A stretch of 64,000 nucleotides of DNA from an uncultured Gammaproteobacteria bacterium (lineage in GTDB: Bacteria; Patescibacteriota; Microgenomatia; CAZETR01; Amesbacteraceae). Below are positions 1-64,000 of the stretch, one piece after another. The position numbers were made by a program, and so were the translations under genes. The stretch is from contig CAZFGX010000001.1 of the NCBI GenBank assembly GCA_964518565.1, forward strand, positions 588,470 through 652,469, written 5' to 3'. How positions within the stretch are numbered: the stretch's first letter is position 1; the number at the start of each line of letters is the position of its first letter. Under the pieces are notes generated by a model. That model made no database searches. It was given only the letters and a program-made list of their open reading frames with translations, and was not told the DNA's origin.

Positions 1-85
1 CTGCTGGCAGCCAGTCGCGAGCAGTGTTGCCCCAAAAAGCCCGCAAATTCGCTCTTTTGTCATAATTTAATTATATAATAGACGT

Positions 86-1129
86 ATGTCTATTACATCT
101 CTTATGACCCCTCACGGAGAAATAAAAACCCCAGTCTTCATGCCTGTCGGTACCCAAGCCACAGTAAAATCCATCTCCGCAGATGAATTACACCACATCG
201 GAGCACAAATCATTCTAGCCAACAATTATCATTTGTATCTCAGGCCAGGTGGCGAAACAATCCACGAATTAGGCGGGCTCCATTCATTCATGAACTGGCC
301 CAAACCCATTCTGACTGACTCTGGCGGTTTCCAAGTCCTCAGTCTGGGCGGGAAAAACGGCATGGTCAAAATCACGCCAGACGGCATCAAATTCAAATCC
401 CATATCGACGGCTCCACACATTTTTGGACGCCAGAAGATGCTATTCGCCATCAATTTCTCCTCGGTGCCGATATTATTATGCCGCTAGATATCGCCACTC
501 CCCACACCGCTACCAAATCTGAAGCCAAACAAGCTATGAAAACTACACACGAATGGCTAGTTCGGTGTAAAAACGAATGGCTTAGACTTCAAAATGAAGA
601 TCCCAGATTTACAAACCATCATCCACTCTTGTTTGGTATTGTCCAAGGTGGATATCACAGAGAATTACGCCGAGAGTCAGCCCAGTTTATTACCGATTTA
701 GATTTACCTGGCATCTCCATCGGCGGCGAAACCATAGGCTACTATATGAATGAAACAGAAGAAGTTTTGTCATGGATTGACGATATTTTGCCAAAAAACA
801 AACCTCACTATGCCATGGGACTAGGTGGCCGACCGTCAGATCTGACTCGAGCCTTTGCCTGTGGCATCGACATGTGTGATTGTGTCGCCCCTACTCGAAT
901 AGCCCGCCACGGCATGGTCTATGTCTCAAAAGATGTCTCAGCAAATGAAATGCTCAATCTAAACAATGCCAAGTTCCGTCATGATAAAACCGAATTCAAT
1001 CCTCAACTCTTTCCCGGCATCACTTTTGCATACCTCCACCACCTGTTCAAAGCAGGCGAAATCCTCGGTATCCGCATCGCCACCCTCCACAACCTGTCAA
1101 AAATGATTGAGACCGCAAATCAATGCTAG
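86..1129 (+). CDS. tgt: queuine tRNA-ribosyltransferase
   Basis: 347 aa; LTDSGGFQV motif and a C-terminal Cys cluster (CxCxxC) typical of TGT. Confidence 0.88.
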   Translation: MSITSLMTPHGEIKTPVFMPVGTQATVKSISADELHHIGAQIILANNYHLYLRPGGETIHELGGLHSFMNWPKPILTDSGGFQVLSLGGKNGMVKITPDGIKFKSHIDGSTHFWTPEDAIRHQFLLGADIIMPLDIATPHTATKSEAKQAMKTTHEWLVRCKNEWLRLQNEDPRFTNHHPLLFGIVQGGYHRELRRESAQFITDLDLPGISIGGETIGYYMNETEEVLSWIDDILPKNKPHYAMGLGGRPSDLTRAFACGIDMCDCVAPTRIARHGMVYVSKDVSANEMLNLNNAKFRHDKTEFNPQLFPGITFAYLHHLFKAGEILGIRIATLHNLSKMIETANQC

Positions 1130-1138
1130 AATATTTTT

Positions 1139-1675
1139 ATGTCAGAGGTGGGAGAAGTATCAATCAAAAAAGAATACCAACCAATCGAATTTCAGCATAA
1201 AGTACTACCAAGTATTAAAGAAGCTTGTGGAATCGAACCAAACGAACCAGTGGTTCTCATGGTTCACATAACAAGAGCAGATATTGCCGAAGATGAAATA
1301 CTAAGAGATGGCTTCATTAATGTAAGCGAAAGAGGCACGTTAGCACCAATAACAGACAATCCAGACTCATATCAGGAACCTGGTGTGCCAAGTATTGCAT
1401 TAAAGAAAACACAAACTCAATCCAGTATATCTATGATTACTTTTTGCCTCCCTGCTAGCCAAGTAATGAAAGATCCAGAAGGTAAATATGGCTATTGGTT
1501 TAACAATCCTCTACCCGACAACGCAAATCCAAAATTAAAAGAGACATATGACCAAACAGTAGTCAAATATAACCCTTTTGACGGCACCCCCCTTAAAAAA
1601 GCAAAAGACGATCCCAGCCTCTATCCAGTATACATACCTCCAAAATATATCATCGGAATCGCCACATCAGCATAA
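1139..1675 (+). CDS. hypothetical protein
   Basis: 178 aa ORF, tightly spaced after tgt, no recognised motif. Confidence 0.45.
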   Translation: MSEVGEVSIKKEYQPIEFQHKVLPSIKEACGIEPNEPVVLMVHITRADIAEDEILRDGFINVSERGTLAPITDNPDSYQEPGVPSIALKKTQTQSSISMITFCLPASQVMKDPEGKYGYWFNNPLPDNANPKLKETYDQTVVKYNPFDGTPLKKAKDDPSLYPVYIPPKYIIGIATSA

Positions 1676-1694
1676 GACAATGTTAAAATAAGTC

Positions 1695-2444
1695 GTGTCA
1701 GAAACTGCTTTCACACCTCAAATTGAGGCCATAGGACTCGAACCAAATTTACAAATATTACCCATCACTGTTTTACGTGAAGGACACATTCCCGATTCTC
1801 GAATAAAAGTAGCCAAAGACTTACGACACGATTTGAAATATATTCTTTTACCCAGAAACGGATTAGAGCAAACCCAAGTTCACCAAACAATCGATTTAGA
1901 AGTACAAGCAATAAATCTAGGAAATTATCTAGACATGCCAGTGGTTGCCCAAGCACAAGAAGTATCAAAAGATGGCATTTCATATATCGCACAAACATAT
2001 ATTGAAGACGCAATTGAACTCGGTCCAGAAACAAAATTAAGTGAACAATCAGTAAAATACAATGAACAACAAACGGCATTAGCAAAGGGAGCCTTGTATC
2101 AAGCAATATTAGATTTAGGTGCGGACAACAATCAGTATTTAATTGACCCAAAAACTCAAAAAATTTATCTGAGCGATATTACACTGCCAAACAATTTCGA
2201 TACGAATATTGACACGTATCAAACACCAAAATACTTTTTACAAAAAGAGCATCCTTTATACAAAGAGCAAATAGGTGGCCTCACCACAGCCGCTTTTTTT
2301 GAAACGTTAGAAAAATTAGATAATTTAGAACCAGTCGATATTCAATGGGCATTCGAAGACAATATACAAGTAGCAGAAAAGTTTACTCAAAGAATCAAAA
2401 ATACAGCAAAGATATTTCGAGACTTAGCTCATTCAACTTTTTAG
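1695..2444 (+). CDS. hypothetical protein
   Basis: 249 aa ORF, no recognised motif. Confidence 0.45.
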   Translation: MSETAFTPQIEAIGLEPNLQILPITVLREGHIPDSRIKVAKDLRHDLKYILLPRNGLEQTQVHQTIDLEVQAINLGNYLDMPVVAQAQEVSKDGISYIAQTYIEDAIELGPETKLSEQSVKYNEQQTALAKGALYQAILDLGADNNQYLIDPKTQKIYLSDITLPNNFDTNIDTYQTPKYFLQKEHPLYKEQIGGLTTAAFFETLEKLDNLEPVDIQWAFEDNIQVAEKFTQRIKNTAKIFRDLAHSTF

Positions 2445-3314
2445 CCAGGCACTAAACTCTTCCCCAATCTCCGGATGTTTCTTGGCCATTTTTACCACCG
2501 TCTGTAAATAAGACATTGGTGTTCCAGAATCCATATATTCCGCATTCTTCAGTTCCACACCAACTACACGTTTACCATCTGCAATCATTAGCTTTACCAC
2601 ATCGTTCCAATACAGTTCAGTCCCTGCTGCAGTTTCCTTTACCGCACTATCTACATAATCAAAAATATTAGGCGTAAAAATAAATGGCGAAATTGTAGCC
2701 AGATCAGAAGGTGCCTTATCTTTACCAGGTTTTTCAATCATATTTTTGACATCAATTGCTCCATCCTCTACTTCGACGCCACCAACAAAACCAAACCGCT
2801 TATAATCTTCATCTTTTGTCGCTTTTACACAACCCAGACAACTTGAATCATATTTGTGATATGCAGCTATCAATTGTTGAAAAGCATTTGGCTCAGACAA
2901 GAAAAACTCATCACTCCAGCAATATACAAATGGTTCATCTCCCACTAAATGCCGGACATTTAATAACGGTGTTCCATTGCCATATGGACCCTTTTGGCGG
3001 ACATACACAAAATTTGCCATGTCTGAAATCCGTTCTATTTTTTCCAACAATGGTTTCTTCTTTTCACCACCCATTTTCAAATTCTCCACCAAATCACCAT
3101 GTGGTCGGTCAAAATGATCTTCAATTGCGCGTTCGTGGTAGTTTGTGACGATAATAATGTCTTCGACGCCTGCATCAACCAATTGCTCTACTACATATTG
3201 AATAACCGGCTTATCTACAATTGGTAACATTTGCTTTGGCATCGCTTTAGATACCGGCAAAAACCGGGTAGCAAATCCAGCAGCTGGAATGACGGCTTTT
3301 CGTACTTTCTGCAT
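2433..3314 (-). CDS. galU: UTP-glucose-1-phosphate uridylyltransferase
   Basis: 293 aa; N-terminal AVIPAAGFATRFLP nucleotidyltransferase motif; whole-length GalU-like. Confidence 0.82.
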   Translation of the reverse strand: MQKVRKAVIPAAGFATRFLPVSKAMPKQMLPIVDKPVIQYVVEQLVDAGVEDIIIVTNYHERAIEDHFDRPHGDLVENLKMGGEKKKPLLEKIERISDMANFVYVRQKGPYGNGTPLLNVRHLVGDEPFVYCWSDEFFLSEPNAFQQLIAAYHKYDSSCLGCVKATKDEDYKRFGFVGGVEVEDGAIDVKNMIEKPGKDKAPSDLATISPFIFTPNIFDYVDSAVKETAAGTELYWNDVVKLMIADGKRVVGVELKNAEYMDSGTPMSYLQTVVKMAKKHPEIGEEFSAWLKS

Positions 3315-3379
3315 ACGTTATATTATAACCCCAAAGAAGTCTTGACAGCAAACAAAAAAAGTTTCACACTTTAAAAGAC

Positions 3380-4942
3380 GTGAGTAAGCAAAAAATTAAA
3401 AAAACTCAACTTCTAAATAGCAAAATTGTTCTTGCAGCATCTTTGGCCATAATTTCAGCGTTTGTTCTGATTATATTTGGCTCCCAAAACCAACACGGGA
3501 TTGCCACCACAGCCGCAACTCAAAACGATAAACCGATTTACACAAACGCTCTAGAGTCTGGCTGGGAAAACTGGTCTTGGGATGGTACGGTAGACCTAAA
3601 ATCGCTCAACCAATATGGCAATTATTCTATCTCTTTCCGACCAAAAAAAGCCTACGCAGGACTCTATTTACATACCAATACCAGTATTGATTCTAGCGCT
3701 TATTACAAAATAAATTTTCAAATCAAATCCGGCAGCCAAAACCAGCGCCTACGAGTGTTTGCCTATGGACCTGAAAACAAACCGCTTACTTCAGGTGAGT
3801 ATCTCAGTGGTTATCTTCCCACTGATAAATACAAAAACTACAGCGTAGATCTCAAAGCATTAAACCCAAAAAAACAACCAATTAAAGGTTTTTCTTTCCA
3901 GCTTGTTGGGGACAATCTCGGCAGCATCTTTTACGTAGACAATATTTATCTAAATAGCGCCACCCCCACTACCCCTAGCCCGACATCAATTGAATTTCCA
4001 CCAATCATTCCTCCAACAGTCATTCCCACTACAAAACCTACAACATTTACAACCACGCAAAGAGTGCTAGTGTATGACTTTAACCCTATCATTTCAAATG
4101 GCCAACGTATTCGCGAATTAGTCGGATGGACCGATCCCAAAGTCCTTGAAACCCAATACGTAAACACTATGAGAGACGTAAGCTGGGGCAATCTAAACTA
4201 TCAAATAGTGCAGAGATTTGAAAATATCGACGATATTCTCACTCGTTCAGACGGCTACAACTATTCCCCAACCGATTTTTACAATGTCGCTCGCGGTTTC
4301 CAAACGCCACACAGCCCAGTCTGGGCAGACTACAACGCATTTATCAAAAAATACTCGATGTGCGAAACAGCCAATGCCCAAAATATCGATGAAATCTGGC
4401 TCTGGGGAGCGCCTTGGCAAGGATTTTATGAAGCAAATATGACAGGGCCTGGCGCATTCACTACCAACGGACCAGTTATTTTAGGCACAACTTGTAACCA
4501 CAAAGTCTCCATAATGGGTTTTAGCTACGAAAGAGGTCTCAGTGAAATGCTAGAAGATCAAGGCCATCGCTTTGAAGGCACAATGAACCAAGTATTTAAA
4601 GAAGAACCACGTCCTTACGGTACACCGCAAAACACCGCTTGGGGTAAATTTGTAGCCGCTTGTGGCTGGATGCATCGACCACCAAATACTCTCGATCCTC
4701 AAAAAAGTGAATACAACTATGTAGATTCCTCAAATATCCTGACTACATGTCCGCAATACCAAACTTATCCAAATATGTCTACAAATCGGGTCGAAATAAA
4801 TTGTCGAACATGGAGTTGTGATGGTCTAGAGTTTAAAAAATGGTGGTTCAAACTTATCCCACATGCAGACGGTCGGGACACAACAGGCAAACTCAACAAT
4901 TGGTGGCCATACATCACCAATTTTGACAAAGCTATACAATAA
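3380..4942 (+). CDS. secreted/membrane-anchored hypothetical protein with Pro/Thr linker
   Basis: 520 aa; N-terminal TM helix; PTTPSPTSIEFPPIIPPTVIPTTKPTT linker; GTG start. Confidence 0.5.
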   Translation: MSKQKIKKTQLLNSKIVLAASLAIISAFVLIIFGSQNQHGIATTAATQNDKPIYTNALESGWENWSWDGTVDLKSLNQYGNYSISFRPKKAYAGLYLHTNTSIDSSAYYKINFQIKSGSQNQRLRVFAYGPENKPLTSGEYLSGYLPTDKYKNYSVDLKALNPKKQPIKGFSFQLVGDNLGSIFYVDNIYLNSATPTTPSPTSIEFPPIIPPTVIPTTKPTTFTTTQRVLVYDFNPIISNGQRIRELVGWTDPKVLETQYVNTMRDVSWGNLNYQIVQRFENIDDILTRSDGYNYSPTDFYNVARGFQTPHSPVWADYNAFIKKYSMCETANAQNIDEIWLWGAPWQGFYEANMTGPGAFTTNGPVILGTTCNHKVSIMGFSYERGLSEMLEDQGHRFEGTMNQVFKEEPRPYGTPQNTAWGKFVAACGWMHRPPNTLDPQKSEYNYVDSSNILTTCPQYQTYPNMSTNRVEINCRTWSCDGLEFKKWWFKLIPHADGRDTTGKLNNWWPYITNFDKAIQ

Positions 4943-5918
4943 GCATTGCATCTCCAAAACTGTAGAATCGATATTTCTCAGCAATAGCTATTTCATACGT
5001 TCGACGAATCAGATCTGTACCAGCAAATGCGGATACCAATAACAATAAAGTGCTTTTAGGTAAATGAAAATTCGTGATCATCGCTCCAACAGTAGAAAAC
5101 GTGTAACCAGGATACATAAAAATATTGGTAGTGCCAGACCGTTTACCAGAATTTCCCCATGTCTCCAAAGTCCTAACAGATGTGGTTCCTACACCAATGA
5201 TTCGTTTTTTTTCTTGTAAGATTTTTTTTAGCGTTTCGTCTGTTTCGGCTGATATTTCATATCGTTCGGCGTGCATTACATGCTCTTCTATCTTTTCTGA
5301 CTTCATTGGCAAAAATGTTCCCAATCCTACATGCAAAGTTACTTCCAATTGGTCAACTCCATCAGTGGCCAATCCAGCAAGTAATTCAGATGTAAAATGC
5401 AAACCAGCAGTCGGCGCCGCCACTGAGCCTTCTTGCTTCGCGTAGACTGTCTGATAATCAGACAGACTTACATCAGACGGTGCATGAATGTATGGCGGCA
5501 ATGGTACCAAACCAATGTCATATATCAGTTTCATAAATGCCTCACCTTGAATTGAAAATCGCAAATATCCATTCTCTTGCACGTCTGCAGTTAATTTGCG
5601 ATCAAAAAATAATTTTTTAGCTCCACCAATATTTTTCCCAATAAATTTCCACTCTTCACCAACTGACTCAAGGAGCAAGACCTCAATCGCCCCACCCGTT
5701 TCTTTGTGACCCAACAATCTTGCTGGAAAAACCTTTGAATTATTAAAGACCAAAACATCAGATGGTTTTAAATAATTGGTCAGATTGTGAAAAATATCGT
5801 GTGAAATAGTTCCAGATTTCCTATTCACTACCATCAACCGACACATATCTCTGGGCTCTATTGGCTGGTGAGCTATCAATTGCTCAGGCAATTCATAATC
5901 AAAATCCGATACATTCAT
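4932..5918 (-). CDS. queA: S-adenosylmethionine:tRNA ribosyltransferase-isomerase
   Basis: 328 aa; N-terminal FDYELPEQLIAHQP and full-length QueA-like. Confidence 0.88.
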   Translation of the reverse strand: MNVSDFDYELPEQLIAHQPIEPRDMCRLMVVNRKSGTISHDIFHNLTNYLKPSDVLVFNNSKVFPARLLGHKETGGAIEVLLLESVGEEWKFIGKNIGGAKKLFFDRKLTADVQENGYLRFSIQGEAFMKLIYDIGLVPLPPYIHAPSDVSLSDYQTVYAKQEGSVAAPTAGLHFTSELLAGLATDGVDQLEVTLHVGLGTFLPMKSEKIEEHVMHAERYEISAETDETLKKILQEKKRIIGVGTTSVRTLETWGNSGKRSGTTNIFMYPGYTFSTVGAMITNFHLPKSTLLLLVSAFAGTDLIRRTYEIAIAEKYRFYSFGDAMLIV

Positions 5919-5920
5919 TC

Positions 5921-7057
5921 CTATTTACCCAACAGTTTAGAAAACAGATTTGTGTGCCACAAATCTTGAAGTGTCACCAAAGCAATCAACACCAAAAGCG
6001 CCATCATTCCCCATGAATTTATTTTTTGTTCAAAATCCGCCGACATTCGTTTTCCTCGAATCCATTCTAAAATAATAAACAGCACTCGCCCACCATCTAG
6101 TGCGGGAATAGGTAAAATATTAAACACAGCCAAATTTACAGACAAAATAGCCGTTAATTCAACCAAAGGCCAAAAGCCATATCCAGCGACCACTCCAGTT
6201 AGTTTATAAATTCCCACAGGTCCTGATACATCTTGCGGCACCTCACCTCGAGACAAATTTTGTCCTATCATTCTAAACCCATCTACTACTCGAGCAATCC
6301 AAATATAGGTAGTAGAAAATCCTTGCTTAACAATATTAACCAAACATGTTGCGGTCCAACCATCACAAGGCTGCATCTCCAAGTAAGTAAAATCTGAAAT
6401 TGCCACACCCAAGGCACCCTGATCTTTTGGTGGATTTACACGAGGAATTAAATTCACCACAAAACGTTGAGTTTTTTGTTCTGCCAATCCTTCAAACAAT
6501 TGAATCCCCTCCCCGCGTTCAATCGTCAAATTTACTCCCAAACCCGCCCAAGATTTCATCAGATCCGAAAATTCTTTTACATCCGAGATCTCTTTACCCT
6601 CAACAGCCACGATTCTATCCTGAGCCTTAATACCCGCTCTTTCTGCAGGAGTCTCAGGCAGTGTCTGCAGCACTGTCACTTTTTGCTTTACGACTTGTGG
6701 CACCCCCACTACTCCATACAAAAATCCAAACGCCACCAAAGCCAACAACAAATTCATACACACACCCGCAGCAACCACTGCAATACGACTCAATTTATTT
6801 TTACCCCAAAAACTTTTATTTTTATCTTTTTCCGTTTCTCCTTCCTCACCAAATAATTTCACAAATCCACCAAACAAAAGTGGATAGAGAGAAAACTTTA
6901 TTCCACGAACCTTAACTGACACCAAAGCTTTTGTAAATGGCAACCCAAAAGCAAATTCTTCTACACGAATACCAAAAAGCAAAGCTACCAAAAAATGGCC
7001 CAATTCATGAATTAAAACTAAAACAGATAAAACTCCAAAAAAGATCAAAAAATTCAT
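5921..7057 (-). CDS. rseP: RIP metalloprotease (site-2 protease, M50)
   Basis: 378 aa; HELGH zinc motif in first TM, PDZ-like middle, multi-TM. Confidence 0.82.
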   Translation of the reverse strand: MNFLIFFGVLSVLVLIHELGHFLVALLFGIRVEEFAFGLPFTKALVSVKVRGIKFSLYPLLFGGFVKLFGEEGETEKDKNKSFWGKNKLSRIAVVAAGVCMNLLLALVAFGFLYGVVGVPQVVKQKVTVLQTLPETPAERAGIKAQDRIVAVEGKEISDVKEFSDLMKSWAGLGVNLTIERGEGIQLFEGLAEQKTQRFVVNLIPRVNPPKDQGALGVAISDFTYLEMQPCDGWTATCLVNIVKQGFSTTYIWIARVVDGFRMIGQNLSRGEVPQDVSGPVGIYKLTGVVAGYGFWPLVELTAILSVNLAVFNILPIPALDGGRVLFIILEWIRGKRMSADFEQKINSWGMMALLVLIALVTLQDLWHTNLFSKLLGK

Positions 7058-7079
7058 TAAATGTATTCTACCAAAAATA

Positions 7080-7634
7080 CTAGACAGTCATCAATTCTTT
7101 TTCTTTTATTTTCCCCAAGTTTTCAATTTCTTGCATCATTGAATCGGTCAAATCCTGCAGTTCCTTTTCCAATCGTTTTTTATCATCTTCAGGTAAATTG
7201 CCTTCCTCTGCAGTTCGTTTAAATTCACCCATTTTTTCATGGCGCAATTGTCGCAAACGAACCCGACCATCTTCCAATTTTGTATGCAACAATTTTACAT
7301 ATTCCAATCGGCGTTCCTGGGTAAGAGCTGGAAAGGTCAAACGTACAATATTGTTATCTATTACTGGATTCACGCCAATGTTTGCAGCTTCAATATCCCG
7401 ACGAATCTCGCCAATAGTCGACTGGTCATAAGGCGTCAATACAATCATCTGTGGCTCTGGTACAGAAATACTCGCCATTTCCATAACCCGCATTCGAGTG
7501 GAGCCTCCATATGCCTGAACAAAAATGTTTTCCACCAATGCTGGATTTGCACGCCCTGTTCGAATCATTGCCACTTCCTCCCGCGTAAACTCTACAGACT
7601 TTTGCATTTTTTGTTTTGTCTCGACTATATCCAT
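7080..7634 (-). CDS. frr: ribosome recycling factor
   Basis: 184 aa; full-length Frr similarity. Confidence 0.9.
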   Translation of the reverse strand: MDIVETKQKMQKSVEFTREEVAMIRTGRANPALVENIFVQAYGGSTRMRVMEMASISVPEPQMIVLTPYDQSTIGEIRRDIEAANIGVNPVIDNNIVRLTFPALTQERRLEYVKLLHTKLEDGRVRLRQLRHEKMGEFKRTAEEGNLPEDDKKRLEKELQDLTDSMMQEIENLGKIKEKELMTV

Positions 7635-7640
7635 AGTGAC

Positions 7641-8093
7641 TTAGACTCGTATCACAGAAATATCAACGATTTGGATATTTTCACCCAATTTACCAATAGA
7701 CTCCTTTACCAAATCCGCCACTTTTTTACTTGAATCTCGGATATATTCCTGAGCCAATAATTCCTCTACGTTTGCTGGATCAGTGGCTGAAATCTGCAAA
7801 GCAATTTCTTTTCCTAGCTTTTCAAAATCTTCTGTTTTGGCCACAAAATCGGTCTCACAAGCCAATCCCACCATAGAACCAATTCGTCCAGTGTGATGAA
7901 TATAGCTAAACACTTTTCCAGCTTTCACTTCCCGATCAGATTTCTTTGCAGCTTTTTCAATCCCTCTCTTGCGAATCAATTCTGCAGCAGCAACCAGATC
8001 TCCTTTTGTCTCTTCTAATGCACTTCGACAATCAGAAATTCCTGCCCCAGTTTGATCACGTAATTTTTTGATATCCTCAATATTAAGCTTCAT
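7641..8093 (-). CDS. tsf: elongation factor Ts (short form)
   Basis: 150 aa; N-terminal IKKLRDQTGAGISDCRSAL UBA-like EF-Ts motif; immediately downstream of rpsB. Confidence 0.85.
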   Translation of the reverse strand: MKLNIEDIKKLRDQTGAGISDCRSALEETKGDLVAAAELIRKRGIEKAAKKSDREVKAGKVFSYIHHTGRIGSMVGLACETDFVAKTEDFEKLGKEIALQISATDPANVEELLAQEYIRDSSKKVADLVKESIGKLGENIQIVDISVIRV

Positions 8094-8859
8094 TTTTTTT
8101 GGTCTTTGTTTTTGTTTTTACAGGCTCAGCTGATACATTTTCACTGATCGGTCGAGCAGATTCAAGAGCAAGAGTCGGCAAGCCTTTAGCAATAGCTACT
8201 GCGTTGGCCACTTCATTAATCAATAATTCTATAGATCCAGTTGCATCATCGTTGGCGGGAATGACATAGGACACATTTGTCGGGTCGCCATTAGTATCTA
8301 CAATTCCCACTACCGGAATACCGATTCTTTTTGCTTCAGCCACAGCTACTTCTTCTCGATGAGTATCCACAATAAACAACGCATCTGGCACAGAAGTCAT
8401 GTTAGCAACACCACCCAAAAACTTTTCTAATTGAGCAATTTCACGATCGATTTGCAATTGTTCATATTTTGTATATTTTTTATATTCACCTTGCTCTCGT
8501 TTAGATTTCATATCAGCAAGTTTGCGAATTCTACGGCTAATTTGGTTCCAATTTGTCAAAAATCCACCTACCCAACGAACTGAAAAATAAGGCACCTGGA
8601 CACGCAAGGCCGCTGTTTTGACCAAATCTGCAGCTTGACGTTTTGTACCTACAAACAAAATGGTTTTATTGTTTTTCACCAAATCAGTTACAAAATCACA
8701 AGCCACATCTAGACCTTCTTTTGTCTTAGCCAAATCAAAAATATGTACCCCACCTCGCTCACCATAAATATACTGCTTCATTTTAGGATTCCAACGACGC
8801 ACCTGATGGCCAAAATGGCTACCTGATTCTAATAGTTGTTTGAGAGATACAGAACTCAT
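8083..8859 (-). CDS. rpsB: 30S ribosomal protein S2
   Basis: 258 aa; LLESGSHFGHQVRRWNPKM S2 signature; GGAGG SD upstream. Confidence 0.9.
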   Translation of the reverse strand: MSSVSLKQLLESGSHFGHQVRRWNPKMKQYIYGERGGVHIFDLAKTKEGLDVACDFVTDLVKNNKTILFVGTKRQAADLVKTAALRVQVPYFSVRWVGGFLTNWNQISRRIRKLADMKSKREQGEYKKYTKYEQLQIDREIAQLEKFLGGVANMTSVPDALFIVDTHREEVAVAEAKRIGIPVVGIVDTNGDPTNVSYVIPANDDATGSIELLINEVANAVAIAKGLPTLALESARPISENVSAEPVKTKTKTKKNEA

Positions 8860-8878
8860 AATGTTTTCCTTATGCCTC

Positions 8879-8914
8879 CTCTAGTACGTGTGGTTTAGGA
8901 AAACGGTACTAGAG
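8879..8914 (-). promoter_or_regulatory. 9-bp-stem hairpin (CTCTAGTAC...GTACTAGAG) in rpsB 5' leader abutting the SD
   Basis: perfect inverted repeat seen directly; position analogous to known S2 autoregulatory leaders. Confidence 0.35.
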
Positions 8915-8940
8915 TGTGAAATAAACTTGGGCTATTCTAC

Positions 8941-11373
8941 ATGACACCATGTAAAATAGCTAGTATGACCCATGTTTGGTGGCATTATCACGTTGGGCTG
9001 ATCTATTACAAAAAATGGTGGCGCAAGCTATATCAAGCAATAAACCACTACTTCTCATTTGGCGACCTAATAAAAAATTTATTCTCACCCTGGAAAAGAA
9101 TTTCTTCTAGCTCAGGTAGTCACGCAAGTGTGAGCAAGCGCTGGGAAGCGTTCACCTTTAACAGTGTATCCAGATTTATGGGTGGATCTGTGAGAATAGT
9201 CCTATTTATAGCTGGAATATTTGCCTATGTATTTGCGACAGGTCTTGCCACATTAGGCTTTTTGCTTTGGTTAGTATACCCACCAATAAGTAGATCTATG
9301 CACACCCGGTACAAATTATTATTCCTACCCCAAGATTTATCCAAAAGTGGTTCAATCCCCATGGAAAAATTGTTTGACAATCCCGCTGGTCATTTTTTTC
9401 TTACCCATCTAGGAATTTCATCTGCAGATTTACTAGACGCAGCAACAAACAATGCCATTCAAACAAAACCAAACACTTCATCTTTTACAGACCTTATCTC
9501 TACCGCATTAGAACAAAATATATGGACTCCAGATTTTCTACGCAATCGTCAATTAACGGCAGACGACTTTAGAGCTACGGCATCATGGTGGGATTATCAA
9601 GCTATACAAAAATACCAAGTTATTCCCCAGACAGACTTTGGGCCAAGTTTTGGCTCCACTCTCACCTTTGGCTATACACCAAATCTAGACAAATACGCTT
9701 CAGATTTACGCCGTACCAAACTCACCTCAGCCGATATTCCTCGTCCAGATACCATAAATCGTTTAGAAAGAAGTGTCGTTGCAGGCAAAAGCGTCATTCT
9801 GGTCGGGCCACCTGGAGTAGGAAAAAAAGCTGCGATATTAGCAGTAGTCAAAAATATGGCTAATAATAGGCATTTTTTAGAGGTGGGCTTAAATGAAATC
9901 CTTTCAGAGTCGATCTACGATATTAACGGCAAAAAAGCCTTATTGACCAAAACACTCAAAGAAGCCAATAGTGCTGGCAATGTAACCATAATCATTCGAG
10001 ATATTCATCGATTCGTCAGCAGCAATGTCGACGGGTTTGATTTTTCTGATGTGATCGAAACTCAAATCGAAAAAGGTTTACAGATCATCGCCTTATCTAC
10101 AAATTCTGATTATGAAAAATATCTCTCGCCAAATTTAAAAATTCGCAAGCTATTTGAATCTATCGAAATTACCCCACCGAACCTTTCCGAGACACTCGAT
10201 ATTCTTATTGCTCGAGCACAAGAGTGGGAAAGCAAAAAACACCTTACTATTTTGACCCCTGCGTTAAGAAAAACTGTCACTCTCGCAGATAAATATTTGA
10301 CCGATCTCCCCTTTCCAACCAAAGCTGTTGAATTACTGGATGCGGCCATTGCGTATAAAACACAACAGCGCGGCTCCACAATCACTCCAACAGATATTGG
10401 ACACATACTGTCAGAAAAAACCGGTATTCCAATGACCAATCTATCCGCATCAGATAAGCAAAAATTGGCTACATTAGAAGACAATATTCATGCTCGCCTG
10501 GTTGGCCAAGATTTGGCCGTCTCTCTTATTGCCCGCAGTCTCAGAGCCCGAGCCACTGGCCTTGGTGGAGAAAACAAACCCGTCGGTTCGTTTTTATTTT
10601 TAGGTCCAACTGGTGTAGGTAAAACCGAAACAGCCAAAGCACTCGCCGAAGTTTATTACGGATCAGAAAACCAAATTATGCGTTTTGATATGGCCGAATA
10701 TGCACACCAAGATGGGCTAATGCGTCTTCTAGGATCTGCCCAATACAATATTCCCGGAACACTCACTACTGCGATAAAAAATCATGCAGCTGGACTATTA
10801 CTACTAGACGAAATCGAAAAAGCTCCTCCCCAAATATTCAATCTCTTTTTGACCTTATTAGATGAAGGCTATATCACCGATGCTTTTGGTCGAAAAATAA
10901 ACGCCCAACATTTATTTATCATTGCCACTTCAAACGCCGGATCAGAAGTAATTCGCGAATTAGTCGGCCAAGGTATAGTTGGCGAAAATTTACAAAAACT
11001 CGTATTAGAACACATACTGAAAAATGGCTACTTTTCACCAGAATTCATCAATCGTTTTGATGCAGCAGTTGTATACCAACCTCTTTCAGCTACAGACTTA
11101 GTCCATATTGCCCAACTCCAACTCACATCACTCCAACACCGTATGTTAGAACAAAACATCCGTCTAGATATAGATACCTCTGCAATTCAGCATTTAGCCA
11201 CGCGCGGATATGATCCAGCATTTGGAGCTCGGCCCATGAAACGTCTAATAGACCTGAGCATTGCCGACATGCTGTCACAAGCCATATTGGCCGGCAAAAT
11301 TAATCCCGGAGACCATATAACACTTACCGGTCACAACGACTTATTTTCCTGGCAACACGTGACCCAAAAGTAA
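8941..11373 (+). CDS. membrane-anchored Clp/Hsp100-family double AAA+ ATPase
   Basis: 810 aa; Walker A GPPGVGKK and second Walker A GPTGVGKTETAKALA; N-terminal hydrophobic hairpin (IVLFIAGIFAYVFATGLATLGFLLWLV); true start may be downstream. Confidence 0.72.
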   Translation: MTPCKIASMTHVWWHYHVGLIYYKKWWRKLYQAINHYFSFGDLIKNLFSPWKRISSSSGSHASVSKRWEAFTFNSVSRFMGGSVRIVLFIAGIFAYVFATGLATLGFLLWLVYPPISRSMHTRYKLLFLPQDLSKSGSIPMEKLFDNPAGHFFLTHLGISSADLLDAATNNAIQTKPNTSSFTDLISTALEQNIWTPDFLRNRQLTADDFRATASWWDYQAIQKYQVIPQTDFGPSFGSTLTFGYTPNLDKYASDLRRTKLTSADIPRPDTINRLERSVVAGKSVILVGPPGVGKKAAILAVVKNMANNRHFLEVGLNEILSESIYDINGKKALLTKTLKEANSAGNVTIIIRDIHRFVSSNVDGFDFSDVIETQIEKGLQIIALSTNSDYEKYLSPNLKIRKLFESIEITPPNLSETLDILIARAQEWESKKHLTILTPALRKTVTLADKYLTDLPFPTKAVELLDAAIAYKTQQRGSTITPTDIGHILSEKTGIPMTNLSASDKQKLATLEDNIHARLVGQDLAVSLIARSLRARATGLGGENKPVGSFLFLGPTGVGKTETAKALAEVYYGSENQIMRFDMAEYAHQDGLMRLLGSAQYNIPGTLTTAIKNHAAGLLLLDEIEKAPPQIFNLFLTLLDEGYITDAFGRKINAQHLFIIATSNAGSEVIRELVGQGIVGENLQKLVLEHILKNGYFSPEFINRFDAAVVYQPLSATDLVHIAQLQLTSLQHRMLEQNIRLDIDTSAIQHLATRGYDPAFGARPMKRLIDLSIADMLSQAILAGKINPGDHITLTGHNDLFSWQHVTQK

Positions 11374-12084
11374 ATTTTCAAACAAACAAGCCACAGTCAC
11401 AGGTCCCACCCCACCTGGCACAGGAGTAAAAAAACTACTTTTACTATTCACCTCTGATACAAAGTCTCCCTGAGGATACCCCACATCAATACAAATTGCC
11501 CCATCCGAAACCATATCCGGCAAAATTAATCCCTCTTGCCCAGTAGCTGAAATAATCACATCAGCATCGCGTATCTCCTTTACCGAAAAATCTTCTTTAT
11601 CCATTCCGACAACAGTATGTCGTTTCCCTAATTCATTTGCCACTTTCGAACCAACCGTTCCCCAAACTCCGACCACAACAATATTTAGATCATCTGCAGA
11701 TCTTTGGGTTATCAAAACAGCTTGGTCTAAAATTTTTAAAATCGCTCTCACTGTTGCTGGCAAATAAACACTTTCCTCTTGCATCCCATCTACATCTTGA
11801 TCAGGCAAAAACTTTTCTACTATCTGATTTGAGCCCAAAAATGGCAACTGCACCATTTTTCCATCTGCAACAGCTGACAAAAAATCTAGTTCTTGCTCAT
11901 AAACATCCATTTGCACTCCTAATCGTTGGGCGACACGTTTTTTCATTGCCACATATTTGACCCCAGATTCGTTATGCGAATCCAACAAAACCGCCAATAC
12001 TTTTTTTCGAGACATTTCAGGCAATTTCAACAATTGTCCAAGTATTTCCTCAGAAAATTGCTTCCCATCAAAAATCACACCCAT
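11341..12084 (-). CDS. folD: methylenetetrahydrofolate dehydrogenase/cyclohydrolase
   Basis: 247 aa, FolD-like throughout; convergent 33-nt overlap with the upstream ATPase gene. Confidence 0.82.
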   Translation of the reverse strand: MGVIFDGKQFSEEILGQLLKLPEMSRKKVLAVLLDSHNESGVKYVAMKKRVAQRLGVQMDVYEQELDFLSAVADGKMVQLPFLGSNQIVEKFLPDQDVDGMQEESVYLPATVRAILKILDQAVLITQRSADDLNIVVVGVWGTVGSKVANELGKRHTVVGMDKEDFSVKEIRDADVIISATGQEGLILPDMVSDGAICIDVGYPQGDFVSEVNSKSSFFTPVPGGVGPVTVACLFENLLLGHVLPGK

Positions 12085-12087
12085 ACA

Positions 12088-13755
12088 CTAATACGATTCA
12101 GACAGAGTAACAAACATTGAATAATTATTTTTATTGTTCACTAATTCAACTGAATTCAAATTAGCAGGAAAGGTACCAAATTCCATTCCTTTTGCAGTGT
12201 AGATCCCCACGCCAGTTGCGGAGTATTTCATATCGTTTACTGCCGGACTTTGCCCATTAGTGTTATACAACAACCAATACTGAGTTTTTTCAGATAAATT
12301 GGTGTGAATTGGCAATGTGTTCCACGAATGAGGTGTCAATACTCCCACCTGAGTCGTTGCCAACAAGTTGCCCGGCCGATTTGCAGCAGTATTTGAATAA
12401 ATAGCTAATTGAAAATTTTTATTCATGTCTGATGTATCTACTTCATCCACATATACACTAATAGATTTTGTAGTGCCGGCAGAGGTATTCATAAACCTGG
12501 AACCATTGATATATCCTGAATTTGAAGTATCAGTCAATTCGCCTACCGACGAATTTCCAATTGTATTAGCAGTTGTTTCTACTGGTAATGTAGAAAAACC
12601 CAACACTCCATTGGGCTTTGTCGAACTTTCACTAGACAAGTACATCGAAAAATTATTCCCAGTCAGCACCCCAGTACCAAAACTTGCAGGCCATCCTGAA
12701 CCAAAGGCTTGCGGCAATACACTATACACACCAATGCCATTTTTACCTGGCAAATACTTCAATGCATTGTCAGATGCAGTCTTGCCATTTGAATTGTAGA
12801 CCAACCAATAATATGTATTTGGCGACAATACAGCCGACATGGTTACTTTTTGCCACTCGGCTGCAGTATCCAATGTTTGGGTAGGACTACTAGCAATCAA
12901 CGATCCCGGCTTGCCATTTTGATCCGCAAAAATTGCCATGCCAAAGGTATTATTTGGCGCCGAGACAATGTTGGTAACTGCGACATATGCACCCAAGACC
13001 TGCATTGGCTCAGACCCAGTCTTTACGCGTAATCCATTCATATAATTTGCATTCAAGCTATCTATCATTGGCCCAATAACAAAATTTCCCACCCCATCAT
13101 CAGATACTTGTGCAGGTAACTCAGGTGAAGTAGTGGGCACAACAACGACAGTCGGAGTAACCACTACACGAGCCATACTCCGAGGTTGGTTCAATAAAAA
13201 AGAGATCGGTTCAACTTCAACTTTTAGTTTTTGTGAAACAGTATTTGTCACCTCTGAACCAGCCAAATCAATCGTCAACATAGTATTTGCGTTTACATCC
13301 ACAGTATTTGATGTGATCTGAAACGAAGCCAACTCAAATGTACCCATTGGCGCATTTGCCTTATCCTGTGCGGATACTCCCAAAACAACAGTCGCCTTAC
13401 CAGAAGAATTTGCTTCTGCCATAGTAGTTTTTTGGATGACAGTTTTTAATGCCGTTGCAGTATTGATCTCAGAAACCAAATGAATTTTTGTCTGGTCAAA
13501 TTGAATAGTAGCCCGCACCAAACCGACATTTTGACTACCAGAATCCAACACCAATCGCACATTTTGATTTGGCGGTAATCGCTGACTATCCGAAGTAAAA
13601 CGAAAATGTACTACCTGGTTTGCTGCTTGGATAGTGCCGCCTTGTTGCTGTCTTGCCAAATATACACTACCCGGAATAGCAACCACCAATCCCAACAAAA
13701 CCAACAATGGTGCCAATGAAAACCCACCTCGAAACGTATTCATGAATTTGCTCAA
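12088..13755 (-). CDS. secreted hypothetical protein with internally duplicated C-terminal domain
   Basis: 555 aa; N-terminal TM; two similar ~70-aa segments (YYWLVYNSNGKTASDNALKY / YWLLYNTNGQSPAVNDMKY). Confidence 0.5.
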   Translation of the reverse strand: MSKFMNTFRGGFSLAPLLVLLGLVVAIPGSVYLARQQQGGTIQAANQVVHFRFTSDSQRLPPNQNVRLVLDSGSQNVGLVRATIQFDQTKIHLVSEINTATALKTVIQKTTMAEANSSGKATVVLGVSAQDKANAPMGTFELASFQITSNTVDVNANTMLTIDLAGSEVTNTVSQKLKVEVEPISFLLNQPRSMARVVVTPTVVVVPTTSPELPAQVSDDGVGNFVIGPMIDSLNANYMNGLRVKTGSEPMQVLGAYVAVTNIVSAPNNTFGMAIFADQNGKPGSLIASSPTQTLDTAAEWQKVTMSAVLSPNTYYWLVYNSNGKTASDNALKYLPGKNGIGVYSVLPQAFGSGWPASFGTGVLTGNNFSMYLSSESSTKPNGVLGFSTLPVETTANTIGNSSVGELTDTSNSGYINGSRFMNTSAGTTKSISVYVDEVDTSDMNKNFQLAIYSNTAANRPGNLLATTQVGVLTPHSWNTLPIHTNLSEKTQYWLLYNTNGQSPAVNDMKYSATGVGIYTAKGMEFGTFPANLNSVELVNNKNNYSMFVTLSESY

Positions 13756-13760
13756 GCTTA

Positions 13761-14957
13761 CTAAACCAGTGGGAAACTCGTCAATAGTTGTCGTACTTCA
13801 CTATTGTATCGAACATCGCTTGAAAGAGCTTGAAAAATAAATTTGGCAATTTGTTTCATCTCAGCCTCCTTCATACCCAAAGTTGTTATAGCCGGAGTAC
13901 CCAATCGAATACCAGACGGCCGAAATGGCGGATTTGGATCATGAGGGATGGCATTCGCATTGACAATAATTCCTGAAGTTTCCAATTTTGTAGCTGCAAC
14001 CTTTCCATCCATACCAAACATTTGTACATCCATAACCATCAAATGATTATCAGTTCCACCAGTCACCAATACACACCCCAAGTCAGTCAAAGACTCCGCC
14101 AATTGTTGTGCATTGTTCACGACCTGATTCATCCGTGAAACAAATACTGACGATTGCGCCAAAATCATTGTTGCCGCAATGCCAGCTACAGTTGCATTAT
14201 GTGGCCCACCCTGCAAACCAGGAAACACCGCCCGATCAATCTTTTTGGCCAGTTGTTCATCGTTAGTCAAAATGACAGCTCCCCGAGGGCCACCCAGTGT
14301 CTTATGGGTTGTACTCATAACTACGTCCGCAATTCCTACAGGCGATGGATGACGGCCCGCCACAACCAGTCCGGCAATATGTGAAATGTCTGCCACCAAA
14401 TATGCCCCCACTTCCTGGGCAATATTTTTAAAACGTTGCCAATCAATAACTCGTGGATATGCCGTCGTTCCCGCAATAATGACTTTTGGTTTTTTCTCTC
14501 GTGCCAATTTCTCCACCTCGGCAAAATCAATCCATCCATTTTCATCCACATCGTATTGCACACTGGAAAAAAATTTGCCCGAAAACGTAATATCCGGATG
14601 ACCATGAGTCAAATGTCCCCCAGCTGACAATTTCATTCCCATAATACACTCACCCGGCTCTGCCAGTGCCATCAAAATCGCCGCATTTGCCGGACTCCCC
14701 GAATACGCTTGCACATTTGCATATCTTGCTCCAAATACTTTTTTGGTCTCCTCTATCGCCAACCGTTCTATTTCATCTATTTGTTCATTTCCTTGATAGT
14801 ATCGCTTGCCCGCATACCCTTCAGAATATTTATTATTCAAAAACAACGCTTGGGCTTTTAAGACATCAGCCGACTGATAATTTTCCGAAGGAATCAACAT
14901 CAGCGTCTGCTCCTGTCGCAGTCGCTCTTTTTCAATATATTGTAATAATTGATCCAT
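13761..14957 (-). CDS. glyA: serine hydroxymethyltransferase
   Basis: 398 aa; full-length SHMT similarity including the PLP-lysine region TTHKTLGGPRG. Confidence 0.9.
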   Translation of the reverse strand: MDQLLQYIEKERLRQEQTLMLIPSENYQSADVLKAQALFLNNKYSEGYAGKRYYQGNEQIDEIERLAIEETKKVFGARYANVQAYSGSPANAAILMALAEPGECIMGMKLSAGGHLTHGHPDITFSGKFFSSVQYDVDENGWIDFAEVEKLAREKKPKVIIAGTTAYPRVIDWQRFKNIAQEVGAYLVADISHIAGLVVAGRHPSPVGIADVVMSTTHKTLGGPRGAVILTNDEQLAKKIDRAVFPGLQGGPHNATVAGIAATMILAQSSVFVSRMNQVVNNAQQLAESLTDLGCVLVTGGTDNHLMVMDVQMFGMDGKVAATKLETSGIIVNANAIPHDPNPPFRPSGIRLGTPAITTLGMKEAEMKQIAKFIFQALSSDVRYNSEVRQLLTSFPLV

Positions 14958-14972
14958 AAATAACTATTATAA

Positions 14973-15011
14973 GCAAAAAAAATGCAGGAGGGATGAAGTC
15001 ACCCCTCCTGC
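14973..15011 (-). terminator. intrinsic terminator closing the 15.0-19.8 kb operon
   Basis: GCAGGAGGG...CCCTCCTGC 9-bp stem followed on the minus strand by a U8 run. Confidence 0.6.
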
Positions 15012-15017
15012 GCTATC

Positions 15018-15296
15018 TCAAGCAACCTTCTTTATTTTTTTGATTGCTCGAGCCTTAAGTGAAGAAACGAATGGCTCATAATAAGCCATGAAACGTGGAG
15101 AATTCGTCAACTCTTTCCAACCAACAGAAAGCATTACGCTCAATGTCGCCAGTAAAAAGTAACTTATTCCCACCCGATTTTCGCCAACTCGAAATGCAAA
15201 AATACTCATGGCCATCAGACCAAGAAATACCCCAGCTTTGAGCAAGCGTTTAAAAACATCCCATGCGATTGGGCGAAGTGATGGTTTAGGCTTCAT
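15018..15296 (-). CDS. small membrane protein (operon gene 9)
   Basis: 93 aa starting MKPKPSL; 2 TM; the tracked 187-aa ORF's upstream part overlaps the next gene in another frame; 4-nt ATGA overlap. Confidence 0.4.
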   Translation of the reverse strand: MKPKPSLRPIAWDVFKRLLKAGVFLGLMAMSIFAFRVGENRVGISYFLLATLSVMLSVGWKELTNSPRFMAYYEPFVSSLKARAIKKIKKVA

Positions 15297-15712
15297 GACA
15301 TCACCTTCCAGAGTCCGAGTATCAAACCCAAGGGACCAATCACATATGCCAATGTGGCCGTATTTAGTCCTGGACCTCGCACAGACAAGACCTGTGCACT
15401 CACAGGTCGCACACGCATAAATGCCGGCACCAATGCACCAGTCAATACCAGATACACCACCGCCAACACAATCAGCACACAACCCAATCGATCTCCCAGA
15501 ACCAATCCGATCACCACCATCCCCAACGCCATCAAAACTTGGAAGTATGGGTGGAGATTTCCCAAAATCGCAATCGGCCAACTTCCTGTCGGCCGAACCA
15601 CGATCGGGTCACGCGTCAACACCATCCCCAAAACAACCGCCGCCATCAAAATCCAGCGCAAAGCACCACCTGACATTCGCAGAGAGGGTCGAACCGGAAC
15701 TGGACTAGCCAT
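15293..15712 (-). CDS. polytopic membrane protein (operon gene 8)
   Basis: 139 aa, 4 predicted TM helices. Confidence 0.45.
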   Translation of the reverse strand: MASPVPVRPSLRMSGGALRWILMAAVVLGMVLTRDPIVVRPTGSWPIAILGNLHPYFQVLMALGMVVIGLVLGDRLGCVLIVLAVVYLVLTGALVPAFMRVRPVSAQVLSVRGPGLNTATLAYVIGPLGLILGLWKVMS

Positions 15713-16271
15713 TTGGTTTCCTCCCTTCGCCCATTAGCCCACCACTCCGAGCGGGTAATTGTTTGACGTCTGGTTTTCGTATTTGATACTGCGGCGGCAG
15801 AGTTTGTCCCGGCGGTAATGCCGGAGGAGTATTAGAATTCGTCGAATTTGCATGAACGGCGTCTCGAGCCAATAACAAGGCTTCTTGCAAGGCCTTTGTC
15901 TGATTCGCCTGTGCAAACGCCTGTGCTTCTTGGGCTCGATATTTGCTCTGATTGTTCTTGTACCACAAAAAGCCTCCACCGCCACCGATCACAGCTACAG
16001 CCCCCACTACCAGCAAAATCCGCTGATTAGTCTCTTCAGGTGTCAATGGCCGATTCATCTCAGCCGTTTTCGCCGCCTGCATCTGACTTTGATCAGCTCG
16101 CCGATTTGCATCTGCGATTTGCTGATTTGCATTTGCCATAATCCCATTCACAACTTCTACAGGCACTTGGGGCACTGGCGTCGGCTGAGCTTCTCTGGAC
16201 CCGATAGATGCGCTCGCATCACATCCGGCCAACAAAACCAAGAAGCTGATTAGTACGATAAGTCGTCCCAT
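15705..16271 (-). CDS. lipoprotein with TM segment and Gln/Ala-rich region (operon gene 7)
   Basis: 188 aa; LLAGC lipobox; internal GGGGG-TM. Confidence 0.45.
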   Translation of the reverse strand: MGRLIVLISFLVLLAGCDASASIGSREAQPTPVPQVPVEVVNGIMANANQQIADANRRADQSQMQAAKTAEMNRPLTPEETNQRILLVVGAVAVIGGGGGFLWYKNNQSKYRAQEAQAFAQANQTKALQEALLLARDAVHANSTNSNTPPALPPGQTLPPQYQIRKPDVKQLPARSGGLMGEGRKPNG

Positions 16272-16272
16272 A

Positions 16273-17055
16273 TCACCACCATCCTGGTCCGATCACTCGC
16301 ATAAGACCTGCCAACAGGATGAGTCCCGCGACATACATCTCACGCATGAATGCCGGCCCGGCTTCATCAAAAGAAGGCACAAAAAACAAGCTGATCTGTA
16401 TTAGCAATCCAACAATAATTACTCCCAATGGTAAAACCACAATCTCACCACTAGAGAAAAATTCTGGTGCATACAGAATCGCACCGCCAAGTGCCATAAG
16501 CACTATTGCCAACCAATTATTGTGCCCATAGTAAATGTAATTTTTTCTATCGATTGGGTATCCATACTTTACCCATGCCCCCCAGCCCAAACCCCAAACA
16601 GCAAAAGCAAATCCACACAGGACATATTTTGCGAATACAGAATTCAGCAAAGGAGGCACTCCAAACACCCATTTACCGATAAAAAAACTTACGGCAACCC
16701 ACAACCAGCCAAACCACGATTTACGAAACAACACTTCAAACAATCGACCAAATTGGGCCATCAAGCTTTTATCAAGCACTGGTGGCACATCTGAAACTGT
16801 TTGCTGTGGCATTTGAGAAATAAACGCGGCCTCTGGTGCATGTGCAGATCGAGGCGGTGGTGTTTGTTTTGGTTGTTGTGGTGGCATTATCAACGGAATT
16901 GAACGCGTTTTTTGTCCCGTTGAATTGTTTGTTGGTCTAGTCCCTTCGCCCATTAGACGCATTTCGAACACCTCCGTTTGCCATGCCTCCGAGTGGAGGC
17001 AATCCGGGCTGGCCAAACCCTGGAACAGAAATAACATTTGGTTTTGCTGCTTCAA
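16273..17055 (-). CDS. polytopic membrane protein (operon gene 6)
   Basis: 260 aa ORF; real start probably an internal Met (about 16953-16962) because the upstream part overlaps the SPFH gene. Confidence 0.4.
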   Translation of the reverse strand: MKQQNQMLFLFQGLASPDCLHSEAWQTEVFEMRLMGEGTRPTNNSTGQKTRSIPLIMPPQQPKQTPPPRSAHAPEAAFISQMPQQTVSDVPPVLDKSLMAQFGRLFEVLFRKSWFGWLWVAVSFFIGKWVFGVPPLLNSVFAKYVLCGFAFAVWGLGWGAWVKYGYPIDRKNYIYYGHNNWLAIVLMALGGAILYAPEFFSSGEIVVLPLGVIIVGLLIQISLFFVPSFDEAGPAFMREMYVAGLILLAGLMRVIGPGWW

Positions 17056-17758
17056 TAGCAGATGCCAACATTCTGCCGACTTCTATCTGTGCATAACCAT
17101 TTCTACCCAAAATCTGAACCATCTTTGCGATCGCCAATGCATTAGATTCGATTCGTGATCGCTCCACATCAGCTTCAAGACGCTCTTGTTCAGCCTTCGC
17201 AGATGCACCAACAAAATCAAACTGTCCCAAAAACAGCTCGTTCAACCGACACCCCCATTCTTGGACTGTTGGGTTCAATGCATTGATAATTGACTGTTTT
17301 AAACCCAACGTAGTCAATTGTTTTAAATCATGCAAATTTAAACTCTGAACTGTTTCAGCAGTCATAAGTGGGATGATTTGGCGCAACGCAATGTTTGGCT
17401 TACGCCCCGGAGCAAATCTCAGTTTATCAGGATCAACGATCTCCAAGATAAACGACAAACTTTGCCCTGGAGTAGTATTACTAAATTCGATATCCCACGA
17501 ATCCAGAGTAGTCGCTCGAATATTTGGGAAACCAACGATCTGAGGACCTTTTAGCTCTTCACCAATCACCATTGGCCATGCAGTCATTACCACTGGTGTA
17601 TTCACGCCACTCCAGACAATATCATCGATTAGTTTGATAAAAACAGTTCTATCGCCTCTAATCCATCTAATTCTGCCAGAATACCGCAACAACACCACAA
17701 CTATAGCAATTACCAAACATACCAATGAGCCATAATCTTGTAAAACCTGCCAGCTCAT
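16937..17758 (-). CDS. SPFH/band-7 (stomatin/HflC-like) domain protein (operon gene 5)
   Basis: 273 aa; N-terminal TM, SPFH-like core (…ILEIVDPDKLRFA…) and a C-terminal AEQERLEADVERSRIESNALAIAKM coiled-coil typical of stomatin/HflC. Confidence 0.6.
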   Translation of the reverse strand: MSWQVLQDYGSLVCLVIAIVVVLLRYSGRIRWIRGDRTVFIKLIDDIVWSGVNTPVVMTAWPMVIGEELKGPQIVGFPNIRATTLDSWDIEFSNTTPGQSLSFILEIVDPDKLRFAPGRKPNIALRQIIPLMTAETVQSLNLHDLKQLTTLGLKQSIINALNPTVQEWGCRLNELFLGQFDFVGASAKAEQERLEADVERSRIESNALAIAKMVQILGRNGYAQIEVGRMLASAIEAAKPNVISVPGFGQPGLPPLGGMANGGVRNASNGRRD

Positions 17759-18531
17759 CTACCACCTCCCTTTCGCTTGTTATGAAATTCTTCAAAAGGG
17801 TCAGAAATGACAACAGGCACTTCAGGAGAGGCTGCGTCTACCACTTTGGCAGGAGTAGCAGCTGCAGCTGGCTTTACAAAAGCTGCCATATTTAGCCCCG
17901 TCTGATGTAAAAGCTGCATCGCTTGCTCACTCGTTATTACACCCCTATCCAAAAGAGTGAGGATGGTATCTCGATCGACCTGTATTAGCTTTGCCGAATC
18001 GCCAACTTGTTGCATCAGTTCTCGGACTTTTTGTACCGCACCAGCCTGACCCAAAAGTGATAGATCTACCTGTTCACCACCTGGACCCTTGACCATTGCT
18101 TGTACCACAGAACTAGTCCCTGGTGGCGCACCAGCCGCCTGCAAAGCTTTGTTCACTGCTGCTTGTGTTACGGCTTGAGACATCGGCCGGCCACCAGTTT
18201 GACTTTTGGCTCGACTAACAACACCCAAGATACCCAATATCACAACCAAAACAGGTCCGATTCCTCGACCGATCAATGTCGGGCCAATCAATTGATCACC
18301 CAACACTCCGGTACTACCTCCCAAAAGCAACCAAAAAATCAAATTGAAAATGCCCCCGCCGTTACGAAAACTATTCACCAGCGAAAGAAACATTCCCAAC
18401 GTTCCGACACCTGAAAGTGTCGCAATTTTTGGTAATTCGATAGGCAAAAGCGGTTGAATCATCTCCCAGCCAAACCAACCACCCGCTACCAAAGCGAGGG
18501 TGATAATAGCCGGTAACAAAATCCCGATCAT
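17755..18531 (-). CDS. membrane protein with SHOCT-like C-terminal motif (operon gene 4)
   Basis: 258 aa; 4-5 TM; C-terminal LTLLDRGVITSEQAMQLL resembles the SHOCT consensus; ATGA overlap with SPFH gene. Confidence 0.45.
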   Translation of the reverse strand: MIGILLPAIITLALVAGGWFGWEMIQPLLPIELPKIATLSGVGTLGMFLSLVNSFRNGGGIFNLIFWLLLGGSTGVLGDQLIGPTLIGRGIGPVLVVILGILGVVSRAKSQTGGRPMSQAVTQAAVNKALQAAGAPPGTSSVVQAMVKGPGGEQVDLSLLGQAGAVQKVRELMQQVGDSAKLIQVDRDTILTLLDRGVITSEQAMQLLHQTGLNMAAFVKPAAAATPAKVVDAASPEVPVVISDPFEEFHNKRKGGGR

Positions 18532-18543
18532 AATTTCCCTCCT

Positions 18544-18864
18544 TTAGGGATTTCCACCTCCGGATGGAGGCGAAATCTGATCAATTGGCACTACAGCCTG
18601 AAGTTGTTGGACAGGCGTTATCATTTGTGGTGGGTCAATTTGGACATAGTTTTCCACTGAACCTACTGCTTTTGCATGACCTTTAAAATGACCGATCGCC
18701 AATGCACCAACAATAGTCTGGTTACTCGGATCAAATCCAACGTTTGCCACCACACCTGTGCCGTCATTTACTTCGACACTGGCCTTATTCGTATGGCCAA
18801 CTCGGCCCCCACCTTCCGCACCAACAATTCGTAAAAATGCATCAAGAATTTGAGACAAGTTCAT
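18544..18864 (-). CDS. hypothetical Gly/Val-rich protein (operon gene 3)
   Basis: 106 aa, no signal peptide. Confidence 0.4.
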   Translation of the reverse strand: MNLSQILDAFLRIVGAEGGGRVGHTNKASVEVNDGTGVVANVGFDPSNQTIVGALAIGHFKGHAKAVGSVENYVQIDPPQMITPVQQLQAVVPIDQISPPSGGGNP

Positions 18865-19106
18865 ACAACCTCCACAGGAAAAAATTCAGTCGATTTACAC
18901 TCAACACCTTTTAAGGTGATTCGAGACAGTTGAATCTGAATTTTGCCATCAGGCAATGTCAATGCATTGACTTGAATTCCACACTTGAGTTGAATCACTT
19001 CACTCATCGTCGTCCCATCAGAAGTTGTCGACGAAACAGTCGACGACCCACCAAAGTTGAAGTTGATAAACTTCAACAGGGTCAAAAACGAAATAAGCGT
19101 CTTCAT
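18861..19106 (-). CDS. small secreted protein (operon gene 2)
   Basis: 81 aa with signal peptide; ATGA overlaps on both sides. Confidence 0.4.
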   Translation of the reverse strand: MKTLISFLTLLKFINFNFGGSSTVSSTTSDGTTMSEVIQLKCGIQVNALTLPDGKIQIQLSRITLKGVECKSTEFFPVEVV

Positions 19107-19801
19107 GGTGAAAATTGTGAAATCGGATGGTCTTTTGCCAAAACATGAGCCGTACGCATAACAGCCCTCAGATCTTCTACTCCCAAACGACCAAGGGTCT
19201 CCAAGGTGAATCGTACAGCATTCTCAGATATCGACAATTTTTCATTCGCCAATGCCTTTTCATTCGCCAATGCCCTCTGAAAATACAATACATCCTCATT
19301 AGCTCTAGCCAAGTCTTCAAGCCACAACACTCTCTGAAAATACAATACCACCTCAGCCGAATGCTGAGCCAATTCAGTCAACAGATGTCCAAAGAGTTTT
19401 GATTGATTCATCAAATCAAAATTTGGCCCATCAACCCTCTCTCGACGATCGAGCGGTAATGATCGAAAATGTGTGTACCAGTTTCGGACGTCAGCAGTCG
19501 AAATACTCCAAATGACTTCCATCGCAGTGCGATGTTTCTCAGGCTCTGGCGCCACGACGGGCGCCACCTTTGCCTGTGCTGGGATATTGCGCTGCACCAT
19601 CCCAATAGTTTGCACTACCGGTTTTGGTGCGTCGTTTCCTGAAGACCACACGATCCAACCCCCAGCTGCTGCTAACGGAAATCCAAAAAGTACCAGTACC
19701 GTCGGCATCAATCCTTCTTCAGAACTACCATCGCCAAAAATAAAAGCCAAAACAAGCAACAACAATCCAAGGCCAGCTGCCACATAACCGAATCTTTTCA
19801 T
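19103..19801 (-). CDS. membrane protein with internal repeat (operon gene 1)
   Basis: start taken at MKRFGY, preceded by a GGAGG SD; 2 TM; repeated VLYFQRVLWLEDLARANEDVLYFQRALANEKALANEK. Confidence 0.45.
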   Translation of the reverse strand: MKRFGYVAAGLGLLLLVLAFIFGDGSSEEGLMPTVLVLFGFPLAAAGGWIVWSSGNDAPKPVVQTIGMVQRNIPAQAKVAPVVAPEPEKHRTAMEVIWSISTADVRNWYTHFRSLPLDRRERVDGPNFDLMNQSKLFGHLLTELAQHSAEVVLYFQRVLWLEDLARANEDVLYFQRALANEKALANEKLSISENAVRFTLETLGRLGVEDLRAVMRTAHVLAKDHPISQFSP

Positions 19802-19978
19802 ATCAACCTCCAATAAAAACACTATAGGATATTTTATCTTCTTCACCTAAGTTTTTAAGGTGCCATTTCTTCAATACCCAAAAAACTCGGCGCAAAACCG
19901 ACTCCTAGGTGATAGAAATGTAGGCGAATTTTACCTCTATGCTATGGGATATGCAAACTCATCTGCTAAAATGCTTCC

Positions 19979-20611
19979 ATGTTCCGCGAAAGCCGTCCTT
20001 CAAATCCAGAACAACCCAGCTCCAAAGCCTACAAAGATCTCTCGTCTACCTTCATCGGCAGCTTTCCCCTGTCTCCTCAGCAAATCTCTGGCCACTACCT
20101 AGTGTTTGACCTAGCCGCCCACTACTATCGCCATCATCAGCCAGAAATTATTGCAGCTGCTGCCAAAAATCCCCCAGCACCACACTTAGACATTCCCAAA
20201 TGGCACATTCCTCTGCCCAGTCCCCAAGGAACAGCTGAATCTATCTGGGGCACTTTCATGTCTAAGCTGGCCAACCCTACTCCAGACGCACCCGAACCAC
20301 CTCTCGAATCTCTATTTGCCTTTCTGGCTCGCACCGACCAAACTTTTTACGATGCGCACATCAAACGCCACGCTCCCCAACATCACATGAGCCATTTACG
20401 CCGATATTTTGTTCACGGCGAACTTCCTGCCCAAAACAAATTTTATGATTGGCTAAAAACCTACGGCAGCGAGTACTTATCCCAACACAAATCCAAACTT
20501 CTCTCATTGGCAGTGCATCCCGATACTGCAGCTCCTCGCTGGCAACAGGATATTAGTACCTATATCAAATTCTGGGACCAACACTTCATAGACGAATTCT
20601 TTACACGTTAG
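19979..20611 (+). CDS. hypothetical protein
   Basis: 210 aa, His/Pro-rich, GC-elevated. Confidence 0.35.
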   Translation: MFRESRPSNPEQPSSKAYKDLSSTFIGSFPLSPQQISGHYLVFDLAAHYYRHHQPEIIAAAAKNPPAPHLDIPKWHIPLPSPQGTAESIWGTFMSKLANPTPDAPEPPLESLFAFLARTDQTFYDAHIKRHAPQHHMSHLRRYFVHGELPAQNKFYDWLKTYGSEYLSQHKSKLLSLAVHPDTAAPRWQQDISTYIKFWDQHFIDEFFTR

Positions 20612-21201
20612 CGCTCAATTACTGGCTTAATCACTGCCCAAATCCGGTTTGCCACTGTCAACATTGGCGCATCCCCACCTACTCTTACCCAACCATACCG
20701 ATCCGCCATCTGCAAATACATTTTCCGCGCTCGATACCATTCTTCTTCATCTCCATATGGATGATCCAACGGATGTGATTCTTCTTTCATTGGCCCATCA
20801 ATAAATACTGCAATATCGGGATTCATCGAATCCTTGTTGATCTCTTCCATCTGCTCGATACCAAGACCTCGCAATACTCCCCACACCATCCCCGTACCCT
20901 TATAGTTTTCCGCCACTACCGTCACACCAGAATCTAGCCATGACCGCAAGGTAGACTCAAAATCTTTTCGATTTTGGGCAAACAATTTTTGCATCTCATC
21001 TTCTGGTAAATGCAATTTTTTCTTATGCAAAATTTCATCCAATTTTGCACCAGTAGGCTTCAGATCGTAGATTGGATATCTCAATGCACGCACCAATACT
21101 CCACGCTCTCTCAATCGCTCCTCCACCAGATTCATCAATTTACTTTTCCCTGTACCATCCGGACCATACAATGCAATAAACAAACCTTTTCGTGGTGCCA
21201 T
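20608..21201 (-). CDS. thymidylate/deoxynucleoside kinase-like P-loop kinase
   Basis: 197 aa; LYGPDGTGKS P-loop at N-terminus, dNK/Tmk-like size. Confidence 0.55.
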   Translation of the reverse strand: MAPRKGLFIALYGPDGTGKSKLMNLVEERLRERGVLVRALRYPIYDLKPTGAKLDEILHKKKLHLPEDEMQKLFAQNRKDFESTLRSWLDSGVTVVAENYKGTGMVWGVLRGLGIEQMEEINKDSMNPDIAVFIDGPMKEESHPLDHPYGDEEEWYRARKMYLQMADRYGWVRVGGDAPMLTVANRIWAVIKPVIER

Positions 21202-21230
21202 ATCACAGTTATAGCATATAATGCTTTGGC

Positions 21231-22238
21231 ATGGGTAAAAAAGCGTTGATTATCGGTGTCTCTTCTCAAGACGGCTCATATTTAGCGGATCTCCTCTTAG
21301 AAAAAAAATACGAAATAACCGGCACTATTCGTCGCACCACCAGTATTCAAAAAGAAAATATTAGTCATCTCCAAGGACAAATAGATATTCAGGCGTGTGA
21401 TCTCGTAGATGCTAGCAGTATCGAAGAAGTAGTCAAAAATACTAGTCCAGATGAAATTTACAACATAGCCGCCCAATCAGTCCCCGCAGATAGCTGGTCT
21501 CATCCTATTTACACCGGTGAGGTCACCGCTCTTGGCCCAGTCAGAGTTTTTGAAGCTGCCAAAAAATTTGCCCCAAATGCTCGAGTGTACCAAGCCAGCT
21601 CAAGAGAAATTTTTGGCAACATTCATGCCGAATCTGCCAATGAGGCTACACCTATTAGCGCCAACAACCCTTACGGTATTGCCAAAGCTTATGCGCATAT
21701 GATGATCGAAAGTTATCGCCAGTCATATGGCATGTTTGTGTGTGGCGGCATACTTTTCAATCATGAAAGTCCTCGCCGCAGCCTCCATTTTGTCACTCGA
21801 AAAATTACCGCCGCGGCTGCTTGTATAAAAAACCAGGTCAAACATCTCCCCATCAACGAAGTCGGCAAACCACTCATCGACCAAGACCAAAAACTCCACC
21901 TCGGACTATTAGACGCTCGTCGGGACTGGGGGTATGCCAAGGAATATGTTCAGGCCATGTGGCTGATGCTGCAAAATTCCCAACCCAAAGATTATGTCAT
22001 TGGCACTCATACGACTCATTCTGTCCAAGAAGTCTGTGAAATCGCCTTCGCTCATGTAGGCCTACCATGGCAAGATCATGTCGTCTCCGACAAACAACTC
22101 CTCCGCCCTACAGAAATAAAAGAGCTCACAGGCGATTACTCTGCCGCCAAAAAAGACCTCGGCTGGGAACCAAAAACCAGCTTCAAACAATTAATAGAAC
22201 TCATGGTCGACGCCGATCTAGAACGGTTCCACAACTAA
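21231..22238 (+). CDS. gmd: GDP-mannose 4,6-dehydratase
   Basis: 335 aa; GVSSQDGSYLADLLLEKKYEITGTIRR matches GMD N-terminus; SDR YxxxK region. Confidence 0.78.
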   Translation: MGKKALIIGVSSQDGSYLADLLLEKKYEITGTIRRTTSIQKENISHLQGQIDIQACDLVDASSIEEVVKNTSPDEIYNIAAQSVPADSWSHPIYTGEVTALGPVRVFEAAKKFAPNARVYQASSREIFGNIHAESANEATPISANNPYGIAKAYAHMMIESYRQSYGMFVCGGILFNHESPRRSLHFVTRKITAAAACIKNQVKHLPINEVGKPLIDQDQKLHLGLLDARRDWGYAKEYVQAMWLMLQNSQPKDYVIGTHTTHSVQEVCEIAFAHVGLPWQDHVVSDKQLLRPTEIKELTGDYSAAKKDLGWEPKTSFKQLIELMVDADLERFHN

Positions 22239-22375
22239 GCCAGTGTCAGCAGCCCCACCCCTACCAATGCCGCCACAGCTGGGTGTTCCTTCACAAATCC
22301 CACAAACTTCTCCCACCAGGCATTTAAAATATTCTTAGATTCAGATTTGGGCTGTTTTTCCATACTTCTATTATA

Positions 22376-23989
22376 TCAAGGCAGGCTTATTCGATTCTTT
22401 CGTATCTCAAACTGTTCCATAGTTTTCAACAAATGAATATAATTTCTGATTTTAGATGGTTCAGGATTAGCAAAATAGTCAGGCTCAACTGCAGGCACAT
22501 CAGCCATCACTTCACTAAAATAATGTTTACCAAATTCGCGTACTAGAGTAGACAGTTGCTTTATATCTGCCTCTGGGTGTTTCTGCAATTCCGATTGAGC
22601 TGTTGTTCCAATCATGTCCAAGATCAGCGGATTCCTTTTCAAAAAATCATCCATTCTTTTGCCAAATGGTTCACTGGTGTTCTCTCCAGCAATCAATCGT
22701 TCGCAAACCATGTGAGTAATTCTGTCAACAGAAGATAAAAATGCTCTACGTCGAATATTTACTCTACGAAAATATCGCTTTCGAATCACTGCCAACTCTT
22801 CTGTGTCCTGTTCCGAAAGACCAACAGAATTTTTTTTATACTGCTCCAACCAATTAGTTAAAATGGGCATATTTGAGTCATCCAACTTTTCCCTGATTTT
22901 ATCCAAAGAAACAGTATCAGAAAAATTTGGCACATTCATACGAAACTGTCCATCTGTAGAACCTATCCGACCTCGATCAGACAAAACCATCTCTGTTGAT
23001 TCCAAATACTCGATAGCCAGCGGAGAACGAACAAATTTATTCAAGAAAGCAAAATCTTCAGAGAATGTGTTATAAGGATATCCATTCACTGCTCGAAAAT
23101 TTTGCACCCTCACAGCCACTCGACTCCCTCCCGAAAAACGTGTTCCCGTATATTCAATGTTACCTCGACTAAAAACAAGCCCGTCATGAATATAAGACAT
23201 GAATGAAGACATACGTTTTTCTACTGACTCACCAGGAATCAAATCGGGATATTCAGCAGTAACCACTTGAATTGGTTTGATAAATACACCAGAAGAACCG
23301 TCGTACTGTTCCAACAAACCAGCAACATATTTTGATTTCAAAAATACATCTCCATCAATAAAATCTATTATGCCCTGTCCACGTTTTATCTTTCGAAAAC
23401 GTTCATATGCCACATGTCCACCAACATTTCTGGCATACCCAATAGGGTTAAATGTCGCCTCTTGCTCAGACTGGCTAAATGCCTTATCTTCACTTGAGCA
23501 ATCAATTGCCTGAATATTTACCTGTCTAGTACGTGCTAAAAAGAAAACCTCTTGTTCTTCCTTCGTAAGTTTTAAAGCTTGTAACTCAATGGCCAACTGT
23601 TCATCAGACAAATCAGAACCGTATAAACTCAGAATTTGTATATGGCGCTGATTTTCCTCAAATCTATTTCGCAACAATTCAGCACTTGATCCCTCATATC
23701 TTGTTTGCGTATCCCCTGTTCCTTCGCTGGACTTAGCAGCACGTAAAGAATTGTTTACAACAACCAAAAATTCATAACTCTTCGTATCCACACCGTGTTG
23801 TGTTGCTGCACTACGTAATAAACGCCAAAAATTTCCACTATGCAATTCAGCCAAAGAAGGGATGACCACTGACAACTTTAATTCAGGATGAGGAGGCCGC
23901 AAATTCTGAGCATATTTATCAAGTATTTCTTGATGCTCAATTTCAAAATTTGTTATTTTTTCTGATTCAATAGGACTACCTTTTTCCAT
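22376..23989 (-). CDS. large hypothetical protein, possibly GT-A glycosyltransferase-like
   Basis: 537 aa; KLSVVIPS...EFLVVVNNS resembles GT2 beta1/beta2; weak. Confidence 0.45.
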   Translation of the reverse strand: MEKGSPIESEKITNFEIEHQEILDKYAQNLRPPHPELKLSVVIPSLAELHSGNFWRLLRSAATQHGVDTKSYEFLVVVNNSLRAAKSSEGTGDTQTRYEGSSAELLRNRFEENQRHIQILSLYGSDLSDEQLAIELQALKLTKEEQEVFFLARTRQVNIQAIDCSSEDKAFSQSEQEATFNPIGYARNVGGHVAYERFRKIKRGQGIIDFIDGDVFLKSKYVAGLLEQYDGSSGVFIKPIQVVTAEYPDLIPGESVEKRMSSFMSYIHDGLVFSRGNIEYTGTRFSGGSRVAVRVQNFRAVNGYPYNTFSEDFAFLNKFVRSPLAIEYLESTEMVLSDRGRIGSTDGQFRMNVPNFSDTVSLDKIREKLDDSNMPILTNWLEQYKKNSVGLSEQDTEELAVIRKRYFRRVNIRRRAFLSSVDRITHMVCERLIAGENTSEPFGKRMDDFLKRNPLILDMIGTTAQSELQKHPEADIKQLSTLVREFGKHYFSEVMADVPAVEPDYFANPEPSKIRNYIHLLKTMEQFEIRKNRISLP

Positions 23990-23991
23990 AA

Positions 23992-24909
23992 TTATCCTAA
24001 AAATGCCAAGTATTCCTGGCGAATATGTTTTTTATCATTACACAAAAATGTCACCGCTTTTGGTAACACTTTGATATGTACGCCACCTGTATGTTTTACT
24101 GGATCGCCATCGATTTGCACAAATGGCTCACCCTCGATAAATAATTCTGTCGCCTGAAATTGCACCTTGCCCTTGTCCGAATAGAAGGGATGGACATATC
24201 CGCGAAATCTCAGATTGGTCAAATAGGCAAATTTTGACGAAAAAATCGTACAATCCATTTTTAAATCATTCAATTTTGCATTCGGTGCCACAATAAAGTT
24301 TTTGCCAATTGTCGGACTATTGGAAATCAAAAGACACGATGAATTTGCCCGCAATTTCACTTGTCTATCAATCGTGACATCTATCGGTCTATCCTTGTGC
24401 TCCACCAAACTCTTCACTGCCGCCACTGTATATGAATGCGGTCCAATGTACTGATAATGCGCCCGGTTATGTACCACTCGCGCTTCATAACCTAGACTGA
24501 CTGAAAATACACCGATTCGGTTACCAGCAATATTTGTCTGCAACAAATCAATCGTTACAGCATTGGCTCGCCGTTGCAATACATCAAAGGCCTTATCCAT
24601 TGTTTCTACCCCAAAACAATATGACAGAGCATTACCAAACCCAAACGGCAATACAGCTATAAGCGGTCGTTTTTTACATTCTACTACCGCCTGCGACACT
24701 GCATTAATAGTTCCGTCTCCCCCAGCTGCCACCACCACATCCACCCCGGCCTCAGCCACCAAGACTGCCAAATCTTTTACTTTTGTGATATCTTTCGCCT
24801 GTTCGTCTGGTATTTGATACCGTTTTTTTGCCGCCAACCAAAGCGCTTTTCCTCGGCCACCACCTGACAAAGGGTTATATAAATACAAAAATTTGGTTGG
24901 GTCCACCAT
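23992..24909 (-). CDS. diacylglycerol/lipid kinase catalytic-domain protein (YegS/DgkA-like)
   Basis: 305 aa; NPLSGGG and VVAAGGDGTINAV DAGK_cat motifs. Confidence 0.68.
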   Translation of the reverse strand: MVDPTKFLYLYNPLSGGGRGKALWLAAKKRYQIPDEQAKDITKVKDLAVLVAEAGVDVVVAAGGDGTINAVSQAVVECKKRPLIAVLPFGFGNALSYCFGVETMDKAFDVLQRRANAVTIDLLQTNIAGNRIGVFSVSLGYEARVVHNRAHYQYIGPHSYTVAAVKSLVEHKDRPIDVTIDRQVKLRANSSCLLISNSPTIGKNFIVAPNAKLNDLKMDCTIFSSKFAYLTNLRFRGYVHPFYSDKGKVQFQATELFIEGEPFVQIDGDPVKHTGGVHIKVLPKAVTFLCNDKKHIRQEYLAFLG

Positions 24910-24926
24910 ACTATTCTAATCGATAA

Positions 24927-26921
24927 TTAAGAGGTTGGCGTCGGCTTGTTCCAACTGGCAAAATCGCAGTCGGGATATCGGCTACAACCATAAAAACTCT
25001 TGCCCTTTTTCGTCTGTCGCATAATCACATCTCCTGTCGTGCACTTTGGGCATTTCACTCCGATTTTATTTTGATAATTCGCTTTATAATCACAATCCGG
25101 ATATCGGCTACAGGACAAAAATTTACCAAATTTCCCTATACGAACAATCACTTCACCTTGTTGGCATTGTGGACAGGTCTCCCCTGTTGTTTCTACTTCT
25201 ATTTTTACTCGAGCTGCATGCTCACCCACTTGCTCCAGTTCTTTTGCAAATGGCGCATAAAACTCCTTGAGAGTTGGTATCCATTTACGTTTTCCGTCTG
25301 CGATTTCATCTAACCTATCCTCCATATTAGAAGTAAATTCATAATTCACAATATCAGCAAAATTACCCACTAAAAAATCATTCACCGCAATACCCAAAGC
25401 TGTTGGTCGAAAACGCTTATCAATTTTTTCTACATATCGCCGATCCTGAATCGTCGTTAGTGTTGGAGCATATGTACTAGGCCGACCAATCCCCATCTCC
25501 TCCAATGCCTTAATCAAACTCGCATCATTGTACCGAGCCGGCGGCAGGGTAAATTTTTGCTCCTTAAACAGTTCAATAAAATTGAGTTTTTCTTTTGCAG
25601 TCAACTCTGGCAAAGCTTGCTCGTCTACTTTTTCTTCTTCCATTTCAGCTTCTTCATCTGGCTCTACTTGTTTTGTTTTAGTATGTACCTTCAAAAACCC
25701 ATCAAACAAAATCGTCTCCCCCTTAGCTTCCAATCCATACTCAATATCACCTAGAGTATGCACCAACACTCGAACTCCTTCGCCTCTTGCCTCTGGCATC
25801 TGGCTAGCCACAAATCGCTTCCAAACCAAATCATACATTCGTTGTTGATCCCGATTCAATGCCACGACCCCTGCGCTATGTGGTTGCTCAGACACATTGG
25901 TTGGTCGAATGGCCTCGTGAGCTTCTTGAGCGACTTTATTTTTGGTCTTAAAAATTCGCGGGCTGGGCAATATATATTCCTGACCAAAAGTATTCAATAA
26001 AAATTCCTTACACATCACCAACGCTTCTTCGGCAATATTTGTCGAATCAGTTCGGTGATAGGTAATAAAGCCCTCCTCATATAGACTCTGCGCCACTTGC
26101 ATAGTTCGCTTTGCGCTCCAACCCAATTTGTTTGCCGCAGTCTGTTGCAATGTCGAAGTGGTAAATGGCGCAGATGGAGATTTTTTTATTTCTCGTTTGA
26201 TTACATCTTTTACTTCATATGCTGCTTTTTCCAAATAAAGAGTGACCTCCGATGCTTCAGCTTCCGAACCTACGCTATATTTTTCCCCAGCTTTTTCTGC
26301 GAGCTGCACTACAAATTTTGTCTGCCGCTCAGGCTGCAATGTAACTTGGATCGTCCAATACTCTACTGGTACAAATTTTTCTATCTCGCGTTCTTTCTCT
26401 ACCACCAATCTCACTGCCACACTTTGTACCCGGCCAGCAGACAATCCCCGCCGTACTTTTTTCCACAACAATGGCGAAAGTTTATATCCCACCAAACGAT
26501 CCAATATTCTTCGTGCTTGTTGAGCATCCACCAACGGCATATCCACGGATCTTGGATGTGCTAGAGCCTCAGATATGGCAGATTTGGTAATTTCATGAAA
26601 CACAATCCGTTTAAAATCAGTCTTTTTCGGATTTAATAATTGACTCACATGCCAAGCAATCGCCTCCCCTTCTCGGTCAGGATCCGTCGCCAGGTAAACA
26701 GTGTCGGCTTCTTTTGTCAGTTCTTTTATTTCTTTTATTTTCTCTTTTTGTTTGTCGGTTTGGACATATGTCGGCTCAAAATCATGTTCGATATCTATAC
26801 CGATTTTTCGTTCCGGCAAATCTCGAATATGCCCATACGTAGCCGCCACCCGCCAGGTGTTTCCCAAAAATTTGCCCAATGTCCGAGCTTTTGTTGGTGA
26901 CTCGACCAAAATTACATCCAT
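24927..26921 (-). CDS. topA: DNA topoisomerase I
   Basis: 664 aa; TOPRIM N-terminus (LVESPTKARTL), catalytic Tyr region, two C-terminal Cys4 zinc ribbons. Confidence 0.9.
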   Translation of the reverse strand: MDVILVESPTKARTLGKFLGNTWRVAATYGHIRDLPERKIGIDIEHDFEPTYVQTDKQKEKIKEIKELTKEADTVYLATDPDREGEAIAWHVSQLLNPKKTDFKRIVFHEITKSAISEALAHPRSVDMPLVDAQQARRILDRLVGYKLSPLLWKKVRRGLSAGRVQSVAVRLVVEKEREIEKFVPVEYWTIQVTLQPERQTKFVVQLAEKAGEKYSVGSEAEASEVTLYLEKAAYEVKDVIKREIKKSPSAPFTTSTLQQTAANKLGWSAKRTMQVAQSLYEEGFITYHRTDSTNIAEEALVMCKEFLLNTFGQEYILPSPRIFKTKNKVAQEAHEAIRPTNVSEQPHSAGVVALNRDQQRMYDLVWKRFVASQMPEARGEGVRVLVHTLGDIEYGLEAKGETILFDGFLKVHTKTKQVEPDEEAEMEEEKVDEQALPELTAKEKLNFIELFKEQKFTLPPARYNDASLIKALEEMGIGRPSTYAPTLTTIQDRRYVEKIDKRFRPTALGIAVNDFLVGNFADIVNYEFTSNMEDRLDEIADGKRKWIPTLKEFYAPFAKELEQVGEHAARVKIEVETTGETCPQCQQGEVIVRIGKFGKFLSCSRYPDCDYKANYQNKIGVKCPKCTTGDVIMRQTKKGKSFYGCSRYPDCDFASWNKPTPTS

Positions 26922-26945
26922 GACAGATATTATAGACTAAATCCC

Positions 26946-28661
26946 TTATTCACCGGTTTCCTGAGGAATATTTGCGTAGGGATAGGTATCACTTACATCA
27001 AAAAACTTCGCCAATATTTGCCGCGCAATCGGCGCAGCTGCATTAGATCCTTCCCCTCCTCCTTCGACCAATACCGTGACAGAAATTCGTGGTGCATCGG
27101 CAGGTGCATAGATTGTCAGCCAAGCATGTGTGCGCATTTTTCCAGATTCACCCACATATTCGGCCGTTCCAGTTTTACAAGCCAACACCGGCAAGATATC
27201 TGATGAAGATGTATACAAAGCCGTCGATTTTCCTGCTCTAGCTGCCTCATTCCAATCAAATAAAGGAAACGCCGTGCCACCTGGACTACACGCGCCCAAC
27301 ATTCCCTCATGAACGATTTTCAAAGCAGAAGCAGAAATTTGTACCGTTTCGCATTCACCACTGTTGGCTTGAATTACCATATGAAGTGGACATTTCCGAC
27401 CATCCGCAGCCAACACATTGGTCATCCGATTGACTTGAATAGGCGTCAGTAATGTATCCGCTTGGCCAATTGCCATATGATATGTATCTCCCAAAAACCA
27501 ACCCGAACCACTTAAGCGTTTACGAGTCTCAGGTGTCCCCACAATTCCTTCTACTTCTCCGCCTATTTCCACTCCTGTTTTTTCACCCATGCCCAATCGT
27601 TTCGCCCAACTAGCAATTTCTTGCGACCCCGTCATCTCTCCTACTTTGTAAAAAAATGTGTCCGTAGATCGAGTCAAAGATCGCGAAAAATTCACCACCC
27701 CTTCCGTCCCTCCATGTTTAGTAAACAACCAGTTTGTATATCGAAATGTTCCCACTGTCACCACTCCAGTATCCGTATAAACAAAATCCGATTTTACCTT
27801 GCCAGAATCAATCGCCGCTATTGTGGTATTCATTTTAAAAGTCGACCCCGGCGGATAAATACCTCCAATCGCGCGATTAAACATGGGCAAATTACCATCC
27901 GTTAATGCCGCAGCAATATTTTTTGGATCAAATCCTGGTGCACTTACCAGCGCCAACACTTCCCCGGTTTGAGGATTACTGACAATGGCCGCACCTTTTC
28001 TGACTCGACTCTTCATGAGCCCTTCATAAGCTACTCGAGACAACTCGGCATCAAGCGTCGTATACAAACCATGTCCAGCAGTTGGCTGACGCAAACCCAA
28101 ACTTCGCACCACTGATCCAGCATTATCGACCTCGATCAGTTTTCCCCCATCGACTCCCCGCAAACTCGACTCAAACGCCTGCTCAAGTCCCATCCGCCCA
28201 ATCATATCCTTCGCCTCATATTTCTTCCCAGCATTTTTCAACAAACCCACCTCATCCTCCATCACTTCACTCAAATATCCCAACACATGACTAGTAGCTT
28301 CACCATATGGATATATCCGTTTCCAGGCTTCACGTTCCCGACCCATTTCATCCGTATATGTATATTTTTCACCTCGAGCCAACTCTTTATCATTTCTGTC
28401 ATAAATTATTCCTCGTTGTGCTGGGACTTTTAATGTTTTAATTCGATTTTCATCTGCCAACACTGTGTACATATCACCTTTAAATACCTGCAACACAGCC
28501 AGCCGAACAAACAACAGCCCAAACCCCAACAACATTACCAACCAAATCAACCACCCTCGCCGATAATCGCGCGTATCCTGTTCTTTCAATCGACTCTTTG
28601 TTCCCGAAAAATCCGACACCACAAAATCCGAAAAACTTACTCCCGGACGAAATCGCTTCAT
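26946..28661 (-). CDS. penicillin-binding protein 2 (transpeptidase)
   Basis: 571 aa; N-terminal TM, GSTFK active-site motif, KTG triad. Confidence 0.82.
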   Translation of the reverse strand: MKRFRPGVSFSDFVVSDFSGTKSRLKEQDTRDYRRGWLIWLVMLLGFGLLFVRLAVLQVFKGDMYTVLADENRIKTLKVPAQRGIIYDRNDKELARGEKYTYTDEMGREREAWKRIYPYGEATSHVLGYLSEVMEDEVGLLKNAGKKYEAKDMIGRMGLEQAFESSLRGVDGGKLIEVDNAGSVVRSLGLRQPTAGHGLYTTLDAELSRVAYEGLMKSRVRKGAAIVSNPQTGEVLALVSAPGFDPKNIAAALTDGNLPMFNRAIGGIYPPGSTFKMNTTIAAIDSGKVKSDFVYTDTGVVTVGTFRYTNWLFTKHGGTEGVVNFSRSLTRSTDTFFYKVGEMTGSQEIASWAKRLGMGEKTGVEIGGEVEGIVGTPETRKRLSGSGWFLGDTYHMAIGQADTLLTPIQVNRMTNVLAADGRKCPLHMVIQANSGECETVQISASALKIVHEGMLGACSPGGTAFPLFDWNEAARAGKSTALYTSSSDILPVLACKTGTAEYVGESGKMRTHAWLTIYAPADAPRISVTVLVEGGGEGSNAAAPIARQILAKFFDVSDTYPYANIPQETGE

Positions 28662-28669
28662 AGTATGTA

Positions 28670-29752
28670 TTATCTTAACCCACCTGTCACCCGTACTCGT
28701 TTCAAAAGTTCTGGATCATCCAATACTTTTCCACATCCGCGCACCACACATGTCAACGGATCTTCAGAAATATATACCGGCATTCGCGTCTCTTCCGACA
28801 TGAGCTTATCGATTCCAGGAATCAATGCTCCTCCTCCTGCCATCATTATCCCCCGCTCCAAAATATCTGAAACCAATTCTGGTGGAGTTTCTTCCACCAA
28901 ATCTGCTACTGACGATACGATTTCGTTTAGTGTTGGCAGCATCGCCTCCCGAGCTTCATCAGAAGTAATCTTTATCGACTTTGGCAAACCAGATTCCACA
29001 TCTCGTCCTCGCACCACCATATATCGTAGTGCTGGCCGAAGAACTCCTTTTTCATCTACTGCTGTAAATGCCTCAATATGGGCATTTCCTATAGAAGTTT
29101 TTACTTCTTCAGCCGTTCGCTCTCCCAACAATAAGTTATATTTGAGTCTCATGTAATGAATGATCGAATCATCCAGCTCGTCCCCAGCCAATCGCACAGA
29201 TTTATTTACCACCACTCCACCCAATGAAATCACCGCCATCTCAGATGTGCCCCCGCCAATATCGACTATCAATGATCCACCAGGTCCATCAATCGGCAAT
29301 CCTGCCCCAATAGCTGCTGCCATCGGCTCTTCTATCAAATATGCGCTCCTTGCTCCGGCTGAAAGTGCCGCTTCTTGTACCGCGCGCCGTTCCACTTCGG
29401 TAACCCCAGATGGAATACCTATCACGACTCGCGGCTTAGGTACGCGGGGAATCAATTTTCCACTCTCATGCACCTGCAAAATATAATGTTTGAGCATCGC
29501 TTCTGTCGCATCAAAATCTGCAATCACCCCATCTTTTAATGGTCTAATCGCCTCAATCGTTGCCGGTGTCCGACCCAACATTTTTTTCGCCTCTTCACCT
29601 ATTGCCACCACTTGCTTGGTCTTACGATGTCTGGCCACCACCGACGGCTCACGAATCAAAATTCCCTTGCCCTTAACATGAACCAAAGTATTAGCCGTTC
29701 CCAAATCAATGCCTACATCATAGGATAACAAGCCGAAAAAATAGTCCAGCAT
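28670..29752 (-). CDS. mreB: rod shape-determining protein MreB
   Basis: 360 aa; GIDLGTANTLV actin-fold motif, full-length MreB. Confidence 0.9.
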   Translation of the reverse strand: MLDYFFGLLSYDVGIDLGTANTLVHVKGKGILIREPSVVARHRKTKQVVAIGEEAKKMLGRTPATIEAIRPLKDGVIADFDATEAMLKHYILQVHESGKLIPRVPKPRVVIGIPSGVTEVERRAVQEAALSAGARSAYLIEEPMAAAIGAGLPIDGPGGSLIVDIGGGTSEMAVISLGGVVVNKSVRLAGDELDDSIIHYMRLKYNLLLGERTAEEVKTSIGNAHIEAFTAVDEKGVLRPALRYMVVRGRDVESGLPKSIKITSDEAREAMLPTLNEIVSSVADLVEETPPELVSDILERGIMMAGGGALIPGIDKLMSEETRMPVYISEDPLTCVVRGCGKVLDDPELLKRVRVTGGLR

Positions 29753-29792
29753 ACAGCCGGACTATACGATGTCTCGTTCACCTTATCAAGGC

Positions 29793-29848
29793 AAAAAAAA
29801 TACCCCCGAAAGCGTTTCCACTTCCAGGGGTAAACAAATTGATAACTA
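29793..29848 (-). terminator. 56-nt repeat copy 1: hairpin plus U-run (minus-strand intrinsic terminator / 3' UTR)
   Basis: near-identical to 30795-30850; the hairpin closes with two G-U wobbles only when transcribed from the minus strand; followed by UAUUUUUUU. Confidence 0.55.
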
Positions 29849-29864
29849 AGTTTCAAAATCTGAG

Positions 29865-30269
29865 TCAGATCATGTCCGGTGATGAATTTGGATCGGTCAT
29901 ATCGTGAACCATTAAATACAATCCTGCCCCCAACAGACCAGAAACCACAGCCACCAAAATCACACCAGTAGAATTCATATCCGGGAAACTGTGAAAATAA
30001 CCATAACTCTTTATCCATGGAACACAGAAGGTCATGATTTTTGTTTCCACAAAAGCCACAATACTCACACCACCAACCATTGGGAAAAAATGTTGGCCAG
30101 ATGTACCACGCGTACCACTGTATGTTTGAAATATCCACGTCATCAACAATCGCCACAAAAGTGAAAGCACTGCTGGCACAATAACCACACTCCCCAGCAT
30201 CAACACCGATACGATTATGATCATAATCTTACGCGTAAAAATTGGTGAATCGAAAGATATTCCTACCAT
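29865..30269 (-). CDS. small polytopic membrane protein
   Basis: 134 aa, 4 TM. Confidence 0.45.
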   Translation of the reverse strand: MVGISFDSPIFTRKIMIIIVSVLMLGSVVIVPAVLSLLWRLLMTWIFQTYSGTRGTSGQHFFPMVGGVSIVAFVETKIMTFCVPWIKSYGYFHSFPDMNSTGVILVAVVSGLLGAGLYLMVHDMTDPNSSPDMI

Positions 30270-30355
30270 TACTGCTGCAAAAAAAAATACTTACACCGAT
30301 CAACAAGCTAATAACACGAGGCGAAATCACAGTTGAAGCTTTCATAACACACTCC

Positions 30356-30748
30356 TTAAGAAACTGAATTTGAATTATGCATAAATGCAAAAGTCGGAAT
30401 ATAGAAAATCGCCGTAACAACAAGCATCATTGATACTGAATTTTGCGTCACTACCATACGAGATTCTGAATATTGATTCACCCATTCCACCCCAAAAACA
30501 TACAAAGTTGCTTCTAAGGCTAATACGGCAAACAAACCCATCACCCCAGCAAAGGCCAACTGCATGGTCGATAAAATCGTCAGTTTAGCCGCCAGCCAAA
30601 CCGCCAATTTTTTCCACCAATATCCAAAGACTATTGGTACAACAATCATTGAAGTACCCAACAAAATCGGGGCAACCAAAAGTAGCAATTGCATAAATCC
30701 TCCCAAACACTCTTTTTTAGTTATCAATATCAAAGTACAAACACTCAA
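30356..30748 (-). CDS. small polytopic membrane protein
   Basis: 130 aa, 4 TM. Confidence 0.45.
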   Translation of the reverse strand: MSVCTLILITKKECLGGFMQLLLLVAPILLGTSMIVVPIVFGYWWKKLAVWLAAKLTILSTMQLAFAGVMGLFAVLALEATLYVFGVEWVNQYSESRMVVTQNSVSMMLVVTAIFYIPTFAFMHNSNSVS

Positions 30749-30794
30749 AACAGCCGCATATAGGCTTAGTAAATGTTTATAGGCCTATTATATC

Positions 30795-30850
30795 AAAAAA
30801 ATACCCCCGAAAGCGTTTTCCACTTCCAGGGGTAAACAAATTGATAACTA
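30795..30850 (-). terminator. 56-nt repeat copy 2: hairpin plus U-run
   Basis: 56/57 identity to copy 1; directly after the stop of the 30857..31171 gene. Confidence 0.55.
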
Positions 30851-30856
30851 GAACGT

Positions 30857-31171
30857 TCAGACAAACCGTCGCAAAAACACAGTCAGAATCAAATCTGTGA
30901 GCACGTATCCCAACAGCACAAAACACGTGCTGAAAACTTTCACTATTACGTCACTTTCAATTACTGGCCACTGCATCACTGCAAAAATCATCATCACGAC
31001 ATATGGATACAAGACCCATGCCAAAACTCCACCCACTACATAAGAGTAATTTCTCAAGTTGTCTGGAACATTTGGCAAAGCAAACCGCCTCACACCCAAA
31101 CAAAACAAAATTCCAACGACAGCAGGGATGATCCCAATCCCAACAACCAACGAAAGAGTAGGCATATTCAT
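30857..31171 (-). CDS. small membrane protein (paralog of 31661..32008)
   Basis: 104 aa, 3 TM; shared C-terminal YVLTDLILTVFLRRF / YILTDIVLFRFFQRN. Confidence 0.5.
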   Translation of the reverse strand: MNMPTLSLVVGIGIIPAVVGILFCLGVRRFALPNVPDNLRNYSYVVGGVLAWVLYPYVVMMIFAVMQWPVIESDVIVKVFSTCFVLLGYVLTDLILTVFLRRFV

Positions 31172-31179
31172 GATAATTC

Positions 31180-31692
31180 TTAATTCACTCCTTCCAAAAC
31201 TTTACGAGCGTTACCGTATCCCATCAAATAAAAAACCACTGCCACACTTCCAAACAATAGTCTCCCTGTCCAGATGTGTGCCATTGAGTTATCTGACGAT
31301 CCAACAACCCAAGTATCTAAAGACCAAACGGTAAATTTACCTATACCATAACCCAGCAATATGGCAGTCAACACACCAACAAGTCGATCATATCTGAAAT
31401 ATCTTGCAGACCCACAAAGTGTTACGACCAACTTCCACAAAAGACCATAAATCACGTGCCCACAAACCAGAGGGACTAATACAAAGGCCACAATCCCCCC
31501 TAGAGCAAGAGCGATTTTTACAACAACATTAATGTAAAACATGAGCTCTGCAGAGGAAGCCAATGAGCCAAAAACCAACACGACAAGCAATATTGCAAAC
31601 CCTAAAATACTTACGCTCACTAAATTACGTTTTTTCCCAGTATTCATACAACCTCCAATATTAGTTCCTCTGAAAAAATCGAAACAACACAA
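31180..31692 (-). CDS. small polytopic membrane protein
   Basis: 170 aa ORF (start possibly the internal MNTGKK), 4 TM. Confidence 0.45.
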   Translation of the reverse strand: MCCFDFFRGTNIGGCMNTGKKRNLVSVSILGFAILLVVLVFGSLASSAELMFYINVVVKIALALGGIVAFVLVPLVCGHVIYGLLWKLVVTLCGSARYFRYDRLVGVLTAILLGYGIGKFTVWSLDTWVVGSSDNSMAHIWTGRLLFGSVAVVFYLMGYGNARKVLEGVN

Positions 31693-32008
31693 TGTCAGTC
31701 AGGATATACCCCACACCAACAAGTGCAGCGCCAAAGATATTCACCAGTACTTCAATCGTGGAAAGTGGCACACGTAAATACTCGACCACATCAGAAGCCA
31801 TATACATGCCAGAAAAAATCTGCATGGTGATTCGAGAATTCAAAAATCCCGACAACACACCACAAAACATGAGGGCAATCGGATAGCTCTGAAACTTCAT
31901 TCTGGGCAACACAAATGATCTCATAATCACACAAGCCACTAAACCGACAGTCAAAGACGCGATCACTACGCTCGCAACCACCCATCCCAAACTTGCTGTA
32001 ATATTCAC
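31661..32008 (-). CDS. small membrane protein (paralog of 30857..31171)
   Basis: 115 aa, 3 TM, conserved C-terminal motif. Confidence 0.5.
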   Translation of the reverse strand: MNITASLGWVVASVVIASLTVGLVACVIMRSFVLPRMKFQSYPIALMFCGVLSGFLNSRITMQIFSGMYMASDVVEYLRVPLSTIEVLVNIFGAALVGVGYILTDIVLFRFFQRN

Positions 32009-32141
32009 AAAATTTCCTCCTTATTTTCTAGTTATCAAAATGTCAAAGAACACTAGCTCCTGAAAAAAAATCGCAAAACGATTTCCTCAGAATGGCTATA
32101 GGCCATTATACCCCACAAAATCCATCTGTTAAACTTATGCC

Positions 32142-34091
32142 ATGCCGTTTGTCACCAAATGTTTACGCTTTTGTTTTGCTCTGATTTTTGGCCTGACTCC
32201 GCTACTATTTCTCCCCTTCACTTCCGAACTTTTCGAATTCAACAAATTATTTCTCATCTATCTTCTCACTATTATTATTCTTGGCTGTTGGGCAATACAA
32301 ATGTTTAGCGAAAAACGTGTCATCTTCAAGCGCACACCATTAGACCTACCCCTTCTTCTGTTTCTAGGCATCTCTATAGTTTCAAGTCTCTTATCTATCG
32401 ATACCCACACCTCACTGATCGGCTATTACGGCCGCTGGAACGGTGGTCTCTATTCACTTCTAAGTTATGCAGTGCTGTATTGGGCGTATGTCTCAAATAT
32501 CGACAAAGAGGTCAGCCAAAAACTGATCAAATATACACTTCTGCCTTCTGTAGTCATCGTTGCTATATATGCTTCACTCGAACATTTTGGCTTTTCTTTT
32601 TCTTGTTTAGCTATTACCGGAAAATTCGGGGTGGACTGCTGGGTCCAAGATGTCCAAAACCGCGTCTTTGCCACCATTGGTCAACCAAATTGGCTGGCAG
32701 CGTATTTAGTGGGTCTGATATTTATTCCACTCGCCTATGTACTCGAATCAAAAAAAGCTCCCTATCTGCAAATAGCTATCAGCTACCTCTTATATATCTG
32801 TCTCATTTTCACCAAATCTCGCTCCGGCATCTTGGCCTTTGGCATCTCCAGTCTCATATTTTGGTTTCTGCCATTTTTTACTGCCAAAACCAAAAAATAT
32901 TTACCTCTCAGTATTTTTTTTGGTGTAGCTATATTTTTTGGCTTACTCATCAAAAATCCAATTCAAGAATATCTATTCAAATCTTCTACACCAAACACCT
33001 CTGTTGGTCCTGCTCTTGAAGTCGGTGGCACCGAGTCCGGCGCCATTCGCAAAATCGTCTGGGAAGGCGCGATCAATATCTGGCGCGAATCCACCAAAAC
33101 ACTACTTATTGGCACCGGCCCCGAAACTTTCGCCATGGCTTATTACAATCATCGCCCACTGGCTCACAACAACACCTCCGAATGGGAGCTTCTCTACAAT
33201 AAAGCTCACAACGAATTTCTCAACCAACTCGCCACCACCGGTCTTCTGGGCTTGGCTTCCTACATTTTCTTGCTCATTATGATGGCCAAACTATTTTTTG
33301 GCCACAAGACATCTTCCCCTCTCCAACTAGCGCTTTTTTGCGGCTGGATATCGATATCCGTCACCAATTTTTTAGGCTTCTCCGTCGTCGTCACTCAAAT
33401 TTTGCTCTTTTTACTCCCCGCCATATCTCTTTCACTCCAAACTTCCAAACTGTCGAATAAAGTTTATGTTCAACCGTTATTTTCTATTGGTGTATTTCTC
33501 ATCGCTGGCATAGCCATCTATTTTGTCGGCAAAATTTGGATTTCTGATATTCATTACGCTTCATCCCAAAAATATCTATCTTATTTCAGTCGCGCCGACA
33601 ATCCAGACCCACAAGATCTACTCACAGCCTACAACGAAGCCAGTATTGCCTATGACCTCAATCCTAACGAACCATTTATCGACACTCAGCTCGCCGACAC
33701 TGCCGCATACCTGGCTCTCTACACCGGCGAAAAAGATGCCACCACCTCCAGCCAACTGACTACGCTAGCCACCATGGCCAGCCAAAAAGCACTAGCCACG
33801 TCTCCACTTCACCCCCTACATTACAAATCCGCCGCCAGAGTCTATATTTTGCTTTCCGCCTTTAAGCCAGAATATCTGACCACTGCGGACAAAATCCTCC
33901 AGTATGCCCAAGATCTGTCCCCTACAGATCCACGAATTCCCTATAATCGGGCTATTATTGCCAAATACCAGCAAGACAAACCCAAGGCCAAACAACTGTT
34001 TTTGGATAGTCTAAAGCTCAAGTCCGACTTCGGTGATGCCATAGCTCAGGTCAGTCAATTAGCCTCAGACTCAGCCAAACCCAAAAAATGA
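32142..34091 (+). CDS. O-antigen ligase/polymerase-family membrane protein with C-terminal TPR-like repeats
   Basis: 649 aa; about 12 TM; HNEFLNQLATTGLLG Wzy_C-like motif; C-terminal helical repeats. Confidence 0.68.
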   Translation: MPFVTKCLRFCFALIFGLTPLLFLPFTSELFEFNKLFLIYLLTIIILGCWAIQMFSEKRVIFKRTPLDLPLLLFLGISIVSSLLSIDTHTSLIGYYGRWNGGLYSLLSYAVLYWAYVSNIDKEVSQKLIKYTLLPSVVIVAIYASLEHFGFSFSCLAITGKFGVDCWVQDVQNRVFATIGQPNWLAAYLVGLIFIPLAYVLESKKAPYLQIAISYLLYICLIFTKSRSGILAFGISSLIFWFLPFFTAKTKKYLPLSIFFGVAIFFGLLIKNPIQEYLFKSSTPNTSVGPALEVGGTESGAIRKIVWEGAINIWRESTKTLLIGTGPETFAMAYYNHRPLAHNNTSEWELLYNKAHNEFLNQLATTGLLGLASYIFLLIMMAKLFFGHKTSSPLQLALFCGWISISVTNFLGFSVVVTQILLFLLPAISLSLQTSKLSNKVYVQPLFSIGVFLIAGIAIYFVGKIWISDIHYASSQKYLSYFSRADNPDPQDLLTAYNEASIAYDLNPNEPFIDTQLADTAAYLALYTGEKDATTSSQLTTLATMASQKALATSPLHPLHYKSAARVYILLSAFKPEYLTTADKILQYAQDLSPTDPRIPYNRAIIAKYQQDKPKAKQLFLDSLKLKSDFGDAIAQVSQLASDSAKPKK

Positions 34092-34114
34092 CGTTCACCT
34101 GATAAAATCGGAAT

Positions 34115-34657
34115 ATGTCAGCCATTGTCACTACCCCAAACCCAGTCCTCAAACAAGTGGCCAAACCTGTCACCAAAGTCGACAAAAAGCTACTCAGCCT
34201 CATAGACGACATGGTTCGCACACTTAATGCGGCCAAAGATCCGGAAGGTGTTGGTCTGGCGGCCCCTCAAATTGGCATTTCTCTACGAATATTCGTCATG
34301 CGACCAAACAAACGCTTCAAGCCTCGCGTCTACATCAATCCCGAAATTCTCAAGCTCTCCCAAAAAACCCAATCCGTAGATGACAACGATGGTGTCTATG
34401 AAGGCTGTCTGTCTATCCCCCACCACTATGCCCCCATCACTCGATCCCTTTCGCTCACTCTCAAATACCAGACACTAGATACAAATTCCGAGGCTGGATT
34501 GATCACCAAAACCGAGAAATTTACCGCTTTCCCCGCTCACATCATCCAACACGAAGTCGACCATCTAAATGGTGTTTTATTCACCGACCATGTCCTGTCC
34601 CAACAAACCAAGCTCTATCGAATCCATGGCAAAACCTGGGAAGAAGTCCAGCTCTGA
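34115..34657 (+). CDS. def: peptide deformylase
   Basis: 180 aa; GVGLAAPQIG, EGCLSIP and HEVDHLNG motifs. Confidence 0.88.
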   Translation: MSAIVTTPNPVLKQVAKPVTKVDKKLLSLIDDMVRTLNAAKDPEGVGLAAPQIGISLRIFVMRPNKRFKPRVYINPEILKLSQKTQSVDDNDGVYEGCLSIPHHYAPITRSLSLTLKYQTLDTNSEAGLITKTEKFTAFPAHIIQHEVDHLNGVLFTDHVLSQQTKLYRIHGKTWEEVQL

Positions 34658-34789
34658 TTGCCATTTTTGACTATAAGATATAAAATTCCTCCACTAGGTT
34701 GGCCCTTTGACATCGTAAAAATGCGTTTTTCGACCTCAAAAGGCACTAGAATCTTTCGTGTGTTTTTAGGAAAAAGTGAGGATATAGTA

Positions 34790-35377
34790 ATGGCAAAATT
34801 AGACATTCAATCAGCGGTGAGCCAGATTCAAAAATTGATGGACAAGCCCGGCGGCGCATCTCAACAAGAAATCGATGCCATCACGGCACAAGTTCCCAAA
34901 AGATTCCGCGTTCGTGTCATCCAACACGCCGGCGGAAAATGGACCGGCGAAGGTGAAAACCGAAGGTTTGTATACCGAGGAAAATCCTTCATTACCGCAG
35001 TCGCAATTCCAGTTCCCCAAATTTCATGCGGCCAGATTCAGGACTATGTCATGGAACTTCTGACACAATATCCATCGGGTATTCGCAGATCAGAATTCTG
35101 GAACAATATCGAAATCTTCGCTGGACGAAAACTATCGATTACCGACAAACAGTCCGCAATTGGGAAAGCACACGTCGTCCTCAAAAATGATGTGTACTAC
35201 CCACTTCGTCCAACAGCTGCAATTGAACATCCGGCAACCAAACTTCAAAGCACGCAAGTGATTGAAATGTATGCCGACGAGATTCAATCTAGCACAGCTG
35301 GAAAACTAGGTGCACGTTTCGATTTTGGTGGAAAAGTGAAACTGGTCATCCAAATTTTTGGTGGGAAAAAGGAGTAA
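34790..35377 (+). CDS. hypothetical protein with two winged-helix-like modules (cassette gene 1)
   Basis: start at MAKLD with an upstream purine-rich SD; the repeated module pattern is shared with the next four genes. Confidence 0.45.
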   Translation: MAKLDIQSAVSQIQKLMDKPGGASQQEIDAITAQVPKRFRVRVIQHAGGKWTGEGENRRFVYRGKSFITAVAIPVPQISCGQIQDYVMELLTQYPSGIRRSEFWNNIEIFAGRKLSITDKQSAIGKAHVVLKNDVYYPLRPTAAIEHPATKLQSTQVIEMYADEIQSSTAGKLGARFDFGGKVKLVIQIFGGKKE

Positions 35378-35381
35378 ATGT

Positions 35382-35792
35382 ATGTCGAGTCACGTGGCAA
35401 AAGAATACATCGTGCTCGAAATCATCGACAAAGTTCTAGCAAATCCACAACGACGAATCAGCAGACCAGATCTCTGGAAAATACTAGAAACAAATAGTAT
35501 CCAGAACCAACACCGTGGAGCATATATCGGAGCCGCAAAACTAAGAAAAATCAATTCATCGGGAAAAGGCGTGTACTACGAGTTACCCGAACAGTACACT
35601 CGCGAGAGTTTTAACCAAAAAACTATCAAACTCACACCGCGAACTATCAGCGCCCCGACATATGAACCCATCCCTATGGAAAAGAAAAAACCCAACAAGT
35701 GGATTCCGATTATTGGAATAGCAATCATCTTGATTGGTATTGCAGTCGGCGTGGCCTACTGGGCCAGCGTACTCGTGCAATCCGCACGATAA
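35382..35792 (+). CDS. wHTH-like module protein with C-terminal TM anchor (cassette gene 2)
   Basis: AAGGAG SD; N-terminal ...ISRPDLWKIL...GKGVYYEL; C-terminal IPIIGIAIILIGIAVGVAYWA. Confidence 0.5.
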   Translation: MSSHVAKEYIVLEIIDKVLANPQRRISRPDLWKILETNSIQNQHRGAYIGAAKLRKINSSGKGVYYELPEQYTRESFNQKTIKLTPRTISAPTYEPIPMEKKKPNKWIPIIGIAIILIGIAVGVAYWASVLVQSAR

Positions 35793-35804
35793 GGAGAAAA
35801 TTGT

Positions 35805-36617
35805 ATGCTTAACGACGAACAATACGCCACTCCTGAAGCCTTCGTCATGGACTTGCTTCAACGAGCCGGAACAACTGGCGTGAAGGTTAATCAACTAAAA
35901 ATGCTGCTCCAGCAACGAAACTATCCTTCACACGGTCGCGCACTTGGCATGCTTTTAGTTAAAGCAGGTACGATGAAAGTTGAAGACACCTACTTCAAAC
36001 TAGGTATTGTCGAAAAGGCAAACATGTCCAGCTCTGCAATTAACATCAAACAGGCAGCCAAAGTTGCAAGAATGATTGTCGAATCTCAACCAGGACAAAC
36101 TATCTTAAAAACACAATTTGTTCAAGAAATGGTTGCCAAAGGTTTGGACATATCAGTTCTCAGCCCTATCGAAAGGGGCCGACTTATCCTAACAGCCGGA
36201 CTGGCAAATACAAATTTGCAAGCGACTCCAGACCTGGAAAACCCAGAAAACGAAATCTGCTACACGCTAAAAAGCGTAGCATTTCGGAATGCTCGCGCTC
36301 AAAATCTTCCGATGATGAACGGCCCGCACGGCTGGGCAACAGGTCAAGGACCAAAAAACGAAGAGAGAAAGAAGCGGCATTATCGCCGGCGTAATCAAAA
36401 TCCCAATCCTCCACTCACTCCGCCATCAACCCAAGTTCCGACAGGAGCTATGGAAATCCCCTTCACTGCCGATGAAGTAACGATTAAAGGAGACAACTCC
36501 ACCTTTACGAAAACTGGCAAATTCAAAGTGTATTTGGTGCCTGTCGGCATCGTACTCTTATTGGTTGCCGCCGGCGTAATTTTCGCCCCTCAAATCGCCA
36601 AAGCATTTGGAGGGTAA
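35805..36617 (+). CDS. protein with two wHTH-like modules and C-terminal TM anchor (cassette gene 3)
   Basis: AAGGAG SD; ...GTTGVKVNQLKMLL...TYFKLG; Arg/Lys-rich linker; C-terminal VYLVPVGIVLLLVAAGVIFA. Confidence 0.5.
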   Translation: MLNDEQYATPEAFVMDLLQRAGTTGVKVNQLKMLLQQRNYPSHGRALGMLLVKAGTMKVEDTYFKLGIVEKANMSSSAINIKQAAKVARMIVESQPGQTILKTQFVQEMVAKGLDISVLSPIERGRLILTAGLANTNLQATPDLENPENEICYTLKSVAFRNARAQNLPMMNGPHGWATGQGPKNEERKKRHYRRRNQNPNPPLTPPSTQVPTGAMEIPFTADEVTIKGDNSTFTKTGKFKVYLVPVGIVLLLVAAGVIFAPQIAKAFGG

Positions 36618-36899
36618 ATGGCTACGTTAACCGAAGTCGCCACTGAACTAAGTCAATACTTTGCCGAAAAAGGAAGCGATGGCATAACGACGCAAGAAGT
36701 TGTCGCTTTTATGGTAGGAAAAAAAATAGTTGTGGGAGAAGTAATGAATGTGGTTCTACACAGCATCGGTGCAGAAAAAGTTGACGGTATTTACCGTCTC
36801 AATCCTAATGCACAAAAAACTGCACTAAATCCCAGCGTCGACACATGGGTAAGAGAGACAAAAAAACCCAGTGTTCCGGGAATTTCAAATCAAAAATAA
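36618..36899 (+). CDS. small wHTH-like module protein (cassette gene 4)
   Basis: 93 aa; ...GSDGITTQEVVAFM...GIYRLNP; start 1 nt after the previous stop. Confidence 0.5.
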   Translation: MATLTEVATELSQYFAEKGSDGITTQEVVAFMVGKKIVVGEVMNVVLHSIGAEKVDGIYRLNPNAQKTALNPSVDTWVRETKKPSVPGISNQK

Positions 36900-36911
36900 A
36901 AGGAAATTGAT

Positions 36912-37280
36912 ATGTCAAACAGTGAATTCAAAAATGCTATCGATCGTTTGAAACCAGTTCTCCAACAAGCCGGCAGTGCCGGTGTTACATCACAAATGTT
37001 TTTGGAGCTAACTGCACATCTAGACAAAATTGCCCGAGGTCGTCTCATCGGCTCCTTGCAGGCATTCACTCTGTCAAATGGAAATATTGCCTTACGCAAA
37101 TTCAAGACAACTGCCGAATCCGCTCCGGCATCTAATCACGAGTCTGGACCCGAATCTGCAAATGTGCATTCAGGTGTCAGCCAAGTAAGTTTTGAGGACA
37201 ACGCAGGTCGATCCTTGACGTACGGCCCAGAAGCGGGCAAAACGTTTACAGTGATCGTCCAAGAAAACGCGAAAAAGTAA
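36912..37280 (+). CDS. small wHTH-like module protein (cassette gene 5)
   Basis: 122 aa; ...GSAGVTSQMFLEL...IALRKF; GGAAA SD. Confidence 0.5.
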   Translation: MSNSEFKNAIDRLKPVLQQAGSAGVTSQMFLELTAHLDKIARGRLIGSLQAFTLSNGNIALRKFKTTAESAPASNHESGPESANVHSGVSQVSFEDNAGRSLTYGPEAGKTFTVIVQENAKK

Positions 37281-37306
37281 CCAACCTATCCCAGCATGCC
37301 GAAGAT

Positions 37307-37681
37307 TTATTTCTTCGTTGTGCTGGGTCTTTTTTTTGCCTGTCGTTGCTCCACTTTCTGTTTCCGACTCACTCGCAATTTTTCATGAATCTCTTGCACT
37401 TCATCTGGCACAAATGCTCCATCAGCAAGATACACCGGCACATCCCCCATTCGACTCATACCAGGAATTATTTTATGCGTCCCATCTGGCATCCGAATTC
37501 TGCGCACACGCCCTTTTACCACTTCTTTTTTCTCTCCCACATTCATGACATAGCCTTGACTCTCTACTCCGCCTTCGTCATACATATTTCCATCTCCACC
37601 CATTTCAGCATCATTTTCCGTATTCATTCCCAACTTTCGCTGGATGTCTGCAATACTTAGTCTTCGTTCAATACTCATCAC
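37307..37681 (-). CDS. hypothetical basic protein
   Basis: 124 aa, Lys/Arg-rich C-terminus, convergent with the cassette. Confidence 0.4.
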   Translation of the reverse strand: MMSIERRLSIADIQRKLGMNTENDAEMGGDGNMYDEGGVESQGYVMNVGEKKEVVKGRVRRIRMPDGTHKIIPGMSRMGDVPVYLADGAFVPDEVQEIHEKLRVSRKQKVEQRQAKKRPSTTKK

Positions 37682-37694
37682 GTATAATTGTACT

Positions 37695-38489
37695 ATGAAG
37701 TTGCAAATAGTTTTCTTTGGCTCGTTTCAACACTATTCAGTCTTAGTCTTAGAACAGCTAGAAAAACACTTTGAGGTAATTGGTGTAGTCACTACTCCTC
37801 CTCGCCCTGCCGGCCGTCACCTCAAACTCACATCTACTCCAGTAGCAGATTTCGCAAACCTCCACAAACTCCCACTATTCGAACCGCCATCATTAAAAAA
37901 CATCGATCCGACTACACTTATACCTACTCGACCAGACCTTATTGTCGTCGCTGGCTACGGCAAACTTATCCCCAAAAATTGGCTAGACTTTCCTACCAAA
38001 ATGGCCATCAACATGCACCCATCCCCACTACCCAGATATGCCGGCCCCATGCCTGGCGAATGGCAAATTCTCAATGGTGAAACCCAATCCGCAATTTCAC
38101 TTATTCAAATGTCCGAACAATTTGATTCCGGCGGTATTCTCGTCCAAATCCCGTTTAATATTTCACCTACTGAAACACGCGAAACATTTTACGATCGAGC
38201 CTTTCACCTAGCCGCAGACATTCTCGTAGCTGAACTACCAAAAATAGCCTCAGGTCAGATCACTCCTCACAGCCAAAATCCAAATCCCACAGCAGCCTCT
38301 ACCTACGCCAAAAAACTCACCCGGGAAGATGGATTTGTCTCTTGGGAGGATCTAAAAAAACCAGAAATTTTAGATAAAAAACGGCGCGCCTTCTTTGGCT
38401 GGCCAGGACTGTGGTCTATCAATCCTTCTGGCAAAAGAGTTAAAATCGTCTCATTAGAACCCATAAAATTAATTGAAGAAGGCAAATAA
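37695..38489 (+). CDS. fmt: methionyl-tRNA formyltransferase
   Basis: start at MKLQIVFFGS; formyltransferase N-domain with HPSPLPRYAG and a C-terminal domain. Confidence 0.85.
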   Translation: MKLQIVFFGSFQHYSVLVLEQLEKHFEVIGVVTTPPRPAGRHLKLTSTPVADFANLHKLPLFEPPSLKNIDPTTLIPTRPDLIVVAGYGKLIPKNWLDFPTKMAINMHPSPLPRYAGPMPGEWQILNGETQSAISLIQMSEQFDSGGILVQIPFNISPTETRETFYDRAFHLAADILVAELPKIASGQITPHSQNPNPTAASTYAKKLTREDGFVSWEDLKKPEILDKKRRAFFGWPGLWSINPSGKRVKIVSLEPIKLIEEGK

Positions 38490-39550
38490 TGTCCGAGATT
38501 AACACTTCACCTGAAGTAATAAAAAATCCCTATACAGGTATCAGATTTGAACCAGCCCAACATCGCTTAATCGGCAAAGATAACTTCAGCGAACCATATT
38601 TCAATCAGGAAGTTGCCAAAAGACTGGCACTCTATCAACCGCAAGTTTTAACTATCGAAGGCTTACCTAATACTTTAGGCCTCGGAATGGATGAAGAAAA
38701 AGATATTCCATTTCTCACGCGGGTCATACCAGGACCAATCGAAACGGTCTACGGCAAACATACAGATGTATACGTCATAGCTTCTGACAACTTTGAAACT
38801 GCTGCTGCGGCATTCACTACCAGTTTAAATGATGACGCATACAGTAAAGACGCAGGAGAAAGACTAAAAAAAGAAATGTACGCCACCCTACCCGAATTTG
38901 CCACCAAACCAGCAATTTACGCGAGTGTGCTTTTAGTTGGACTAGCTATCGATAAATTCTCTACCAAAACAGAAGAAAAAATGTCTAGAAGAAATTTTCT
39001 AAAAATAGCTGGCAAAACTGTCGCAGCTGCCGGATCAGCGGCATTTCTCGCCCAATTAAGCACCCCCTTTGCTGCCACAATGACCACAACGGAAGAAAGT
39101 AGAGATCATGTGCTCAGTGCGTTAGACACCATAGATCAACTTATCCAACCCACCAAACAAAAAATAATCAATGGCAGGACTGCAGAGCAAATAGCCCAAA
39201 CCCAAGACACTATCGACCATCTCGGTTTGCCCAAAAATACCGACGCAGCCGTCATGATGGGTTTTATGCACAGCTTTAATGCCCGCCAATTACTCAACGA
39301 CCCCCAAGAACGAGATTCTGCCATTCGCGAACTGTTTAAAATCCACAAACAATCTACAATTGAAACCTGCAAACAGCTCAAACTCTCTGCTGAAGAAACC
39401 GGACTTGCCGTAAATGTTTATCTTCCCGAATTATTCAAACGTATCAATCTATTAAAAGTTTCCACCCAAAAACCCCACAAACTTACAAACATGGTTACAT
39501 TCTATAGCCCTCAAATATCTTCAGCGATTCAAACAGTTCAAGAAGTATAA
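38489..39550 (+). CDS. hypothetical protein with internal twin-arginine (SRRNFLK) motif
   Basis: 353 aa; MSRRNFLKIAGKTVAAAGSAAFLAQL at residues ~165-190. Confidence 0.5.
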   Translation: MSEINTSPEVIKNPYTGIRFEPAQHRLIGKDNFSEPYFNQEVAKRLALYQPQVLTIEGLPNTLGLGMDEEKDIPFLTRVIPGPIETVYGKHTDVYVIASDNFETAAAAFTTSLNDDAYSKDAGERLKKEMYATLPEFATKPAIYASVLLVGLAIDKFSTKTEEKMSRRNFLKIAGKTVAAAGSAAFLAQLSTPFAATMTTTEESRDHVLSALDTIDQLIQPTKQKIINGRTAEQIAQTQDTIDHLGLPKNTDAAVMMGFMHSFNARQLLNDPQERDSAIRELFKIHKQSTIETCKQLKLSAEETGLAVNVYLPELFKRINLLKVSTQKPHKLTNMVTFYSPQISSAIQTVQEV

Positions 39551-39555
39551 GTTTC

Positions 39556-39783
39556 TTACGCCGTTGCAACTTTTGCCGTCATCGTAGGCTTGTTTGCTCC
39601 CTTGAGTTTACGCAAACATTTGGTGCACAATTTTAGTCCCATCCAGGCATGCAAATTTGGCCGAAACACCTTTCGGGTGTGATGAGCACGTTTTTTCCAA
39701 CGATTACCAGCCACACCACGATGGTGAGTCCCGGTTTCACCGTACTGAACGCCTTTTTCACAATAGTCGCACATATATGCCAT
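39556..39783 (-). CDS. rpmB: 50S ribosomal protein L28 (zinc-ribbon form)
   Basis: 75 aa; GNRWKKRAHHTRKVFRPNLH matches the L28 core; CxxC...CxxC. Confidence 0.72.
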   Translation of the reverse strand: MAYMCDYCEKGVQYGETGTHHRGVAGNRWKKRAHHTRKVFRPNLHAWMGLKLCTKCLRKLKGANKPTMTAKVATA

Positions 39784-39821
39784 AGTGGGAGAATTTTAGC
39801 ATGCGATGCTAAAATAATCTA

Positions 39822-40412
39822 ATGTTAGGTTTACTCTTTAGCGATCCCTACAGCTTTATCCTGACCCTAGGTAGTCTAATCCTGGCTATCGGCCTCCACG
39901 AAGCCGCCCATTGCTACATGGCCGACCGCCTAGGCGATCCCACCCCTAGATCTATGGGCCGCCTGACACTAAATCCCATTGCCCACCTCGATCCACTCGG
40001 TACTCTGTCCATTGTTCTAACTGGCATGTTTGGCTGGGGCAAATCTGCTCCGTTTGACCCTTACAACCTCCGTAACCCAAATCGAGATATTCGCCTCATC
40101 GCCTTAGCTGGACCAGCCACCAACCTCTTATTGGCCATCATAGGTGCAATCATATTTCACCTGATTCCCACACCTACACCAGTCGCCAATATCATAGTGA
40201 TGTTCATGGCACTAAATATAAATTTGGCTCTATTCAATTTATTACCCATCCCTCCGCTCGATGGCTCAAAAATCTTTTTCCCAAAAACCGCCACCCAGCC
40301 TCGAAATTATCAAACTACATATATACTCCTCGTTATTCTCATCATGACTGGGATCGTCGGCCAGATTATCAGCCCAATTTCCCAAACCATACTTCATCTC
40401 TTACTCGGCTAA
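39822..40412 (+). CDS. M50-family (site-2 protease-like) zinc metalloprotease
   Basis: 196 aa; HEAAH in the first TM, polytopic. Confidence 0.68.
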   Translation: MLGLLFSDPYSFILTLGSLILAIGLHEAAHCYMADRLGDPTPRSMGRLTLNPIAHLDPLGTLSIVLTGMFGWGKSAPFDPYNLRNPNRDIRLIALAGPATNLLLAIIGAIIFHLIPTPTPVANIIVMFMALNINLALFNLLPIPPLDGSKIFFPKTATQPRNYQTTYILLVILIMTGIVGQIISPISQTILHLLLG

Positions 40413-40413
40413 T

Positions 40414-40596
40414 ATGACTACCAAAGAAGCATATGTTCATGTAAAACCCCAACAGAGTGAAGACATGCTTACGCAAAAGCAAATCTTGCAAAACATGCTA
40501 GAGATCATCAACAACCCTCAATCTCCCAAATGGGCCGTCGATGCCGCCTTCGAACGCATCAGATCCATTAGATCTAAACCTGGCTCTCGTGCTTGA
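40414..40596 (+). CDS. small hypothetical protein
   Basis: 60 aa ORF immediately after the M50 gene. Confidence 0.3.
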   Translation: MTTKEAYVHVKPQQSEDMLTQKQILQNMLEIINNPQSPKWAVDAAFERIRSIRSKPGSRA

Positions 40597-40600
40597 CGAA

Positions 40601-40610
40601 TTGGTATAAT
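40601..40610 (+). promoter_or_regulatory. extended -10 promoter (TGGTATAAT)
   Basis: seen directly; precedes a ~190-nt non-coding stretch ending in a terminator. Confidence 0.45.
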
Positions 40611-40614
40611 AGAG

Positions 40615-40802
40615 TTGTCCTACCGTAAAGGATAGTGGAGAAATTTTCCTTAACTATTTTTTCCTATAGGGCTTGCACAATTTTGTTGTAGTCCTCGTAC
40701 TACAACAAACAATTTCGTCTTAGTTTCTTTGACGAAAAAGCTCGCCCACCTTTTCGAAGGCTTAGGGAAAAACCTTCACGCCTCAAACGGCGGGACACCA
40801 AA
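40615..40802 (+). ncRNA. candidate structured small RNA (unclassified)
   Basis: no ORF; internal perfect 8-bp hairpin GTTGTAGT-CCTCGT-ACTACAAC; bounded by the promoter and an intrinsic terminator. Confidence 0.3.
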
Positions 40803-40829
40803 AATCCCCACGTTAGTGGGGATTTTTTG
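40803..40829 (+). terminator. intrinsic terminator
   Basis: ATCCCCAC-GTTA-GTGGGGAT followed by TTTTTTG. Confidence 0.7.
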
Positions 40830-40844
40830 TTAAAATAAGTCAGT

Positions 40845-40919
40845 GCCATCTTAGCTCAGCGGCAGAGCAGCTGTTTTGTAAACAGCAGGTCCTCGGTTCG
40901 AATCCGAGAGATGGCTCCA
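40845..40919 (+). tRNA. tRNA-Thr (anticodon UGU), CCA encoded
   Basis: cloverleaf read by hand: acceptor GCCATCT/AGATGGC, anticodon loop TTTGTAA, T-loop TTCGAAT. Confidence 0.88.
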
Positions 40920-40926
40920 AAAAAAA

Positions 40927-42972
40927 CTAGTAGCTCAAAACAATTCTCGGCCGATTTGTCACCACCGCTTCTGAAGAAGAAATGTTCATACCATCAGCCC
41001 GAGGCGAATCTATAGCCAAAGTAAATACAGTACCAATATTCGACTTCACAAATGAAGTAATATCCAATTGTATCCATTGATTCGCCACTCCTCCACCAGA
41101 ATTTGTCGCCAAAATCGTACCCAAATCTGGCCTATTGGCAAATGTCAGTGTTTCTTCAGTCCAAGATGTGTTCGCGACTTGACGAACACGCTGTGGACTA
41201 ACTGAAGGCGCATCTTTACTCGCTGTAATCTTAAAACGTAATTTTGCCGAAGAAATATTCTTACCCAAATAGCCTCGAGTATCAAACTTCATATATGTAA
41301 TTTTTGTCGGATCTCCATCTATAAATAATTCTGTAACGTTTGCATGGGTGATATTTGGATACACTGCGGTGACATAAGAATCTTCTACTGGCACAACCTC
41401 AGCGCCTTGAGTTGACGGAACTGGAGTAGTAATAACCGTAGGTACCACCGTCGATGTTGGCATCACAGAAGGTTGAATAGTAGCCGTAACAACCGGGAGT
41501 GTACAATTTGATCCATTATTTACTGGAACACAATTGAGATTGTTTGCAAATACGAGACTATCCAATTTCAGCCCATTTTCTTTTCCAACCACTCGAATAC
41601 TGTGAGTTCCAGCACTCAAGGTTTGCAAAATTCGCGAGCCTGTCTGGCCATTCATATAATCCACCCACACCCATGAATTTGTTGCCATAGTTGCAAGATC
41701 CCCCACCAAAATCGGACAACCCGAATCTATTTGTAAATAATAGGCATTGGATGTAGAAGATCCTGCCATCATTCGGCTCCAAACCACATACTGGCCAGTA
41801 GAAGCAATAGATACACTCCCTGTTGCGACTCCAAAGGTGGTGGGAATGGCAGCACAAGTAGATAGAGTTGGCGTAGGCGTATTCGGCTGAGGAGTATTGG
41901 TGGGTTGACCAGGAATAGGAGTAGCTGTAGGTATAGGTGTAGGAGTATTTGTAGGCCGAATAGTATTAGTTGGTACAATAGTTGGAGTATTGGTCGCTAC
42001 AGGTACAGGAGTAATGTTTGGATCATTCGTAATAGTAAACGAGTCAACAAGTCCTCCTCCGCCCACATTTATATAGCTATAAGCTATTTGTGAAGGTGAA
42101 ACAATAAATTTTCCCCATCCATAATTTGAACTCACATTTGTGGATTTTTCAAAATATGGATATTCAGAATCTGTAGTATTCAAACCACGAAACCCTTGTC
42201 CACCAGTACCCAGTACATCAATTACCAACCCTTGACCTTGTATAAAATTTCCTCCTGCGGCACTCACGCAACTAGCCACATATGTCCCTGCAGTCGCACA
42301 AGATAACTGCTTTGATCTTTCATACCCATGCTCATGACCTTGTAGCACTAGATCTACTTTTTTATTGAACAACAATGTCATAAATGGTGTCCCTACTTCA
42401 TTCCCCTTTTCCATTACCGAAATATAATTCTTATGCATTCCAACCACGACCCACTTAATACCACGAGCCCTCGCATCATCAATAGCATTTGAAGTAAATG
42501 TGTAACCAGTACCACCAACAGCATAGCTAATTGCACCAGATCCATACGATCCGCCTACTCCCGGTCTTACCATTACAAATCTAGCAATTGGGTTATTAAC
42601 CGGGTAATCAAAATAATAATTATGTCCATACGTACCAACAATATTCACACCAGCCCTCGGACAATTAGCTATATATGTCTCAATATTTCCCGAGCTACTT
42701 TCACCAGAATCATGATTTCCTGTCACTAGTAATAAATTTGTGAATGTCCCCCATTTGCTACACCAGTTTTGTTCAGCAGTGGTATAAGCCAAATCACCCA
42801 AGGCCAAAAATAAATTTGGATTTTGCTGTCTGATACTATTTGTCACATTTCCAAAATTTGATCCATTTGCAAAGTCCCCCGCAGCCCCAAAACTAAAACT
42901 AGTCGATTGAGCAAATACCTTGTCACCAAAAAACAAGCTCATAAAAAACAGAAGTGTAAAGTATTTTTTCAT
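40927..42972 (-). CDS. secreted calcineurin-like metallophosphoesterase with Thr/Pro linker and C-terminal domain
   Basis: 681 aa; signal peptide; GDLAYT, GNHD and GHEH phosphoesterase motifs; PTNTPTPIPTATPIPGQPTNTPQPNTPTPT linker. Confidence 0.7.
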   Translation of the reverse strand: MKKYFTLLFFMSLFFGDKVFAQSTSFSFGAAGDFANGSNFGNVTNSIRQQNPNLFLALGDLAYTTAEQNWCSKWGTFTNLLLVTGNHDSGESSSGNIETYIANCPRAGVNIVGTYGHNYYFDYPVNNPIARFVMVRPGVGGSYGSGAISYAVGGTGYTFTSNAIDDARARGIKWVVVGMHKNYISVMEKGNEVGTPFMTLLFNKKVDLVLQGHEHGYERSKQLSCATAGTYVASCVSAAGGNFIQGQGLVIDVLGTGGQGFRGLNTTDSEYPYFEKSTNVSSNYGWGKFIVSPSQIAYSYINVGGGGLVDSFTITNDPNITPVPVATNTPTIVPTNTIRPTNTPTPIPTATPIPGQPTNTPQPNTPTPTLSTCAAIPTTFGVATGSVSIASTGQYVVWSRMMAGSSTSNAYYLQIDSGCPILVGDLATMATNSWVWVDYMNGQTGSRILQTLSAGTHSIRVVGKENGLKLDSLVFANNLNCVPVNNGSNCTLPVVTATIQPSVMPTSTVVPTVITTPVPSTQGAEVVPVEDSYVTAVYPNITHANVTELFIDGDPTKITYMKFDTRGYLGKNISSAKLRFKITASKDAPSVSPQRVRQVANTSWTEETLTFANRPDLGTILATNSGGGVANQWIQLDITSFVKSNIGTVFTLAIDSPRADGMNISSSEAVVTNRPRIVLSY

Positions 42973-42974
42973 AT

Positions 42975-43475
42975 TTATTTAGTTTGCTGTAAATCAATCA
43001 CAACTTCAACTGTATCTTCCTCTACTTCTATCCCTACATACCCGCTCAACATGCCCTTAGAGATATGAATAATTTGTTCAGATGTAGCAGTCTTGTCATT
43101 TGGAGCTTCGACTCTCCACCCCAGCTTTGTAAGCTCCTCTTCATACCATGCTTCCAATTGCATTACAGTTCTTTTTGTTGTAACCCACTTAGCATAATAA
43201 TCTCCACTCGTATATGCCGGCATTATTCGTTTGCGTGATTCGCGCAGCTCCAAAGTTTCTGCCACTGGAACCATTGGAAACCCTTCGACTATTTGTGTTT
43301 CACTCTCCACTGTGTTTTGTTCATCATTCACAGGCACCTCTTGTGTCATAAATTTACTTTTTGATGAATTATCAGATACTGATTGTTTTACCCCCATATT
43401 CAACTTCCAGACCAAAACAGACACCAAAATTACTGCAAAAGCTGTCCCAACTATAGTCAAAATTTTGTGTTTCAT
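42975..43475 (-). CDS. membrane-anchored hypothetical protein
   Basis: 166 aa, N-terminal TM. Confidence 0.45.
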   Translation of the reverse strand: MKHKILTIVGTAFAVILVSVLVWKLNMGVKQSVSDNSSKSKFMTQEVPVNDEQNTVESETQIVEGFPMVPVAETLELRESRKRIMPAYTSGDYYAKWVTTKRTVMQLEAWYEEELTKLGWRVEAPNDKTATSEQIIHISKGMLSGYVGIEVEEDTVEVVIDLQQTK

Positions 43476-44743
43476 TGTTCTAAAGGTGGCAAGGTATTTC
43501 GTAATATATCAATATACAAATTAGAGTTTTGTACGCCGTATGCAGCAGGCGCCGAAGTATCAAGTTCATCTTTACCAGTTGCTGAATTGAATTTGACTTT
43601 TTGTGCCGGCTCTACACCAGATCCTTCACCCCATTCATTCCACGTTTCTACGAGCCTCCATGTCGCAGACGAAGCATTCATTTGATTCACAGCTGAGGTA
43701 AATGCCGCACTATCACGTGCCAACCGCTCCGCAGAACCAGGATTATCCAACCAAAATCCTGGAGACACAGAAAAAGAATACTTTCCTTGATTATCAGTTC
43801 TGACCGCAGGAGCATATTGATGCCAAGAATCAGGCTGATCTGCATCAGATATATATCCAGAATGAACTTTTAAGACTGTATAAAAAGCATTTCCAACCTG
43901 AGCGTTCGCCTGTGCCCATCGCGTACTAGTCGCAGCTGATTCCTGCCCCCCATACACGAAAATCACTGGTTTTCCATTCACTCGCAGATAATACGGACTG
44001 GAAGCATAATCTGATTTTATGTGATTCAAATCCGCCACCAACGTAGATACGGCTGGATCAGCAAATCCTTCATCTTCATAGTACACTGCCCAACGTAAAT
44101 TTGGATACGGATTGTCTGATCTAGCCATAAAATCTTTCAAAATATGTGACAAGGCCACATCTTCTTTAGTTCCTGGCCCCCACCAAGACGCAATTGCTGC
44201 TTCTAGTTTTGCTTCTTTCATTTTTGCCACCTGCCATTTGAAATTTGTGTAGTCATTGGCCGAATACAGCTCCCCCGCTGGATCAAATGCCGCAGTATTC
44301 GAATCCGGTAAATAATGCGAAAACCAGGTGTTTGGAGGCGAACCTGCATCCACATGTGGATCACTCCAATAACTATATGCCCCATCAGTTTTTGGATTTT
44401 TGTACCACATATAATAAAAGGTTGCATAATATGGAGCCATCGGTTGGAAAGAAGTATTTGTAGGTGATAGCGTCGCGGAAGGCACAGTTGTATTAGTAGC
44501 GATTGAACCAAACTGGATATATTTTCCGTCAGACGCTGAAGCATCAGCTACGATTTGAGCTCCTGCCACATTTGCCGTTTCTGGCTCAAATTGATTCTGT
44601 GCGGCCGCTGCGTAAACACTCCTGTTTGTCAAAATCGTCACAATCGCAGATTGATTAAAGCTAATAAATAAAAAAGCACCCAAAAATGCTACATACAGAG
44701 CAAGCCTACCTGTTCCTGCATAAAAAATTTTATCCCTGTTCAC
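43472..44743 (-). CDS. secreted glycoside-hydrolase-like protein (GH99-like WNEWGEG motif)
   Basis: 423 aa; N-terminal TM; ETWNEWGEGS resembles the conserved WNEW(H)EG of GH99-type TIM-barrel hydrolases. Confidence 0.5.
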   Translation of the reverse strand: MNRDKIFYAGTGRLALYVAFLGAFLFISFNQSAIVTILTNRSVYAAAAQNQFEPETANVAGAQIVADASASDGKYIQFGSIATNTTVPSATLSPTNTSFQPMAPYYATFYYMWYKNPKTDGAYSYWSDPHVDAGSPPNTWFSHYLPDSNTAAFDPAGELYSANDYTNFKWQVAKMKEAKLEAAIASWWGPGTKEDVALSHILKDFMARSDNPYPNLRWAVYYEDEGFADPAVSTLVADLNHIKSDYASSPYYLRVNGKPVIFVYGGQESAATSTRWAQANAQVGNAFYTVLKVHSGYISDADQPDSWHQYAPAVRTDNQGKYSFSVSPGFWLDNPGSAERLARDSAAFTSAVNQMNASSATWRLVETWNEWGEGSGVEPAQKVKFNSATGKDELDTSAPAAYGVQNSNLYIDILRNTLPPLEQ

Positions 44744-44794
44744 CTATCTATCCTGCTGCCAAAAATTAGCGCTGTCAATATGCTACGATAAATT

Positions 44795-46390
44795 ATGGCC
44801 AGATTACCGGTAGTTGGGAGTGACGATGGAAATTGGGGTTCGATATTAAACACATTTTTAGGAGTCGCTCACAACTCAGACGGCACACTCACTAGCAATG
44901 GAACAGTATTCGTAGTCGCTTCTGACGGACCTACTACGTTTCAAAATGTCGCTACATACAACTGTGACGGCACTGCCGACGACGTCCAAATCCAGGCAGC
45001 CATAGACAGTCTACCTTCTACTGGAGGCAGCATCATGCTTAGTCGTGGCACATTCAACATAGCCGCTCGAATAGACCTAGGCACAAAAACCAATATCGAT
45101 ATTTGCGGCGAAGGCTGGAGTACGGTTATCAAACTCACTGCCAATACTGATACTCAACTTATTGGTTCATCAGGAGCATGCGCTCGAATCACTATTAGAA
45201 ATATTGCCTTTGACGGTAATCGTTCAAACCAATCTACCGGCACCACTCGTCAAGCTATTCGTTTCACTTCCAGTAGCGCCCAAGACATCAAACTACAAAA
45301 TCTATATATCCATGACACATACAATCACGGCATCAGTATTTCTTGTCTCAAAGTTCATATCACCAACTGCACAATCGCTTCTTGTGGACTAGGTGTTTCA
45401 CCTGGCGACGGAGGCATAATTCTCAATTCCCCTTCAGACAGTTGCATAGTGTCAGGTTGTGAAATAAGAAGTTGTGGTGGAGACGGTATCTCAAATCAGG
45501 GCACTCGTCACAATATCGTCAACAACAAATCTCACGACAACCAGGACACTGGCATAAATCTGGCTGGTGGTGGTCATATTGTCATCGGCAACGAAGTCTA
45601 CCTGAATTACAACTCTGGCATAAACACCGGTTCAGGAGACAATTTGGTCATTTGTTACAACATCTGCTATGCGAATGGTCGCAACACTGGCGCCAATCCT
45701 TCAAACGCCGGCATCCGTGTCCGGGACAGCACTAGCGTTGTCGACACTTCTACAGATGTGATTGTCATGGGCAATCGCTGTTATGACGACACATCTACCT
45801 ACGCACTAGGCGGTTCCAGCGGCCAACTCTATGGCATCGAGATCATGCATGGTGCAGTCGGTGGCGCCAGCTCACCTGACTATCTAGTCATCACTGGCAA
45901 CGATGTCCGCAGCAATCTAACTACAAATATTTATCGCAACAATGTCGGCTACAATGTCTTGATCTCCAACAATTTAGGCGACGACTCCAGCCCCAGACTG
46001 GTCACTGAAACATTTTCCATGATTACCCCTGGTGCCACAGCTATCACCTGGACATCCATGCCCTCCTCTCAAACCGAGTTCAATGGTGCTACGAGAAATA
46101 GAATCAAAGTAGATCTGACTGGTGCAAACCAAATTCGACTCGTGGCCAAAATCATTGTTGTCGGCGCTACTGGCTCCAAACTACGTCTCCAATACTCCAC
46201 CAACGAAAGTTCCTGGACAGATGTCAGCACTTCAGGCGACGTGGCCTGCGATGCTGTAGCTACCACCGCCGGCTCCTGGGTCTCTATTCCCGACGCTGCC
46301 AAAACCGATATCTACCTACGCATCTCAGGACTATCTGGCGACGGCGCCACCTCTCCCCAATTTGGTCTAGCTACAGTTCAAGTCAGATAA
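44795..46390 (+). CDS. right-handed parallel beta-helix (pectate-lyase/tailspike-like) protein
   Basis: 531 aa; repeated (S/N)xCxIxxCGxxGIS-type PbH1 coils; no signal peptide. Confidence 0.62.
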   Translation: MARLPVVGSDDGNWGSILNTFLGVAHNSDGTLTSNGTVFVVASDGPTTFQNVATYNCDGTADDVQIQAAIDSLPSTGGSIMLSRGTFNIAARIDLGTKTNIDICGEGWSTVIKLTANTDTQLIGSSGACARITIRNIAFDGNRSNQSTGTTRQAIRFTSSSAQDIKLQNLYIHDTYNHGISISCLKVHITNCTIASCGLGVSPGDGGIILNSPSDSCIVSGCEIRSCGGDGISNQGTRHNIVNNKSHDNQDTGINLAGGGHIVIGNEVYLNYNSGINTGSGDNLVICYNICYANGRNTGANPSNAGIRVRDSTSVVDTSTDVIVMGNRCYDDTSTYALGGSSGQLYGIEIMHGAVGGASSPDYLVITGNDVRSNLTTNIYRNNVGYNVLISNNLGDDSSPRLVTETFSMITPGATAITWTSMPSSQTEFNGATRNRIKVDLTGANQIRLVAKIIVVGATGSKLRLQYSTNESSWTDVSTSGDVACDAVATTAGSWVSIPDAAKTDIYLRISGLSGDGATSPQFGLATVQVR

Positions 46391-46393
46391 TTG

Positions 46394-46399
46394 TATAAT
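46394..46399 (+). promoter_or_regulatory. -10 box TATAAT upstream of tRNA-Tyr
   Basis: TTGTATAAT lies 11 nt before the tRNA 5' end. Confidence 0.4.
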
Positions 46400-46409
46400 C
46401 ACTAGTATT

Positions 46410-46491
46410 GCTGGGATACCGAAGCGGTCAAACGGGCCTGACTGTAAATCAGGTGGCTACGCCTTCGAAGGTTCGAGTCCTTCTCCCAGCA
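46410..46491 (+). tRNA. tRNA-Tyr (anticodon GUA), long variable arm, no encoded CCA
   Basis: hand fold: acceptor GCTGGGA/TCCCAGC, anticodon loop CTGTAAA, 13-nt variable arm, T-loop TTCGAGT. Confidence 0.85.
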
Positions 46492-46588
46492 CAAATCCTT
46501 CAGTCTCAAATCTATATGCTATAATCACTATAGGATATTTAAACACTGCGTTTAAATTCAGTCTAGTACTTTAATAGTTGGAGGTATT

Positions 46589-47077
46589 ATGTCAGCTACA
46601 AATCGTGTAGGTATTCCATTGCAAGAATGGGTAAATAACAATAATCCTTCAGAGGATCTGTATGCAAAAGGAGGCTTCTGGCGTCAAATCTATTTTGTCA
46701 GAGACGAACTCCCTTCTGCCCTTTCCAAAAATTACGATGAATACGTTGCAATCAAAGAAGAAACTCTTGTGATCTCTCACCACTGGTCAAAATCTGTACG
46801 CTTACCAGTGTATCGCCTAACGCTAAAAGATGGCACTACTCTGGTGATGCGCTGCAATTTTTCCGATTGGAAAGTTTCAGTAAATTCTCAAAGAGAAATT
46901 CGCATCAACTTTCTGAATCTATTCGACTCCACACCAGTAGTCCATCATGTCTACTGTGAAGGATTTCCCAAAGAATTAGTATTTGGCTCCTACTTACATA
47001 GCGGGAGGCAGTTCACATTCGAGATAACCACAAATTACAAACTGTTCACCTTTTGCTGGTTACTCACCCACAGTTAA
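46589..47077 (+). CDS. hypothetical protein
   Basis: 162 aa; GGAGG SD. Confidence 0.45.
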   Translation: MSATNRVGIPLQEWVNNNNPSEDLYAKGGFWRQIYFVRDELPSALSKNYDEYVAIKEETLVISHHWSKSVRLPVYRLTLKDGTTLVMRCNFSDWKVSVNSQREIRINFLNLFDSTPVVHHVYCEGFPKELVFGSYLHSGRQFTFEITTNYKLFTFCWLLTHS

Positions 47078-47081
47078 ACCT

Positions 47082-47525
47082 ATGAAAACAAAGAAACTTA
47101 TTCCGTTCGCTCTAGATCGCCTCAAACCAGTTCCGAAATTCTATGTCCCAAAGCCAGGTACAAAATTTGCTGATCACAAATTACGCCCAGACATAATTCT
47201 TGCCGAAACAGCCGCTCATCCACAAACAGGTTGGGTATATGTCGGTATTGTGTCAGAACACACACCGTATGGCCAAGGAATCTGCATCGCGATCAAATTT
47301 GAAGATCTTCGCGAAGCAAGCGATGGAGATATACTAAAAGCCCTACTTATGCCCCACCCTCACGACGATTTTTATGCCGGCAAATTCATGCCACCGAATG
47401 TGGGAAATGCAATCGAAGCAAAGAAATTTGGTCAGATAATAACCGATTGGAGATTGACCATTTCAAAGCAAATCAATCAAATTGTAGTCTCACACGGCTG
47501 GCAAGCAAAAAAAGAGAAGTCCTAG
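47082..47525 (+). CDS. hypothetical protein
   Basis: 147 aa. Confidence 0.45.
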   Translation: MKTKKLIPFALDRLKPVPKFYVPKPGTKFADHKLRPDIILAETAAHPQTGWVYVGIVSEHTPYGQGICIAIKFEDLREASDGDILKALLMPHPHDDFYAGKFMPPNVGNAIEAKKFGQIITDWRLTISKQINQIVVSHGWQAKKEKS

Positions 47526-47546
47526 GAATTCAAGGAGTTGCAGTAA

Positions 47547-47833
47547 TGCTAGCAAAAAAAATTCGCAGCTTCATTATCTTCGTATTGCGAGCCACAAGCA
47601 AATTGGAGCCTATACTAATCAGAGCTGAGTTTACAGCAATTGGTTTTTCCGGCCACGTATCAGAGGTCGACAAATCTATCGCAAGACAAAACAATTTCAA
47701 AGACCTAAACCGTTTCGAAAAATGGATTCTTAATCCCACAATCGAAGCAGAGAAAGAAAAACGTAAAGAAAATTTTCGACAAGCAGTGATCGAGGTCACA
47801 GGAGAAGATCCAGAAATCGATTGGACAGAATAA
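47547..47833 (+). CDS. hypothetical protein
   Basis: 95 aa from MLAKK; the tracked ORF start overlaps the previous gene. Confidence 0.4.
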
Positions 47834-47845
47834 ACCTCTAAATCC

Positions 47846-47883
47846 CAGCACCCTGCGGCTCACGCCAACGGGTGCTTTTTTTA
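47846..47883 (+). terminator. intrinsic terminator
   Basis: CAGCACCC...GGGTGCT stem followed by TTTTTTT. Confidence 0.65.
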
Positions 47884-47925
47884 TGCCTTGTAGTATTTCA
47901 CTTCAGCTATTGTTATGATTGGCAT

Positions 47926-48285
47926 ATGTCATTCAGATTTCGTTCAGCTGTCATTTACGATCGAGTCCATTTGTACGCCAAAGAAATGTACAACATGACC
48001 GGTCGCTTTCCCGAATATGAACGCGACGGTCTGATCAAAGACATTCGGTCCACCTGTCTCAATCTAGTCAAAGAAACCGCTATCACCTTAAACAAACCCA
48101 AAGGCCAAGAAGAAACCAAAGATTCCTACAAACAATGCCTCAATAGTATTAGTGAACTGGTGGCCTTATTTGATTTTGCCTTCCGAATGGAATACATCTC
48201 CGAAATTCTTCATACTCGGGCGATTCAATTTTCTGAAGATGCAATGAAATACCTCTACGAAGCCAAAGACGTCCACGGCAAATAA
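47926..48285 (+). CDS. four-helix-bundle protein (23S rRNA IVS-type family)
   Basis: 120 aa; FRFR...IY...MTGRFP.YERDGL..IRS pattern matches the family. Confidence 0.6.
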   Translation: MSFRFRSAVIYDRVHLYAKEMYNMTGRFPEYERDGLIKDIRSTCLNLVKETAITLNKPKGQEETKDSYKQCLNSISELVALFDFAFRMEYISEILHTRAIQFSEDAMKYLYEAKDVHGK

Positions 48286-48312
48286 GCAAATTTTTGGTAA
48301 AATCTATTTCGT

Positions 48313-48384
48313 GCCTGGGTAGTTCAGTGGTAGAACGCATTCTTGGTAAGAATGAGGTCGAGAGTCCGATTCTCTCCCCAGGCT
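48313..48384 (+). tRNA. tRNA-Thr (anticodon GGU), no encoded CCA
   Basis: hand fold: acceptor GCCTGGG/CCCAGGC, anticodon loop TTGGTAA. Confidence 0.85.
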
Positions 48385-48414
48385 CACTAGCACTATTACC
48401 AAAATAGCGTCGAG

Positions 48415-48487
48415 AGATCGATCACGAACGAAGTGAGGGATAGAGAAAAAATCGAAGATTTTTTTGATATTCTCTCCCCAGGCTCAG
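48415..48487 (+). repeat. degenerate duplicate of the tRNA-Thr(GGU) 3' half (att-like direct repeat)
   Basis: GTCGAGAGATCGAT...ATTCTCTCCCCAGGCTCA repeats GTCGAGAGTCCGATTCTCTCCCCAGGCTCA of the tRNA, with a ~45-nt insertion. Confidence 0.6.
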
Positions 48488-48491
48488 ATCT

Positions 48492-48695
48492 TTAGCAATC
48501 CTTCACCGTATTACCTTGAGCGTCACTGTGATATCGGGGACAATGTGTAGCCGTAGCAGCTGGTTTTTGTTCAGTAATTTTTAATCCTTGAGACGGTCCT
48601 TCTTCAAATTTAATATCACACCCAGATAGCCCCAATACCCCCATTACCCATACACCAGTAATCACAGCTTGGCGAATTGCTCGCTCCTTATCCAT
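48492..48695 (-). CDS. small lipoprotein
   Basis: LSGC lipobox after an N-terminal hydrophobic segment; 67-71 aa. Confidence 0.4.
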   Translation of the reverse strand: MDKERAIRQAVITGVWVMGVLGLSGCDIKFEEGPSQGLKITEQKPAATATHCPRYHSDAQGNTVKDC

Positions 48696-48726
48696 GATAA
48701 GACCCAATTATAGGGCAAAAGTCTGT

Positions 48727-49956
48727 CTAACGCGAATCGTACATCGTGCGCAAATATTCTTTTATGGTTGTAGCCCCATTTTTTACTAGCCGAATCCCCT
48801 CTGTATTTAGATCTGCAAACCCAGACTCCACCAATTTTTTCCGAAACTCTTCTTCCGTCCCACCTGCCAAAACCAAATCTCTCACCTTGTCATCCATCTT
48901 CAACATTTCAAAGACACCCACCCGACCCTTATACCCTGTCTGGACACACCAATCACAACCCTTGCCAGTAAATAGTTGAAAATTGGTATCCCCTATTTCT
49001 TTTTGCATCAATTTTTTCCCTTCCTCTGTCGGCGCCACTGCCGTCTTACAATGGTCGCACACTCGCCGCATCAAATGCTGAGATAAAATTCCTCGAACTG
49101 CATAATTGATCATGTACCGATCAACCCCCAAATCCATCAGTCGGTACAATGCACCTGCGCTATTTCGACTATGAATTGTCGAGATCACCAAATGTCCAGT
49201 CAACGAAGCCTGAATGGCCACCCGAGCGGTTTCTGCATCTCGAATTTCACCGACAAACACCACATCTGGATTGAGTCGCAAAATCATGCGCAAACCCGAC
49301 ACAAAATCCAAACCTATTTCCTGTCCCACCTCTATCTGATTTACCCCCGGCATGATGTATTCCACCGGATCTTCAATAGACATAATATTCATCTCCCCAT
49401 TATTCAAATATCGCAAACAGGTATGCACAGTGGTAGTTTTTCCGGATCCAGTAGGGCCAGCAACCAAAAATAGACCATATCTTCCTGCAATACTTTCCTG
49501 CATCATTTTGCCCATTTCAGGCAACATACCTAGTTGGGCAAATTCAGAAAATTCCGGGATATCCAATACCCGAAATACAATCATTTGGCCAAAATTCGTC
49601 GTTACGATCGCTACACGACACACGTACGGATGACCTTCAATATCAAATCGAATTTTAGATTCCTGTGGCTTACGACTTTCCGTCACATCCATATTTCCCA
49701 ATACTTTCACCCGCGTCAATACCTGGGTATATGTTCCAGGTGGCATTTCGCCAAACGTCGTCAACACCCCATCGACACGAAACCGTACCAAAGTTGTCTT
49801 TTCCTGAGGCTCAAACAAAATATCCGAAGCTTTTAGCCTGACTGCCTGGGCAAACACCAAATCCACGATCTCCACTGGCGAAGACATGCTAGACAATTGC
49901 AATAGATCAGACATAGGCAGTACTACTATTCTCCAAGCTAGACTACCCAATGTCAA
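48727..49956 (-). CDS. GspE/PilB-family type II/IV secretion ATPase
   Basis: 409 aa; Walker A GPTGSGKTTT; Asp/His boxes; C-terminal tetracysteine CDHC...CDWC; start may be the internal MSDLL. Confidence 0.8.
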   Translation of the reverse strand: MTLGSLAWRIVVLPMSDLLQLSSMSSPVEIVDLVFAQAVRLKASDILFEPQEKTTLVRFRVDGVLTTFGEMPPGTYTQVLTRVKVLGNMDVTESRKPQESKIRFDIEGHPYVCRVAIVTTNFGQMIVFRVLDIPEFSEFAQLGMLPEMGKMMQESIAGRYGLFLVAGPTGSGKTTTVHTCLRYLNNGEMNIMSIEDPVEYIMPGVNQIEVGQEIGLDFVSGLRMILRLNPDVVFVGEIRDAETARVAIQASLTGHLVISTIHSRNSAGALYRLMDLGVDRYMINYAVRGILSQHLMRRVCDHCKTAVAPTEEGKKLMQKEIGDTNFQLFTGKGCDWCVQTGYKGRVGVFEMLKMDDKVRDLVLAGGTEEEFRKKLVESGFADLNTEGIRLVKNGATTIKEYLRTMYDSR

Positions 49957-49988
49957 TCCGAGAAAAAAATGCTATAATTAGTGGCAAT

Positions 49989-50162
49989 ATGGCCAAAAAA
50001 GGTGCCCGACAAATTTATGCCTTGATCTGCAGTGTCTGCAAAAGACAAAACTATGCTATGGTCAAAAACAAAATCAATACACCTGAAAAACTGACTTTTG
50101 ACAAATATTGTCCCAAGTGTCGCAAACACACCGAACACAAAGAATCCAACAAATTAAAATAA
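49989..50162 (+). CDS. rpmG: 50S ribosomal protein L33 (zinc-ribbon form)
   Basis: 57 aa from MAKKG; CSVC...CPKC; NKINTPEKL matches the L33 core. Confidence 0.72.
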   Translation: MAKKGARQIYALICSVCKRQNYAMVKNKINTPEKLTFDKYCPKCRKHTEHKESNKLK

Positions 50163-50190
50163 CCAATTAGTGGTATGATCTGAAGTAGAC

Positions 50191-50733
50191 ATGGAGTCTG
50201 AGTCTAAGACATCACTCCTACCCCTCTTTATCGGCGTACTCATAATCGCCACTTCCGCCACCGGTTACATTCTTCTCCTCAAATCTCCACCTGATCCAGC
50301 CAAAAATCGTGTTCTATCAAAAAATATTGAGGTCTCCCCCACACCTGGCCCTACAACCACACCCACGCCCATCACCAAGTCACTTCCAGCTATCGATTAT
50401 CCCAATACAAACTTTATTTCAGCCACTGCGACCGCCAGCCAATATTCTATAACCGACCCCAAATCCTGCGAACAATTTGATCCCACCAATGCCACCAGCC
50501 CCATCCAAACCAGCACCTTCCACGATCAAACTGTCTTTTACCAAACCTCAGGCACAGTAGAAGGGACAGTAGTCACCGAAACCCGCCAATACCACCTACC
50601 AAAAGACAACATCTGTGAAGAAAAAACTCTTACCCTCAAAACCACAAATATACGCTCCATCGACCCAGCCAAAAAAATCAAGGCCGTCGATACTGATCTA
50701 ATCTGGCAACGACTCGAATCCCTCCTCCCGTAA
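50191..50733 (+). CDS. secreted hypothetical protein
   Basis: 180 aa, N-terminal TM, Thr/Pro stretch. Confidence 0.45.
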   Translation: MESESKTSLLPLFIGVLIIATSATGYILLLKSPPDPAKNRVLSKNIEVSPTPGPTTTPTPITKSLPAIDYPNTNFISATATASQYSITDPKSCEQFDPTNATSPIQTSTFHDQTVFYQTSGTVEGTVVTETRQYHLPKDNICEEKTLTLKTTNIRSIDPAKKIKAVDTDLIWQRLESLLP

Positions 50734-50805
50734 ATTTTGGTAAAATGACTTCATCTAGGGGTGTCGTTCAACGGCAGCCCCGCAGCTGCGGGGTCCAAAA
50801 CCAAA

Positions 50806-51060
50806 ATGTATTACGTCTACATTTTAAAAAGCGAACATGACGGAAATATATATACAGGTTACTCGTCTGACTTAAAACGTAGAATCCAAGAACACCAATC
50901 TGGAAAAGTAGACTCAACAAAAAACCGCTTACCTATAAAATTAATATATTACGAAGCATATCTGAGCGAAACAGATGCTAGGAATAGAGAACAGTATTTA
51001 AAAAATGGTGGAAATGCCAAAAACACGTTAAAATCACAAATACAAAACTCTTTAAAATAA
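50806..51060 (+). CDS. GIY-YIG nuclease family protein (YhbQ/UPF0213-like)
   Basis: 84 aa from MYYVYILKS; GNIYTGYS..L.RR..EH motif. Confidence 0.68.
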   Translation: MYYVYILKSEHDGNIYTGYSSDLKRRIQEHQSGKVDSTKNRLPIKLIYYEAYLSETDARNREQYLKNGGNAKNTLKSQIQNSLK

Positions 51061-51072
51061 ACTGTTCATCGC

Positions 51073-51144
51073 AGGGCCGTGATGTCAATGGTAGCATGGG
51101 GGTCTCCAAAACCTCTCGTCCAAGTTCGAATCTTGGCGGCCCTG
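51073..51144 (+). tRNA. tRNA-Trp (anticodon CCA)
   Basis: hand fold: acceptor AGGGCCG/CGGCCCT, anticodon loop CTCCAAA, T-loop TTCGAAT, discriminator G. Confidence 0.85.
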
Positions 51145-51221
51145 CATTGAACAATTACAAAAATTCGCAGTCTCCAATCCCGCCGCTGCGGGACGATTCC
51201 TTCCACCCCTGCCAAATCACA

Positions 51222-52223
51222 CTATTTTGCAAAACCTCCAAAATAGCTTGTCAGATCGTCAAAATTTTCCGCAAAATACTCCAAGCTATCTACATGAGGT
51301 TTTATAAATATATCTGGACGACAATTTTGTTTTAAATAATGCTCTGATTCTATCCACAGGCTCTGAATCTTTTTATAAAAATAAACCTGCCAACCCATTT
51401 CTATCTCAGATTGAGACAAGGGATATTCAGACTGATACGTCGTCATAAACGCCTCGATATTGCCCATATCTTTCTCAGTCGGAACTCCTTCGACACACAT
51501 ATAATCCATAGATCTAATCACTTCATAAATCCTATGTCTCACTCCAGTCTTTTCAAAATCAAACACATGACTCACATTATTATTACCATCAAAAAATACA
51601 TTTCCATCATGAAAATCTCCATGAATTTGGTGAGAGGGATTTAAATCAAAATTTGTATGATCTGGAATAGACTTTTCTACAAATCGTAGCTTGAGTTCCA
51701 GCCCGCGCAGTGCAATCCGATCAAAGTCATCCGATTCAGATTTAGATAAAATACTCTCTCTAATATTCTCTGCTTTATGTATAAATTCTGCCGTATCCCA
51801 GGTTTCTATTTCTCCATCAGCACCAAAAGGCAATTCACTCCCCAATCTATGGATCTTCGCCAGCATTTTTGCCATCGATTTAAAATGAACTACCTCCAAA
51901 TCTCTTCTACTTATCTGTATCGCATCAACAAACGGAAAAAGTGCATACACTCCACCTTCAAAAGAAAAAAAAGTACCGTCTTTTCCTATCATGGGCAAAA
52001 TTACCGGCACACCACCTTGAGAAAAAAATTTCTTTACCCGATGGACTTGGGCTACTTGTTCAGAGTCTTCAAATCGATATCTCTTCAAAAAATATTTCTG
52101 CTGCCGATTAGCCAAAATATAATTTTTACTCAGTACCCCTTTTTGCACCTCAGAAACAACCCTCAGATCATCACGTAAATCGAAATTACTTTTTATATAC
52201 GCCAATAAATCATCCACCGCCAA
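51222..52223 (-). CDS. phosphotransferase-family kinase (APH/choline-kinase fold)
   Basis: 333 aa; HGDFHDGNVFFD catalytic motif and downstream D..FE. Confidence 0.62.
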   Translation of the reverse strand: MAVDDLLAYIKSNFDLRDDLRVVSEVQKGVLSKNYILANRQQKYFLKRYRFEDSEQVAQVHRVKKFFSQGGVPVILPMIGKDGTFFSFEGGVYALFPFVDAIQISRRDLEVVHFKSMAKMLAKIHRLGSELPFGADGEIETWDTAEFIHKAENIRESILSKSESDDFDRIALRGLELKLRFVEKSIPDHTNFDLNPSHQIHGDFHDGNVFFDGNNNVSHVFDFEKTGVRHRIYEVIRSMDYMCVEGVPTEKDMGNIEAFMTTYQSEYPLSQSEIEMGWQVYFYKKIQSLWIESEHYLKQNCRPDIFIKPHVDSLEYFAENFDDLTSYFGGFAK

Positions 52224-52268
52224 ATATTATCAAACCTCGAGATGAAATCAATCAAGTTTTGTCAAAAG
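52222..52268. repeat. 47-bp direct repeat copy A
   Basis: 43/47 identical to 53008-53054; spans the last codons of the VOC-ASCH gene and the leader of the kinase gene. Confidence 0.6.
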
Positions 52269-53009
52269 TATTTTTATCCCCACCACTCCACACTTCTTTT
52301 CCTCTTCTTCAGAATAAAACTTCCGTATTTGTTCCAACAACTGTATTTTTGTAGTTCCTCCAAACCAACCCGGGTCAAAATCTGAAAACAATAATTCAAA
52401 ACTTGGATAGCGCAATAGACCGACAACGTGAGCAGTAACCGACTCCATCAGATCTGGATTCTTTTTAAATACAATTTTGTCCCCTATCTGTATCTGTTGG
52501 CGCTTCTCGTCATATAGCCGCGATTCAATAATTTTTTTCCCAGACCTGATCGCCTCAAAAGGCTCAGGTTGAAGTTTCATTTCATAAACAATAGATTTTT
52601 CAAACTGATAGTGCGGCGATTCAGGCATGATCTGAACCAACTCTATTTTGTTTCCTTCTGGATCAAACAAGTATGCAGCCAAATTTTTATCTTTCATATT
52701 CATGATTTCGGAGTCAAAAACTACCCCCCTACTCTCCAAATCAACTTTCGTTTTCGCTATATCCTCTACCGTAAAAGCAATATGTCTTAATCCGATACTC
52801 TCTTTGTCGTCAAACACTAGACGTTTGTTTCCACCCAAACACAATTCCAAATACTGCCCCTGAGAAATATGTACATACACAATCCGCAAAGATCCGTCAT
52901 CATTAAAAATTTTAAACGCTTCTGCAAACCCCAATCCCTTCACATAAAACCGCAACATGGTATCTATATCCTTGACCCGAATTGCATTATGCCCAAATCG
53001 CATAATCAA
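52248..53009 (-). CDS. VOC (glyoxalase/bleomycin-resistance fold) - ASCH domain fusion protein
   Basis: 253 aa; N-terminal HNAIRVKDID...GLGF VOC pattern; C-terminal ...EAIRSGKKIIESRLYDEKRQQIQIGDKIVF ASCH-like. Confidence 0.55.
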   Translation of the reverse strand: MIMRFGHNAIRVKDIDTMLRFYVKGLGFAEAFKIFNDDGSLRIVYVHISQGQYLELCLGGNKRLVFDDKESIGLRHIAFTVEDIAKTKVDLESRGVVFDSEIMNMKDKNLAAYLFDPEGNKIELVQIMPESPHYQFEKSIVYEMKLQPEPFEAIRSGKKIIESRLYDEKRQQIQIGDKIVFKKNPDLMESVTAHVVGLLRYPSFELLFSDFDPGWFGGTTKIQLLEQIRKFYSEEEEKKCGVVGIKILLTKLD

Positions 53010-53054
53010 ATATTACCAAACCTAGAGATGAAATCAATCAAGCTTTGTTAAAAA
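53008..53054. repeat. 47-bp direct repeat copy B
   Basis: immediately 5' of the VOC-ASCH start; contains TTGATT...TGGTAATAT promoter-like elements on the minus strand. Confidence 0.6.
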
Positions 53055-53199
53055 ATTTCACCACAACTAATTCTGAATTTGCATAAATAATAACCAACTA
53101 CTATAGGTTTAATTATGCTGGTTTTTTTGATATAATCTACACAGCAAAACATTCTGTTTTGAGCACATTCAAATCGAGAAGGCATAAGGAGCAGGAGTT

Positions 53200-54093
53200 A
53201 TGAAAATCGATCCAAAAAATGGCAGTATTACACGCCTGACAAACGGTCATCATTTAGTTCGAATTGTAGGTAAAACGCACCTGGCTAACTTGCCGGGCAT
53301 TGTATGTAAAAACCCACAAGCACCCGAAGCAAAACGCATCTATGAAAAACGTTTTACACAAAAACGCATCTATCTCCCTTTTGAGGCAGATATAGCACGA
53401 GAGAGCATACTGGGACGTACACGCGAAGATTCAATCGTGTTGGGCATGACCGGTTACTCAAGTATCAAACCCGAAGACTGTGCCGCCTGGGGAATTCAAC
53501 CAGAAGCATATGAAGCAGCTTGCCAAGAAGTGTTGGCAAACATGGTTCTAGCAATTCGTACGGAATATCCCCGAGTCAATATTGCAATCGCCGATGGTGC
53601 ATCAGATCTCGGTGTAGACCAAGCGGTCATTGGTGTCTCCAGACATTTAAACCTCCCCCATCTCGGACACTCGTGTCCAAACTACATGATGTATGTCAAA
53701 GATGACCACGATACTGTCTTGGTTTCAAACACTCAAGACGAATATTCAGATGAATTTATCCGCAGTTTAGATATTCTCTGTTCTGTCGGAGGCAGACTTC
53801 AAGCACTATTACACGACATCAAGGCCGCAATTCTGTTCAACAAAAAGGTTTTGTTGTTTGATCTTGTCAGAACAATTTCTATCAATCGTGGCGGTCCAGC
53901 AGCCCGGGGTGCAGATGGCGGCGTACACGATGCCACATCTGCATTTTTAGCAGCAATCAGACTATTCCAAGGCGAAAATCAAACTCAATCATATGAAGCA
54001 ATGCGTGACTGGGTCAGAGACCAGACCGTTAAAGTCACTCGACCACTGGTCTCTCCTCAAAGCGCCTTCTCAAAATGGCAACGCGATCTCTAA
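53200..54093 (+). CDS. hypothetical protein
   Basis: 297 aa; TTTGATATAAT -10 and AAGGAG SD upstream. Confidence 0.45.
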   Translation: MKIDPKNGSITRLTNGHHLVRIVGKTHLANLPGIVCKNPQAPEAKRIYEKRFTQKRIYLPFEADIARESILGRTREDSIVLGMTGYSSIKPEDCAAWGIQPEAYEAACQEVLANMVLAIRTEYPRVNIAIADGASDLGVDQAVIGVSRHLNLPHLGHSCPNYMMYVKDDHDTVLVSNTQDEYSDEFIRSLDILCSVGGRLQALLHDIKAAILFNKKVLLFDLVRTISINRGGPAARGADGGVHDATSAFLAAIRLFQGENQTQSYEAMRDWVRDQTVKVTRPLVSPQSAFSKWQRDL

Positions 54094-54211
54094 AGCACCT
54101 CTGGGTGCAAGATAAAAATGACATGACAATTCTTTGCATATAGCGCACCAGAAAAAGCATCTCATTCTTATCCTTGCATACACCCAAGGTGCTTTTTCTT
54201 TTTTTCTTTAG

Positions 54212-55411
54212 TTGTACAATAAAATGGTGAAGCACAAGACGATTGTCATCCTTCTAATCTTACTCCTGCTCACTCTCATCCTCGTCTTTATCACTATAAA
54301 ATTACCCAGGTGGACTACGTACAATAATATTTCCGGCTCCCCACTCTATGACGGCAAATTTGCCCATCTGACTATTTTTCCACCTCCCCTGGGCGGAATT
54401 AGCATCTTACCTCCAAACTACATACCCAAAACCAAAACCATATCTCTCTCAATTATCGACCCAAAAACAAAACAAACTTCCGAACTACCTCTCTTCAAAG
54501 ATATATCTGAAATGCGCACCGTTAAAGTATTAGCCGACACATCAAAACCCTTACTTTGGGCAGTCGCCGAACCGCGCCAAGATTGCAGCTGGCCAAAATC
54601 CAAGCTTCCTCTTAGTGAATGCAAAACTGAATTCTACAAAATAGATACCACGACGGGTCAAAAATCATTAATATCTGAATTTGAATTCAAACCCAATAGA
54701 TATATTATTCCTCTGGTTCAAGATTTTAAAAATGGTGCGATCTGGTTACTATCCAATCACAACCTCAGTGGCCTAAACACCAACCAATCGAATGCTTATA
54801 TAGCCCAAGAAGAAGTCATTCGTTTTGATCCAGGCACTCAAAAATTTACCTCCTACAAAACCGCAATATATCCACAAACAGATAAGAACGATTGGAGCAT
54901 TTTTACCAGTGGCTTCCCAGGCAGTAAAAAAATAGCCGATACAGATACAGATGGCAATTTATTTTTCTTAACTGAAACAGCCAGTGGCTCATCCCAACTC
55001 GCAAAAATCGATGTAAATCAAAACAAAATTATTCCCATCCCACTCCCTCAAACAATTGGAAATGGGGAATTTGTCATAGACAAATCAAAACAAATGCTTT
55101 ATCTGACGAATTATTCTTGGGATGGAAACGGCCCCAGCTATCTATTTCAATACGACATAAAAACCAATCAATTTAAAAACTTCGGCACATTGCCCATTCA
55201 TGACAGAGACGATGTCAGAGGTTTATTATTTAATCAGGGAAAACTATATGCTGGATTTTTCAAGGGATTAGGGATATTTAATCCCTTGACAAAAACATGG
55301 AAAATCATCACCCAAAAAGATGGTCTCTACGAAAATCCAGTCAAAAATATTTACCAATTAAACAAACAGCTGTGCGTCGACCACGAAAGCACTGCAATAA
55401 GTTGCCAATGA
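54212..55411 (+). CDS. secreted hypothetical protein
   Basis: 399 aa, N-terminal TM. Confidence 0.45.
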   Translation: MYNKMVKHKTIVILLILLLLTLILVFITIKLPRWTTYNNISGSPLYDGKFAHLTIFPPPLGGISILPPNYIPKTKTISLSIIDPKTKQTSELPLFKDISEMRTVKVLADTSKPLLWAVAEPRQDCSWPKSKLPLSECKTEFYKIDTTTGQKSLISEFEFKPNRYIIPLVQDFKNGAIWLLSNHNLSGLNTNQSNAYIAQEEVIRFDPGTQKFTSYKTAIYPQTDKNDWSIFTSGFPGSKKIADTDTDGNLFFLTETASGSSQLAKIDVNQNKIIPIPLPQTIGNGEFVIDKSKQMLYLTNYSWDGNGPSYLFQYDIKTNQFKNFGTLPIHDRDDVRGLLFNQGKLYAGFFKGLGIFNPLTKTWKIITQKDGLYENPVKNIYQLNKQLCVDHESTAISCQ

Positions 55412-56007
55412 CCAAAAAATCCTCACCTCCCACCTACTCTCACTACGTCATTATGACACTACTTTTACTATGTATTGTTACCAGCTTTTTTGCTATTCAT
55501 CTGTTCAAAAAACAGCGTAGTGACACTGCCCAGCCACTGACTCAAAACTCCAACATCACAACAATCCAACCTGAATGTACGAAAAATAACTTTTTACCCA
55601 AAAACCAATATCTTCCTGCCTACCAAGTTAAACAAGGCGACACCTTACTATCTATCGCCAAAACCCAGCTCAAAGACGCCAGTCGGGTCAATGAACTAAT
55701 TCAACTCAATAGCGATATATATCCTTCACTATCTATAGAAAAACCATTTTTGGAAAAAGGCTGGAAACTAGCACTACCTCCCAAAGACACAGTCACCAAT
55801 GGCCTTGTCTATGTGGTAGCTGGTCGCGTCACCAAAAGTGCGTATGGCTGGGGCATTCACTCAAAAAATTCAAGCACAGGACCCTTTTTGCTATCCGAAC
55901 TGCCTGAAAACATAGTCACTAACGACTGCGCCATAGTTATTTACCAGGGCAACGACATAAAAACTGGAATGGGAAGTATCAAAGTCTTTTCGGTCTTAAA
56001 GCAATAG
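55408..56007 (+). CDS. membrane-anchored LysM-domain protein
   Basis: start MTKKSS overlaps the previous stop (ATGA); TM; YQVKQGDTLLSIAKTQL...LIQLN LysM. Confidence 0.55.
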   Translation: MTKKSSPPTYSHYVIMTLLLLCIVTSFFAIHLFKKQRSDTAQPLTQNSNITTIQPECTKNNFLPKNQYLPAYQVKQGDTLLSIAKTQLKDASRVNELIQLNSDIYPSLSIEKPFLEKGWKLALPPKDTVTNGLVYVVAGRVTKSAYGWGIHSKNSSTGPFLLSELPENIVTNDCAIVIYQGNDIKTGMGSIKVFSVLKQ

Positions 56008-56009
56008 TC

Positions 56010-56129
56010 TTACAAAGAGTTGGTATAAATCGCTACGAATATTGTCACAGTAATGGCCAAAATTATTGCAATCAAAACCAACAATTCCACGACGGCAATA
56101 CCAGAATATTTTTTAAAACTAAAAAACAT
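56010..56129 (-). CDS. tiny type IV pilin-like hydrophobic peptide (possible remnant)
   Basis: MFFSFKKYSG|IAVVELLVLIAIILAI: basic leader-Gly, Glu at +5, hydrophobic helix; only 39 aa. Confidence 0.22.
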   Translation of the reverse strand: MFFSFKKYSGIAVVELLVLIAIILAITVTIFVAIYTNSL

Positions 56130-56222
56130 ATTTCTAATTATGAATAGTAGAAAAAAACTTTTCAACACCAAAAAACAACGCAAACAGCTCAAATCCCGAC
56201 GACAACAGTATATACTATACAT

Positions 56223-56873
56223 ATGCGTATCTTTGCCGCCATCATTGCGTTTTTTACCTCATTGTTTCAGCCTACTAAACCAAACATTGTTTTAGATGCA
56301 CTTCCTACCCCTACAGAAATAATTTCGATATCCAAAATCAACCTTTCCTCACCGTCACCAACATTGCCAAAAGCAAAACAAGCAATTCAACCAACCACCA
56401 GGCCAACAAATTCGATTTCAGCTACTTCTAGCCCAGCTACATCTACCCGAGTCACTCCTACCGCAATTCCGACCGCAGTTCAAACTCAATCATTCACCCC
56501 TACCACTACTCCAATACCCCAACCTACCTACACCACAGCTACATCATGTAGCAGTGTCACAATCAGCGGCGCATCGTATGGTGGCAATCAATATGGCAAA
56601 GAAATCTACTACACCAATAGCAGCAGTACCATTACCATCACCGCCAATACCACACCACCAAACGGTAAGGTGGCCTGGAAAGTTGCTTCATTTTCAAACC
56701 AACTACCAAATGGTGGTAGCTTTTCAGCTACAAACCAACCTACCACTACCTACACGGCACCTCCCAACAATTCAGGTTCAGACCAGGGTGTAGAAATCCG
56801 TGGAGACATTTCCGAATATCCTGGTCCCTGGCTATACTGTCCACCGTTTACTCTGGCCATTCATACCAATTAA
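56223..56873 (+). CDS. secreted Thr/Pro-rich protein
   Basis: 216 aa; signal peptide; long T/P/S-rich region. Confidence 0.45.
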   Translation: MRIFAAIIAFFTSLFQPTKPNIVLDALPTPTEIISISKINLSSPSPTLPKAKQAIQPTTRPTNSISATSSPATSTRVTPTAIPTAVQTQSFTPTTTPIPQPTYTTATSCSSVTISGASYGGNQYGKEIYYTNSSSTITITANTTPPNGKVAWKVASFSNQLPNGGSFSATNQPTTTYTAPPNNSGSDQGVEIRGDISEYPGPWLYCPPFTLAIHTN

Positions 56874-56877
56874 TATC

Positions 56878-57282
56878 ATGGCCATACATCTTCCTTTTAC
56901 TATTGGTACTTCTCCCGATTTAAACATTCGCGGAATCATTGCCTCTGAACCAATCAAAAAAAATCAAATCATCGAACGTTGTCCCATTATCATGGTCAGC
57001 AAAAAAGAAGAGCCCGCCCTCAAACAAACTGTTTTATGGAAATATTATTATGAATGGAATCGCAATTTTCATTGTATCTGCCTCGGATACGGCAGTCTAA
57101 TAAACCATTCATACACACCCAACGCCCGCTATGCATTCAATACCAAAACCCGCGAACTTATCTTCAAAGCCCTTCGCCCAATTCATCCTGGAGAAGAAAT
57201 CACCGTCAATTACAACTATGTACCTGATTCCAAAGATCCCGTCAATCCTGAACTGATAGACTACAATTCTCACATGAGCTAA
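56878..57282 (+). CDS. SET-domain protein (putative lysine methyltransferase)
   Basis: 134 aa from MAIHL; GYGSLINHSYTPNARY (NHS.xPN) and EEITVNY SET motifs. Confidence 0.65.
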   Translation: MAIHLPFTIGTSPDLNIRGIIASEPIKKNQIIERCPIIMVSKKEEPALKQTVLWKYYYEWNRNFHCICLGYGSLINHSYTPNARYAFNTKTRELIFKALRPIHPGEEITVNYNYVPDSKDPVNPELIDYNSHMS

Positions 57283-58502
57283 GTGGGCATTCCCCATAGT
57301 TCAAACATTTTTTCCAATCCTTCAGGCAACGGTGGCACAATCCAGGCCTTTGTCCTATCTAGTTGTTCTCGTTGATGCTTTACATACGAATATGCTCGCT
57401 CCAATCGTTTTGTATCCACCGACAATCGCACTTGATTGTCATCCCAGCTCAACAAACCTGACCCCACCAACGCCTCATAACACATGGTACTCGAATTCAC
57501 ATACGCCTTCATAGCCGGCGAAGAAAAATCAAAAAATACGTCTTTGTGATAGGCAACAGCCAAGGATGCAATAATTTTTTTTCTTTCTAGGGGATTGGAT
57601 ATTGCCCAATTTAAAAGAATCTCTAGAGTATTTGCATCTGGTCCAGATTCAGAATAAATTTTTTTTATTTTGGGATAATAATGATGTGCTTGTTCATGCA
57701 AAACATAAATCAGTGACTGATACCAACCCGCATCATTTTTAGTCTCACCGAGTTGTTCAAAAATTTGCCCAGCAAGCGGCAATTCTTTAATAGCTTGTGG
57801 AAACAAATAAAAAGTATTTGCCTCAGAAAATGCTTGGCCACAGGAAACAGATCCTACACCCCATCCACCTGCTGCCAATACCTGCAATATCATTGGCCGT
57901 TTATGCAGTCCTCGCCTAAATCGGGGATGCAAATCCTGGACTCGCTGGCGCCAAGGTCCAAATTGCTGTTCCAATGCATGATCTGGCATTGCCAAATACA
58001 CTTCAGGCTCTGCTTGACCAATATTGGAGTCAGTAGCACCAATCACCATCAGTAATGGCAAGTCAGGATTATTGATATAAAAATCATACATACAGTGTTC
58101 CAATTCAGTATTCAATTCCACCAACTCAGCCCGACTAGTCACTTCAAACAAACAGCTCGTTCGTTGCAAAATTGGTCGATAAACACTTGGTAACTCTTTC
58201 AAATCTTGCTTTATTTGACCTTGTATCCTGCCAACAATTTCTGGCGCCACATCTTTCGCAGCCAAAAAAGAGCTCGCTCGTCCGCGTTCCAGCTGACAAA
58301 CAAACAATTCCGATATCGGCTTCATCAGTCGCCCCAGATGTCTGACGGCCAGACTCTCTGCATTTTTTTCTATACGCTCTTGTCGCTTGTCCACCAAGTG
58401 TAAACGGCTACGCACATACTCAGCCGCATCTTTTGTAGTCGCTTGATAAAAAATCCCTCCACCCAACGCCTCAGAATCAAAAAATGGGATTTCCCCTTTC
58501 AT
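57279..58502 (-). CDS. hypothetical protein with HEQAH (HExxH) motif
   Basis: 407 aa; single HExxH; otherwise unrecognised. Confidence 0.45.
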   Translation of the reverse strand: MKGEIPFFDSEALGGGIFYQATTKDAAEYVRSRLHLVDKRQERIEKNAESLAVRHLGRLMKPISELFVCQLERGRASSFLAAKDVAPEIVGRIQGQIKQDLKELPSVYRPILQRTSCLFEVTSRAELVELNTELEHCMYDFYINNPDLPLLMVIGATDSNIGQAEPEVYLAMPDHALEQQFGPWRQRVQDLHPRFRRGLHKRPMILQVLAAGGWGVGSVSCGQAFSEANTFYLFPQAIKELPLAGQIFEQLGETKNDAGWYQSLIYVLHEQAHHYYPKIKKIYSESGPDANTLEILLNWAISNPLERKKIIASLAVAYHKDVFFDFSSPAMKAYVNSSTMCYEALVGSGLLSWDDNQVRLSVDTKRLERAYSYVKHQREQLDRTKAWIVPPLPEGLEKMFELWGMPT

Positions 58503-58524
58503 ATCTACCCGTTATACTACATAT

Positions 58525-59184
58525 GTGAGCAGTCGTTTGCACAAATTTCAATCAAAAATGCTTCGCGACACTGCCATGGTCATCCTTGCTTTAGTCAGCG
58601 TATTTCTGATTATTTTTGAAGTCTTATCCACTCTTGGCTTTAGCGCATATCACTCCATCGGCTGGATCGACCTAATTATCTCCGGCTTATTTCTAGGAGA
58701 CTTTTTTCTCCATCTCCACAACTCTCCAGACAAACAGCGTTTTTGGCGTAGGCACTGGTGGGAGCTCCTTGCCGCCATTCCATTTGTCCTGCCTATTTCG
58801 CCCACAATTCTTCGTTTTTTACGCATTGTCCGTTTTATCATCCGGCTCAAAATTCTGATCGAAGCCTCGACTGAATACGCCAAAAATTCCTATGCTATTT
58901 ATATCGTTAATATCGTCTTAATTATTATTTTCTCTGGTGCAGCCGGATTTCATTATTTTGAATTTGGCACCAATCCCAATGTCCACTCATATTGGGACAG
59001 TATTTGGTGGGCCATTGTTACTAGTACAACCATTGGGTATGGCGACATTTTCCCAGTCACCACTGGTGGGCGAGTGGTCGCAATTGGGGTCATGTTTTTT
59101 GGCATTGCCAGTTTAGGAACATTTATTGCCTCAATAAATTCTTATTTCCTCAATCGCCGCATCAAGCGATTGAAAAAACGGTAA
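58525..59184 (+). CDS. voltage-sensor-containing K+ channel (KvAP-like, short)
   Basis: TTIGYGD selectivity filter; S4-like LRFLRIVRFIIRLKIL with Arg at every third position. Confidence 0.7.
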   Translation: MSSRLHKFQSKMLRDTAMVILALVSVFLIIFEVLSTLGFSAYHSIGWIDLIISGLFLGDFFLHLHNSPDKQRFWRRHWWELLAAIPFVLPISPTILRFLRIVRFIIRLKILIEASTEYAKNSYAIYIVNIVLIIIFSGAAGFHYFEFGTNPNVHSYWDSIWWAIVTSTTIGYGDIFPVTTGGRVVAIGVMFFGIASLGTFIASINSYFLNRRIKRLKKR

Positions 59185-59204
59185 TTGCTGCCTATACTAC
59201 ATCT

Positions 59205-59681
59205 ATGGCCAAGACTCTGATACCCCAATTGTCATTGGCAGCTGGAGTCGTAGTAATTATCGCTTCAACCCTTATTATCACTTCCCATACATCTACCAGT
59301 CCCAAGCCAGCATTCGCCGCCAAAAACCCAAACCAGACTCCTACACCCAAATTACCAAAATTCTCTGACTTTGTTCCTGGAAAAATGTTCCAAGACCTAA
59401 AAGTTGTCAGCGTGTCCCCAAACTCACCAATAAATACCGTTACATTTAAAGGCCACCTGACTCTCGAGGGAGTAGTAGATGACAAAAATTGTCTCACCCA
59501 GCTAACCGCTTCTTCCTCTGCCCAACTACCACAAATCTCTCACAATAATCATCCCAAAATTTGTTTTAAAATTCCTCTCCCGATTACCAAAAATCTACCC
59601 ACAAAAATTCGAGTCGACAATCTCGGCGCCAACCAATCAAATGGCGACTATCAAGCTACTTTCATCTCAGTAGTAAAATAG
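59205..59681 (+). CDS. secreted hypothetical protein
   Basis: 158 aa, signal/TM at N-terminus. Confidence 0.45.
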   Translation: MAKTLIPQLSLAAGVVVIIASTLIITSHTSTSPKPAFAAKNPNQTPTPKLPKFSDFVPGKMFQDLKVVSVSPNSPINTVTFKGHLTLEGVVDDKNCLTQLTASSSAQLPQISHNNHPKICFKIPLPITKNLPTKIRVDNLGANQSNGDYQATFISVVK

Positions 59682-59685
59682 ATAC

Positions 59686-60240
59686 ATGACTAAATCCTCA
59701 TGGACTCCAAAATACCCCCGCACTGGATTTGCCGTTATGTTAGTCATTGCCAAATCTCGATCCAAAAAACGCACCCTTTACCCCTTACGCAGATTTTGTA
59801 AAAGCGAAAAAGAAATTGATAGATATATAAATGAAATCAACAAAGCATTTCAGGAAGAAAAAACCGGCCACCACATAAAATCTGTTTATGTGGCAGACTT
59901 ACGCTTCTCCAAAAATTGGGAACTTTTACCCGAATATTGGCAACAACCAGGGGAGGGATTTGACCAAGGATTACGCGATAAATTATTTGTCGACTTTTTA
60001 GACGAATTCTCTCTTCGTCAATCCGGCTGGCTCATGCTGATCACTCCAGAAACTAAAATCCGCAACACAGAATTGTATTCTGTCCCCATGCCTTTACGGC
60101 TAATCAAACGGGAATCAGACACTGAAGCATTTATGCGTTATTCAAATTGGCATGTCGATCAAAACGCTACGCACGCCGCAATGTATACAGTGGAAAATCT
60201 AACCCAATACTACCTCAGTCGTAACATTCCACTTCACTAA
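59686..60240 (+). CDS. hypothetical protein
   Basis: 184 aa. Confidence 0.45.
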   Translation: MTKSSWTPKYPRTGFAVMLVIAKSRSKKRTLYPLRRFCKSEKEIDRYINEINKAFQEEKTGHHIKSVYVADLRFSKNWELLPEYWQQPGEGFDQGLRDKLFVDFLDEFSLRQSGWLMLITPETKIRNTELYSVPMPLRLIKRESDTEAFMRYSNWHVDQNATHAAMYTVENLTQYYLSRNIPLH

Positions 60241-60973
60241 GTAAGTTCGAATATTCCTTACCCGATAAATGCCAACTCCCAGGTCGATAGGGGTGATCCA
60301 AATCATCAATCATCACATATGGCGCATAAGCCAAAAGCGCCACTCCCAAAGTCAAAACATACTTCAACCACCATGAAGAAATAGGTAATACCAAAGACAT
60401 AAACACGATCATAATCACAGCAAAAAATAAAAACATACGCAAAATAATCGGTGTTGTTCTACGACTATAATTCTCTCGCTGCTCTTTCCAATGCATAATC
60501 TTCGCCAATAGATCGTATGCAATCTGGGCTGTTCGTGAATTTTTATTTTGATCCTCTAGTGTATAAATCGCATCTTCAAGCCGCATCAACGCTTTATGGG
60601 TCATTTCAGCAGATGGTCCATGACCATGCTGCCAACCTGAATGCACCAGTGCCTGTAAATATCCCTTCATTTCTTCTCTTATTAATCCATGCAAACGCAA
60701 AGGCAAGTGTCTAGCTAACAAATGCAGCTGTTTCAAGGCATTTATTTCTCCATGGCTCGCCTCCACCAATCGATCCCACACATTCCATTTACTCTGCACC
60801 ACAAACCCCGACAATACACTAAAAATAAACCCAGCCATCGAATATAGCCCCACAACTACCAAGATATCTCGCTCACTCAAAAAGTGAAACACGGGAACAC
60901 TGCCTATCAACCAAAACAAAAATGTATAAACAACCAAAAAAATACTCAACAACAAAGCGACGCGATTGGGCAT
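60215..60973 (-). CDS. polytopic membrane protein
   Basis: 252 aa, 4+ TM. Confidence 0.45.
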   Translation of the reverse strand: MPNRVALLLSIFLVVYTFLFWLIGSVPVFHFLSERDILVVVGLYSMAGFIFSVLSGFVVQSKWNVWDRLVEASHGEINALKQLHLLARHLPLRLHGLIREEMKGYLQALVHSGWQHGHGPSAEMTHKALMRLEDAIYTLEDQNKNSRTAQIAYDLLAKIMHWKEQRENYSRRTTPIILRMFLFFAVIMIVFMSLVLPISSWWLKYVLTLGVALLAYAPYVMIDDLDHPYRPGSWHLSGKEYSNLLSEVECYD

Positions 60974-60977
60974 AAAA

Positions 60978-62315
60978 TTATTGTATCACTCGAATCAGTA
61001 GTTTATCTCTATCTTTTGCCAAGATTTCATACTGACGAGGGGAGAGACCAGATCCCAACAGTCTCCAGTCACGAGTGATCAACAAAAACGGTTTAGGTTC
61101 TTGTTTAACCAAATCCGCCAAGCTCGGCAACACCTTGATCACTTTTTTGTTTGAATAAAAAACTACTGCCGGCACCGAATCATCGTCCAAATACAAAATT
61201 CCCGGGTATCCAGCTGCTTTTTGCGCCAATATTTGTTCATCTGATATATAACGCTGCGTATCCACAAACTCTGTCCAATTTCGTACCATCAACCCTATAC
61301 CAATCATTCCAGCAAAACCCAACACCAAGCCAAGCCTTACGAATTTAAAGGGGACAAAGCTGGCTATCCAAATCAAAAATCCAAACAAGGCCAAGTGAAC
61401 AAATGGATACGCTGGAATCATATGCCATATCTGTCCACGCGATGAAAATAAAAAGGGCAACATAATGGATACTGCTGCCACCACAGGTACGAAATACGCC
61501 CGTTTAAATCTGACCAGACTTCCGACCATACCCAGCATGCCATACCAAAACCACTTTCCAAATCCGTTGTAAAAAAAGGTTTTTACCTGAGCTAAATTTG
61601 GCAAAAATTCAAACCTCTGTCCCACACCCGGAAGTCCAATAGAAAAATATCTAGTCAAAAATATTTCCGAAGCTGCCATATTTGCCTGCACCCATAGCCC
61701 AAGAGGGAACAATACTAATATTACTCCCAACAATATCTCCCACCATCTATATATAGAAACTCCCCAAAATATAATTACTAGCACCGGAAAAACCGTCAAT
61801 GGTACCATTGTCTTTGTCAAAAGCAGACTCACCAGCATGAGTAAAAACGGCCAAACATAGACCCGATTTGTCCTGGCCTTCCAAGCAAAATAAATAGTCG
61901 TCACGAAAAAAAATGTCAAAAATATATCCAAATTTCCTGTCCGCGACCGATACAAAAACCAAGGCGATGTGGCCAAAGAAAATGCAGCACAAAATCCAGC
62001 CAATTTATTGTAGAGCGCTTTTCCCAACAAGTAGACAAACCATACAGTCAACAAACCAACTACACTAGACAATATGCGCGAACCAAATTCATTTGCACCA
62101 AAAATTTTTTGTCCCAAAGCAATCAGCCAAAATCCCATTGGGGGATGATCAGTAAATACCGCCTGATTAAAATGCATTACCCATAAATCCTTACCCAACA
62201 ATATTTGCTTGGCGATCTCTGCATACCACGCCTCATCCCAACTGACCAGCGACATTTGCCCCAACTTAAACAAAAACCAAGGGGAGACAGCAAATACCAA
62301 CAAAATTCCTAACAT
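60978..62315 (-). CDS. GT39/PMT_2-family glycosyltransferase (ArnT-like)
   Basis: 445 aa; >10 TM; N-terminal WDEAWYAEIA...FTDHPP loop motif typical of ArnT/PMT. Confidence 0.7.
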   Translation of the reverse strand: MLGILLVFAVSPWFLFKLGQMSLVSWDEAWYAEIAKQILLGKDLWVMHFNQAVFTDHPPMGFWLIALGQKIFGANEFGSRILSSVVGLLTVWFVYLLGKALYNKLAGFCAAFSLATSPWFLYRSRTGNLDIFLTFFFVTTIYFAWKARTNRVYVWPFLLMLVSLLLTKTMVPLTVFPVLVIIFWGVSIYRWWEILLGVILVLFPLGLWVQANMAASEIFLTRYFSIGLPGVGQRFEFLPNLAQVKTFFYNGFGKWFWYGMLGMVGSLVRFKRAYFVPVVAAVSIMLPFLFSSRGQIWHMIPAYPFVHLALFGFLIWIASFVPFKFVRLGLVLGFAGMIGIGLMVRNWTEFVDTQRYISDEQILAQKAAGYPGILYLDDDSVPAVVFYSNKKVIKVLPSLADLVKQEPKPFLLITRDWRLLGSGLSPRQYEILAKDRDKLLIRVIQ

Positions 62316-62371
62316 GAGTTATCAAATTCTATACTCTTGACAACATTTTTCAAACAGTTCATAAATAGGGT

Positions 62372-63277
62372 ATGGCACGTCTGCCCGCGATGCTACTAGT
62401 AGGGACTTCATTCATCGCTGCCACCTCCACCGCATTTGCCGCCACAGACCATCTAGTTATATCTGAAATTCAAACACGTAGCGTAGCCAACGCTGACGAT
62501 GAATTCGTCGAGCTATACAATCCCACTTCAAGTCCTGTAGTCATTGACGGGCTTCGTCTACGTTTAGGCGCCAGTTCAAACCTTATCGATTCAATGAACG
62601 GCACAATTCCTGCTCATGGATTTTATTTAGTCAGCAAACCTGGTGCAAATCTACCTATAGCTTCCGATGCCACATATTCAGCTTCTTCTTCAGCTATTAC
62701 CAGCAGTAGCACCATCACCTTACTCGACACAGATCATGCCACCATCATCGATAGAGTAGGGCTAGGTACTGCCACACTATTTGAAACTGCATCAGCTGCT
62801 ACGCCATCGGCAGGAGGAAGTATTGAGCGCAAAGCCAAATCCACATCTACACCTACATCTATGCAAAGTGGAGGAGTAGACGAATTCGAAGGCAATGGGG
62901 AAGACACCGACAACAATGCCTCAGATTTTAATATCCGAGATATTTCAAATCCCCAAAACGCTACTTCCACAATAGAACCAACCGTGGCCATTCCGACACC
63001 TACAGCTACGCCTACATCAACCCCAATCCCAACACCAACTTCTACACCCACACCAACTATGACTCCGGCGCCCACAGCTACGCCTACACCCACAACGACT
63101 CCCATACCAACAATAGCTCCCACCATGACGCCCACAGCCACACCCACACCACCAGCTCCACCTAGCACATTTTTCCCCAAGCCCATTCTCAAATGCACAG
63201 TTACCTATATACCTCACGAAATGTTTGGCACTACAATTTATTTCCCCAGACTTCATTGTGAAGTCGTCAGGCTGTAG
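62372..63277 (+). CDS. secreted lamin-tail-domain (LTD) protein with Thr/Pro linker
   Basis: signal peptide; LVISEIQTRSVANADDEFVELYNPT LTD motif; PTPTATPTSTPIPTPTSTP linker. Confidence 0.6.
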   Translation: MARLPAMLLVGTSFIAATSTAFAATDHLVISEIQTRSVANADDEFVELYNPTSSPVVIDGLRLRLGASSNLIDSMNGTIPAHGFYLVSKPGANLPIASDATYSASSSAITSSSTITLLDTDHATIIDRVGLGTATLFETASAATPSAGGSIERKAKSTSTPTSMQSGGVDEFEGNGEDTDNNASDFNIRDISNPQNATSTIEPTVAIPTPTATPTSTPIPTPTSTPTPTMTPAPTATPTPTTTPIPTIAPTMTPTATPTPPAPPSTFFPKPILKCTVTYIPHEMFGTTIYFPRLHCEVVRL

Positions 63278-63724
63278 GGGAGAGACCTCTATCTTCAATA
63301 AAAAAAATTTATTAGTCTATATATATTGTCACCAAAACAATATCTACTCCAAAAAAAATAAAATTTTTTTAATGTATAAAGGCTTTTTCAATACTCAATA
63401 AAAAAACCAAGTTATCAACACTCACCCGGCTCCGCTAATTTTTCACACTCACCTGCCAAAATGATATAGTTTGATATCCTCTAGCAAAATTATCTCAGAC
63501 TCCCCTTTGCTAATCTTTTTTTACTATATATTCATTTGTATACCAAAAAAAATTCTCATTCCGTGAAAACTTTTTTTCACAAAACAATACTACAAAAAAA
63601 TAAATTTCAAATGACTAACTAACCATGATTTTAATTTACGGCCGTTTAAACGCCTTTTATCGCCTCGGTATTTTAGCCTCACAGAGCCGATAGACCGCCT
63701 CAAATAGCGGTCTACCAAAAAAAT

Positions 63725-63994
63725 CTACTGTACCAATACAGCTTGCGCTGCTTTTGCACATTCCAAATCCTGACTCACATCCATAGAACCTCCGACACCA
63801 ATTCCACCAACCAATACATTATTTATCTGCACTGGCACACCACCAGCAATAGTCGTCAGCTCACCAGCAAACAACGAATTAATATCATGATAAGGTTTTC
63901 CTTCAGCTGCATATGGAGCCATATCAGCAGTCGCCATACCCAAAGTTCCAGACGTATACGCCTTTGCAAAGGCAAAACGTGGACTAATCGTCAA
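63725..63994 (-). CDS. GlcG/DUF336-like (putative heme-binding) protein
   Basis: GGVPV...[21 protein letters not shown] resembles the GlcG family; lies near the window edge. Confidence 0.45.
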
Positions 63995-64000
63995 TGCACC

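Follow-up and report, generated by a model that had tools for sequence, protein, structure and literature searches.

Two consecutive genes on the minus strand of an uncultivated Patescibacteria genome of about 1.0 Mb, one encoding a VOC-ASCH fusion protein and the other an APH-fold kinase, are each preceded by nearly the same 47 nucleotides. The first-pass annotation took the fusion gene to be a single-gene cassette, inserted or duplicated by recombination and bracketed by the repeats. We asked whether the locus carries the marks of such an element, and if not, what the shared sequence is and how it came to stand in front of two different genes. The window, meaning the whole stretch of DNA that was analyzed, is 64 kb (64,000 nucleotides) long.

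A 47-nt direct repeat ahead of two unrelated genes

A repeat search of the window recovered two 47-nt copies in direct orientation, with a start-to-start spacing of 786 nt. They agree at 43 of 47 positions (91.5% identity), as the first-pass annotation had reported from positions one nucleotide away. The four mismatches fall at 52263, 52257, 52238 and 52230 (copy A numbering), and the longest unbroken identity, 18 nt, spans the −35 region. The features of the locus are as follows.

51222–52217, minus strand: APH-fold kinase gene, 331 aa, GTG start at 52217
52218–52247, minus strand: 30-nt gap from the VOC-ASCH stop to the kinase start, within or next to copy A
52221–52267, minus strand: repeat copy A, minus-strand reading TTTTGACAAAACTTGATTGATTTCATCTCGAGGTTTGATAATATTTG
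52232–52224, minus strand: extended −10 element of copy A, TGATAATAT
52255–52250 and 52251–52246, minus strand: TTGATT, −35 candidates of copy A
52248–53003, minus strand: VOC-ASCH fusion gene, 756 nt, 251 aa, ATG start at 53003
roughly 52248–52586, minus strand: ASCH domain, residues 140–251
roughly 52587–53003, minus strand: VOC domain, residues 1–139
53007–53053, minus strand: repeat copy B, minus-strand reading TTTTAACAAAGCTTGATTGATTTCATCTCTAGGTTTGGTAATATTTG
53018–53010, minus strand: extended −10 element of copy B, TGGTAATAT, then ATT, then ATG 53003
53041–53036 and 53037–53032, minus strand: TTGATT, overlapping −35 candidates of copy B

The likeness is well beyond chance. The best 47-mer matches in shuffled windows reached only 26–29 of 47 positions, and none of 100 shuffles gave a second match with three or fewer mismatches. 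An ungapped scan of both strands of the 64-kb window revealed no third copy above shuffle level; the third-best match, at 28/47, is background. The edges of the repeat are sharp, the flanks on either side being dissimilar (Smith-Waterman against shuffles, p = 0.19–0.88). Homology past the 47 nt, hinted at by a GTGGTG upstream of both copies, was rejected when the local alignment proved not significant. The locus sequence is 100% identical in contigs assembled from two sequencing runs, which excludes a one-off assembly artefact.

Both copies stand in register with a start codon. Copy B, inside the 196-nt divergent intergenic region between the VOC-ASCH gene and a 297-aa gene, ends 3 nt ahead of ATG 53003; copy A ends 3 nt ahead of GTG 52217, adjoining the kinase gene. 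Copy A also holds the stop codon of the fusion gene (TGA, 52248–52250) and its tail codons L-L-T-K-L-D (the last five to six), in agreement with the first-pass annotation. Its description of a bracketed gene stands as to geometry but not as to length, since the gene measures 756 nt from its ATG rather than 762 nt from a TTG. It was right to distrust the TTG starts of the open reading frame track: the gene caller and homologue N-termini agree on ATG 53003 (MRFGH) and on GTG 52217 (M-x-D/E-LL).

The domain assignments made at first sight (VOC, ASCH and APH) were confirmed by Pfam. The N-terminal part of the fusion matches Glyoxalase (PF00903, E = 2e-15), and its metal ligands H5, E53, H74 and E121 (H/E/H/E) are invariant in 20 orthologues; it is predicted to belong to the VOC (glyoxalase/bleomycin-resistance/dioxygenase) superfamily, whose members are built of paired beta-alpha-beta-beta-beta modules. 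The C-terminal part matches ASCH (PF04266, E = 7e-9; PDB 2z0t, E = 3e-13). Its octapeptide GKKIIESR fits G-K-x-x-x-E-x-R, a pattern in which Lys and Glu serve as the catalytic residues of ac4C amidohydrolases (bioRxiv 10.64898/2026.02.27.708502), and we classify it as a GKER-type ASCH domain and putative enzyme. The kinase (PF01636, E = 7e-22) has an FLK lysine, an HGDFHDGN catalytic loop and a DFE motif, with K47, H201-G-D203...N208 and D222-F-E224 invariant among homologues, and is a predicted APH/choline-kinase-fold phosphotransferase. It has a single PDB match (2ppq, E = 3e-5). The VOC-ASCH architecture is a singleton, unique to this genome. The two copies thus precede unrelated genes, with no similarity once the repeat ends.

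The pairing had also been likened to antibiotic or small-molecule detoxification loci, a suggestion that the family comparisons do not bear out: both proteins fall well below the NCBIfam equivalog cut-offs, and PADLOC found no defence system at the locus. No curated cut-off was reached for glyoxalase I, FosA or bleomycin-resistance proteins by VOC-ASCH (46.5 bits where the YaeR-like family requires 140, 43 against 120 for glyox_I, and 18–25 against 180–250 for Fos families), nor for aminoglycoside or macrolide resistance kinases, homoserine kinase II, SrkA or CotS by the kinase, which matched no resistance family and scored at best 67.6 bits against 271 (homoserine kinase). A defence-system or phage origin was set aside as well, the PHROG matches being to generic ASCH and VOC families. 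The divergent 297-aa neighbor had no match in Pfam, NCBIfam or the PDB, and its homologues are all uncharacterized.

Promoter-like elements and a probable leaderless layout

In both copies the element TG(G/A)TAATAT lies 6 nt upstream of the start codon. Each copy ends TAATAT-TTG, with the start codon 3 nt further on, so that the kinase GTG, like the ATG of the fusion gene, follows 6 nt after TAATAT. TTGATT precedes TAATAT by 16 nt, or GATAAT by 18 nt. Both copies therefore combine an extended −10 (TGn) with a −35-like hexamer at 16–18 nt, and the promoter-like elements that the first-pass annotation pointed out in copy B are present in the repeat. The part of the repeat upstream of TTGATT is A/T-rich. 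As motifs the hexamers are weak (4 of 6 positions agree in each case, TAATAT being compared with TATAAT and TTGATT with TTGACA), and a generic promoter scan of the region returned 10 sites against 9.6 in shuffles. Because that scan shows no excess, the promoter reading rests on position, not motif strength. Searches of the repeat for RNA structure, a riboswitch, attC or a terminator found none (fold z-scores −0.57 to +0.64 against shuffles), and an Rfam scan of the locus matched only the nearby tRNA.

The position of the −10 element recurs across the window. A −10 box lies 5–8 nt before the start codon in 20 of the 69 window genes, with a peak at 6 nt: the counts of −10-like hexamers at 5, 6, 7 and 8 nt are 2, 10, 4 and 4, against 0–1 at most other offsets. 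Under relaxed criteria, 9 of 28 such boxes have the TG extension. Fourteen other genes have a Shine-Dalgarno-like motif, and no gene has both. The loci of VOC orthologues in relatives (L002, L092 and others) have the layout of the window, TGnTAnAnT-6 nt-ATG. Transcription units of this genome typically appear to open with a leaderless gene, GGAGG being confined to operon-internal genes.

In both copies the −10 sits where promoters of the window most often have it, and the repeat is therefore most probably a whole promoter, one that gives leaderless mRNAs. It was previously described as a 5′ leader that the two genes share; it lies instead upstream of the transcription start that we infer, and the genes are probably leaderless. 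Transcription from each copy would begin at, or about 1 base from, ATG 53003 (VOC-ASCH) and GTG 52217 (kinase). Genome-wide mapping has identified leaderless transcription units in Mycobacterium tuberculosis and Streptomyces (work cited within PMC12641261). Like those units, the layout described here keeps the −10 at a constant, short spacing from ATG or GTG, lacks a Shine-Dalgarno sequence and would have transcription start at the start codon. It differs from them in that they were mapped, whereas these are deduced from sequence position in an uncultivated genome.

The kinase gene is not preceded by a Shine-Dalgarno sequence. The 30-nt gap before it is free of terminators, and transcription begun at the upstream promoter is therefore expected to run on into the kinase gene. 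Lacking a Shine-Dalgarno sequence, the kinase would need a precisely placed promoter of its own for both transcription and translation, and one 47-bp copy could provide the two starts in a single step. A leaderless GTG is less usual than a leaderless ATG, and this counts against a leaderless kinase mRNA.

Origin of the two copies

A gene bracketed by direct repeats is the same arrangement as two consecutive, co-oriented genes that each have the same promoter. The geometry therefore does not tell an inserted cassette from a copied stretch of 47 bp. That the copies are related by a duplication or recombination event, as was first proposed, is supported. We consider it reasonably probable that the repeat is one sigma-70-type promoter present in two copies, giving two leaderless mRNAs, and that about 47 bp were copied locally between the fronts of the two genes (promoter reuse or capture), in either direction.

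The 3′ end of the fusion gene fits this account. ASCH homologues end ...GIKVRLL* or ...GIKVKLL*, whereas the window protein ends ...GIKILLTKLD*. As the homologues stop before TKLD, the extra tail is read from the promoter sequence of copy A. The kinase-side copy would have been set over the 3′-terminal part of the ASCH frame, which was thereby extended by four codons (TKLD), up to a stop inside the promoter. A fossil ASCH tail in copy B was considered too, the matching frame there reading FLTKLD*, and rejected because a stop codon lies directly upstream in that frame. A point on the other side is that neither substitution in the coding stretch of copy A changes an amino acid (TTG/TTA and AAA/AAG); this could be a sign of an older duplicate held under constraint, but two out of two is not significant.

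The alternative closest to the first-pass annotation is that a circular or foreign fragment with VOC-ASCH and one promoter joined the kinase promoter by cassette insertion or excision between promoter modules, in the manner of the PeSL (promoter-early/stem-loop) cassettes of T4-type phages (Arbiol et al., 2010; PMC2839356). A further exchange between the copies could then remove the gene or free a 786-bp circle. The repeats do enclose exactly one gene, of an architecture found in this genome alone, and the phages provide a precedent. The region also appears plastic: in the nearest related locus (L092) the same gene families occur in a different order and orientation, the VOC gene stands alone and the repeat is absent. 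The window contains a second pair of this form, a module of about 57 nt (terminator/−35) at 29792–29848 and 30794–30850, some 22 kb from the promoter repeat, which encloses about 1 kb.

Against these points, there are only two copies in 64 kb, with no stem-loop and, by Pfam calls, no integrase, transposase or recombinase in the 10 kb to each side. Inverted repeats are absent from both ends of the 786-bp unit. The repeat core had no match in GTDB representative genomes (a set without the source genome), JGI metagenomes, IMG/VR or the plasmids of PLSDB. The GC content of the locus, 36–38% against 42.7 ± 3.5%, is only 1–1.8 SD low and is not clearly foreign. Searches for identical copies of the kinase, VOC-ASCH and 297-aa proteins returned contigs that were all 100% identical to the window; the cassette-free configuration called for by the first-pass annotation was not among them, nor was an empty-site or deletion variant. 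With the nearest kinase homologue just 45% identical, the comparison of alleles was confined to these contigs. An unbroken identity of 18 nt is short for RecA-dependent exchange. Cassette insertion is unproven, and we regard it as unlikely, with promoter duplication (promoter reuse) preferred.

Recognized elements were considered in turn. An IS, MITE or transposon was rejected for want of terminal inverted repeats and, within 10 kb, of a transposase; where such elements have a short target-site duplication, the direct repeat here is 47 nt. A tRNA-Trp (51073–51145) adjoins the locus, but an island linked to it was discarded, there being no repeat of the tRNA 3′ end, no integrase within 10 kb and a GC content only 1–1.8 SD low. 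Integron gene cassettes resemble the locus in being single genes bounded by repeated sites. Unlike it, they are promoterless, with a folded attC end and IntI nearby; here the repeat has no attC-like fold and is itself promoter-like, and no integrase was found within 10 kb on either side.

Less probable than cassette insertion is a shared operator: selection or gene conversion would hold the two promoters to one sequence because a single regulator binds both, with VOC-ASCH and the kinase as its small regulon. Identity would then reflect function, not recency; being compatible with an origin by duplication, this is a partial alternative. It would account for the nearly complete conservation of the −35 to −10 spacer, with one substitution, and for the 18 identical bases running across the −35 region, and the VOC, kinase and 297-aa families are neighbors again in L092. 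The repeat, on the other hand, shows no convincing dyad symmetry or hairpin, Pfam calls identified no regulator gene adjoining the locus, and the upstream regions of VOC orthologues (12 loci) have the −10 box and its spacing in common and nothing more. That all four substitutions should spare the core elements has, by our estimate, a chance of about 1 in 5.

Nearby direct repeats most often arise by tandem duplication, and tandem arrays of paralogues occur elsewhere in the window. A relic of a larger tandem duplication, of gene plus promoter with the second gene later replaced or deleted, is nevertheless improbable: similarity stops at both ends of the 47 nt, the genes behind the copies are unrelated, and two precise events would be needed where one suffices. 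Chance similarity or an assembly artefact can be dismissed, given the shuffles and the two sequencing runs.

Probable promoter reuse in a Patescibacteria genome

Reuse of promoters before non-homologous genes has been described in work on putative mobile promoters, for the most part in pairs whose mean identity is 92% (survey by Matus-Garcia, Nijveen and van Passel, 2012; commentary, PMC3575422). The survey covered the region from −150 to −50 and sequences of at least 50 nt and at least 80% identity. The present pair is like these putative mobile promoters in placing similar upstream sequence (91.5%) before non-homologous genes of one genome, and in being attributable neither to a known IS nor to a known RNA family. 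It is unlike them in its length of 47 nt and its position at about −50 to −4, and so fails the survey's length and position filter, not its concept; the genes being probably leaderless, the repeat extends right to the start codon. Its two copies, moreover, stand before genes that lie side by side, and one copy overlaps the 3′ end of the upstream gene. With PeSL cassettes it shares a module that runs from the upstream stop codon through an A/T-rich stretch, a −35 and a −10 to the next start codon and that flanks a single small gene in a plastic region, where recombination would delete the gene or make a circle. In contrast to PeSL, it has no stem-loop/terminator or Shine-Dalgarno sequence, no circles or shuffling were seen, and the host is a cellular Patescibacteria genome, not a phage; many copies in hyperplastic regions characterize PeSL, against two in 64 kb here.

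Judged by its sequence, the repeat pair is probably a clean instance of known promoter reuse in a small candidate-phyla-radiation genome, with no evidence of a mobile cassette, and the locus reveals neither a new type of mobile element nor a resistance locus. The analysis corrects two start codons and draws attention to a unique VOC-ASCH fusion, set in a neighborhood (VOC, ASCH and APH kinase, with NUDIX in relatives) that recurs in Patescibacteria; there, the corresponding genes lie among NUDIX, HIT, HAD, Ham1 and methyltransferase genes.

The second pair of regulatory modules in the window suggests that a wider recombination process could operate. It is a long shot, though conceivable, that short regulatory modules such as the 47-bp promoter and the ~57-nt module are recombination substrates by which single small genes are inserted, deleted or swapped in variable accessory-enzyme islands of Patescibacteria. 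If so, module swapping would be a cellular counterpart of the mini-circle shuffling of PeSL in T4-type phages, and any open reading frame dropped behind the 47-bp promoter would be expressed at once, without a ribosome-binding site, because the promoter puts the transcription start on the start codon.

Under promoter reuse, the reading we favor, a single 47-bp copy may supply the start of both transcription and translation in a streamlined genome dependent on leaderless mRNAs, with a side effect on the gene upstream: VOC-ASCH would thereby have gained a new four-residue C-terminal tail.

The repeat pair and its two genes

Two neighbouring minus-strand genes, encoding a VOC-ASCH fusion and an APH-fold kinase, are each preceded by one copy of a 47-nt direct repeat.

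52221-52267, minus strand: repeat copy A, before the kinase gene
53007-53053, minus strand: repeat copy B, before the VOC-ASCH gene
52248-53003, minus strand: VOC-ASCH gene, ATG at 53003
51222-52217, minus strand: kinase gene (PF01636), GTG at 52217
53200-54093, plus strand: gene for a 297-aa protein, divergent from VOC-ASCH; its counterpart in L092, a locus of a relative, lies at 2109-3005
50761-51060, plus strand: stand-alone GIY-YIG protein (84-99 aa), adjoining tRNA-Trp and the kinase
51073-51145: tRNA-Trp, adjoining the locus

A repeat finder gave 43/47 identical positions for the two copies, which lie 786 nt apart. A second match to the 47-mer with ≤3 mismatches occurred in 0 of 100 shuffles of the window. 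An exhaustive scan of both strands, without gaps, gave 28/47 for the third-best match (shuffled-window maxima 26-29). The similarity is far above chance expectation. The edges are sharp: gapped alignment of the flanks revealed no homology beyond the 47 nt, nor did Smith-Waterman comparison with shuffles for 40, 80 or 150 nt on each side (p = 0.19-0.88). The locus is 100% identical to the window in contigs from two sequencing runs. The repeat pair described in the first-pass annotation therefore exists, by repeat finder, shuffles, scan and identical contigs, although its coordinates were off by 1 nt.

On the minus strand the repeat reads TTTT(G/A)ACAAA(A/G)CTTGATTGATTTCATCTC(G/T)AGGTTTG(A/G)TAATATTTG. 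Copy B is followed by ATT ATG CGA TTT GGG..., the start of VOC-ASCH (protein MRFGH), and copy A by GCG GTG GAT GAT TTA..., the start of the kinase ((M)DDLLAYIK). The gene caller of the public collection chose identical starts (251 aa and 331 aa, respectively). All VOC orthologues begin MRFGH or MKFGH, and the N-termini of kinase homologues, M-x-(D/E)-LL, line up with the GTG. TTG starts, which the same annotation had already doubted, are therefore rejected. Its promoter-like elements are present in both copies: TG(G/A)TAATAT ends 6 nt upstream of the start codon, and a pair of overlapping TTGATT hexamers precedes the candidate -10 hexamers by 16-18 nt, each hexamer matching the consensus at only 4/6 positions.

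Between tRNA-Trp and the kinase stop codon lies a G+C-rich stretch (51165-51215) with a CCCGC...GCGGG hairpin. An inverted repeat in the tRNA flanks (51060-51156) adds about 9 bp per side to the acceptor stem (AACTGTTCA / TGAACAATT).

A candidate leaderless promoter

We counted -10-like hexamers by their distance to the start codon in the 60 nt upstream of the 69 long ORFs of the window. Under a strict definition, 20/69 genes carry one 5-8 nt before the start codon (2, 10, 4 and 4 genes at 5, 6, 7 and 8 nt), with a peak at 6 nt and 0-1 genes at most other offsets. A relaxed definition fits 28 genes, 9 of them with a TG extension. SD-like motifs (GGAG/GAGG/AGGA) occur in 14 other, mostly operon-internal genes, and no gene has both motifs. 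The predicted leaderless layout is thus pervasive across these ORFs. Its modal architecture is TGnTAnAAT, 6 nt, ATG, and both repeat copies supply exactly that. The same layout precedes VOC orthologues in relatives, reading TGGTATAAT-AAACTT-ATG at locus L002, TGATATAGT-CTATTT-ATG at L092, and with the -10, 6 nt and ATG likewise shared by further orthologues. The 297-aa protein gene differs from its neighbours: it carries a TATAAT some 60 nt upstream and a conventional SD (AAGGAGCAGGAG).

The kinase lacks an SD, its start lies only 30 nt past the VOC-ASCH stop, and no terminator was found between the two. A separate promoter copy for each gene is the natural reading, and the position of both copies points to leaderless transcription. 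Each copy would drive the gene behind it and start its transcript on the start codon; if copy A were missing, the kinase would be left as an internal cistron lacking an SD.

The 3' end of VOC-ASCH falls within copy A, with the codons for LLTKLD and the stop codon (52250-52248). In the window the protein terminates in ...GIKILLTKLD*, but its nearest ASCH homologues stop at ...GIKVRLL* (P0113) and ...GIKVKLL* (P0114). The last four residues therefore lie outside the ASCH domain; they come from a reading frame that continues into the promoter copy up to the TGA inside TTGATTGA. Such a tail is consistent with a 47-bp sequence that either landed on the ASCH frame's end or evolved there. In the matching frame copy B encodes FLTKLD*, with both substitutions in that stretch synonymous. 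Copy B as a fossil coding end was rejected, given a stop codon directly upstream in frame and no further homology. We favour, with moderate confidence, a local duplication of a leaderless promoter. It would have equipped the kinase, or else VOC-ASCH, to start transcription and translation on its own, and left the ASCH end reading four codons into copy A.

Probable promoter reuse, the cassette reading and a second module

The closest concept for the pair is promoter reuse, an already known phenomenon that it fits. More than 4,000 families of 'putative mobile promoters', highly similar upstream sequences before unrelated genes, are on record, chiefly as pairs, with a mean identity of 92% and an unknown mechanism (PMC3575422). 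The present pair would have slipped through that survey on account of its length (47 nt), its position (-50 to -4) and its overlap with a coding end. The promoter-early/stem-loop (PeSL) modules of T4-type phages (PMC2839356) likewise run from an upstream stop codon through an A/T-rich stretch and promoter to the next start codon, and involve single small genes; what sets them apart from the present repeat is an SD, a stem-loop terminator and a copy number in the dozens.

VOC-ASCH had also been read as a single-gene cassette, inserted or duplicated by recombination. The bracketing stands and such an insertion may have occurred, but two consecutive genes that each carry the same promoter look no different. 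The repeat folds no better than shuffles (z -0.57 to +0.64), its borders lack inverted repeats, and no integrase, transposase or recombinase appears among the Pfam calls of any gene up to 10 kb away on each side. Every contig that carries the gene for the kinase, VOC-ASCH or the 297-aa protein has the identical arrangement, with no empty site among them. The repeat matched no Rfam family, and its core had no match in GTDB representative genomes, JGI metagenomes, IMG/VR or PLSDB. No repeated 3' end of tRNA-Trp was found downstream, and no evidence was found that links the GIY-YIG protein to the repeat. At 36.3% and 38.5%, the GC content of the two genes is lower than the window mean (42.7%) by 1-1.8 SD, which is not decisive. 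An integron cassette (no fold, no integrase within 10 kb each side) and an IS or MITE (no border inverted repeats, no transposase in the same range) were rejected.

The window holds a second two-copy module, its copies 1002 nt apart and near-identical save for 1-nt differences in homopolymer length.

29792-29848, minus strand: copy 1
30794-30850, minus strand: copy 2

It consists of an intrinsic terminator (CCCCUGGAAG, loop, CUUUCGGGGG, U run; 10-bp stem) followed by TTGATA, which in copy 1 is the -35 of an mreB-like gene (28670-29752; TTGATA, 17 nt, TATAGT, 8 nt, ATG). The module flanks two small membrane-protein ORFs (29865-30269 and 30356-30748), whose neighbours are paralogues only 27-29% identical, which argues that it is much younger, or more homogenised, than the surrounding genes. 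Two cases in 64 kb might suggest general recombination at regulatory modules, which we consider improbable. Elsewhere, the 3' end of an ORF at 62372-63277 carries tandem Pro/Thr-rich coding repeats (62992-63111, period 12-36 nt).

The fusion, its relatives and possible functions

Among 5.8 billion clustered proteins, both domains occurred together only in the window's own protein. Next came stand-alone VOC proteins of 140 aa (≤80% identity; Woesebacteria and further Patescibacteria) and a handful of ASCH proteins (best 65%). When 1.84 billion representatives were searched in full with HMMER, the top 150 matches contained no second VOC-ASCH protein. The fusion appears unique among the proteins searched. 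At the junction (...SPHYQFEKS-IVY-EMKLQPEPFE...) the VOC C-terminus sits almost directly on the ASCH N-terminus, as would be expected if two adjoining genes had lost the stop codon and spacer that separated them. A 44-nt direct repeat inside the VOC domain (52757-52800 and 52964-53007, 70% identity) matches the starts of both beta-alpha-beta-beta-beta modules (GHNAIRVKDI, LRHIAFTVEDI); it may reflect the ancient duplication of the modules or be a chance match.

Twelve VOC orthologue loci were compared. A related kinase or ASCH lies within 4-6 kb of the VOC gene at L092 alone, the closest relative found. There, a 4.5-kb stretch encodes a stand-alone VOC (74% identical), the 297-aa protein (66%) and a kinase homologue's C-terminal end (46%), but their order and orientation differ and the repeat is absent. 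The neighbourhood is therefore old but rearranged, and the fusion and promoter pair appear specific to the window's lineage. MAGs at L005, L008, L012, L013 and L014 (GTDB representatives) have VOC orthologues 60-71% identical to the window's Patescibacteria-type protein; their titles, 'uncultured Gammaproteobacteria' or 'Pseudomonadales', may be mislabelled, or the bins contaminated.

All three domains look catalytically intact. The VOC metal ligands H5/E53/H74/E121 are invariant in 20 orthologues, and the kinase has K47, HGDFHDGN and DFE. The ASCH domain is of a DUF3850-like subfamily (GKxxxExR) with the octapeptide GKKIIESR; in ASCH ac4C amidohydrolases the octapeptide Lys and Glu form the catalytic dyad (bioRxiv 10.64898/2026.02.27.708502; see also PMC6972931). 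No specific assignment held, and the proposal of an antibiotic or small-molecule detoxification locus found no support: all NCBIfam matches fell far under their cut-offs, among them glyoxalase I (43 vs 120), Fos families (18-25 vs 180-250) and homoserine kinase (68 vs 271), and no defence-system match was found. PDB relatives are uncharacterised or generic. The 297-aa protein has about 28 homologues (37-66% identical) and no match in Pfam, NCBIfam, PADLOC, PHROG or PDB. Elsewhere, kinase relatives adjoin or are fused to NUDIX, ASCH relatives are fused to NUDIX, and VOC relatives are surrounded by HIT, Ham1, NUDIX, HAD and methyltransferase genes; multi-domain ASCH partners are NUDIX, GNAT, HD, HEPN-AbiU2, peptidase S51, NYN and GDSL. 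Our best guess is that VOC-ASCH and the kinase serve in house-cleaning or salvage of metabolites or nucleotide derivatives, rather than in antibiotic resistance.
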